Shown one piece after another: positions 1 to 64,000 of a DNA stretch of 64,000 nt. The translations under genes were made by a program, and so were the position numbers. Numbering within the stretch: the stretch's first letter is position 1; each line of letters begins with the position of its first letter. Source of the stretch: Tubiluchus corallicola (taxonomy: Eukaryota > Animalia > Priapulida); the NCBI GenBank assembly GCA_030141605.1, contig JAQGDQ010000882.1:1-64000 (forward strand), written 5' to 3'. Below the pieces are notes generated by a model. The model saw only the letters and a program-made list of their open reading frames with translations, had not been told where the DNA came from and did not search any database.

Positions 1-733
1 GTAAGGAGTTATAAAATTAAATTTTTATTATTTGTTGAATATTTTCTTGATAATTTGATGCTAGAATATAAAAATCCAATATATTTAGAGCTTGTTTTTA
101 CAAAAAGAAGAAATTAGCATTTGATCAAATTTTGTTGCATTCTACTTTGAAGCATCATAACGTAGTTTTAACTATGCCGACTTACGGACGGCTTTGCTTT
201 ACAAGCACGCATTTACTGTTGACCTAACAAATGAATAAGTAGGATTTACCGCAATCTTTGATGAATCGAGCGACCAGAAAATGATCCCGAAACACGCTGC
301 TGAAAATTCCGCTTCCTCTAGGACTCTGGGAAAACGGACTCATACTGGTGATGCTAGACGGTGACCTCATGCTTGCCGGGTCCATTTCTGACGTCTACGA
401 ACCTTTGCGGTTTTCTTATCACAATAAAACGCTAGGCTGCACGATATTATAAGTCGATCTTTTGACTGTAATCACGTTCGAGAACAGTCTCGCGTTATAA
501 CGTTTTTAAAAAATGCACGGCAGCAAGGATTTCTCAGAAGGCACCCTGGAGCAATCGCCTGCACACTGTCTATCAGCGTTTTTAAAAAAACAAAACAGAA
601 GTGATCGCTTATGCAGGTAAGCACTGCACTTTGTCAAGAAAGGCTGTAATAGAGTGATAACAACGTGTCGAAAAAGGGCAACTGCAGGAACAGTTCGTAC
701 ACTCCTTCCCAATACACTCTACCAAATTTCTTG

Positions 734-1177
734 TCTGAACAAATTAACAATGTCTTCATAGACAATGCGATCTGAGTAAAATAACAATGTCTTCATAGAC
801 AATGCGATCTCAGCAAATTAACAATGTCTTCATAGACAATGCGATCTGAGCAAACTAACAATGTCTTCATAGACAATGCGATCTAAGCAAACTAACAATG
901 TCTTCATAGACAATGCGATCTAAGCAAACTAATAATGTCTTCATAGACAATGCGATCTAAGCAAACTAACAATGTCTTCATAGACAATGCGATCTAAGCA
1001 AACTAATAATGTCTTCATAGACAATGCGATCTAAGCAAACTAACAATGTCTTCATAGACAATGCGATCTAAGCAAACTAACAATGTCTTCATAGACAATG
1101 CGATCTGAGCAAACTAACAATGTCTTCATAGACAATGCGATCTGAGCAAACTAACAATGTCTTCATAGACAATGCGA
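734..1177. repeat. 37-bp minisatellite, 12 copies, derived from the 3' end of the NRK CDS
   Basis: Unit tctragcaaactaacaatgtcttcatagacaatgcga repeats with exact 37-nt period from 734 to 1177 and overlaps the last codons of the minus-strand NRK. Confidence 0.95.
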
Positions 1178-1740
1178 TAACAATCATTTACGTCGAGCGT
1201 TCCATCAACGTATGTCAATGGTACATTGAGAGCTTCTAATTCGTGCTTGTTCTTCAAGTACATGGGCCAAACCACTTTGTCAAAATATGTTTCAGGGGGA
1301 GGGATTGTGACAGTGGGGTAGGTGCGAGACTTTCGACGTTTAATGCACTCGGCGTATGGCAGTGTGAAGAAGTAACGCCTCTCAAAAAGTTTGTTTAGAG
1401 GTTGGTAATTGAAAATCAGTATGCCGTCAACGATTACGACTCTAACAGAATCTACGGTCGATGTTATCTTGTCTGACGAAAACTGAACTGAACACTTATC
1501 TATTTCTTCTAGCAAGTCTTTGGTAAGTTGCGGAAAATCGAGTGCGGTTACGGCGTCAAAATTCACGTAATTTAACTCCGGAACGAGCGTATGTCCCGGC
1601 CAGCCGCAGTCGAGATTGTAGTACTTGTCGGCGCTAAGCAAAACGCTGTTGGGAAACGAGTTCAGTAGTTGCTTAGCAACCGTTGTTTTTCCGCCGTTCG
1701 TAACGCCGCCCAGACCGATCACAATGCAATTTCTTTCCAT
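1126..1740 (-). CDS. Nicotinamide riboside kinase family protein, paralog A (~204 aa, intronless CDS)
   Basis: MERNCIVIGLGGVTNGGKTT P-loop, SADKYY, IVDGILIFNY, RRYFFTLPYAECIKRRKSRTY, YFDKVVWPMYLK all parallel human NRK1 motifs. ATG 1740 preferred over the ORF-track start 1917 because a ttgtttcag acceptor (AG 1760-1759) lies just upstream. Confidence 0.9.
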   Translation of the reverse strand: MERNCIVIGLGGVTNGGKTTVAKQLLNSFPNSVLLSADKYYNLDCGWPGHTLVPELNYVNFDAVTALDFPQLTKDLLEEIDKCSVQFSSDKITSTVDSVRVVIVDGILIFNYQPLNKLFERRYFFTLPYAECIKRRKSRTYPTVTIPPPETYFDKVVWPMYLKNKHELEALNVPLTYVDGTLDVNDCYRIVYEDIVSLLRSHCL

Positions 1741-2903
1741 CCGAATGCCATGTAACTTCTGAAACAAATGAGGAACGTAATAAATGACATAAAAGCGACA
1801 AAATGGCTGCAAAATTAGTAAAAAAAAATCATAATTTGAATAGAAATGAGAATTAAGATACTTGATGGCATACCTTTTAAGTAAAAAAAACAAAACAAAA
1901 ATATAACGAAATATCATATAGGAACAGAACTTAAAAGGACCTTACTCAAGTATAAGGAAAGGAGGGTAGAAAACACATGAGAGATGCACAGCAAAGATGC
2001 CCCATATTGTCTTTATTCATTACATAATATAGACTGCTTAAAATAAGATGTTGAAGCAATAATTTAGACAAAACAGAAATTATTGCACAACACAATATCA
2101 CAAAAATTACGTTTTGCTTTGCAATATTATAGGTAAAATTCAGTTTATTAAATTCATTAATAACATACCACACAAGAAAATAAAACTTTGTGTTATACAA
2201 AACTGTGTTTACACATAGTTGGACTACTGACCTCAACTGGGCAGATATTTGTGTGAGTAACAAGTGATGATAACACAGGTCAAAAGTCACAAGCAGACTG
2301 TTAGAAAAGGAGAGTTAACTGTGCACATATTAACCCTAAAGCTTGATTCACAGGGTAAATTACGGAGCCGAAATTTTACCAGAATAATGGTGAGCTGAAC
2401 TAATTTTACATACGAGAGCAAATTTATCTAAAATTGTAGGTCTATATTAGTAATAAAGTTAGTTTTTATAAAACAGTGCGAGAAATACAATCTCTATTTA
2501 CTGAAATTTTATGAGCAAGGGTTGTCGGGATCACCATACTGGTCAGAACGATCTTGACCACTGACCAGTCTAAATCACAAAGTGGTATGTTATTTATGAA
2601 TAAGTTCAGCAGCCTTACAGCAAGAGATTCAGTACTCTGTGTAACTCTGTATAGAATTTGCATCATGCAACTGTTTCTTTCTCAAGCCCTGGTAATCAAA
2701 CTACAGGAAGTACTACAGGAAGTGCTTGCAGTGAAGAATGTGAAAAGAGTTTATTTTAAGTTCTTGTACAAATGCCTGGTACCTAACAAATCTACATGAA
2801 TGAACTACCACACACTTTAATTAACTTTGCTCATGTGCTATACGAAACGGCAGTTCTTTCTGCTTAGTACAACAGAGAAAGTAGAAGAATAAAAATAAAA
2901 ATA

Positions 2904-4121
2904 ATGAAGAAGTGCATTGTGATTGGCCTCGGTGGCGTCACCAACGGTGGAAAGTCGACCGTCGCTCGGCGATTGCGGTTCCTGTTCCAGAACAGCGCGT
3001 ACTTCTGCGCTGACGACTACTACCACTTCGACACGCAGTGGGAGGGACACGAGTGGGTGGCGGAAGTGAATTACATGAACATGGATACGGTAACGGCGGT
3101 GGATTTTGCCAAACTGACGCGGGACGTAAGAAAAGAAATGGCAACGAGCGAACAATCGTGCAGAATGAAACTTCGAGAACAAAGAAAAATGACAAAAACT
3201 CAAATGGCGAAAGTTTTCGTGGAAGGTGAACAGAGAACCGAGGAGTTGGGTATCGAAAATATCGACATTGATGATGATCCTATATGGAAACTGCATCACA
3301 AATCACATAACAGTACTAGTGCAGACGACACAAGTAACAATGATATTGAAAACACACAAGGTAATGAAGAACATGATATTTTCAACGGAGAACCATATAG
3401 ATCATATGAGGAGCTAAAAGAACTGCATCATAACAGCTCTAAAGATGATGATTTGAGTAATGCTCACATTAAGAAAACACAGTACAGCATTGAAGCTTGT
3501 GATAGAAGTAACAATGATGTTAGAAAGACACAAAGTAACGAAGAGGACGATATCTTCAACGTAGAACTGTTCAAGTCGTGTGATGAACTAATGAATCTAG
3601 ATCATAAAAGCTCAAAGACGGATGATATAAGCAATGATCATGTCGAGAGCACACATTACAGCACTAATGCAGATGATACAAGTAACAATGACATTGAAAA
3701 CACACAAAGTAACGAAGAAGACGATATCTTCAATGAAGAATTGTTCAAGGCATGTGATGATCTAAAAAAACTGCACCACATCACGTTAAATTCATTAAAT
3801 ATTAGCGAAGTTAAACTTGTTATTGTTGATGGTATAATGATCTTTAACTACGCACCGTTGGAAAGATTACTTGATCTTCGCTACTTCTTCGTTTTACCCT
3901 ACAATAAATGCAAGGAAAGAAGAAAAAACAGGGAGTATTCCCCGCTCATACCGAGCGATTACTTTGACAAAGTGGCTTGGCCGATGTACTTAAAAAACAA
4001 AGCAGATTTAGAGAAAGCCAAGGTGGATATGATTTACATAGATGGCAGCACGGACAGAAACGAAAATTTGGTGTTGATTTACAGAGATATTATTAGAATA
4101 ATAGCTGACATATTGGCTTGA
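2904..4121 (+). CDS. Nicotinamide riboside kinase family protein, paralog B (405 aa, large acidic repeat insert)
   Basis: GLGGVTNGGKST P-loop, CADDYY, IVDGIMIFNY, LRYFFVLPYNKCKERRKNREY, YFDKVAWPMYLK; ~220-aa insert between the two halves of the kinase fold. Confidence 0.9.
   Translation: MKKCIVIGLGGVTNGGKSTVARRLRFLFQNSAYFCADDYYHFDTQWEGHEWVAEVNYMNMDTVTAVDFAKLTRDVRKEMATSEQSCRMKLREQRKMTKTQMAKVFVEGEQRTEELGIENIDIDDDPIWKLHHKSHNSTSADDTSNNDIENTQGNEEHDIFNGEPYRSYEELKELHHNSSKDDDLSNAHIKKTQYSIEACDRSNNDVRKTQSNEEDDIFNVELFKSCDELMNLDHKSSKTDDISNDHVESTHYSTNADDTSNNDIENTQSNEEDDIFNEELFKACDDLKKLHHITLNSLNISEVKLVIVDGIMIFNYAPLERLLDLRYFFVLPYNKCKERRKNREYSPLIPSDYFDKVAWPMYLKNKADLEKAKVDMIYIDGSTDRNENLVLIYRDIIRIIADILA
3309..3780 (+). 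repeat. Coding tandem repeat, 174 bp / 58 aa, ~2.7 copies inside NRK paralog B
   Basis: SNNDIENTQxNEExDIFN motif recurs at 58-aa spacing (nt ~3309, 3483, 3657). Confidence 0.85.
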
Positions 4122-4460
4122 GGTATGTGGCAAAGAGGTGCTATGAGGTGAAGGAAAATTTGCTTTTTTAGAACAGTAGACTTTACAAAGTTTGAAACGG
4201 TCCATTAGTAGACAGTAGAGACGTGTGTGCATGTTTTATACTACTACTTAGCCTAGCATGCTCAGCAGTAGAAATACAAAGTTTTGCACGATAAAAAACA
4301 CAGAATTCTGTAAACTTTTACAACCGAAGAACTAAATTTATGAGCAAAAGCTGCTTCATATCATATCGTATCCATTCGGTCCTAGTTGTTAGACATCTCT
4401 GCCTGTTGACCGATCATAATTGGCAGCATTTTAACAATTTCTAGCCTTGGAGCTGTACCG

Positions 4461-4725
4461 GTTGGTTGGCATCCTTCTGACTCGGAAGACAATGGAGTGT
4501 GCGCCAAGAGAGTCAGTTATTGATCACATTGATGGAGCTGCAGCATCGACTATGATCCTTGAACGTCTCCAGGGTGCACGCCTGGGCAAGGTGTATTGAG
4601 ATCCTGAGTTGCCCAGACCACAGGAACCCCCGCTCTTCCTTGCTGGTGTAGTCCAAAGGAAAGCGGAGCAATACGTTTGACACCAGGTTGGCTGCAGCAG
4701 TCAGTGAGCATGTTGCACTGGTCCG
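4461..4725 (+). mobile_element. Interspersed repeat (SINE or RTE-type 5' region), copy 1
   Basis: Near-identical inverted copy at 33414-33699; RTE-like assignment is from recalled similarity only. Confidence 0.6.
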
Positions 4726-5145
4726 CCTTCGGATTGGAGATGGATTTCAGAGCAGAAGATAGTAATCTTGAGTGGGACAGCTCAAAAATTACAATAAGTC
4801 AAGCAACCATACTCGGGTACCAGACATAGAATAGATTAATGGGGATAGCATAGACTTTAATGGGGTAGACGGTGACTTTGAATAAGTGATTGCAGTGAGT
4901 GAGTTAGTCAGTCATTTAGTCAGTTAAGTAAATGTATGCAGAATTGTAAGTGTAAAAAGATTAAAAAACCAAGGAAAGTGCCAGAAGGGCTTCCTGGCTT
5001 CATCCGCAGTTAGTCAAGGTCTTCTGTGGTCCAAAAAAAAACGCACTGTCTCGTTATAAAGCAAAAAATAACCGTCTTTTTACTGTTTTTAGCATTATCA
5101 TTTCCATTTATTGTTAGCATATGGCAATTAACCTACAAATTTGAC

Positions 5146-5272
5146 ATAAACATCAAAAATGTCTACATTAATGGTACAGTGCAGTTCATAAACATGAAAA
5201 ATGTCTACATTAATGGTACAGTGCAGTTCATAAACATGAAAAATGTCTACATTAATGGTACAGTGTAGTTCA
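5146..5272. repeat. 42-bp tandem repeat x3
   Basis: cataaacatgaaaaatgtctacattaatggtacagtgcagtt repeated. Confidence 0.85.
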
Positions 5273-5377
5273 TGGCGGTACAAAGGGAATACCGTACGTA
5301 CTGCTATGAAGATACTGTACATAATCAACACAATTATAAATTATTACAGAACTTTTACATAAACTGTATATCACCAA

Positions 5378-5731
5378 TAGGGGCGAGCATTCTCTACCAC
5401 GAAGCAAATTCGAATTGAATCGAATTTGTGACTTTCGAATTCGAATCGAACCAAATTTCGACATTTTGAAACCGAATTGAGTTTGAAACATTTTCGAACC
5501 ACTAGTAAAAAGTGGGCGTACAAAGATCTTGCATAGCACTTGATTTCGTTCTGCGGTAAAATCGCTATTAGTTTGTTAAAAGTTTTGTACAGAAACTGCA
5601 GCTAAATTCTGCTAATTGCATGCTGTTTCAAACATTTTAATGATAAAGAAACCTATGTGACTAAAATGCTGAATTATTCGAATCTAGAATTTCGCTTCGA
5701 ATCGAACTCGAACATTTGATGCCCACCCCTA
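5378..5731. mobile_element. MITE (TAGGGGyGAGCA termini, TTCGAA-rich), hAT-like
   Basis: Termini taggggcgagca...tgcccaccccta; flanks atcaccaa/tacaccaa; related copy 54059-54408 and partial copies near 14370-14620 and 15990-16220. Confidence 0.7.
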
Positions 5732-8085
5732 TACACCAACAATACAGGAAAAAATTCAGTAGTATAATATGCTAAACAAACTTCAGGCATAACCTGGATA
5801 TTTTCACTATTCCAAACACTGATCTTTGACCTAGATACAGTATTTGTTTACAAACAGAAAAATCAGATAAACAAATCAATACACTCGAAGACTCTATACA
5901 GTGGCATATTAGCAAATCTCTGAAATTTACATTGATACGTATATTATCAGGTATGTAAATAATAAACAAAGTATCGACACAGCTTTCATATATGATGCAA
6001 AAGTGTAGAAGTTTCCAAATACGACTAACTGGGTATAAAATTCACATTCATCCAATGAGAAGAGACTCATAGCTAAAATTAGTGGGGGTGCTGCTTCAGA
6101 AAATTTTTAGCTATTTTTTTTATACGAAACAAACATGCGTAATTTTAATGTTGTAATTTATAATTGTAATTTTAAACAAACAAACGTATGAACGTTTACG
6201 CATGAACTTGATAAAAATATTTTTTGTTTACTAATAACCTAAATTGTCACATTTCAAGCTTGATCCATTCACGGTAAGCGCGTGACAACTGACAACAAAC
6301 TGTGTGAGCGACAGTACTTTTTCTACTGATAATAATTAGTGAAAATAGGGGTGCTGAAGTTACACAGTACCTATACAAGAACCACCACTGCATCCTATTA
6401 CAACCATTATCATTGTGATCGGTAATTAAAAAATTTTCAGGTATTGTTTTAATACTGTATAAACCGAAACAAACACACGTAATTTTAATATTGTAATTGA
6501 AATTTTTTACTAATAAACAAACGTTATAAATAAACTTGATAAACTCCTAAACAAAATATTGTTTCCTTACGAATAGCCTAAATTGTTGAAGTTCAAGAAT
6601 TTGCCGATACGCGGCTTTTAAGCACGTGACAACTGAGAACACGTACTGCAGTGAGCGACAGTACTCTTTCTACCTAAAGTACAGCGTCTTATCTCAGACA
6701 TGTGCGCATGCGTCCACCATCATGCGTCCACCAACAGCCAAACACCACACTGCTTGGGCTGTTAAGCAAATTATACTACCCTCATGTACAGTTCCGTACA
6801 AGTATAAAGAAAGAACTAAAGAAAAAAGACTGATTATATTGAATATTTTCGATGATAATGAGTGAAAATAGGGGGTGCTGCAGTGCCACAGAACCTACAC
6901 ACCAACCACCACTGCATCCCATCATAACCGTTACCATTGTGATCGGTACTTTACATAAATAACTATAAAAAAAACTTCACAGACATAGTATACCACTCAA
7001 CCTATCACGTGTGTGTAAAATTCACCTTCCAATAATTACTAACACAACCGTAACATCTAGTAAAACCGAGGTATATTTCATACTGGTGAAAACTTCAGGC
7101 CCAGTTCAAGGACAAGTAAATAAAATGAATAAAGTTTAAAATAAAAACCAAAAATTCTGAGCATTATTTCTTTTGATGCTTAAAACTTAAAAGCGATTAC
7201 TTTTACACGAACAAGGCAGTGTTTTAAGCAATACATTTGGCTTTCCGTACTCTAGACAATAGCAAAATTAAACAAAAACACAAACAACAATATCATACAA
7301 TCACAATTATTTACATAGAATATTTACATATTTACCATAAAAAATTATGTAAACATTTCAAAATCGACGGATTGTTTACTCAACTTTCTAGTGTAAATAT
7401 GTCGATATGAGCAAATGCGATCGCTAAGACATTATAGGTGGCGTTTTTGTTTACTTATTAGACTGTGGCTCCATCTTCACAAAAAATTATTTTCTGACAC
7501 TTATTGCTCATAGCAGATATCGAAAATTGGAACAAACTGCCATTAAAAATTGTAACATGTTCATAAATTGATTAACATAATTATATGCTGAATAACACAG
7601 TCATCAATATTTCCAATCTAATTAAACATAACAATTAACAAACAAAAGATGGAAGAATTAATACTTATCACATATGTAATACCTAATGAGCTAGGATTCG
7701 TTACAAATGGCTTCATTGAGCAAAATAAACTATCAATGGCTTCGAGGCTCGCTTTAGATACAAATTACTATATCTAACTATAGATTATAAACAATAGGTT
7801 ACAAACGATATCAATCGAATCTTACATGAACATATTATTGTTCGATAAGCGAATCATAGTGTCAAATAAGTTTCAACAATTCAAAATTTCATGATCGAGA
7901 AATAGGTTATGTATCGCTTTATTTATAAAGATGAGTAAAAAAAGAGTTCATTAAGTAAAACGAAAATTAGATAAACTCATCAGTTCTCACCATTAAAAGT
8001 AAACACGCTAATTTCCAGCTAATGATTATTTACGTCTCATTAGAAGACACTGACCAGTGACCACAACCATATTGTGTAAAATGAA

Positions 8086-9330
8086 AATCTGTAGCGACTA
8101 CAAAAACAATCAAACAATAAGACGATCTTTAGCGACCACAAAAACAATCAGAACAATAAGATAATGTTTAGCGACTACAAAAACAATCAAAACAATAAGA
8201 CAATGTTTAGCGACTACAAAAACAATCAGAACAATAAGACAATGTTTAGCGAATACAAAAACAATCAGAACAATAAGACAATCTTTAGCGACTACAAAAA
8301 CAATCAGAACAATAAGACAATGTTTAGCGAATACAAAAACAATCAGAACAATAAGACGATCTGTAGCGACTACAGAAACAATCAGAACAATAAGACGATC
8401 TTTAGCGACTACAGAAACAATCAGAACAATAAGACAATCTTTAGTGACTACAAAAACAATCAATACAATAAGACAATCTTTAGTGACTACAGAAACAATC
8501 AGAACAATAAGACGATCTTTAGCGAATACAAAAACAATCAGAACAATAAGACAATCTTTAGCGACTACAAAAACAATCAGAACAATAAGACAATCTTTAG
8601 CGACTACAAAAACAATCAGAACAATAAGACGATCTTTAGCGACTACAAAAACAATCAGAACAATAAGACGATCTTTAGCGACTACAAAAACAATCAGAAC
8701 AATAAGACAATCTTTAGCGACTACAAAAACAATCAGAACAATAAGACGATCTGTAGCGACTACAAAAACAATCAGAACAATAAGACGATCTTTAGCGACT
8801 ACAAAAACAATCAGAACAATAAGACAATCTTTAGCGACTACAAAAACAATCAGAACAATAAGACAATCTTTAGCGACTACAAAAACAATCAGAACAATAA
8901 GACGATCTTTAGCGACTACAAAAACAATCAGAACAATAAGACAATCTTTAGCGACTACAAAAACAATCAAAACAATAAGACAATCTTTAGCGACTACAAA
9001 AACAATCAGAACAATAAGACAATCTTTAGCGACTACAAAAACAATCAGAACAATAAGACAATCTTTAGCGACTACAAAAACAATCAGAACAATAAGACAA
9101 TCTTTAGCGACTACAAAAACAATCAGAACAATAAGACAATCTTTAGCGACTACAAAAACAATCAGAACAATAAGACAATCTTTAGCGACTACAAAAACAA
9201 TCAGAACAATAAGACAATCTTTAGCGACTACAAAAACAATTAAAACAATAAGACAATCTTTAGTGACTACAAAAACAATCAGAACAATAAGACGATCTTT
9301 AGCGACTACAAAAACAATTAAAACAATAAA
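8086..9330. repeat. 39-bp minisatellite, ~32 copies
   Basis: Unit atctttagcgactacaaaaacaatcagaacaataagaca; explains the periodic 13-aa ORFs on both strands. Confidence 0.95.
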
Positions 9331-10856
9331 ACATCCTGGTGGTTAATGTCAGAAAGAGAAAGTTTGAGGAGCTTTCATCCTTCTAGAACAACTAAAGTAC
9401 TTAAAGAAAAGACCAAGCCGTGTAGGAAGTGGGGCTCATTATTTCAATGTTCGCAAAGAACGTCAGAAGGGCTTAGAAATCATACTGCAACAAGCGCCTC
9501 ATGTAATTGACAAAATCACGTGAAAGTCGTGAACACTTCATGCTTGGGTACTCCCATTTTCAATACCCATTCTTCTTCCAATGACGTCATTCGTCCCGAA
9601 GAAAAGTAGCGCACTGTCAGTCTTTGTTAATAATATAAGTTTTTACAAAAAAACTAGATGGATAATTTTGTAATATTTTTGCGTAAACATTATTTAAACT
9701 GCAGAAGTTTGAATCAGTTTAAGCAGTGCGCGCTTACCAAAAGCAATGACGCGCTTGAGAAAAATCACCAAGTCTCACAATTATGTCACGATTTTCAAGT
9801 TAATGGTGGCAACTACAGTGCACCTGAAAATTTCCATTCAGTGGTAGTATACTTTCAATTCTATGCTTTACAGGCAGTTCTTTGCAAATTTCTTTGTGTT
9901 ATTTTTCTAACCCGTTGTATCCCGTGGGATACTAGAATATTTTCTGCGTTTAAAATTAATAAAATTTTAAAACTGACAGTTATTTGATCTGTTAATAGTT
10001 ATTTTGATTTAAGCCAATAACAAGAGATTAAAATAGTGATAAAATGGCAAACTAGAAAATCTTCATGGCATAAAAACTGCGCAGGGTACAGTACTTTAGA
10101 GACGACATTGTACAGATCAGCATAGCATGCATACTAAATGTCTTAAATACTTTATTTGGGACTGAAAGGGTTAAGTGATAACAGTAAAATAAACCCCACA
10201 CATACTAAGTGACTTGTTCTTTCCTTTAAACTCAACAGACCCGTAGAACGTCAGAATCTTAAAAATACAAGTTCATCAAAAAATACGGAGCTAAGCAGTA
10301 AACACAACGCAGATAATTTGTCATCGTAAAAAGATCTACAAAATGTTTTTGAAAACTGGCACAAGAAGTAATCGTAACATGTAATAAGTGTTTTCACTCA
10401 CACGTAAGTGAGAAGGGGTGAGTCGGTACTGGAACCACTCCGGGTTTTTTGTGATCGCAAAATCAGCCTGTACTGAATATTCGGAGCTAACCTATATTAC
10501 TTTGCTTTTACTAGACAGCTTAAATTCGCTGTGAAAAAATAAGTAATTCAAATTATATCACTGATACTCAGATTGTTTTACACCAAAAGCTGCTAAAACA
10601 ATCACATATTTTGCATATTTTCATAATTTTGTAAATAACACTCGCTCTACAAGTGGACCCAATTTCACCATGCACCAGTTGAGATAGTTTGGGTTAGGAT
10701 TAGGGTCCATTTACACGCAAAAAACGATCTTTGAAATCCATCTTTGTACTGTACAGATTTTTTCTGCAAGCGAGCTAGGTACATTCAATCACTTTTAGTC
10801 ACTTTTGGTGACTTTAAAAATTCACCAAAAATACATTGGGTATATTTGAATGATGA

Positions 10857-11625
10857 CCAAAAAACACATCTGGTGCTTTGCAGAGAAAATTGGTGACTTT
10901 TCACAACCAAAAAATACATTAGGTGATTCTGCAGTGAAAATTGTTGACTTTTTACAACCAAAAAAATACATTAGGTGATTTTGCAGTGAAAATTGGTGAC
11001 TTTTCACAACCAAAAAATACATTAGGTGATTCTGCAGTGAAAATTGTTGACTTTTTACAACCAAAAAAATACATTAGGTGATTTTGCAGTGAAAATTGGT
11101 GACTTTTCACAACCAAAAAATACATTAGGTGATTCTGCAGTGAAAATTGTTGACTTTTTACAACCAAAAAAATACATTAGGTGATTTTGCAGTGAAAATT
11201 GGTGACTTTTCACAACCAAAAAATACATTAGGTGATTCTGCAGTGAAAATTGTTGACTTTTTACAACCAAAAAAATACATTAGGTGATTTTGCAGTGAAA
11301 ATTGGTGACTTTTTACAACGAAAAAATACATTAGGTGATTTTGCAGTGAAAACTGATGACTTTTCACAACCAAAAAATACATCACGTGATTTTGCAGTGA
11401 AAATTGGTGACTTTTCACAACCAAAAATACATAAATACATTAGGTGACTTTGCAGTGAAAATTGGTGACTTTTCACAACCAAAAACACATTAGGTGACTT
11501 TGCAGTGAAAATTGGTGACTTTTCACAACCCAAAAATACATTAGGTGACTTTGCAGTGAAAATTGGTGACTTTTCACAACCAAAAACACATTAGGTGATT
11601 TTGCAGTGAAAATTGGTGACTTTTT
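10857..11625. repeat. 51/52-bp minisatellite with 103-bp dimeric higher-order period
   Basis: Unit aaaaatacattaggtgattttgcagtgaaaattggtgacttttcacaacc; ORF-track peptides recur every 103 nt. Lies ~160 nt past the NRK paralog C stop. Confidence 0.9.
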
Positions 11626-11785
11626 AATGTTTTTTGTTTGGCTAAAAATGCGGTAATTACTTTGGTGAATTTAAAGTGAGTTTAGGTAACTTTTGTATGG
11701 CTAAATACATATGTGACGATTTTCTCTTTGTAGAAAAACATTTCACGACTTTATAGTAACTTTTGGTAACTTCTGCACGAAAATG

Positions 11786-12787
11786 TCAATTCATCTGTGT
11801 AATGAGTCCAATGATGTCCTTATGAACGGAGTGAAAAATACGATCCACTGGATCCATGCCGTCAATGTAGTTCAGCAGCACACCACCAGATGTCTCTAAT
11901 TCCTGTTTATACTTCACGTACATGGGCCAGGCGACGGCGTCGAGGTAACCGTCGATCTCGGGCAGCTCGTACGCGCGGGCGTTCCGTCTGCGGACGCACT
12001 CCTCTTTCGGCAGCGTGAAGAAGTAGCGCAAATCGAACAGTCTGCACAGCGGTTGATGATTGAAGATGAGGATGCCTTCGACGATGATGATGGAAACATC
12101 GCAGTGACCTGCACCGGATTCCGCAGGACAATGTCCTGTGGTCATTTCGTCCCTCTCAGCAGAATCAGCATCGCCATTACTATGTAATTTCTTCACAGCA
12201 ATACCGTCACGGCTTGTCGGTAGGTAATTATCACATTCATTCTTACCCTGATTATACTTATTTAAATCTACATTATCGTCACCGAATGTTACAACTCTAG
12301 GTAGTACATCTATAGTCATGTCATCTCCACCTTTGTGTGGATTTCCAGTCAATTCAAGCGAGTTTTTTTCAAGACGCATCTGCACTTTTGCACTTTCGCT
12401 GCCATCCGGAAACGTAGGATGTCGCAAATGTCGCGGACTGGATGATTTGTGGTTCGATCGTCGTTGTTCGAGCAGTTGATTTAGCTGACCTTCCGAAGTC
12501 CGATTCTCGGCGGCAAAAATGGCGTCGCGCACCGCCAACGTCAACGAATCATTGTCTATGCTGCTCAAAATGTCGAAATTTGCAAACGAATCTCCGCCAA
12601 ACTCGGGAAGACGAACGTGCTTATCACTATCCAGCGGCCAGTAGAAATCGTCCGCGCGAATGACCCGCGTCCTAGGGAACGTGTCGCAGATCCGTTTTGC
12701 CAGCGTAGACTTCCCGCCGTTAGTGACGCCGCCTAGGCCGATGACGATGCAGCGGCTGACAGATCTGGCACTCCCGACGCCCGCCAT
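11786..12787 (-). CDS. Nicotinamide riboside kinase family protein, paralog C (~333 aa, intronless CDS)
   Basis: CIVIGLGGVTNGGKST, RADDFY, IIVEGILIFNH, LRYFFTLPKEECVRRRNARAY, GYLDAVAWPMYVKY. ATG 12787 (MAGVGS) follows a strong polypyrimidine tract and AG at 12803-12802. Confidence 0.9.
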   Translation of the reverse strand: MAGVGSARSVSRCIVIGLGGVTNGGKSTLAKRICDTFPRTRVIRADDFYWPLDSDKHVRLPEFGGDSFANFDILSSIDNDSLTLAVRDAIFAAENRTSEGQLNQLLEQRRSNHKSSSPRHLRHPTFPDGSESAKVQMRLEKNSLELTGNPHKGGDDMTIDVLPRVVTFGDDNVDLNKYNQGKNECDNYLPTSRDGIAVKKLHSNGDADSAERDEMTTGHCPAESGAGHCDVSIIIVEGILIFNHQPLCRLFDLRYFFTLPKEECVRRRNARAYELPEIDGYLDAVAWPMYVKYKQELETSGGVLLNYIDGMDPVDRIFHSVHKDIIGLITQMN

Positions 12788-13095
12788 CGGAGCGTTATGA
12801 ACTAGAGGATGAAAGCAAAGAAGAGAATTGGAGAAAACAGCACAGCAGAGACAGAGAGAATTGATTCTAACTAGCCGCTTCATTAGCGATTTAACAGCAT
12901 GCTTATCTCAGCGGTAAAACAAACGACTTGCAGATTAAAACAACAGATGGCGTTGATGGTACAGCGTTTAAACTTAACGTAAACACAAAACAAGTAATAG
13001 ACTTTCAGCCACTGATAAATAAACACCAGACTCAGTAACTTCTACCCATTTATTATTATTTAGATTGGAATGAGAATAATCACATGGTTAAGAAC

Positions 13096-13533
13096 CAGGG
13101 GCGGAACTAGGGGGGAGCGAGGGGGGGGGGGGGCGCCCCCCCGTCAAAATTTGCGCCCCATGCAAAATCGGACAAATAATTTTTTTGCAGTGAAAATTGC
13201 AGTTCGCATGTAATCATTTTCAATATGAATTAGAATTAGGTAAAAAAATGTTTGGTAGATTCAGTGTATTATTTTCTTAAAACTTGTGCGTGATAAATTT
13301 CTGTAAATAACAATTTAGTTAGAGGCACATTAATAACGTTAGGTTAACTGAGAGTTAATTTTCTCATTATTGCTCTGTCCGCTACGCCGTCCTACACACA
13401 TGCTAATTATAGGCCTGCATGCAGTATAAAAGGGGTTAAAAATTGGCTTAACCATTATTTAACCACTTCGGATACCTCGCCCTCCCAGAAAATTTTTGCG
13501 CCCCCCTGCTTGCCACATCTAGTTCCGGCCCTG
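13096..13533. mobile_element. hAT-like MITE
   Basis: TIRs caggggcggaactag / ctagttccggccctg; 8-bp flanks ttaagaac / gtaagaac (7/8 match). Confidence 0.8.
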
Positions 13534-14757
13534 GTAAGAACAAACACTGAGATGTACATGTGTGATACGTATCACTACAGTCATGAACAAACCAAGCTGC
13601 ACGTGATTCTTATCACTGTCTAAACAGCCTGTTCTAGCACCTGCCGTGCAGTGTGAACCGGTCTAGAGCATTCAGGTAATGTAGGAAGTAATTTCCACGT
13701 TGTAACAGTTTAGTAAACAAACTCAGTCTTTCTGCATTATTTCTTTTATATAATTTCACAAGTTAACTTTATTGTTTTTAAAGAAAAATATATAAATAAA
13801 AAATCTCTGAAGCATGGTGTTTGCTAAAAGGATCTTAGTCTTAAGACTAAAATTGTTGTCTCAAATTAGTGGTAAGCATTGAACAGGGTTCCCACAGAAT
13901 TTTAAAATAAACTTCACTGATTTTTCCCTGACCAAATATTGATTCTCCATGGCCAAGATAAGCAGAAATTGCATTACCAGTAAACATATTCAAACATTTT
14001 TGTGTATGGACATCGATACATACACTGATATATAATGTGTTAGCACAGTTGCAGTAGAGCTAACGAAATTACACTAACCACATTAAATAAACTTTCTTAA
14101 TCCAATCATTATTTTTTGAACAGAAATCGAAACTGGGAGCCTGTCATAGCAAAATTTTATTCGAACACGAATTGCTGAAAAATATGTTTGGAAAAATATC
14201 ATGGTGACTGTTTTTGCAACCCTTTCCAATTTCCTAGACTTTTGCGGGCATCGCCATCATTTTCCCCAACCTTTCATCAAATTATCTTTTTCCCTGACTT
14301 TTACATGGCTATCCAGGATAACCTGTATTTTCATAATCTTAGCTGAAATTTGATTAAAACCTAAAATTATAGATTCGAATACTTGAGCGCTTCGACCACA
14401 TACGTTCGTTACCATTAAAATGTTTGAAACATCACGCATTCGGGACAAATTAGCTGCAATGTTTGTGCAGATTTTTTAAACAAATTATTAGAGTTTTTAC
14501 TACGGAATAGAATCAAGCAACATGCACAATCTTTGTGACACTGCTTTTTATTAATGATTCGAAAATGTTTAAAACCGATTTCGAATTCGAAATTGCTTTT
14601 TTGGTAGAGAATGCTTACCCTTATCTCCAGTATGTATATTATACAATTTTGTAGTGATTATTTGTCATAATTTAAAAAAGTACATTTGAGTTCGAACGAT
14701 AAAGTTAATACTATTACGAACAAAGGTAAATAACTAGTACCATGTATAAAAATTTAA

Positions 14758-15696
14758 TACACTCGTATTACAGTTTGCCGAACAAAAGCGGGGAGACGTC
14801 GGTCCGAATTTACAGCTTGTCCGTATTTTCCGATACTAAGCTAATACAGTAGGCGCCGTGCATTAGACTCATGGTAACGTAGAATCAATCACTTTAATTG
14901 TCTCAAATATCTGAATCACCTTGCAAAATAACGGCGGGACTTTCGGACAAAATCTGGTCCGCTAAAAGTCCCGCCGTTATTTTGCAAGGTGATTTGAGTC
15001 ATCAATTTCAGTCACGTTGCAAAATAACTGTGGGGCTTTCGGACAAAATCTGGTTCGCTAAAAGTCCCGCCGTTATTTTGCAAGGTGATTTGAGTCATCA
15101 GTGTATTAAATTTTATTTGAGTCACCTTGCAAAATAACGGCGGGACTTTCGGACAAAATCTGGTCCGCTAAAAGTCCCGCCGTTATTTTGCAAGGTGATT
15201 TGAGTCATCAGTGTATTAAATTTTATTTGAGTCACGTTGCAAAATAACGGCGGGACTTTCGGACAAAATCTGGTCCGCTAAAAGTCCCGCCATTATTTTG
15301 CAAGGTGATTTGAGTCATCAGTGTATTAAATTTTATTTGAGTCACCTTGCAAAATAACGGCAGGACTTTCGGACAAAATCTGGTCCGCTAAATGTCCCGC
15401 CGTTATTTTGCAAGGTGATTTGAGTCATCAGTGTATTAAATTTTATTTGAGTTACCTTGCAAAATAACGGCGGGACTTTTGGACAAAATCTGGTCCGCTA
15501 AAAGTCCCGCCGTTATTTTGCAAGGTGATTTGAGTCATCAGTGTATTAAATTTTATTTGAGTCAACTTGCAAAATAACGGCGGGACTTTTCTGGTCCGCT
15601 AAAAGTCCCGCCATTATTTTGCAAGGTGATTCAGATTTTGTCCAAATTTTCCGATATACGTAAAAGCGAGGTCCGGCAAACCGAGATATGAGTGTA
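14758..15696. mobile_element. MITE (TACACTC...GAGTGTA termini) containing an internal array of palindromic units
   Basis: Imperfect TIRs tacactcgtat...gtttgccg; related element without the array at 45994-46440. Confidence 0.7.
14914..15632. repeat. 110-bp tandem repeat of long inverted repeats (~6.5 units)
   Basis: Each unit: tcaccttgcaaaataacggcgggacttt-loop-aaagtcccgccgttattttgcaaggtga plus spacer; unit starts at 15122, 15232, 15342, 15452, 15562. Confidence 0.9.
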
Positions 15697-17245
15697 TCTT
15701 CAAATCATATTTCCTGTTTTTGCTTCCTGCGTTGCTCACTGAACTGATAAAGTTAAAAAACAAATCACCATCTAAAACATCCAATTCTAAGTTGAACGGT
15801 ATAACTAAATGACGGAAAAACTGCTTGCACAAAAGTCCAAAGTCCTAAAATGGCTTCGCACTTTGGCTTAATGCGTTTGCTGATGATAATTTTACTTGGC
15901 TTCCGAGACTTGACTACACCAAGCAACCGTTGAGTGAATTAAGCGACTAACACTAAATTTTGTCCTGGGTTGACACTATTCACTACTTGATAGGGACGAG
16001 CATCGAACGTTCGAATTTGATTCAAACAAGTTTTTTTCGTTCGAATTATAGATTCGAATAATTCAGCACTTCAACGACATACGCTCTTCATCATCAAAAT
16101 GTTTCAAACATCTTGCAATTAGTGCAGTTTAGCTATGATTTCCGTGCACAATGTTTAAACAAATTATCAGTGGTTTTACTGCAGAGCAAAATCCAGCAAC
16201 ATGCATGATCTTTGTAAGACCAGTAATACTTTCACTGTAATGTTTCACATTTTTTGAAGAGTTCATCACAACCAAGATGCCCTTTGGACAATTTAAAAAT
16301 AAAACAAGGTCTATGGTAATGACAATTAGAGAAGGGATTGCTTGAATGGTCAGTACTCAACGTTTGCCATTGTGTTTTGCCAACATTGAATAAGGCCGGC
16401 CACAAAAAAATTGTTTTTACCTCACCTCATCAGCTCAAAAGATGTCAGTAGGGAGGGAGGAAAAATTTTTTGAAGCTTGTGAATGTTTAAAGCTGAATCG
16501 TGGAATATTTAAAATCAGTTGAAATCAAATTTTTCGCATTTCTACGCTTCATTTTCTAGTTTTGTATTATTAAATCATCATAATTATCGATTATTGTATA
16601 GTTTCTTTGTTTTGTATCTAGAATGCACGTATACTCTGATAATTATGTTATAAGCGGTAACACTACTCGGCCGTTAATACACCGATTTGGCGGAAAATTT
16701 GATACTTTTTAGCCTCCAATTCAATGAGCATCATACAAAACGGCAACCCTGGGCAAAAGTTAGCAGCGGAAAAACATGGCGGTGTCCTGCATTCCCGCGT
16801 TGTAATAATTATTGCGTTTTACACTTTAAATTTAAAAAAATACGCTTTTACATGACTGCATCACGTAATCGTACAAAAAAAATTATAAAATTCCCGGCTT
16901 GGTGTGCGATAGAAAATATTACCGGGCGATTAGACGGAAACTAAAGCATTATTATGGTCGGTCTAACTGGACACAGAGGTCCGATAAAGCGCAGAATGTG
17001 ACGGGGCAGCAAAGATGCTACTTAATGGAGCGAGTATCAATATTAATGAGTGATTAATATACTTAAGGTAAAATTAACAAAGCTACTGTACAACATAACT
17101 TACCTACGTGAGTTTGTTTCGCATAACATTACACATCAGACGAAGCCAGTTTTCTATGCGGGTCGACACACCTACAAACACGAAGCTTGTGTTAGACTCC
17201 TAGTTCATACATAAATACAACAAACAGAAAAATGAGACAATGCAA

Positions 17246-17764
17246 CAGGGGTGTGCAAACTATGGCCCGCAAAGAGATTTGTCAACCTAATGAAAGTGCG
17301 GCCCGCTGAGAGAATTTGTGCGACCCGCGAAGAGATTTGTCAACCTAATGAAAGTGCGGCCCGGGCGATTAATTGAGTGTATCCAGCTGAAGTCCGTGCC
17401 ACGATCCCAAAGATAGTGCGGGTAGTTTTTTCTACTAGATCGGATGCCATTAACCCTTACAAGATGGTTGTAGCTTAATGTCACTGTACTACACAGACTG
17501 TGTGATACACATTACTAATATGCATTGTAATGAAATTACCACTATCTGTCCTGAAAGTAGAAATATGTGGTTTGTAATATAGATTTTAATAACATCTAAA
17601 ATAGTCTCTTGAGTGTAGTAGTAATGATGTACGCAGGTCGGATGCAAAAAAAATCATTATTAGGCCTTGCTGTACTTGGCTCCTTGATCAAACTGCCTGT
17701 GGCCCGCAGGAATTGCGGGAAAGTTTAATGTGGCCCGGCTAGTCAGATAATTTGCACACCCCTG
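17246..17764. mobile_element. hAT-like MITE (CAGGGGTGTGCAAA TIR), copy 1
   Basis: TIRs caggggtgtgcaaa / tttgcacacccctg; near-identical copy at 53050-53549. Confidence 0.85.
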
Positions 17765-18315
17765 GGCTATACACAGTCAAACACCTTTATAAATTTATAC
17801 TGTCTACTTTGGGACTGGAAAAAAGTTGGCGTTACAGTGAGGTAAATTAATATATACGTGTCTACGCAAATATGGACATTTTCTTTAGCCAAATATACGG
17901 GCGTTAAAGCAAAATCCACAATACATTCATGAGTGCAAACCTTTCATTTTTACACACTAGGGTCACCATTTAAATGTATAAACTAATTTAAACGCAAAAC
18001 GTGTTTTAGAAATTAAAACCGTATCAAATTGATTGGTGACATGCTTATCAAAATCGTATTGCAAATTTTTATCGTGTATCAAAATCGTATCGCAAATTGG
18101 TATTGTTTATCGAAGTGGTATTGCAAATTCTTATCGTTTATCCAAATCGTATCGCAATTTTTTGTAAGGTGCTTATCAAAATTGTATCGCAAATTCTTAT
18201 CGTTGAACAAAATTGTATCGCAACTTTAGTATCGATTCCCGTCACTGGACTGATGATAGTCACAACGCAATCTTTTTTTGCATTTGGTCCATTTGAGGCA
18301 GAATCACCCAGCAAC

Positions 18316-18832
18316 AGGGATGAGAATGACAAATTGCAAAAAGCTCTGAAACAGGCCGGGGGGTTGGGGGCCGCGTAGGCCCCCATGGGGGTTCAAGGGG
18401 GGGCAAAGCCCCCTTGCAGTTAGCAACAAATAGCAATTTTGTGACCATAGAGAGCCTCTAAGTTGACTTAAAATATCAGTTACCTTGTTTCATGCATAAT
18501 TTAAAATACCCAACTATCAAGGATACATGATACCTAATTGTCTCAAAAACGCCTAAGTACTGGCCACTCCTATGCAAAAGTATACAAATCTTGACTCAAA
18601 TAACTCCGCACAATTGATTCTACATATTTTTATACATAGAGATATACACGTGGTTACACTGATGTACATGATGTAAACAAAGTAACGGCCTGCCAACTAG
18701 CGGTCAGTTTGTGAAATAATGTACTGGGTCCGTAAAAATTTTCTCAAATCAATTTACGCGATTTACAAAAACGGCACTACTGGTCTTCCAAAAACTCGGA
18801 ATTCCGCGTATTCGCGGAAAACTCTCATCCAT
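18316..18832. mobile_element. Non-autonomous DNA element (CAGGGATGAGA termini), copy 1
   Basis: Related copies at 20813-21255 and, inverted, at 44390-44872. Confidence 0.8.
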
Positions 18833-18971
18833 GTGCTCACATAAACAAGAGGTCAGTCAATCTCTGCATGGGTCAATATTACAACATCTAAATGAACGCC
18901 TTTAATTGGCTTATGTAAAAAGCACTAACTGGAATAAACGCCTTTAATTGCCTTGTGTAAAAAGCATATAG

Positions 18972-19052
18972 GCATAGCTCAGAGCGCTGTGTGTTAAAAT
19001 CAGCTGTATTTCATACTTGGTAAGCAGATAAAGACTATCATCATCGCTATGC
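18972..19052 (-). ncRNA. Box C/D snoRNA, SNORD48-like (predicted guide for the 28S position equivalent to human Cm1881), copy 1
   Basis: Minus strand gcatagc-g-ATGATGA...tctgcttaccaagt-ATGA(D')...cacagcgct-CTGA-gctatgc: 7-bp terminal stem and C/D boxes. Both antisense elements match the conserved 28S stretch UUGGUAAGCAGAACUGGCGCUGUG. The 3' end resembles human SNORD48 (cgcagcgctctga, recalled). Confidence 0.85.
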
Positions 19053-19356
19053 ACATATATGGAGATGTAATCTAACACCGACCTATACCATTCCTAATTC
19101 ACTGAGCAGCAAAATTACAGGAACAATTCATAAAGTTATATATAAGCAATTAAATATAAGCTATCGTCTTTAGAAATATTAGGGGAAGGAATTTTAAATA
19201 AGATTTATTATTCAAATATTCATGGAAAATGATTTGAGTGATCGGATATCCGACCCTGGGATATTATTCGTCATCGCTGATCGTGGTAGCCCACAGGTGG
19301 AAGTAGATAAAAAACAAAAGACTGCACAGCAGTTACTGTACCACAGTGTGTGTTAA

Positions 19357-19952
19357 CCCTTTCACTACAGAAATCGGCACAGTGCCGCCTATGTTTTTCA
19401 TGCAAGGGACGGAACGCAGTAGACTGCACTAAGCGCAGTCACTCAGATCTGTTTATTTCACTGCTACAGCCATGGAAATCATTGTAGAAAAGTTTAGCAT
19501 CCGTGGGATTGGGGTTGCTTCGCAACAAGTAACGCTAACCAGCCAATCAGCGTCTGAAGCCAGGTGCATTCCACAATACTGTACTGTATGGTATGTTCCC
19601 ACGCAAAATCACTCGTAGATCGTTTACAAAACGTATGTTTAGCTGACTGTTTTCCTTCTTATAAAATGAGTGCATATTAGGGATTAGTGTTATTTTGTGA
19701 AAACTGATTTCTAAATATAAGTACATGCTTGTGCGTGCGTGTGTGTGTGAGTGTGCGTGTATGTGTGCATAAAGGCATGTATGTGTGCTCTCATGTGCAG
19801 AAATAAAACAAATAGTTAATATTAGTACGTAATAACAAACAACTATTTGTTTATTTACAAGATTCCGTTTTAGTAACACACCACAAGAAGTTACTGCCAA
19901 GTGTGCAAAAGCCAATGTCGCCCAGTTAAAAAGTAACGACGTAGTGAAAGGG
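19357..19952. mobile_element. piggyBac-like MITE
   Basis: TTAA flanks both sides; TIRs ccctttcactac / gtagtgaaaggg. Confidence 0.8.
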
Positions 19953-20812
19953 TTAATTGTTGACGCACGAGCACTGCTGAGTTGGAGTGATAAATTTACC
20001 AGCACACAAGTTTCTCTTTAGACTGAACTAAATGCCATCTATTAACTCAAGTTTAAATGAGCTGCACTCGTAAACGACTAAACGCTGAGCTTCTTCATAT
20101 TTCATTTTTACTCATACGTAAACATTCTACAAGGTTTGAATGCATTTTTTCAAAACGTTCCCATACCAAGTTCTAAACTCTTTGGTGCCATAATCATGAC
20201 TAAGTACTTAAGTCCAGTAAACCCGACTGTTAGGGCCAGTGTGAACCTGACTTAATAAATTTTCATTTTGTAGCGAAGGTGGCTCCATCTAGCTAGAAAG
20301 TTTAAAGTGTGGGCACTGACCTAGTTACGTTTTTCATTATGCTGTTCTGTTGAATGAGTGAACATGTGTCTTTAACAAGCTAGCGAAATTTTTCATTAGA
20401 TATGCCGCAATGATGTAAGTTTACTTCTATTAATTTTTATTTTTATTTATTCATTGATTCATTATTCATTACCAATCTAACTAAATTAGCCAATGTCAGT
20501 CACTTTTGCCTTTCTATTTTTTTGTTTCAAATGTTGCAGAAATAAAGATCAGTGGTTTATATGAAAATTCAACTGAGACTTTTGAAGTTGTTATAAATGC
20601 CTCTCTGAGACACTAATACCGACGTCCCAGTGAACTGCCTAGGGCAGTGAGCTGATTGTTATTTTTCCGCCACACACTGGCATAGAGGGCGGAAGTGAGC
20701 GTGTGGCACTGAATTGAATTAAATCGTGGCGTTCAACATGTGGTCAATCGCTGTTCACCTATAGGATAAGAGAATACTAAAAAATCATTGGAACTATGCG
20801 TGCACTTTCCTC

Positions 20813-21255
20813 AGGGATGAGAATGACAAATTGCAAAAAACTCTGAAACAGGTTGAGGGTTTTAGGGCCGGCAAGAAATTACAATTTTGTGACCATAGAG
20901 AGCCTCTAAATGAACTTACAATATCAATTACCTTGTTTCATGCATAATTTAAAATACCCAACTATCAAGGATACATGATACCTAATTTTCTCAAAAACAC
21001 CTAAGTACTGGCCGCTCCTATGCAAAAGTATGTAAAAACTGTCTGCAGTTGACTCAAATAATTCTGCACAATTGATTCTATATTTTTATACATAGAGATA
21101 TACACGTGGTTACACTGATGTACGTGATGTAAACAAAGTGACGGCCTGCCAACTAGCAAAAATTTTCTCAACGAATTTACGCGATTTACAAAAATGGCAC
21201 TACTGGTCTTCCAAAAACTAGGAATTCCGCGTATCCGCGGAAAATTCTCATCCCT
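20813..21255. mobile_element. Non-autonomous DNA element (CAGGGATGAGA termini), copy 2
   Basis: cagggatgaga...tctcatccctg; high similarity to 18316-18832. Confidence 0.8.
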
Positions 21256-21755
21256 GCTAAAAATGATCAATATTGTCTTAGTGACTGCAAGTATATGCCA
21301 GTGTGTTTTGTCTTAGACGAATGGAGCTTTAACTTTCAAATTCAAATTCAAAACGTGCATTGATTTCCACATTCATCATATAACTGAGGCAAGTAAATGT
21401 ATTTAATTATCACAATGGAAATAGGATGGCGAAAGACCAAGAAGGTCAACTAGTCAAGCCATCCTTCAATGGATGTGTGTGATTATTGGGATGACACTGT
21501 AGCTATTTCACTCATGAATAGTAGTGAAATGACATTATTACTATCTTACTTAGCAACTTGATCTGTTTAAAATTCTCTAATCAACTTTGAATAATTGAAG
21601 GATGAAAATGCGATCAAAGATATCTAAAAATACAGGCAAATGATAAACAAAAAGCAATGGTAAGCAAAACCCCAATAAAGTGGTACAAATGAATATAAAA
21701 ATGATCAAGACATTTCAATACAAGACGCTTCAAGACAATATATAAGCAAGAACAG

Positions 21756-21837
21756 GCATAGCTCAGAGCGCTGTGTGTTAAAATCAGCAGTTAGTCATAC
21801 TTGGTAAGCAGATACTGGTTTATCATCATCGCTATGC
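21756..21837 (-). ncRNA. Box C/D snoRNA, SNORD48-like, copy 2
   Basis: Same stem, boxes and both guide elements as 18972-19052; differences are confined to spacer segments. Confidence 0.85.
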
Positions 21838-23639
21838 ACTGTTCACTATTCAAATACAGTTTTCAATTATGTGAAGATATAAATGTAAATGACCAATCAT
21901 AAAACGACTCAGAACAATGTGTCAGCTTTTTCATCATATGTTTCCTGAGCGGATTTTAGCGACACAAAATCCTGTCAGCCTGACTCTAAAAATTGTACTT
22001 AAATAATTCGTATAGTTAGCGCCACCACCTACTAGAATATTCAACATAAATAATGCACCCAGAGAAGACTGGAGGGGTCATTTATGCTTAACCCCTAACC
22101 ACGCTGTAAGCTGAGACGCTAAATATATTGCGGCGAAGATAAAACAGCAGAATATTCAAAAAAATTGCGTTTTAATTGTTGTTGTAAGCACCATAAAGAA
22201 ATCAGTCAGTTATGTATTACATTTGTTAATCCTGAAATAAATAATTTTAAGGCTTACTAGAGCTAAACTTTTCGAAGAACATGAACAAAAAAATCGGCAA
22301 AAGCACATTGACAGACTTCGGAAATAATAAAAGTAAGCTCCGATTTTAAAACATACAACTGCAGTCAAGCCAATGATTGCAGGACAATTCTGTTTTGCCT
22401 GCGCCTGGACCAAAGATAAAATTCCATATTCACCCTAATAGTCAGCTCGCACTGTTTTCAAACTTACTGATTATCATTTTTTGCTCGAGTTACTTTAGAG
22501 ACCACACTCGAGTACCCAAATTATTACTACTAGCCACAGATTGAGATGAAGCGCTTGCACACAAACTCATCCAAATCTGTGCTACTAGCTCAAACGATTG
22601 CAGCTTTGTTATCCCTATATTTATTTTTTAACGATATTTTTTATTGTCCTAATTATTTATAATTTAGTCTATAATTTTATATTGTGCAATATTGTACACC
22701 ATGATTTGTTTCTTGTCCTAATTATTTAATGACTTGCTTTTTTATAATCTATTTATAATAATATGTTTGGTAGACTACTGATTTCAATGAAACTCATGTA
22801 GAAGCCTTGACAAATCTGTATACTTCAATAAGCCTGTAAACATACAGATGTCATTGGTAAAATTTACTTCAATTCTGCCTCTACAGAAATATGGTATGCA
22901 TATCACGCTTGTAACATAATTAGTTTTCTATGTTCTTGGTAGATTAATTTTTGCATAAATTTGAGTTGTTTACTCACACATTATCTCCACAAAGAGGTCT
23001 TGGTCTTGTAACAAATTTTCAGTCAGTTTTGATATTGTGATGTAGCATTAAACTATTATCCGTATTCTTGTTACTTATAGCGGAATAGATGGCTACTAGT
23101 TTTACTCGAGATTTATAGGAACTAGCATAAGCATACGAGCTATGTCCGTGTTTATAAATATAAGTTGGTGAATTTCACATGTTTAACTGTGCTAGAACAA
23201 AGGAAATAAGAAAAAATTTAACGATTTGCACTTTACCAAAAAAAATTTGACAATTGACAATTTTTTTGACAATTGAAATGACAATGTCCATGTGTAAATC
23301 TGCTCATATGATTTTAAACGTGTATCGATAATTGCTATCAAAAATATTGTTATTGATTTACATATAATTATCAGCTGCACTTCGATTCATCCTCCCGTTG
23401 TTTCTAGAGGCTTTTTTGTAAAATCTGCTGTAATGATTCATTTACTGTGTTAACAAAACTACTACTACAACAACGCCAGAGAGTAACTCAATGCTTCGCA
23501 TTCCTTACTACATGAAGCAGACGTTTGAAACACACAAATGCAACACACATATTTCCAAGGCAAGCCACATTCGATGGGTTCGAATTTATTTAAGCTATAA
23601 TCAATAAAATACAATAATCAATCAGCCCATTGTTGTTTT

Positions 23640-29510
<5,871 letters not shown>

Positions 29511-29600
29511 TTCTACAACGTGCTGGAAGCAAAAGGCCGTTCCCAAAATGCATTGCCGTCTCGTTGGTTCTCGAAACGAGAATACGAGATTTTGGTAAAA
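29511..29600. promoter_or_regulatory. Compact bidirectional promoter RPS23/ATP6AP1 with 5'TOP/TCT-type start
   Basis: Minus-strand ccttttgcttcc at ~29536-29525 just before the RPS23 ATG; ATP6AP1 ATG at 29601 sits in AAAATGGCG (YY1-like); tctcg/cgaga inverted repeat at 29559-29589. Confidence 0.75.
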
Positions 29601-32600
29601 ATGGCGAGCGTGATTTTGGTAAAAGTGGTCTGTCTTGCCGTATTTTCCGTCGGCTTTTCGTCATCTACAGAAATCACACCTGTAGCTATATGGGGATCAA
29701 ACAGGTAAACGTTTTCTAAGTATTTGTTATAGTGAAGATGCCTCTCAGAAGTTTGTAAATGAAAATGCGTCACAACGTTTTCCTTCAAGTTCAGAAATGA
29801 CTAATGTCAGTAATGGTAATGAGGTGTTCTGCTTCATAACCAATAAATTGGGACACATTTTTGTTTTTACCGCACATCGCTAATTTGGCGTGTTGCTTTG
29901 CTTACTTTAAAATTACCGTTTCCCTACTGTCCCGGTTTTTTCCTTTAAATTTAAAATTACGGTACCTATTGATATAACAAAATAATAACGAATAAATAAT
30001 TATTAACTTCGTTTTACCATAATTACAATCAAGTAAAATTAAACTAACAATTCTTTACTATACAATACATAAAGCAATTTTACAACTTTAATCAGACAAA
30101 GAATAATGAAGTATTCAATGGGTGATCATTTTTAGTCATAATTAATATTATGTGGCAAGTTGTTCAGCTCACAAGCCAAAGCTTGTACGAGAGACTCTGA
30201 CAATGAAACAGAGATCTGTTAGTACAAAAGGAGATGTGGATGAAGTTGCTAGTGACATTGACAAGAGTAGAGATATGACAATATGTAACACAGCAGTAAA
30301 CCTGATTTTGTTAAGTAAAATTAAAATAAATACAACGTCAAAAGAAGGATGACAAAAAGTAAATAGTTATGCAATTAGTCACCTCATAATTAGAATACAA
30401 GTAGGAGATTTGTGTTCTTGTAGTAAGGTCACGAAAAATTGTAATCAAAAATCATATTAACAATTCTTTCCTCATAACCAGGTCTATTTACAGGGTTCCC
30501 GCGGTCAGGGAAAATTCTTGAAAATGCTGGCTATCCTGGATAGTCAGGGAAAATATAATTTGGTAAAAAGTTAGGGAAAATGATGAAAATGGGGTGGAAG
30601 GTCGGGGAATTTTTCAGCGATTCTTGTCCAAATATAATTTTGATATTACAGGCTCCCAGTTGCAATTTCTGTTCAATAATAACGATTGGTGGACACATTA
30701 TGTAGCAATATACGTATGAATGTCCATACACAAAAATGTTTGAAAATGTCATGGAAATTTATTCTAAAGGGGAACCATGTATTTAGCAAAGTACAGTTGT
30801 CTTTAGAACCATATCTGATGTTGAATAAAATGAGAAAGCCGGTTTTTTGCACAAGCAACGACAGTCTTTCTATATCATTTTTCAACATGTATTTTTGGTA
30901 CAGGGTGTTCCAAAAGGACCACACACACACACATATATATATATATGTATATACTTAACACTCGACTGTAGTTCTTTGTGATTTTGTCAGCCTGCTTCAG
31001 CTGATTTCTACTACTATTTCTTTAGGAACACCCTGTATAAAGGTTATTTTGGAGGTGACACACAGACGCGCACGCATGCACGCACACACATACACACACA
31101 CACACACACACACATATATACTTAACACTCGACTGTAGTTCTTTGTGATTTTGTCAGCCTGCTTCAGCTGATTTCTACTACTATTTCTTTAGGAACACCC
31201 TTTATGAAGGTTATTTTGGAGGTGAGTGTGTTAGATTATATCACTTGTCATTGAGATCCTTGCAAAACCAGAGAGCGGACAAAAATACTTTGCTTTTTTA
31301 TTTTTAATGATTTATTCTTTTCTGGTTTTGCAGGGATCTCGATTGACGAAGTGTACCCGTGCGCCAGTGTGTTAACACACTTCGCTCACTTTCTGTATTT
31401 TGACGACGCTCCGTATCTCTAAAAGTTGTGATACGTCATCATTTACTCTGATACTTCTTCATTAGGATCTCTAAGTTGTGGAAGTCTCGTGTCTGTGAAG
31501 TCTAGGACGTTTAGCTATCACCTTTTCAACTTGTTGCTACATTGAATGTGAGTTTATGCTCCGTATCTCTAAAAGTTGTGATACGTCATCTTTTACTCTG
31601 ATACTTCTTCATTAGGATCTCCAAGTTGTGGAAGTCTCGTGTCTGTGAAGTCTAGGACATTTAGCTATCACCTTTTCAACTTGTTGCTACATTGAATGTA
31701 AACTCTCAAAAGTTAGTTACCGCTGTTTCAGTTTGGTGACTCAGTGCCTGACAATTTAAATCACGTCCCTCACGCGAGGTTCAGATCTTCTTGCGTAAGC
31801 AAGCATAGAGTTCATATTAGGTTTCTCCTCAAGCTATAGACGTGTTGAATGTGTACTAACCATCTTCCCGAACATCGTTTCAGTTTGGTGAGTTAGAGCC
31901 TGTCAATTTAAATCACGTCTGTCACGCGAGGTTCCGATCTTCCTGCGTAAGCAAGCACAGAGCTGATATTAGTTTTCTCGTCAAGCTATAGACGTGTTGA
32001 ACCTGTACTAACCAAACATTGTTTCATCGCTACGAATGATGGATGTAACGGCTTTGTTCAAGGCTTGCGTAAAGACTGTAAAAATGCGCAACAAAGCGCT
32101 TGGCATTGGCAATGATGTCGATAAAAGCATTCTGAATAGAAGCAGGAAATGTGAATTTTCTCAAACTGCCAAGGAAGTGGTAAAGGACGTCGGAGAACTT
32201 CGCGCATTTTTGCTCAAACACAGAAAGGATTATGTCAATGTGGGGCACTTGACGTCGGAAACCGGTCACATGACTGACGTTCAGAGAGACCAGATTGATT
32301 CCGCTGCTACCGAGTTTGTACGTAAATGTACGGCAAGGATTATGCAGTTAAAGAATCAAGTAGCGATGAAGGGCCTGTCCAAACAAGCGGTGGAGCATCG
32401 CCAGCGCGTTCTTGATCTCATCCAGGCGTACTTAAAACTGGTTTGTAAGATTTTTAGTGAACAGCGTGCAGTCAGGATAAGACGGAGCGAGGACCTCCGG
32501 CGTATTATGCGATTTGAACCGGGAAAGTCTCCAAGTCTGAAAGCTCAGGCGTCTTCGTCGGCCGGGAATTCGAAAGAAGGAACCCCTCCAGAGAGTTTGT

Positions 32601-35600
32601 CTAAAGTTTCAGACAGGCGTAAGGAAGATTTGGAGAAAACAGAACGGCCCTCGAAGGTGGCAAAAATGGCTTCAGGTATGGATGACGAAGAATCCGGGTT
32701 GTCTCCGGAAGAAATTGCTCAGTTTGAGCAGGAAAACACTTACCTGTATCGGGACATGAACAACATAGTGGAAGAGGTTCGGCAGATTGAAAGCTCGGTG
32801 GTGGAGATCACGCGGCTACAGGAAGTCTTCACGGAGAAAGTTCTGGAGCAGGAGAAGGACATTGACAGAATTTACGATGCCGTCGTAGGTACGACGGAGA
32901 ACGTAAAGGAGGGGAACGAACAGATTAGAGAGGCGATGAAAAACAATGCGGGATTTAGAGTTTGGATATTGTTCTTCCTGGTCGTGATGTCACTGTCGCT
33001 TCTTTTCTTAGACTGGTACAATGCCTAAATAAAAGTGAACCTGTCTACTTGGACACAACGTCGAATTTGTAAATATTAGTGATAGATTGTTTGATAATCG
33101 GAGTCAGTGATTGGTTGAATTAGTGACAGATTGTTTGATAATCGGAGTCAGTGGTTGGTTGAACTAGAAAAAGGTGATTTGGAATGACACTAACTGATGC
33201 CTGTTTTCTATTAATTGAATTACTAGTATTTAGCAATGGGCGATTAATAGATTAATCGAATTAATCACGATTACAACCATGTATAAATCAATTTATTCGA
33301 TGATTGAACAGTAATTCGATTAATCGACATTAACCGAGAGTAAAATATACGTCAATCAATCAATCAGTTTATTTCACTCCATCAATACATATACAATACA
33401 TCAACATACAATTCGGACCAGTGCAGCAAGCTCACTGACTCCGGCAGCTCCTGCAGCCAACCTGGTGCCAAACGTATCGCTCCGTTTTCCTTTGGACTAC
33501 ACCGGGGAGGAAGAGAGGGGATTCCTGTTGTCTGGGCAACTCAGGATCTCCATACACCTTGCCCAGGCGTGCACCCTGGAGACGTTCAAGGATCGCACTG
33601 CTCAGCCACAGTCGACGCTGCAGCTTCATCAATGTGATCAATAACTGACTCTCTTGGTGCACACTCCATTGTCTTCCGAGACAGAAGGATGCCAACCAAT
33701 AATGTGATTTAAAAAAAGAAACAGTGTAGGTAAAAAGCGTTGATGAAGTCAAATCAACCAAACTGCTGTAAGTGTCACTGACAAAAAGGCAGTATGTTAG
33801 CACAAATAAATGGAATTTTTTCATTTTTTCTTAATTTTTCTCATCTTCCACAATGCACACAATCATGAACCACAGTGTTGCAAACTGTGGGCTTCAAATT
33901 CAATGACACGCGATGCTTGTAGTGACATAGTCATTGAGTAGTTAACAAAAGATCATGTATTATGCGCCTATAAAATAGTTTCCGAGTACAGAAATGGCAG
34001 GCAACGGTGAAGCTGTGAAGACATTATAGGTTATATTTCACTGCTGTCATAGAAAAATATGGCTAAAACATGGAGAATTAATGTCAATTGGAAATTTCAT
34101 TTATGACTGTATGCATAGATTTGTGAATTAAATAGTATAACTTTGTTAGCGGACGTATAACCGCATGACTATGATTATCGTATAGGTAAAATATTTGTTT
34201 ATGAAATGTCGTACAAATGCTTAGTAAATAGTTGTTTTCTCTTCATAGAGTTTACAACTAAATTTGTATATTTGTATATATATATCTTGTGCAGCTATGT
34301 TGAGTCAAATTGTTAGTATGATCTATAAATCATTACCCGAGCTCTGCCCGCTGATAAAACCATCGGGTATGCGTCGAGTTTGTAATTCTCATGTTGAAAA
34401 TTTGATTTTCAGAAATAAAATATCTATCTATCTAATTATTGAATTACAAGAACAGGATTATAATCAAATTGCAAATTTCTTAATCACTCATCAATACTAG
34501 TATTACCATCACATATATTTGATACTAGTCATTTAAAAGTGACAGTCTTAACTGGCAGGCGTGTCTTCATGAGTTACTTCATGAAACGTGCAACATTGCC
34601 ATCTGGATCGGCTCTGTGGTGCTGATGATTCTGGAGGTTAGACGTCTATCGAAAAAATTGAATTTGATGCCAAATACCTTTAAAGAGAAGGAGAGAGCCT
34701 GCTCTGATCGTGCACTGTTAACACTAATTTATGTCTAATTTATTGCAGTCAGAAAGGTTGCATTACGCTTAAACCTTAGTGGGTATTGATTGACTTACTC
34801 TTACCTGTGATTTTGCATTAATTGTGCTGTGAAAATAATCCAGTCAAAAATAGTCATTAGAGAAACATAACGAACGATTTGTATAAATTGTGGCCACACC
34901 AATAATACACTTTATTAACAAAATTCAAATTTAACTGTTACACTTTACATTTTAAATGAAGTTACAAATCATAAGAAAAATAATCACATAATTCACAGCA
35001 CTTTAAATGAATAATCTCATATATAGACCTATATAAAAAACAAGAAAAAGGGGACCACCTTTTGTGGTACCTGCTGATAGGTGGTCACCGATCAGCGGTG
35101 ACACTTCCTTTTTCTAGGCAAAGTTAACTATGCATGAATGAAGCATACGATCTAAATAATATTGTAAGGCCAGCAAAGAAGCCAGGCTTGGTTTAAAGCG
35201 GATTTTCCGACAACGTCGACTCGTGTAGCCTGTAGTTTGTTTCGACTGCCGATAATTATTCTGTTTAAATTCTGTGAATGTTGACCTTCGGGATTTACTG
35301 CATTCTTCTCTAAAATTGTAACCAATGAGTTTGGTTTCTGTAACCAGTTATATTATTTATACTCAATATCTGTGATCTATGTAGTGTAACTTAATGAATT
35401 TTTAGTAAGAAATGATGCTGGGGAAGTAATTGGTGCAGTGCTGTCTTTACTTCCGCATTTTGTACATTTGATTTTGTACCTGTATTTGTATGTGGTGATT
35501 TGGCAGATCAGTTAATAAATCGATAAAATCTTTCATTATCATATTATATCTCTTTGTTTGTGTACAATTCAGGTACTGACCGATGGCCTTCTTGCTCTGA

Positions 35601-38600
35601 CAGAGTTGGGTGTTTTAATTTAATTTTGATTTGAGTTCATATCCAGGGCGCTTCCGGATGAGCCGAAGTCCTGCTGTAGTATTTCCGGAGTCCTGCTGCA
35701 TTCATTTGTCCACATTTATAGAATTTTGTGCACCTAAATTCAAGCAAAAATAATTTTATAAACCGACAAGAAACCATGGTAACAGCTAAAATAACACAAA
35801 AATGATGCAATCAGAGAAATATTCAGTTTCATAATTTCAAGTTTTGGTTGCTAATCTCCTGCCCTGCTGCTTAATCGGATGCGGTCAGGTGAATAAACTG
35901 TCATCAGCTGACCACTCCTGAGATATTTAGATGTTTATTTATTAGTGTCAAAAATACATACAAGACATACATACAATTTCAATTTTGAAATATACAAAAA
36001 AAACAGGACATATATATATATATATGGTTACCGTATTGTCTGAGTTGAAAAAGAGGACTTTTTTAGGCCAAAATGACCAGTCTAGGTCATCCACTTCAAC
36101 AAATTCGCAGTATTCTTTCACATGTTCGGTTTGAATATGCTGAGTATCGACAGCGGTGTGAGTCGTGTGACCCATAGTGATGTGCGCATCGCTTACTTTT
36201 GTTCAGTAAATATGTACACAAAGCTTTTACAAGGGTTGCATTTTGAGATGTTAGCAACATCTTGTATTGAAAATTAATGAGCTTTTCTTTGTCTCATATT
36301 ATCGTACGCCTCCGCAGTTGGCAACATCCATACATACTTACGGATTGAGGCAAAACCCTGACAAACTGCCGATGTTTTGAAAACCCGCCAGGACAGAGCC
36401 GTAAAAAGAGGATGTGTTCGGGGAAACCTGGACGTATGGTAACCCTACATATATACAATTTCAATTATGAAATATAATGACACGATAATTATACAAACAA
36501 AACAATTACTAATAAAACAAATATTGTTAAATCTTCCTGTTAGCTATATTAGTTATTTGATGAAAAGTTTAATGATCAGTATTGAAAATAAATTGTCATT
36601 CATTTAGCCTCATTTTCAATGATATGATCATTACATAGTATATTGTTCATCATGTGTTAAAAACGCTTTTTCAACATAATCAATAAATACCTTAATTACT
36701 TCTAAATCATTACTTCCCATGAAGAAAAAAAATTATCAACATCGTTCACAAGGAAAAATTCTGGAGTGATTACATTGATGTGATTATACGTATAATTTTT
36801 CTATAAGATCATTGAGTATGGGCAGGCTGCATAAGATTATGGATATCCATAAAATAAGACCAAAAATCCATAAAATAAAATTTCAGAAATCCATAAAATT
36901 AGAAATGCATAAAATAAAAAAATATTTTTTTTGTGATTTTTTGTACAAAATAAGGCAATCAAAACTGAATACAGGCATTGGATCGGAAACTTCAGCCTAG
37001 AGGGCATTCTACATTCGTACCAAACGGATGAATTATTTAAACTGAAGTGATGAATTACAAGGCATTGTCTCGTAAAATTTGATTAAATTTGAAGTGATAT
37101 GAAACCGATAAAATTAAAACTAAGTCCTGCATGTTTAAAAACACGTTTCAAGCCTCCTGTTTTTACTTTTTAATTGATTTCCCCCTGGGCATCTCGTTCC
37201 AGATATAGTCTATTTCTTATTTTATTGATATCCATAAAATAAAATTTTAAAAATCCATAAAATAAGTTATTTTATTTATTTTATACATATCCATAATCTT
37301 ATGCACCCTGAGTATGGGTATTTTATAACAACGAGTAATTCGTCTAAGTTTACTCACATTATCACGATACGGGTGCACTTTGGCAATATGCATTTCATGA
37401 TACAAGATATCACGATGCATTGATGCGCTGATGTATCGATACAATTCCACGACTAATATTGCCACATTCTAGTCACATATGATTCTCATTGTTTTAGCAA
37501 AGCGGCACCAAAATTGTGCACTGATTAGCCAATTCATGCGCGTAAAATCAATAATGCTCAAAAGTTCAGATCATTTTTTAAAACTTATTTTTATAAATAA
37601 GCCTTTTTAATTAATTAGAAATTTATATGGACTTACGGATTTAATTATGGCTGATTTCTAGTGATTTTTATATACATAAATGATGATTGTAGTTTTATCC
37701 ATAATAGCTTATTGTGTATGTACTGTTTATGTGTAAATATGTTATGTATGTAAAATGTATGTACTGTTTATGTGTAAATATGTTATGTATGTAAAATGTA
37801 TGTACTGTTTATGTGTAAACATGTTATGTATGTAAAATGTATGTACTGTTTATGTGTAAATATGTTATGTATGTAAAATGTATGTACTGTTTATGTGTAA
37901 ATATGTTATGTATGTAAAATGTATGTACTGTTTATGTGTAAACATGTTATGTATGTAAAATGTATGTACTGTTTATGTGTAAACATGTTATGTATGTAAA
38001 ATGTATGTACTGTTTATGTGTAAATATGTTATGTATGTAAAATGTATGTACTGTTTATGTGTAAATATGTTATGTATGTAAAATGTATGTACTGTTTATG
38101 TGTAAATATGTTATGTATGTAAAATGTATGTACTGTTTATGTGTAAATATGTTATGTATGTAAAATGTATGTACTGTTTATGTGTAAACATGTTATGTAT
38201 GTAAAATGTATGTACTGTTTATGTGTAAATATGTTATGTATGTAAAATGTATGTACTGTTTATGTGTAAATATGTTATGTATGTAAAATGCATTTGTCCA
38301 TTTTAATGTTAATCCATTTTAAATATTTACCAAATTATTATTATTGTTGCCGTTGTTGTTGCTGTTGTTGTGGTTGCTGCTGCTGTTGTTGTTGTTGTTG
38401 TTGTTGTTGTTGCCATTGTTGTTGCTGTTGTTGTTGTGGTTGCTGTTGCTGCTGCTGTTGTTGTTGCTCCTGTTGTTGCCGTTGTTGTTGCTGTTGTTGT
38501 TGTGGTTGCTGTTGCTGCTGCTGTTGTTGTTGTTGCTCCTGTTGTTGCTGTTGTTGTTGTGGTTGCTGTTGCTGTTTTTGTTGTTGTTGTTGCTGTTGCT

Positions 38601-41600
38601 GTTCCTGCTGCTGCTGTTGCTGTTGCTGCTGCTGCTAATCTACTATTGTTATACTGCAGTAATGCTCAGTGGCAATCTCCTGGTTTACTGATGTTTACTA
38701 TTATTATTATTGCAGTGTTGGTGAATTGAGTCCCAGAGCAGTCGGGGAGCTTGTCTCATTAGAGACATTTATGTCAAATTTCGTTGATAAAATTCTGGAC
38801 CAAAGAGATGGAGCCATTGTTTTCTTTGTACAGGATGTGGTAAGGATAATTATTACAAAATATCTTTAGATGCTCAACAAAATCTTTGCAATTACAAAGC
38901 CTGTGTTGTAGTGGAGCATTTGTTGATATGATATGTGCACTACAGTTAAACGACCAGAGTTGATAGTGTGTCTGGACTTTTAGTTTAAATAGGATTTTAT
39001 TTTGTGTTTTATTTTTGAAAATGTAGCTGCTTGAATAAGTGGTCAATACTGCTTGAATAAGTGGTCAGTACTGCTTGAATAAGTGGTCAATACTGCTTGA
39101 ATAAGTGGTCAGTACTGCTTGAATAAGTGGTCAATGTCAATACTGCTTGAATAAGTTGTCAATACTGCTTGAATAAGTGGTCAATACTGCTTGAATAAGT
39201 TGTCAATACTGCTTGAATAAGTGGTCAATGTCAATACTGCTTGAATAAGTTGTCAATACTGCTTGAATAAGTGGTCAATACTGCTTGAATAAGTGCTCAA
39301 TGTCAATACTGCTTGAATAAGTTGTCAATACTGCTTGAATAAGTGGTCAGTACTGCTTGAATAAGTGGTCAATACTGCTTGAATAAGTGGTCAATACTGC
39401 TTGAATAAGTGGTCAGTACTGCTTGAATAAGTGGTCAATATTGCTTGAATAAGTGGTCAATACTGCTTGAATAAGTGGTCAATACTGCTTGAATAAGTGG
39501 TCAATACTGCTTGAATAAGTGGTCATTACTGCTTGAATAAGGGTCAGTACTGCTTGAATAAGTGGTCAATACTGCTTGAATAAGTGGTCAATACTGCTTG
39601 AATAAGTGGTCAATACTGCTTGAATAAGTGGTCAGTACTGCTTGAATGAGTGGTCAAGGAGTGACTTATTTTTTCAGCTTAGCATCGAGGACATCACTAA
39701 ATACGGGGATGTGTACAACGTGAACGGCAACGGCGGTTCTTTCAAGAATCTAAAGGTACGGCATTTTTTTTGAAGGAATAACCAACCCTCGAATAACATT
39801 TATTGCATTTTAATATACAATTAACGCTATTGAAACCAGAACACAATACACGCGCATAGAATGCTCTGCTTAAAAATGTAAAAGAAATTTAAATATTTTT
39901 TATCTCCCGCCAAACGAACGTTGATGCCGACGTATTTAAAAAATGACGTAAGCTGGTGTCTGCTGGGCAGCGTGAATGCTGTGAAGGTAAGTTGTGATGA
40001 AGGTACGCGTTGAGAAATTTCTACAGTCCAGTCAGAAGTTCAGTTATTCTAGCGTTGTATTTAAATGTGCTTTTGTAAAAATTAGTCATTTGATCAATTA
40101 TGACCAAGATTAAGGTGGTTACGAAGCTTTAAACCACAGGATTGTATCACGTAAAATCTTTATGTAATCAACATAAAATGTGTAAATGTAATTAATTTAC
40201 AGATTTTTGTTGACTTTTAAAAACGCACATAATGCTGCCAGCACGTAGTAGGTGACGGGTTGGTTACTTAGCTTATAGAGTTCGCTCTATGAGTTTAAAA
40301 AGGGTCATGGCTTTTGCTTTAACTCGGAATTTGGTTGGTCCATCCGACTGGGTCTCTCCAGTTTGTCCTCTTCAAGCGTTAGTATTAAATTCAGTCTGAA
40401 TGACTTGTCACTGCCACCACCAATTACATGGATATGGTTATTAATCGTATTTTAATATACAATTAGAAATATTGAAATCACAATGCAAAATACGCGCATA
40501 GAATGGTTTGCTTACAAATGTAAAAGAAATTTAAATATTTCTTATCTTCCGCCAAACAAACTTTGATGGCGGCATATTTAAAAAACGATGTAAGCTGGTG
40601 TCTGCTGGGCAGCGTGAATGTTATGAAAGTACGCGTTGCAAAATTTCTACAGTTTGCTTAGAAGTTTCGTTATTCTAATGTTGTGTTTAACTGTGTTTAT
40701 CTAGAAATTAGTTATTTCATCAATTATGATCAAATTTAAACTGGTTACATTGCTTTAATCTTCAGGATTACACCTTAAAATGTGTAAGTAATTAATATTA
40801 ATTGTGTAAATAATTAATTTACAGATTTTTGTTGACTTTTAGATACACATGTAAACTTGCCAGCACGTAGTAGGTTCCGAGTGGATTACTTAGTTTATAG
40901 AGTTCGCTCTATAAGTTAAAAAAGATTCTGAAGCACTTGGCGGGATAAGTGTTTATATTGCAAGGAAACCAGATGACACCATTTTTCGTCCAAGCGTAAA
41001 GTTGACTTTAAGTTGATTTTACTAATTACACGAGATGCTTAATACAATTTTCCCAAATAATAAAATGAGGTCAGCTTCCCGAGAGACTTGGCTTTTGCTT
41101 TGATGGTCGTAAAAATTTGTTTAAACCGTTATTGAAAAATCGTCTTTTTTGTGCGATTCCAAATTAATTTTTTGAGCAACTTTATTTCATTCAGAAAAGC
41201 AAATTCCTTTTTTAGTAAAAATGTGTAAAAATAATTACGTCATATGCTATTTTTAGAAACATTTGGATGACGCCGGCACCGCCAGGTTCCTGTCGGCGGT
41301 CGTTGCTCCAGCACGGGCCGCGATACATCTTAAGGAAAAATTTTCAGGACGTGTGGAGGTGGTGAAGCCGGACGACGTTCGTGACGGGATCAAGCCAAAA
41401 GATGGCGTACTGTATTTAATCAAGCTGCCGGACACTAGCCCGAGCGATCGTGGAGCGTCTTTACGTGAAAATGGTTCGTTATCGCCTCGTTCATTTCTCT
41501 GTCAGTTTATATATCCTCTTGTATCTACATATGTAATTAGTAGTTTGCGTGGGATGTAAATTCAATTCAATTTCGTCTTTCTCATTTTGTTTGTGTTGTG

Positions 41601-41883
41601 TTTTGTTTTTCTCGGAAGGTTCGTAGAGAAAACCAGAAAACACTTCACCAGATTAAACTAGTTTATTAAGCGAGAATTCTACAACACAAAAGTATGAAGG
41701 AACGCGAAATGATTACACTAAACGTGAAAATCTGGAAAACGTTTAAGTGTATCTGAAAATACAAGTATACAAGAGAATGTGTAAGTGGCTCCCGTGTGAA
41801 TCTGCGTGTGTGCATCTCAGCGGCCTGCTTCGCCTTTCTCTCTCTCTCTCCCCTCTCCCTCTTTCTCTCTTTCTCTCTCTCCT

Positions 41884-41930
<47 letters not shown>

Positions 41931-41955
41931 TTCTCTCTTTCTCTCTCTCTCTCTT

Positions 41956-42033
<78 letters not shown>

Positions 42034-45000
42034 GTCTCTCTCAGCGGTCTGCTTCGCCTTATATTGGGTGCCAGGGAACATTGTAGACGTTTCTTTCTAG
42101 AAATTCTACAAGGTAAGACGATTATTCTAATGGAACATTCTACAATGTTCTATTTAATTCTAATAGATGCCAGCGATCTCCACAACAGTTTGCTTCAACT
42201 CTACGACGAATTTGAAAATGAAGCGAAATAAGAAATTAGGCAACAGTAGCTGTCGTGCTTGAATAATGTATGAAATGTTTATAATGTATGAAAACAAACA
42301 GAATAAAAATGAAGCAATAATGTATGAAGCAAACAAAATAAGAATGATGAAATTGAATTGATTTTACTCTTACGCAAACTACTAATTTTGTAGATATAGA
42401 TATATATACCGGGTTTCGCATAACTATAACAAAGCCTAGCTACATTAGCAAATTTAGCAAACATGGTAACCATGTCCTGTTTAAAAATTGTACAGTAATT
42501 TCAGGGTTTTAAGAAGATTTCTTCTCTTGTTTTTTTATGTGGTTGTTTTTATAGCTGATTGAAATCTAGAAGAATTTGTCTATTGCATATTTGAAGTTTC
42601 TATTTGTATAGTTTACTTTTTGCTAATAGAAGGCACCAGTTCATTTGATTGTATAGTAGTGAGAATGTTTTGTTTCTACACCTTTACAGTTCTTTGACTT
42701 TTGATTGTGTAGTAGTGACAATGTTTTGTTTCTACACCTTTACAGTTCTTTGACTTTTGATTGTATAGTAGTGAGAATGTTTTGTTTCTACACCTTTACA
42801 GTTCTTTGACTTTTGATTGTATAGTAGTGAGAATGTTTTGTTTCTACACCTTTACAGTTCATTGACTTTTGATTGTATAGTAGTGAGAATGTTTTGTTTC
42901 TATATCTTATAGTTTTTGACTTTTGATTGTATAGTAGTGACCATGTTTTGTTTCTATACCTTACCATTTTTTACTTTTGATTGTATAGTAGTGAGAATGT
43001 TTTGTTTCTCTACTTTACAGTTTTTTGACTTTTGATTTTATAGTAGTAGCAATGTTTTGTTTCTATACCTTACAGTTTTTTACTTTTGATTGTATAGTAG
43101 TGGTAATGTTTTGTTTCTACACCTTACAGTTTTTTGACTTTTGATTTTATAGTAGTGAGAATGTTTTATTTCTGTACCTTGGCAGTAATAATGTTCTGTT
43201 TTTATACCATGCAGTTTTTTGAATTTGATACAGATCAGCTGATTGGTCAAGTGACAGATTCCCTAGAGAAGGCCGGAGTAAAGTACACGGCTTTCTATAC
43301 TGGAGTCCAGAATTCGAGACTCGATCGGGTGTGTTTCTTGTTTCTTTCTATTTTTTAATTATTTAAATTTTTTTATTGGCGTAGGAATGCACCAAATATT
43401 CGCATCACCGAATTTTTTCCCCGAATATCAGTATGAAAATTCAGCCGTGTAAACTTCAGTTGTAATCAGTAAAGGTTTGGCGAACCTAGTGTATAATTTT
43501 CTGTTAATCTTATAAAAATTTAGACGAAGAAAACTGATAGTAAATAGCAAACGCGATACAACGGCCGCCATTTTGTTTTTACTAAGAAAACTGATAGTAA
43601 ATAGCACACACAACACAACAGCCGCCATTTTGTTTTTACTAAGAAAACTGATAGTAAATAGCAAATGCAACACAACGGCCGCCATTTTGTTTTTACTAAG
43701 AAAACTGATAGTAAATAGCAAACACAACACAACAGCTGCCATTTTGTTTTTACTAAGAAAACTGATAGTAAATAGCACACAGAACACAACGGCCGCCATT
43801 TTGTTTTTACTAAGAAAACTGATAGTAAATAGCAAACACGACACAACAGCCGCCATTTTGTTTTTACTAAGAAAACTGATAGTAAATAGCACACACGACA
43901 CAACAGCCGCCATTTTGTTTTTACTAAGAAAACTGATAGTAAATAGCAAACACGACACAACAGCCGCCATTTTGTTTTTACTAAGAAAACTGATAGTAAA
44001 TAGCCAGCATGACACAACAGCCGCCATTTTGTTTTTACTAAGAAAACTGATAGTAAATAGCAAACACGACACAACAGCCACCATTTTGTTTTTTGCTTCT
44101 GAATGATAACTTAAAGAATGCGATGCATCATCGGTACGCTCATCGTGTCAATGCGCAGTGGCGTTGCTCATATATGACGAAATAAATCCATGAGAGTTTT
44201 GAAAACCCGAACTAGAAAACGATTATACAATTGTAATTTTACTTAAGTACTGTTTTTATTCATCGTACGAAATAGTTTAAACAGCTTTTGAAAGAATTAG
44301 GGCTGCTTTTAAGATGCTTAATACTTTACTACATAAACTGAGCATTAAATACAAACAAAGAAATCAAATCAGAACAATTCTGCGAAGTCGGGGATGAGAA
44401 TTTTTCGCGGATACACGGAATTCCGAGTTTTTGGAAGACCAGTAGTGCCATTTTTGTAAATCACGTAAATTCGTTGAGAAAATTTTTACGGACCCAGCAC
44501 ATTATTTCACAAGCTGACCGCTAGTTGGCAGGCCGTCACTTTGTTTACATCACGTACATCAGTGCAACCACGTGTTTATCTCTATGTATAAAAATATAGA
44601 ATCAATTGTGCGGAGTTATTTGAGTCAATTACAGACAGTTTTTATATACTTTTGCATAGGAGCGGCCGGTACTTAGGCGCTTTTGAGACAATTAGGTATC
44701 ATGTATCCTTGATAGTTGGATATTTTAAATTATGCATGAAACAAGGTAACTGATATTTTAAGTCCACTTAGAGGTCCTTTATGGTCACAAAATTGCAATT
44801 TGTTGCTGGCTTCAAGGGGCCTCCCAACCCCCGGCCTGTTTCAGAGTTTTTTGCGATTTGTCATTCTCACCCATCACCACTAATAGAGTTTTTAAATCCT
44901 TTCAGTTGGAATTCTAACAAAATTCGTTTCAATTTCCACAAAAAATTGGTTTGGCTTCTGTCCCGTCTTCCAATTTAACTTGATGTTTTCGTTTCGGCAG

Positions 45001-48000
45001 CCCCAGCCGATCAGGTGGTTCCTAAGCGTAAAAAATTTGGCTTTAGTTCGATTGATGAAAATGTGCACTCTTAAATTGGGAGATCAATTTCTCGCTTTAG
45101 CCGTTACTGCTAAAGTACTTCTACGTTTTGCCAATAGGTGGAGCAGCTGCAGCACAAGATTCGAGTCGCTCGGCAGTTGTTGCAAACGGAAGACGAAGAC
45201 GATCCAATTTTAATAAAAGACACGTGTTTACTGTTCTACACGACTCAAGTGAAGCTACAGCTGATACCTGCCGTAGCGAACTCGACTTACGAACTGCCCA
45301 ATGATAAAGCTGAACAGAGTTCTAGCTGTGGTGGAGAAAATGGTACACGTAACAGGTACGAAAACCGAAAACAAAGCGAACAGCTCGTTCGGAGCACTAA
45401 CTTTTATTGTGATATCTGTGGAAGTTGGAATTGTACATTGTAGTTAGGTGCTGCCATCTATGTGCTAATCCTGTTACATTCTACCAGCTGACTTACCTTC
45501 TGTGTAATTGTATGGTCCAGTGAATGCATACACACTGGTCCTCTCCTTATCTAAAGTTAATGGTTGTTGTGAAGCCTGTGCAACTCTGCATAGGTCAAGT
45601 TCTATACCTGTATACTGACTGTGAAACAGGTTTTACTGACTGTTTTTTTGCTTTCTAGTTTTTGCTCAATGTTCAGTGCAGCAGTTTTGCTACTCATGTT
45701 TTCTGTAGTTCAATAAACACTTTTCTGCTGTGTGCAGTGCAAATATTTATTAGAGATTTTTGGTTCCTATCCATACTTCTCTGTGCCTAAACTCAATCAT
45801 AACAAAGAGACTGAACAACAACTTCAAAAATGACTTTCACAATATCAAATCAGTTAGCTTTACTAGACTAAAGTGTCGCCATCTATTGTTAAAATTCAAA
45901 TATGAATGTGACATCTTTGATTTCAAATCTAATTGGATTTGATTCTCTCATGTCAATGATTCTATGTGTCAGCGGAAACACGAATTTTGCCAATACACTC
46001 GTATCTCGGTTTGCCGGGGACATCACTTTTACGAATATCGGAAAATTCAGAGGAAATCTGAGCCGTGCAAAAGTCCCGCATACTACGGACGCAGTCTGTT
46101 GTTTCGCGAGCTGACCGCTAGTTGTCGGGCCGTCAGTTTGTTTACAGCCGACAAGCAGGTGGCGACACGTGTGCTGCTTGTATGTCAGCGTATTTAGTGC
46201 TTTAATCAATGTGAGCGGTTTAGAGTCAATTATGCGGAGTTATCTGAGTCATTTGCTGACAGTTTTTATATATTTTTGCTTAGAAGCGGTTTTAGAGACA
46301 ATTAGGCAATTGATTCTGCATTACCATGAGTGTAATACATTGTGCCTATTATATTACCTTAATATCAGGTAACACGGACGCAGGGTAAATTCGGACCGAC
46401 GTCTCCCTGGTTTTGTCCGGCAAACCAAGATATAAGTGTAGCTCATTCTTGAAAGTTGAATGACGAAAGGCTAACCACTTTAAGGTTTCTTGAGATGTCT
46501 TTAAAAAGTGACAAACTTGACCAGAACTGTGCTTCTAGTTTATTAGTTGCAATTTTCCGTGCGTTACAAAATTTTGTGCGTTACAAAATTTTCCGTGCGT
46601 TACCAAATTTTCCGTGCGTTACAAAATTTTCCGTGCGTTACAAAATTTTCCATGCGTTACAAAATTTTCCATGCGTTACAAAATTTTCCGTGCGTTACAA
46701 AATTTTCCATGCGTTACAAAATTTTCCGTGCATTACAAAATTTTCCGTGCGTTACAAAATTTTCCATGCATTACAAAATTTTCCATGCATTACAAAATTT
46801 TCCATGCATTACAAAATTTTCCATGCATTAGAAAATTTTCCGTGCGTTACAAAATTTTCCATGCATTACAAAATGGAAATTTATTTGAAATTGAATTGTC
46901 AAAAAGAAAATGCGTGTTCAAATTTGAACTTCTGATAAAATTGACCGCATAAGTTTCATTAAGTATTTATGAATGGCAATAGTCTCGTTGAGTAATGTTT
47001 GAAGTTTGTAATATTGAAAGGAAATAAAATATTTATCTATCTAAAAATTTCGCCATTTATCGAGCGTAACTTTCATTTACTTCCGTTGTCTTTAATTACT
47101 TCTTTCTCTTTTTCAGCATTCAGTTGACGTACAAGAATGTGGGCAAGATTGAGAAACTTGTGTTTAAACTCAGCGCCGTGAAGTCAGTCGCCGACTATGG
47201 CTGGTGGAGCGTTTCCAGCGCCACAGTTGCCATCACGGGAAAACTGGGTGAGTCTTCGTTTTAATCTTCTAACTTAATATTGGAATTTATGTCGCTTCAG
47301 AACGGATTTACTCTGGATGTAGTTCGGTCAGAGATTAGGTTTGGTTATATACGTATCGTTCTCCATAACAGTTCTTGTCTGTGTCCACATTGCAGGGGTG
47401 TATTAACCATTAGACTGACTAGACTATAGACCAGAGCGCCAGGCGTCACATTTTAGGAAAAAATCGTATTCTCCTTCGAAAATGTGTAAAATTTCATCTT
47501 CATGTAAAAGGTGCATTTTATAACACGCCACAGGCATTTACTGAATGCAGCTTTTATATAAGTGCCACATAACGAACAGGTGCAAAGTATTATACAGCAA
47601 GCAGTTGCTCAGCCTGCTTGTATGTAAATGCTATATGCAAATACATGTAATTAATAAAGACCGCATAGAAACTAGGTTAATAGTGTTTCTAATACACCAC
47701 AAGTAATTGTTTAATCTGCTCATTACATAAACAACCATAAATTCATACTAGAGATGGGCGGGGCAGAACTATCAATCTAGGGTGTCATAAAGTGTTGATA
47801 CGCCCCTGCCGCAGGGTCATTAAGTCAGGTAAGGCTGGAGACAAGAGACAAAACGTTAAGTTAATAATCTACATTCAGCTGGTACTTGATGAATTCGATG
47901 AGATTTTTCAAAATTTGTTTGAGAAATTCGGCAGACAGTGGCTAAAGCAATAATTTCTACATGCAAAAAAACAGGTAAACAGATGCAAATCGAACAACGA

Positions 48001-50312
48001 TTAGTTTTGATCATAGTATTCATGTAAAATATGTAACGAATATTTTTTAATTTGTACATGCTTTTAGAATAATAATATTAATGCTAAGAATGGTCTCATG
48101 TCGTGATGGAGCATGAGGATTGATGGTTACAGCATTTGTTAGGGCAGGTAGCTAACCCTCAGCTGTCTTTCTTCCTCCGTCAAATTAAACTAGTTTATTA
48201 AGCGAGAATTCTACAACACAAAAGTATGAAGGAACGCGAAATGTTTACAGTAAACGTGAAAATCTGGAAAACGTTTGAGTGTATCTGAAAATACAAGTAT
48301 ACAAGAGAATGTGTAAGTGGCGTCCGTGTGAATCTGCACGTGTCTGTCAGCAGCCTGCTTCGCCTTATATAGGGTGCCAGGGAACATTCTAGACGTTTCT
48401 TTCTAGAACATTCTACAAGGTAAGATGATTATTCTAACGGAACATTCTACAATGTTCTATTTAATTCTAATAGATGCCAGCAATCTCCACAACACTAAGT
48501 GATCAGGCAACAACGCTGAGTAGGCTTGAAAACTCCGACGTGAGTTGGATTCGAACCGACAACCTCCGCGTCAACACTTTTTCCGTAACCGCTAAGTGAG
48601 GTGGCCTTCCGTAACCTGTTTTGTGCAGGCATTATTGCATTTTTTGCTTTTTAGGACCGAATACAACGTTTGACGGCGGGGAGAGGAAACTTGTTTCAAC
48701 CAGTTGGACATCACCGCTTGGCTATTCGTACCACTGTAGCGACGACATGCTGAATCAAGATCGAAACCAACAAACAAACGCCACATTTACAAACGAAGTT
48801 GCGATAAAGTTTGAAGGATTACAGGTAGAGAATGAATTCCTGTGAAGGAGTAATCCTTTACTGGATGGCAGTTTTAGTATCGTGTACCATTTCTAATATT
48901 GCAAACTGGCAATTTAAAGGAAAGATCAAGCTTTCTGGGACGTTAGGCTTATTTCGTTGTTTGCAAAAGTGCCTGAAAAATTTAGTAATAAAAGTGTGAT
49001 ACCCGCTTAGTAAAATCACTTTGAAGTGACGGCTCCCATTTTGAATGCCCATTCGTCCACCAATGACATCATTCGTCAGCTGAAGAACAACAGTGATTTG
49101 TTAATTTCCGTCAAAAGTATGAAGTTTTTACAAATAATTAGACGAGTAATTTAGTGATAATTTTTCCATGAACATTAGGTAAGCTGCAAATGTTTCACTT
49201 AGTCTAAACGACACGCACTTACTGAAAGCCGTTCACTTGCATAAACGATATCGTATATATTAATTTCGCTGGTATATATATATATATAAGATTTGAGGCT
49301 ACAGCTCCGACGACGGCACCATTAGCGGCGATCTATACATCAAACGAAAGATCTCGATCAAGTGTCGTGCCATTGGGGGTTTATTTTTCGAATCTGATGT
49401 GATGAAAGATAACGTGATGAATTATCAAGTTTTTTGATACAGAACATGATAACGTGATGAATTATCAAGTTTTTCTTAAAACTACCAGTGATGAATCAAT
49501 TCTCGCTGGGCTCAGTAACAATGTAATTTTTTAAAACTGCGCTACTGGGTGTTGCAAAAAAAACTGTGACGATCAAGTGTCGTGCCATTGGGGGTTTATT
49601 TTTCGAATCTGGCCCACCGGGAGGACCGGGAGACGTAAAACCTCCAAAAATGATCGATGACAAATTTTTTTTGGCCGTTTTTTGCAAAAGTTATATGTCT
49701 GAGATCTGGAGAACGGGAATGGGCTGGGGGCGGCGCCCGCCATAGATAGATAGCCCGTTCAGCGGTTGGCGTATATAGAATTCGCGAGAGGGCCACGGCA
49801 TTTTTGAAATTTTGACCAAACAGCCTGCGGAAAAAACGTTATAGCAGCGCCTGGTGGGACTCTCTGAAGGAGATATATAGCTCTTTAGAAAGCTGAAGAA
49901 CAGGGCTACACGATGATGTGAGCTATATTTTAGGACAGGTCCACCAAGAGGAGTGCCAATGAGTTAATTAGATGTTCTATTCTTGGCAGTTTTCGCTTGG
50001 AAAACTGCTGACGCAAAGCCATTGTTCTGACGTCATCCATTATACTCTGCCTATAATCTTATAACTTTAATTCACTAAAGCTGCTACTGGCTTTGCGTTT
50101 TAAATGAGGACTATGCAGGATGTTTGCGTATTATTGATTATAAGTGGATTTATAAGCAAAATTTTTTGCAGGGCCTTTTCTAGTCTATATATTAATTCTC
50201 TTGGTATGGGCTTAATATATAAGATTCGAGGCTACAGCTCCAACGACGGCACCATTTGCGGCGATCTATATATGAAACGAAAGGTCTCGATCTAGTGTCT
50301 TGCCATTGGGGG

Positions 50313-50354
<42 letters not shown>

Positions 50355-50617
50355 GTATGATTTTGCAAGAAGTATGTTCTTTTTATTTCCAGATGCAGTT
50401 TTTCATGAGCTCTGGCAGTAACAGCACCATGAAGTTTGGACCGCCTGACGATTGCGTCGGTTTCTTCACCATAGCTATATGGATGGGCATCTTCACCACT
50501 TTGATCATAATCACCATTCTGTCATTTGGCATATTCGTGTTAATGTCCATCAAGACAATGGACAGGTTTGACGATCCCAAAGGCAAGACGATAACGGTTC
50601 CGGCAACGGAGGGATAG
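29601..50617 (+). CDS. ATP6AP1: V-type proton ATPase accessory subunit S1 / Ac45, ~453 aa; exons 29601-29704, 38716-38839, 39678-39755, 41257-41473, 43234-43328, 45138-45355, 47117-47247, 48655-48824, 50393-50617
   Basis: Signal peptide MASVILVKVVCLAVFSVG, PVAIWGS, FFVQDVLSIEDITKYG, NDQLIGQV..YTAFYTG, furin-type RVARQLLQ, GYSYHCS, DCVGFFTIAIWMG TM helix, MDRFDDPKGKTI tail. All junctions GT-AG and in phase (1362 nt total). Confidence 0.93.
31409..32012. repeat. Two consecutive ~150-bp direct duplications upstream of STX18
   Basis: 31409-31549 repeats at 31558-31699; 31726-31862 repeats at 31878-32012. Confidence 0.85.
32036..33028 (+). CDS. STX18: Syntaxin-18 (ER Qa-SNARE), intronless, nested in ATP6AP1 intron 1
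   Basis: [119 protein letters not shown] overlapping the stop. Confidence 0.95.
   Translation: [330 protein letters not shown]
33414..33699 (-). mobile_element. Interspersed repeat (SINE or RTE-type 5' region), copy 2
   Basis: Reverse complement of 4461-4725. Confidence 0.6.
36822..37310. mobile_element. MITE (CAGGCTGCATAAGATTATGG TIR), copy 1
   Basis: caggctgcataagattatggata...tatccataatcttatgcaccctg; related copy 54948-55507. Confidence 0.8.
37715..38290. repeat. 41-bp minisatellite, ~14 copies
   Basis: tgtatgtactgtttatgtgtaaatatgttatgtatgtaaaa repeated. Confidence 0.95.
38335..38636. repeat. (TTG/CTG)n trinucleotide microsatellite
   Basis: Direct inspection; produces poly-Cys/Leu/Val pseudo-ORFs. 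Confidence 0.95.
39027..39657. repeat. 22-bp minisatellite ending just before the ATP6AP1 exon 3 acceptor
   Basis: tactgcttgaataagtggtca(a/g) repeated ~28 times. Confidence 0.95.
39805..40922. repeat. Diverged ~480-bp direct duplication
   Basis: ~39805-40300 resembles ~40448-40922 (shared gtaagctggtgtctgctgggcagcgtgaatg and gccagcacgtagtagg). Confidence 0.75.
41652..42186. mobile_element. Non-autonomous repeat with internal (CT)n expansion, possibly Helitron-derived; copy 1
   Basis: Matches 48184-48493, which lacks the (CT)n tract at 41835-42042. One end reads CTAG|T on the minus strand. Confidence 0.7.
42644..43230. repeat. ~56-bp minisatellite abutting the ATP6AP1 exon 5 acceptor
   Basis: tttgattgtatagtagtgagaatgttttgtttctacacctttacagttctttgact, ~10 copies. 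Confidence 0.9.
43527..44094. repeat. 57-bp minisatellite, 10 copies, most with GCCGCCATTTTG
   Basis: aagaaaactgatagtaaatagcaaacacgacacaacagccgccattttgtttttact repeated. Confidence 0.95.
44390..44872. mobile_element. Non-autonomous DNA element (GGGATGAGA termini), copy 3, inverted
   Basis: Reverse complement of 18316-18832 and 20813-21255. Confidence 0.8.
45994..46440. mobile_element. MITE related to 14758-15696
   Basis: tacactcgtatctcggtttgccg...cggcaaaccaagatataagtgta termini. Confidence 0.7.
46551..46873. repeat. 19-bp minisatellite, ~17 copies
   Basis: ttacaaaattttccrtgcr repeated. Confidence 0.95.
48184..48493. mobile_element. Non-autonomous repeat, copy 2 (see 41652-42186)
   Basis: Near-identical to copy 1 without the (CT)n tract. 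Confidence 0.7.
48520..48610 (-). mobile_element. tRNA-derived SINE head fragment
   Basis: Minus-strand B-box GGTTCGAATCC with a degenerate A-box upstream; no intact cloverleaf. Confidence 0.5.
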
Positions 50618-50709
50618 CGCCGAGAGGGAGGATTGTCAGACGGGTTGATTAGTTGTTAATAATGTGTCAAATTATTTACTTAATGTTCCTGCATGGTAAT
50701 GATGTTGTA

Positions 50710-51882
50710 AGGTAAATGTGTGTGTAAAGGTAACTTATTATACACACATTATGCACACTATATGTGTATAATGTGTGTTTAAAGGTAACTTATTATACAT
50801 GCATTATGCACACTATATGTGTATAATGTGTGTTTAAAGGTAACTTATTATACATGCATTATGCACACTATATGTGTATAATGTGTTAAGGTAACTTATT
50901 ATACACGCATTATATATATGTGTATAATGTTAAAGGTAACATTATACATTATGCACACATATTATAATGTTTTAAAGGTAACTTATTATACACGCATTAT
51001 GCACACTATATGTGTATAATGTGTGCATAAAGGTAACTCATTATACACGCATTATGCACACTATATGTGTATAATGTGTGTTTAAAGGTAACTTATTATA
51101 CATGCATTATGCACACTATATGTGTATAATGTGTGTTTAAAGGTAACTTATTATACACGCATTATGCACACTATATGTGTATAATGTGTGTTTAAAGGTA
51201 ACTTATTATACACGCATTATGCACACTATATGTGTATAATGTGTGTTTAAAGGTAACTTATTATACATGCATTATGCACACTATATGTGTATAATGTGTG
51301 TTTAAAGGTAACTTATTATACACGCATTATGCACACTATATGTGTATAATGTGTGTTTAAAGGTAACTTATTATACATGCATTATGCACACTATATGTGT
51401 ATAATGTGTGTTTAAAGGTAACTTATTATACACGCATTATGCACACTATATGTGTATAATGTGTGTGTAAAGGTAACTTATTATACATGCATTATGCACA
51501 CTATATGTGTATAATGTGTGTTTAAAGGTAACTTATTATACATGCATTATGCACACTATATGTGTATAATGTGTGCATAAAGGTAACTTATTATACACGC
51601 ATTATGCACACTATATGTGTATAATGTGTGTTTAAAGGTAACTTATTATACATGCATTATGCACACTATATGTGTATAATGTGTGTTTAAAGGTAACTTA
51701 TTATACATGCATTATGCACACTATATGTGTATAATGTGTGTGTAAAGGTAACTTATTATACACGCATTATGCACACTATATGTGTATAATGTGTGCATAA
51801 AGGTAACTCATTATACACGCATTATGCACACTATATGTGTATAATGTGTGTGTAAAGGTAACTTATTATACACACTATATGT
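50710..51882 (+). repeat. 55-bp tandem hairpin repeat (~21 copies) just downstream of the ATP6AP1 stop
   Basis: Unit aaggtaacttattatacacgcattatgcacactatatgtgtataatgtgtgttta contains a 16-bp inverted repeat around a ctata loop. Confidence 0.95.
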
Positions 51883-53049
51883 TGCAGTTTAACTGACTGG
51901 CCATTGGCATAGTTGTGTCTAGTCTTTCGCTGGATTACCGCTGTGTTTACTGGTCTTGAGGGAAAATTTCATTTTAGAATTCTGTCGGCTCAATATCTAT
52001 AATGGATGTAACAGGCATTACGAAAGTGTAAACTTTTGCCATTGGTGTTTTATTCATACATAATTGTTTATCGAAGATATAGGTTAGCATAATTAGGTCA
52101 AATTAGGTAACAAATAATTGGATAGTTCAGCTGATTATAATAACTCATTCCGACAATGTTTGGAACAGCCATATTTTCTTTACTTTTGGTTGTATGAAGT
52201 AAAATGTATCGATTAGCACGGAGTAGTATCGCAAACGTTTGTACACTTAATACATTTTAAAAAGTATTTTATTAAAGATGGAGAATATTAGTTGTTTTCA
52301 GCTAAAATCATTTCTCAAGAGTCTAGCAATTTAAACGAGTAGAAGATGCTGTTATGCACAAGACTGTCTTTTCTTACCGCATCTTTTAAACTCTGAGTCA
52401 CTTTGCATTATTATGTTAAGCAAATTTCTTTTGAACTGTCTATCCGTTATTGCACTGTGAATTCCTTTAGTTTTCATGCCATTTTTGTAATCATGTGATG
52501 TGAATTTGTGTTGCATTTTGTACGTAGTTTGTTATTTTGGCTAAAGTTTACCATTCTCCCGCACACAAGGAATTTGTTTGTGAAGCTCATTAGGGTGAGG
52601 GTGAGGGACCATCCACACATATAACAATATCGAGTTTTCAGCCGATTTTGAGGACCCTACCTGTCTTGCGTTGTAACGGCATTATCACTGCCCCCTATTG
52701 ATTGACATGGATATCCCACCTATGTACCTTTCGTACACCTTCCTCCTCCTTCCAAGGACAGGTACCAGCATCACTTGTTGATTAACGGCAAAACCATCAG
52801 CGGATTCTAATTTCACTCCGCCGGGATCAGGGCCCTTGTAGGGTCGTCTGCTGCTGGCACGCACAGGTGTCATGAGTAAATCATGTCTGCTTGCCCTGCT
52901 GCGTGAATTCTGCAGCGTTACCATGTCTCCTATCACCAATCTCCTACCCTAAACTTGATATGTGGATAGTCAGTTAGGGTTAGGATTAGGGGTAGGGTTG
53001 GGGTTAGGGTATTTAAGTTGTGGGGATTGTTAAACTCCTTCCGTTATAT

Positions 53050-53549
53050 CAGAGGTGTGCAAATTGCGGCCCGCAGGCCACTTGCGGCCCGCCGAGAGAA
53101 TTTGTGCGGCCCGCAAAGAGATTTGTCAACCTAATGAAAGTGCGGCCCGGGCGATTAATTGAGTGTATCCTGCTGAAGTTCGTGCCACGATCCCAAAGAT
53201 AGTGCGGGTAGTTTTTTCTACTAGATCGGATGCCATTAACCCTTACAAGACGGTTGTTGCTTAATGTCACTGTACTACACAGACTGTGTGATACACATTA
53301 CTAATATGCATTGTTATGAAATTACCACTATCTGTCCTGAAAGTAGAAATATATGGTTTGTAATATAAATTTTAATAACTTCTAAAATAGTTTCTTGAGT
53401 GTAGTAGTAATGATGTACGCAGGTCGGATGCAAAAAAATCGTTATTAGGCCTTTCTGTACTTGGCTCCTTGATCAAACTGTCAGTGGCCTACAGGAATTG
53501 CGGGAAAGTTTAATGTGGCCCTGCTAGTCAGATAATTTGCACACCCCTG
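53050..53549. mobile_element. hAT-like MITE, copy 2
   Basis: TIRs cagaggtgtgcaaa / tttgcacacccctg; flanks cgttatat / ggttatat (7/8 TSD match). Confidence 0.85.
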
Positions 53550-53970
53550 GGTTATATTGTCATTTTGGCCTTGTGAATTCCATGTTTCAGTTGCTAGCTG
53601 TTTGTGTTGAACATTTCAGTCTTGTCAAAATAAACGTTATCAATTATGCTGATTTTGCCTTTTGGTCGTTTTTTGCGTCGTCAAAGTTAATAACATATTG
53701 ATTTTATTCGAGGTGATTTTATTCATACAACCAAGCAAAGAAGCCGGATTTAAAAAGAGATACCAAACACGTAAAAATCTATTTGTTTCAATCTTTTTTA
53801 TTGCTTCAGTATAATTTAGTATTAGCAGCACACATTCGCTATAAAGCTTACAACACCTAGATAAATGATAGACGTCATGCAAAATTGAATTATTTATTAT
53901 TTATTCAATTAATTATGAATTGACATTGTAACCCAGAATTCAGCAGTAACACAACACGGTCAATCTTAAA

Positions 53971-54535
53971 GATGTGTTCAAACCAGAGAGTTACTTTCCG
54001 ACAGTAATCGAGAGCTGTCGAGAGTAACTCACAAAGTAACTAGCTGATGTGTTCACACTAGGGGTGAGCATTCTCAACTAGAAAACGAATTCGAATCGAA
54101 TTTGTAACTTTCGAATTCGAACCGAGTTCGAAAGATTTTCGAACAAATAATATAAAGCGGTCTTACAAAGATTATGCATATTGATTGATTTTGTTCTGCA
54201 GTAAAACCACTAATAGTTTGTTAAAATTTTGCACAGAAACTGCGGCTAAATTGTGCTAGTAACTGCGCGCTATTTCAAACATTTTAACGATAAAGAACGT
54301 ATGTGGCCGAAGTGCTGAATTATTCGAATTTGTGATTTTAGGTTCGAATCGAATTCGAACTGAAAAAGCTCGTTTGAATTCGACGCGGACGTTCGATGCT
54401 CACCCCTAGTTCATACTAGATAACAGCTCGCGGCAACTGTCGAACTGTTTGCAAACTCTTGCCGACAGTAATTTGCAAGCAGTTCACACTTGCGAGTTTA
54501 CCGTCGGAGAGTAAACTTTCTAGTGTGAACGCACC
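53971..54535. mobile_element. MITE (GrTGyGTTCACACTAG-type termini) with a nested hAT-like MITE at 54059-54408
   Basis: Outer termini gatgtgttcaaaccag / ctagtgtgaacgcacc; inner taggggtgagca...tgctcaccccta with flanks gttcacac / gttcatac. Confidence 0.7.
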
Positions 54536-54947
54536 ATTAGAGATACTACAAAACCTCTTTGCCATGAATGGCTGTGTTAAATGAGCATACCAAAGCATTA
54601 GCTAACCAGAGTAGGTTTAAGTACGACTGCCGAAGAATATTGGGAGGTAGAGGGCAGCACAAATCACGTATTAAGTTACGGTAAGATTCCGAGAGAGGCA
54701 AAAGTTGATTTTCAAATTGAGAGACCGACTGATGCTAAAAAAATTATAATTTTTAACATCCAATCATATCAAAATTTAATTACTGCCGAAACAAAATATT
54801 AATACTTCAACTATTACACAAAAAGTTCTGGCCACTTGGAAATGATGATAGTGAAAATTTGCACTTATGACAGAGAATAATAAAGCCCTGATCTTGGTAG
54901 TAGATTTTCACAAATACAAGGCATTTTAGCCTCGTATTGCACATAAA

Positions 54948-55507
54948 CAGGCTGCATAAGATTATGGATATCCATAAAATAGACCAAAATAAAATTTGAA
55001 AAATCCATAAAATAAGAAATGCATAAAATAAACAAATATTTTTTTTGTGATTTTTTGTACAAAGTAACGAGTTGTAAGCGTTGGCAACACTGAAAACGAA
55101 CGTTAGAAGGAGAGAAAGAGAAAGAAAACAAACCAACAAAAGCGCATTTCCGGATTTGCTATTTTACATTGTTTTTTCTCATTGTCTTTTTGTTATCAAG
55201 ATGGCGAAGTTTCAGCCAAAGCATGAGCTGGAGTTCAGTCTGAAAACAACCGAGAGAGACCCAGCCATAGTCTCGTAAAATTTGATTAAATTTGAAGTGA
55301 TATGAAACCGATAAAATTAAAACGAAACTGATAAAATTAAAACTAAGTCCTGCGTGTTTAAAAACACGTTTCAAGCCTCCTGTTTTTACTTTTTAATTGA
55401 TTTCCCCCTGGGCATCTCGTTCCAGATATAGTCTATTTCTTATTTTATTGATATCCATAAAATAAGCTATTTTATTTATTTTATACATATCCACAATCTT
55501 ATGCACC
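54948..55507. mobile_element. MITE (CAGGCTGCATAAGATTATGG TIR), copy 2
   Basis: Matches 36822-37310. Confidence 0.8.
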
Positions 55508-55861
55508 AAACAAATTCTCAATTTAATGTAAATTTAGGAACAGACAACATGATCTACAAACTGGATGATCGTTTTTCCTACGTCGATCAATTAACTAAGC
55601 GTACAAGACACGCCACAAAAACACCAAATTTATTGTCCACGGAAATAAATAGAATTATATACGCTAATATGGTACAATACTAAACAATGGTAAACAAAGT
55701 ACTATATATATATATATATATAATAAAAAAATAATGCATTAAAGAAATTCTGTACATTATGTACACGCAAATTATTGGAAAACTATTGTCCAGAGACCAT
55801 AAAACAATGAGTATGGTAAAAACGAGTAAAACAAAATGAGGATTGGGGATCTATGTGCGTA

Positions 55862-56652
55862 TTTTGATACAGAACGTGATAACTTGATGAATTATCAAGT
55901 TTTTTGATATTAAACATGATAACGTGACGAATTATCAAGTTTTTTGATACAGAACATGATAACGTGATGAATTATCAAGTTTTTTATACAGAACATGATA
56001 ACGTGATGAATTATCAAGTTTTTTTATACAGAACATGATAACGTGATGAATTATCAAGTTTTTTGATACAGAACATGATATGAATTATCCAGTTTTTTGA
56101 TACAGAACATGATATGAATTATCCAGTTTTTTGATATTGAACATGATATGAATTATCCAGTTTTTTGATACAGAACATGATAACGTGATGAATTATCAAG
56201 TTTTTTTATACAGAACATGATAACGTGATGAATTATCAAGTTTTTTGATACAGAACATGATAACCTGATGAATTATCAAGTTTTTTGATACAGAACATGA
56301 TATGAATTATCCAGTTTTTTGATAGAGAACATGATATGAATTATCCAGTTTTTTGATACAGAACATGATAACGTGATGAATTATCAAGTTTTTTGTTACA
56401 GAACATGATAACCTGATGAATTATCAAGTTTTTTTTATACAGAACATGATAACGTGATGAATTATCAAGTTTTTTTTATACAGAACATGATAACGTGATG
56501 AATTATCAAGTTTTTTTGATACAGAACATGATAACGTGATGAATTATCAAGTTTTTCTTAAAACTACCAGTGAGGAATCAATTCTCGCTGGGCTCAGTAA
56601 CAATGTAATTTTTTAAAACTGCGCTACTGGGTGTTGCAAAAAAAACTGTGAC
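55862..56652. repeat. ~38-bp minisatellite expanded within a repeat element also present at ~49400-49570
   Basis: gatacagaacatgataacgtgatgaattatcaagtttttt x ~18, followed by the same cttaaaactaccagtga...gttgcaaaaaaaactgtgac tail seen at 49475-49570. Confidence 0.9.
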
Positions 56653-57230
56653 ATTGACAACCGCGACGGTCGGAATGTATAAAAAGTTACGTGACGTCTT
56701 ACTAGAATCAGTTTCATAATTAAAACAGATATTAAACAATCGTTGCACAAAAACTAACAAGGCACAAAGAAAAGCAGTGCAAATGTCAAATGTTTAAATA
56801 GTCTTGTAGAGGCTCAGCTTCTGTGCTGTGTAAGACAAAGAGAGACAGAAAAATGTTTCAAGCTGCCCAGCTGCCGTTTGACGAACTGAATTCTGACGAA
56901 CACACATTCGACAGCTCGTGCGTAATCACAGCAGTAAATATGAAATCTGAATTTTATCTTTAAAAAATGCCTAGTTTTGGTACAACACACTGAATATCTT
57001 ACAGTAGCACTGTGCTTCAATTTTCACATTCGCATGTTTGTGATGTAAACGATAGTTGGGCTCGTCTGTCGTTAATTAATTTTAAGTTTTTAATCTATTA
57101 TTTAATTATCAGAAATGCTTTTGCAGTATTAATTGTGTTAGAATTTGCACTATCTTCCTGTCTTCCATCGAGGTCCAGCAAACCGAGATGTGATTGTATT
57201 TTGCAGCAAAAATACTAATAATTTGTTCGA

Positions 57231-57395
57231 AAATTGTGCAGTAAAATCACAGCTAAATTGTGCAGTGAAATCACAGCTAAACTGTGCAGTGAAATCACAG
57301 CTAAATAGTGCAGTGAAATCACAGCTAAATAGTGCAGTGAAATCACAGCTAAATTGCGCAGTGAAATCACAGCTAAATTGTCCAGTGAAATCACT
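57231..57395. repeat. 24-bp tandem repeat x~7
   Basis: aattgtgcagtgaaatcacagcta repeated. Confidence 0.9.
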
Positions 57396-57451
57396 ACGCT
57401 TTTGCAGTACTATGTGCTGATTTATTTAAACTTGTGTTGCCCCCTCTTTTC

Positions 57452-58034
57452 TGTTATAAACTGGTTTCCTTTTAAACAGGTCATGTGACCAGACTCTTAC
57501 CTGTACACTTACCTGTAGATTGGAGTCACTCAGGCGTTCACACACTGCAGTGACAAATTGTTTAGCGTCAGTCATTGATTCGTTGTTATAATTTCATAAT
57601 TACACTTATACAAGATCACCATGTAAGTTGATTTCTTAATTTCTTACATCTTGAACTTTTGTTTATTAAAAAGACTAAAGATTAGATTTTATAATTTGCG
57701 TAAAACTTTGTTAAAGTTAATTAGATAAATTTGGTTTAGATTTCGCAGTAAAATTGAGCAAAATTATATAAAATTATCTTATTTGTTTTCAGATTAAACA
57801 ATACAAGCTACACAATTATGTTGTTGGAGTTTTTTTTATAAGAAGGTAGCACAGTTTAATATGATTCTTGGTGTAATTGACATGGACGACAGCTATACGG
57901 TGTGTCCTTGAGTAAGCTGGTATCTGGGGCAACACTGCAGAGCGGTTTAACTTCGAGCTACGCTACGTGTATACCTGATAGTATTATATTGACAATGAAG
58001 CCAGAGCTGCTGTACGATACTACAGGATTTAACA
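57452..58034 (+). repeat. Putative 5' LTR
   Basis: Begins TGTTA and ends TAACA (inverted termini), 40 nt before the gag ATG. The second LTR is outside the window, so boundaries are unverified. Confidence 0.5.
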
Positions 58035-58074
58035 TTACGAGCAAGTAGAAATATATTTGGACTTTTAAAGCAAA

Positions 58075-60141
58075 ATGACTGATCCTTCAAACCAAATTCA
58101 GTTGAGAAAACTTGAACTTAAAAATAAAAAGCAAGAAGAATTAAGAGATATTCTTCGTGAAAGAGGGTTGATAGTTCATGGTAATAAAGCTGAATTAGTC
58201 ACAAGGATAATTGAAGATGAGCACAGCAAGTGCATTGCAAGTGCAATGCATGAGTGCAGTGCATTGCAAGCAGCAAGCACTCATGACAAGGAAGCCGGAA
58301 CTGATGCGGATGAAAAATCAGCAAAAGCAACTTCAGAGCGGAAAAGCAAGCATAGCGCAAAGGGAGCTAAGAGGGATTCTCTATTCGCATCTTCCAAGAC
58401 AGCTTCAAAGATGAGTGAGAGAAAGTTACGACTTAATGAACTGAAAATACAAGAGCAGGAATTAAAGCTGCAAGCAATGAAAATAAGGCATGAACGTTTG
58501 CAGAGTGAATTCTCAGGTGAGCAGAAGTCGCAGGTAACTGACATTAAACCAGCCTATTATGTGGCGCCACCTGTTGCCGAAAAATGGACTAAACAGAAGG
58601 TCGCTGAATGGTTGAAGCAATCTGAAGACGTATCTGCAGATTTGCAACAAATAAGTGGAAAGTTTGAAGGCTCCAATAGTACAAATAAATACAAAACGCA
58701 AGCCTTCGTAACTCTTGCAACAAATGACAAGTATGCTTTAGGCGCTCTAGTTTTAGCAAGCAGCCTGCGTCGTGTCAGTACAGCTCGTTACTTAACTGTC
58801 ATGGTTACAAATAATATATCGCAAAATATGATGAGGCATCTTCGCGATAAATTTGACTATGTTCAACTAGTTGAAACAATAGATGGTAATGATCCTGAAA
58901 ACCTGTATTTATTAGGAAGACCTGAGCTGAACGTAACCTATACCAAATTACATTGTTGGCGCCTCACACAATTTAGCAAGTGTATTTTCTTGGACGCCGA
59001 TACGTTGGTCCTGCAAAACATTGATGAACTCTTCCAAAGAAAAGAGTTTTCAGCAGCACCTGACGTCGGATGGCCCGACTGTTTTAATAGCGGCGTGTTT
59101 GTGTTTCAGCCAAGTATAGACACGTTCAATCAACTTGTTTCGTTTGCGACGTCTACGGCTAGCACGTTTGACGGAGTTGACCGAGGGATGCTAAACCAGT
59201 ACTTTAGTAATTGGGCTACAGTGGCTCTACCTATGGGCGAGGCTAGGTACGAATCAAGAATGTTCAGCGAGTGGTTTCATATTTACAATGCTGACGTTAT
59301 GCCTATGTTACATGAGCAACGTATAAGCAATGAAGCGCGATATAATTTCCGTGATTTTAAAAACTTGCCCGCGGATGACTTAAATGTTTCAGCACCCACA
59401 TTTGCCCCCGGGTTTCCAAGTAAAAGCGTGAGCCTTTGCTCAACCTCATACGTAGGCAAACATAAACAACTGCCAGCAACGTCGGCTATAGATGAACCTA
59501 CTCGCGGATTGCAATGGATGGACCAATCTCAGGACATGACAGCATTCATGAATATCATGCGTGAAGGACAGCGTCAGCAAATGAACATGTATAATGCCAT
59601 GCAGCTTCCTGCGGTTGAGCTTGAAAAATGTGATGGCAATGTGATGCATTTCTGGCGTTTTATTAAGCGCTTCGAGGCCAGTGTAGAGAATTACACAGAA
59701 GATGAGGCAGCAAAACACACAAGGTTACTACAACTCTGCACTGGAAGAGCTAAGGCTGTCGTGGAAAGTTGGCATTATATGGATCCCCATATGGCCTTTA
59801 GACGTGCTAAGTATTTGCTAACAGAACGGTTTGGATCTCCCTACATGGTAACTCAGGCTTGGTTGGATAAAAATAACAATTTTAGTTGTATAAAAATACA
59901 GGAGCCAGAAAAGTTACAGGAGTTCTCAGATGCACTTGTTGGGTGTATTGAAACATTAAAATGCATGAACAATTTGAGTGAAATCAATACTCAATCCGGT
60001 TTACTGCAAATTATTAGAAAGCTGCCATATAAGTTCCAAGACAAATGGAAGGATGTTGTGTGCCGGTTACTGAAGACGCAAAACAGGAACCCATCCATAT
60101 ATGATGCAGTTGACTTTGTGAAAAAGCAGCAGAGAAGATGA
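58075..60141 (+). CDS. BEL/Pao Gag with N-terminal SAP-like motif and an in-frame captured glycogenin (GT8) domain
   Basis: aa ~13-47 SAP-like; aa 209-382 [19 protein letters not shown]...[37 protein letters not shown]...[22 protein letters not shown]...[18 protein letters not shown] is glycogenin-like; aa ~510-688 BEL capsid region. Confidence 0.92.
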
Positions 60142-60311
60142 ATCATCCAGTATAGGAGAATTGTATAACAATGGCCCAAAGAGAGTAAAGCAAAGCAGTG
60201 CAGCCAAAAACTTTGCCAGCATTTCTAAAAATATTGCAACTCCTGGTGCTTCTACGCAAGTTATAAGGGTGAAAGAACGCAATTTAGAAGAGAGCAAGAA
60301 GCCAGGAAACA

Positions 60312-63305
60312 ATGCCAAACAATGCTTGTTGTGTAACTCGGCTGAGCATGTATCATTACAAAAATGCAAAAAGATTTAGCACGATGAATGACATGGAGAA
60401 ATTGGCATACACAAGGAAAGAACGTTTGTGCTACAATTGCCTGGCTAAAGGGAGACACAGAGCCTACCAGTGTACAAAACCCCCCTGCGATGTGGATGGA
60501 TGCAACCGGAAACACTCTTCCTTACTTCACCATGCATTAGAAAGAAATGCACAAGCACAGCAGAACAATGCAGCTAGCCAAACGGATATGGATCGGCAAA
60601 GCACAACTCGAGCAGTTTCGTGTCTAAATAAAGCTTCCCGCAGAGTCACAAAGGCGGCGTTACCAGTAGTGCCAGTCTTAGTACATGTAGAAGTGAAAAG
60701 ACCTGTAAAAACATTGGCATTATTAGATCCAGGTTCTACAAACACCTTTTGTTCGAAAGCACTGTTTAATCAACTTGGAGCCAAAGGAAAAGAAAATGTT
60801 CTGTTGTTAACTACTATAGAGAAGAAACATAGCAGGACAGACACAATGGTAACTAGCATGACAGTCATGAGGATGGATAGAAACAACCATATAGAGCTCC
60901 CTTGTGTATTTGTTCGGCCTACTCTCATGTTAGATGTTCAATCTCTAGCAACGCATGAAGATGTGATAAAATGGCCGCATCTCCGAGACTTAGATGATGT
61001 TCTAATGAGCATAGAGGAGAAAGATCAAATGGAATTAGGTCTCTTGATTGGTCAAGATGTCGGTGAAGCATTAATTCCCCTTGAAGTAAGGACGGGGGAA
61101 AAGGACGCCCCATATGCCATTAGAACCAAACTAGGTTGGACGCTTAATGGCCCTATAGGGGGCGGTAGAGTCAATATGTCAGTAGCAAATAACATGATTT
61201 TAACAAACGGAATGCAGAACCAGGATGAAAAACTGCAAAACCTTGTTGAGAGATTTTGGAAATTGGACAGTGTAGATGACGATGGACGTCTGTCCAGAGA
61301 AGACATTAAAGTACTAGACATTTGGGAGAAATCAATCACAAAACGAGGTGACCATTATGAACTGCAGATACCATTCAAAGAGGAAAAATGCAAATTACCA
61401 AATAGCCGGGAGATGGCAGAAAAGAGGCTGGCTAGTTTGGGCACCAGACTAAACAAGAATCTAAAATTACATGAAAAATACACCGAGGAAATGAATGATT
61501 TACTTAGAAAGGGATATGCGGAGAAGGTTGAAGAAGCAGACGACCAAGATGTCACAATGAAATGGTATCTCCCACATTTTCCTGTTTATAATGAAAATAA
61601 GCCTGACAAAACTCGGATAGTTTTCGATTGTGGAGCGAAATGTGATGGCATCTCGCTGAACATATTAGCATTACAGGGACCTGATCTGACCAACACACTT
61701 CTTGGAGTATTATTGCGATTCAGGGAGAAGCCCGTTGGAATGATGGCAGACATAGTGGGCATGTTTCATCAAGTCTTCGTTGCTCCTCAGAACAGAGACA
61801 TGCTACGCTTCCTGTGGTGGCCAGATGGACAATTGGATAAACCACCACAAACTTATAGGATGACAGTGCATTTATTTGGAGGGGTTTGGTCCCCGAGTGC
61901 AGCATCCTTTGCAGTCAGGCGCACGGCAACAGATAATGTGGAAAACTTCGACTGTGGGGCAGTCAGTACTGTGCTGCGCAATTTCTATGTTGATGACTGC
62001 TTGAAATCCGTGGATACAGCAGAGCAAGCTATTAACCTGATTTCTTGCTTGTCTGCATTACTTGCCAAGGGAGGCTTTTGTTTAACCAAATGGACCAGCA
62101 ATATCAAGCAGGTTTTGGCAGAAGTCCCAGAAGAGCACAGAGGCAAACTGGTTCAAAATTTAGACTTGGCTCATGATCCACTTCCCATTGAGCGTGCCCT
62201 TGGGGTCAAATGGGAGGTCGAAGGAGACACCTTTGGAATCCAGGTCAAAACTAGGGATAAACCTCACACCAGACGAGGACTTCTAAGCTCACTGGCTTCG
62301 GTATACGATCCCCTAGGAATGGTAAACCCATTTGTTTTGCAAGCAAAATTGCTTTTCCAAGATGAATGCCGCATCAAAACGAAGTCTTGGGATGATAAAT
62401 TGGAGGATGCCACTGAGAAAAAATGGATTAAATGGAAGAGCGAATGCCAACTTCTAGAGAGTTTCAAAATGAGCCGTTGTGTGAAGCCTTGTGATTTTGG
62501 CACGGTTTTGACAAGTGAACTGCACCACTTTTGTGATGCATCGCAATATGCATACGGAGCTGTTAGTTATATACGTTTAACGAATGACTGTGGTTCAGTT
62601 CATGTATCATTCCTAATGGCAAAGTCTCGACTAGCGCCAATTAAGGGTCTCACAATACCCAGACTGGAGCTGTGTTCAGCAGTACTAGCAGCAACAATGG
62701 ACAAAATCCTAAGAGACAAGTTGTCTTTATACATAGATTCCTCAACTTTCTGGACTGATAGTGTCATAGTTCTGCAATATATAAGAAACACCACAAAACG
62801 GTTTCACACGTTTGTGCAGAACAGAGTGACTCAGATTCTTGAAGTTTCATCTCCCATGCAGTGGCGTCGTGTAAATTCACTGGAGAACCCTGCTGACGAC
62901 GTCTCCCGTGGGATGGATGCGGCTTCCTTGATAGCCTTGGAAAGATGGAAGCATGGACCAAGCTTTCTGCTAGAAACTGAAGAACATTGGCCGCAACTGA
63001 ACATAGATGCAGAGAAAGACTGGATAGAAAACGACAAGGAAGTCAAGAAAGTGGTTACAGTTAACAACATTGAAGCGAAAAGTGAAGCAGATGTAGATGT
63101 CATCAATCAGCTGATAACGCATTACTCATCGCTATATCGATTAAAGAGAGCGGTAGCATGGATACTGAGAGTCAAAAGAACACTTCTAGCTAAAATTAAA
63201 GGAAAAGATCTCACTGAACTGGCTCACCTGACAAAGCCTGAACTGGATGAAGCCTTACACGACATGTACAACGAGAATGCTTTGGTGTTGAACGTAGAGC
63301 ATTAA
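60312..63305 (+). CDS. BEL/Pao Pol segment (zinc knuckles, aspartic protease, reverse transcriptase, RNase H)
   Basis: CYNCLAKGRHRAYQC, CDVDGCNRKHSSLLH, LDPGS, YVDD, CDAS, RLEL. The true frame is entered via a frameshift near 60370. Confidence 0.92.
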   Translation: MPNNACCVTRLSMYHYKNAKRFSTMNDMEKLAYTRKERLCYNCLAKGRHRAYQCTKPPCDVDGCNRKHSSLLHHALERNAQAQQNNAASQTDMDRQSTTRAVSCLNKASRRVTKAALPVVPVLVHVEVKRPVKTLALLDPGSTNTFCSKALFNQLGAKGKENVLLLTTIEKKHSRTDTMVTSMTVMRMDRNNHIELPCVFVRPTLMLDVQSLATHEDVIKWPHLRDLDDVLMSIEEKDQMELGLLIGQDVGEALIPLEVRTGEKDAPYAIRTKLGWTLNGPIGGGRVNMSVANNMILTNGMQNQDEKLQNLVERFWKLDSVDDDGRLSREDIKVLDIWEKSITKRGDHYELQIPFKEEKCKLPNSREMAEKRLASLGTRLNKNLKLHEKYTEEMNDLLRKGYAEKVEEADDQDVTMKWYLPHFPVYNENKPDKTRIVFDCGAKCDGISLNILALQGPDLTNTLLGVLLRFREKPVGMMADIVGMFHQVFVAPQNRDMLRFLWWPDGQLDKPPQTYRMTVHLFGGVWSPSAASFAVRRTATDNVENFDCGAVSTVLRNFYVDDCLKSVDTAEQAINLISCLSALLAKGGFCLTKWTSNIKQVLAEVPEEHRGKLVQNLDLAHDPLPIERALGVKWEVEGDTFGIQVKTRDKPHTRRGLLSSLASVYDPLGMVNPFVLQAKLLFQDECRIKTKSWDDKLEDATEKKWIKWKSECQLLESFKMSRCVKPCDFGTVLTSELHHFCDASQYAYGAVSYIRLTNDCGSVHVSFLMAKSRLAPIKGLTIPRLELCSAVLAATMDKILRDKLSLYIDSSTFWTDSVIVLQYIRNTTKRFHTFVQNRVTQILEVSSPMQWRRVNSLENPADDVSRGMDAASLIALERWKHGPSFLLETEEHWPQLNIDAEKDWIENDKEVKKVVTVNNIEAKSEADVDVINQLITHYSSLYRLKRAVAWILRVKRTLLAKIKGKDLTELAHLTKPELDEALHDMYNENALVLNVEH

Positions 63306-64000
63306 AGTCAAAGGATCAGCATGTCGCAAAGTCAAGCACCTTATACAGACTAAATCCATTTATGGACGAAAAGTGTGTCCTGCGTATTGGAGGCCGCCTG
63401 AAGAGATTAACCATGAATAGAGAAGTAAAGCATCCAATTATTCTACCTAAAGGTCATAGACTTTCTCGGCTTATTGTAAAACAATTCCATGAAGAGAATG
63501 GTCATGTTGGAAGAGACCATGTAATGGCATTGGTAAGAGCAAAGTTCTGGATCGTAGGCATAAGAGTGATTGCTCGACAAGTTTGCCATGAATGTAGAGA
63601 ATGCCGACTACGTCATTCGCAACCTATGAAGCAGAAGATGGCTGACTTGTCGAAAGAGAGGATTGAATGCACTGATGTGTTCTCTGTGGTTGGAGTGGAC
63701 TGTTTTGGTCCTTTTCTTGTCAGACGTGGCAGAGTAGAAGTATAACGCTATGGAGCACTATTTACGTGTCTCTCAACTAGAAGCATCCACTTAGAAGTGC
63801 TATACGCCATGACAACAGACTCTTTCATCAAAGCTTTACACAGATTCTGCAGTAGGAAAGGAAATCCCACCAAGATTAAATCAGATTGCGGAACGAATTT
63901 TGTGGGTGCAGACAAAGAGCTGAAGAAGTCACTGTTGGAATGGAATCAGGACGTAATAAGCAATGAACTACTGCAGAAAGATATTGAGTGGGAGTTTAAC
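63306..64000 (+). pseudogene. BEL/Pao integrase, disrupted (frame break near 63300, in-frame TAA 63743-63745), truncated by the window end
   Basis: LNPFMDEKCVLRIGGRL, KHPIILP, HEENGHVG, CHECREC, GVDCFGP, then *RYGALFTCLSTRSIHLE...KSDCGTNF. Confidence 0.85.

Follow-up and report, generated by a model that had tools for sequence, protein, structure and literature searches.

A glycogenin catalytic core carried in frame within the Gag of a BEL/Pao retrotransposon of the priapulid Tubiluchus corallicola

Host sequences captured by animal LTR elements are, in most known cases, young fragments or separate open reading frames in retroviruses. In plants, the chimeric frame of the maize element Bs1 reportedly begins with Gag. 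Bs1 is an LTR retroelement in which captured host pieces form a chimeric reading frame, according to the available part of a review (PMC13317346). LTR-mediated retroposition in metazoans was treated by Tan et al. (2016; PMC5131818); in the accessible portion of that account, template switching inside particles is a documented capture route for animal LTR elements, one of them the Pao element BATUMI. The retrocopies described there are intron-free host coding pieces within an LTR element. Many are partial and keep the reading frame of the parent protein, and further copying is possible. Crocodilian endogenous retroviruses captured KIT-ligand and nectin3 mRNA, with several decayed copies and purifying selection, as given in the sections available of that report (PMC4299795). 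The domain of interest here is glycogenin, which excerpts of two papers present as a dimer with a separate C-terminal synthase-binding domain (PMC12267440) and with Tyr195 as its self-glucosylation site (PMC12267440, PMC7046021).

The DNA analysed (the window) is 64,000 nucleotides of Tubiluchus corallicola contig JAQGDQ010000882.1. It contains, on the forward strand, a Gag-glycogenin fusion ORF of 688 aa that runs from an ATG at 58075 to a stop at 60141. Three domains follow one another in this single frame: a SAP domain (aa 15-47, positions 58117 to 58215; PF02037, E 4.7e-8), glycogenin (Glyco_transf_8 at aa 212-321, E 8.8e-12 in the Pfam scan) and the BEL/Pao Gag capsid region (DUF1759, aa 520-660, positions 59632 to 60054). 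DUF1759 scores 24.2 bits on the whole ORF and 26.5 bits on the C-terminal part alone, with a cut-off of 25.4. A charged stretch after the SAP domain is likely a coiled coil, judged from sequence only. The earlier note on this DNA had placed an intron-free glycogenin domain between a SAP/coiled-coil N-terminus and the BEL capsid, with both junctions in frame. This layout is borne out: Pfam finds all three domains, and the single ORF reads through the glycogenin segment from Gag and back into Gag without an intron. A host coding piece is flanked on both sides by element sequence. The Gag linker also has an LNxxAxxFxP-type motif at 59380-59420 (aa ~436-448), which we take to resemble PAM2-like motifs. 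AlphaFold models were of low confidence (mean pLDDT 36 and 47), and a PDB sequence search with the Gag C-terminal part as query gave no real match.

The 688-aa Gag reading frame of the earlier note has no internal stop, as claimed, but its end at 60141 is a frame break of the window's copy and not the natural end of Gag; zinc knuckles follow it. Contigs from all four sequencing runs examined have a small indel relative to the window just before the Gag stop. Because contigs show such small indels at the frame breaks, the length of 688 aa reflects damage to the window's copy, and the element family likely has an uninterrupted Gag-Pol frame.

What element carries the fusion? Members of the Belpaoviridae have LTRs of 0.2-1.2 kb and a pol order of protease, reverse transcriptase (RT), RNase H and integrase (PMC8742986). 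In the window, all on the forward strand, three Cys/His zinc knuckles of the nucleocapsid (60323 to 60530) are spread over two frames, both differing from the ORF frame. Pol (60288 to 63305) has the protease motif LLDPG, the RT motif YVDD (RVT_1, E 0.005) and the Pao Peptidase_A17 profile (PF05380, E 1.3e-45). Integrase, with zinc-binding and core parts (PF17921, E 7e-11; rve, E 0.0025), begins at 63251 in a new frame, has a stop at 63743-63745 and continues beyond the window end at 64000. A Gag with capsid region and Cys/His knuckles, and a Pol with protease, RT, then the Pao-specific Peptidase_A17 and integrase, are those of a BEL/Pao element. The window's copy is decayed: its frame is interrupted shortly before the Gag stop, again within the knuckle region, and near 63.3 kb.

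Upstream of the ORF, 441 bp at 57413 to 57853 have TG...CA ends and a 6-bp terminal inverted repeat and are likely the 5' LTR; a 3' LTR would lie beyond the window. Loose contig ends at this repeat (11, 10 and 5 before it; 13, 16, 3 and 3 behind it) lead to many different flanks, which fit an LTR with many solo copies. The contig depth of the repeat is far above that of the element interior, and many solo or non-autonomous copies are suggested. By eye, the repeat contains GT...AG intron-like signals, and behind 57853 no clear primer-binding site was recognised for tRNA-Arg or tRNA-Gly, the primers expected of BEL/Pao elements. A 24-bp array lies just upstream of the element. Dense minisatellite arrays occur throughout the window (e.g. 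57231-57394 and 55862-56556), as does, at 52973-53010, a short TTAGGG-type run.

The N-terminal part of the glycogenin catalytic core is found at aa 208-383 (58696 to 59223), corresponding to human residues 3-177. The match between ORF residues 208-384 and human glycogenin-1 residues 3-178 (E ~1e-66, a single gap of one residue) is far beyond chance. The earlier note had given the domain as aa 209-382; the homology stands, but the domain does not end there, as after a gap the alignment resumes for about 30 residues (aa ~385-413). This second part is the last helix of the core (aa 384-413, positions 59224 to 59313, human ~231-262). The DxD motif is kept at aa 307-309. Among columns that are at least 95% conserved in 119 glycogenins, the N-terminal part keeps 64 of 69, and three of the five missed lie within the FDGGDQGL motif; 113 of the 119 comparison glycogenins miss at most one of 72 such columns. 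The best database matches among those listed are bivalve glycogenins, with 67-69% identity.

Between the two parts, at 59221 to 59223, is the site of an in-frame deletion of 53 codons, seen as a 53-residue alignment gap. The lost part is human ~177-229, counted on the human glycogenin chain. Two conserved Trp residues are 20 residues apart in the window vs 73 in 102 of the 119 glycogenins, and 14 strongly conserved columns of that set fall inside the gap. The deletion removes the Tyr195 acceptor arm and the HF.G..KPW segment, including His212 and Lys218, which are presumably metal and phosphate ligands. Catalysis by the window's copy is therefore not to be expected: with the Tyr195 arm lost and five of 69 conserved N-terminal columns changed, the protein would be inactive. 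Part of the glycogenin dimer interface is missing from it as well. The C-terminal glycogen-synthase-binding motif was not found in three frames over the 1200 bases after the domain, and since it is absent, direct binding of the fusion protein to glycogen synthase is unlikely. The captured piece corresponds almost exactly to the crystallised glycogenin core (263-aa PDB chains).

Is the fusion found in other copies? Contigs of four runs, from two samples and two studies, were aligned to 57400-64000, and 32 of 1908 pieces were listed. Two further runs with the same species label (X5 and X6) had next to none of the sampled words and were left out of the alignment, which speaks neither for nor against the fusion. 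The 5' junction is bridged by at least three contigs from two studies (X1 record 1, X3 record 17 and X4 record 24), one of them from the second study. The 3' junction is bridged by at least three, all from the first sample (X1 record 3, X2 record 11 and X3 record 18). These six contigs have at least 51 bases on each side of the junction; a fourth 5' record, with only 12 bases on one side, was excluded. One of the six (X3 record 18, 1337 bases, from 58845 to 60020) has 159 more bases at 59221, i.e. 53 codons, and two others (X1 record 3 and X2 record 11) break at the deletion site with an overhang of 186 bases. From their place and length we infer that the 159 bases are the missing glycogenin segment. 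Because of these extra bases and the fitting overhangs, the element family is likely to have a complete catalytic core (human ~3-262) and no glycogen-synthase-binding tail.

Contigs of the main type differ from the window by 0.7-3.3% and may be alleles of its locus. Contigs of a second type diverge further, by 7.9% over the enzyme core and by 13.1% over the last helix and the Gag linker as far as 59557. Given this divergence, they represent a separate copy with the same fusion. The domain is therefore not confined to the window's copy; such confinement, together with near-identity to host glycogenin or a dN/dS near 1, was what the earlier note had named as refuting it. Records 2 and 3 are taken as one copy from adjacency and equal depth, and in the capsid a contig of similar depth shows 8.1% divergence from the window. 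Within the domain, the diverged copy has lost single bases at two places, and a 4-base indel occurs in the linker of some contigs. No copy is shown intact among the contigs listed, and every copy that can be judged has lesions. Contig depth was not taken as copy number, as runs of a single sample gave inconsistent ratios. An element without the insert, which would show as a joint skipping the domain, was not seen among 15 of 22 joints. One X1 contig joins the LTR-like repeat at 57520 directly to 58858 in the glycogenin domain and is likely an internally deleted copy that also has the domain. A sibling of the element is represented by P0227, a protein fragment from public contigs that is 76% identical over aa 458-588 of Gag and too short to show the glycogenin domain.

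Has the domain been kept by selection? Forty of 498 differing places, chosen by support, were examined, and 31 of these are inside the ORF. In the domain 8 of 13 differences are synonymous, vs a neutral share of 0.21 (all changes) or 0.34 (transitions) (P 0.002-0.04), a count in which the window's own decay is mixed with lineage divergence. Of the five listed domain changes that only the diverged copy has, four are synonymous. In the rest of Gag the figure is 5 of 18, as expected for decay, and the contrast between domain and rest of Gag is not significant (Fisher P 0.08). The enzyme core is less diverged than the last helix and linker (Fisher P 0.049), and its divergence is about that of the capsid contig of similar depth. 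Selection, which the earlier note had raised as a possibility, thus finds a suggestive, if weak, sign in the synonymous differences of the domain; the counts are small and incomplete, and the contrast with the rest of Gag falls short.

The explanation that we put slightly above an even chance is a single capture, probably through template switching, after which the element was copied further and the domain probably stayed under purifying selection. The captured stretch of host glycogenin mRNA would begin close to the start of the message and reach to where the catalytic core ends. It would have entered the linker ahead of the capsid, after the SAP/coiled-coil N-terminus of Gag. The domain was then likely copied along with the element and probably kept as a dimerising, self-glucosylating module. 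In undeleted copies it is predicted to dimerise and to add short glucose chains to its own tyrosine. Because it has no synthase-binding tail, such a core could reach glycogen particles only via host glycogenin; by pairing with it, the core would tether Gag or particles to glycogen granules. Gag or particles with an active domain would be coated like glycogen granules. Alternatively, the pairing could blunt host priming. A wider reading, tentative and on balance doubtful, is that an LTR lineage adopted a working glycogenin as a standing part of Gag, with particles that start glucose chains on themselves or else pair with the glycogenin of the host, thereby coupling assembly to granules or masking the capsid with glucan. 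That self-glucosylation and pairing tie Gag to glycogen particles, or blunt host priming, is a prediction that we regard as somewhat unlikely.

The main rival shares the capture and denies the function. A folded domain may have been tolerated in the flexible Gag linker, copied as a neutral passenger, and now be decaying. This is a serious alternative, though one with clearly less than an even chance. It would account for lesions in every judgeable copy and for a window copy that is without its acceptor arm and eroded in a conserved motif; host-like CpG suggests that the capture is not very old, and no fused form in other species is among the matches listed. It sits less well with a fusion common to lineages 8-13% apart, with listed differences that lean synonymous and with a core less diverged than the linker.

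Where did the captured piece originate? The ratio of observed to expected CpG is 1.12 in the domain. It is 0.52-0.65 in the LTR, Gag N-terminus, capsid, pol and integrase, and none of 82 segments of 627 bases from the element exceeds 0.75. Four host ORFs of the window have 1.1-1.4, and the comparison of CG with GC gives P 0.03. A high value (1.16) is also found in the 178-bp linker that follows the domain. These values fit a host-derived insert that is not yet at the composition of the element. The host glycogenin gene was not found, the best identity among 379 glycogenins being 69%. In a tree of 50 rows the domain is on a long branch (0.66) and in no supported group, so that the tree names no donor; with the host gene not found, the branch is not divisible between host and element. 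With the parent gene not found, the domain without a supported place in the tree and intron-free host genes in the window, the mRNA route is no more than probable.

Those host genes bear on a further, improbable alternative, in which the source was DNA (an intron-free host gene or an earlier retrocopy) or the glycogenin of another species. Syntaxin-18 and three kinase-like genes in the window are single ORFs, which weakens the intron argument for an mRNA source, and the domain has no close relative or supported place in the tree. On the other hand, the piece begins near the glycogenin start, the element class is known to capture mRNA by template switching, and the last exon of ATP6AP1, with its AG acceptor, shows that host introns exist. 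This exon of the V-ATPase accessory subunit Ac45/ATP6AP1 is at 50392-50617 (+). The syntaxin-18 ORF (32036-33028, +; Pfam Syntaxin-18_N, E 4e-17) is full-length and intron-free. As syntaxin-18 is multi-exon in most animals, it is a retrogene or a case of lineage-wide intron loss. The three intron-free P-loop kinase ORFs (AAA_18) are at 1126-1773 (-), 2907-4121 (+) and 11786-12790 (-); we take them to resemble nicotinamide riboside or uridine kinases, and two have long low-complexity inserts in the same region.

Could the matching contigs be alleles of one locus, either a chimera formed there or a Gag-glycogenin gene domesticated by the host? The main-type contigs are close enough to the window for this, and single-copy depth is uncalibrated. 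A copy 8-13% diverged also has the fusion, however, the element has a complete pol and an LTR-like repeat that leads into many flanks, and in-frame loss of a catalytic segment is unlikely in a functional host gene; we consider this explanation more improbable still. An assembly artefact that joined a retrotransposon to a glycogenin transcript or gene, which the earlier note had named as an outcome that would refute it, is itself largely refuted and has very little probability left: no listed contig spans the whole element and the window's own reads were not identified, but six listed contigs from public data bridge one or other junction, the 5' junction in two studies.

Do fused relatives occur elsewhere? 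None is present in the best 120 of 1283 matches of 378-1204 aa or the best 120 of 2696 under 378 aa. A weak search with the Gag part among proteins of 1205-3440 aa gave none from 321 candidates. The best 150 of 7485 representatives of 50% clusters comprise 149 glycogenin matches, one Gag fragment and no fusion. A Pfam scan of 40 long or offset matches found no retroelement domain. None of 80 metagenome loci has a Gag or Pol match, and P0227 is the only such match among 381 proteins. Contig scans with ORF, Pol and glycogenin alignment gave no fused relative among the matches listed, and no Pol relatives were found in viral contigs. Animal repeats are poorly represented in the databases searched. 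Two long proteins, P0197 (3062 aa) and P0236 (1588 aa), have an internal glycogenin domain and no other Pfam match; neither matches the Gag or Pol of this element. In the literature outside subscription journals, Repbase and supplements, no glycogenin-retroelement fusion was found among the papers listed. The statement in the earlier note that no Gag-glycogenin fusion is known agrees with the matches listed and with the literature searched. The fusion is a real and lineage-restricted form of LTR-element gene capture, its function being predicted only.

If selection holds, the element is a natural experiment on which cargo the N-terminus of Gag can take and for what reason, and it would link retrotransposon particles to glycogen metabolism. 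The effect of a tail-less glycogenin on host glycogen priming is directly assayable. Were the working-glycogenin reading true, a host metabolic enzyme would have been recruited as a structural module of a retroelement particle. If neutral, the fusion remains a clear case, and a datable one, of a domain shuffled into Gag.

How does the fusion compare with the known systems? Its domain is 60-69% identical, approximately, to animal glycogenin-1 (GT8; human GYG1, PDB 3t7m / 7q0b) over the N-terminal 175 residues; unlike glycogenin-1, the domain of the window is embedded in Gag and is without the synthase-binding motif and human residues ~177-229. The element resembles the Belpaoviridae in the size of its likely 5' LTR, in a Gag with capsid and nucleocapsid, and in pol order, but the one extra gene in the family profile is an occasional env-like one, and the profile includes no enzyme domain within Gag (PMC8742986). 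LTR-mediated retrocopies, in the available text of their description, are young (less than 1% diverged in Drosophila) and are non-autonomous loci with discontinuous element flanks; here copies are 8-13% apart, gag and pol domains are all present, and a whole enzyme core is inside Gag (PMC5131818). Bs1, as far as its account is accessible, is a plant element with three fragments, none a full-length ORF, whereas here one near-complete catalytic domain is found in a pol-keeping animal BEL/Pao element (PMC13317346). The crocodilian elements are retroviruses. In the portion of the report available, their captured genes are separate ORFs between pol and env or replacing env, no viral domain was lost with the KIT-ligand capture, and the cargo is of signalling and adhesion type with formal tests of selection; here the cargo is a metabolic enzyme inside Gag, and selection is suggested only (PMC4299795). 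In the present case the structural protein appears to have taken in an entire enzyme core, in an element that retained all its own domains and continued to diverge. The kind of event is thus known, but the cargo, its place inside the Gag of a pol-keeping element and its persistence across diverged copies appear to be new.
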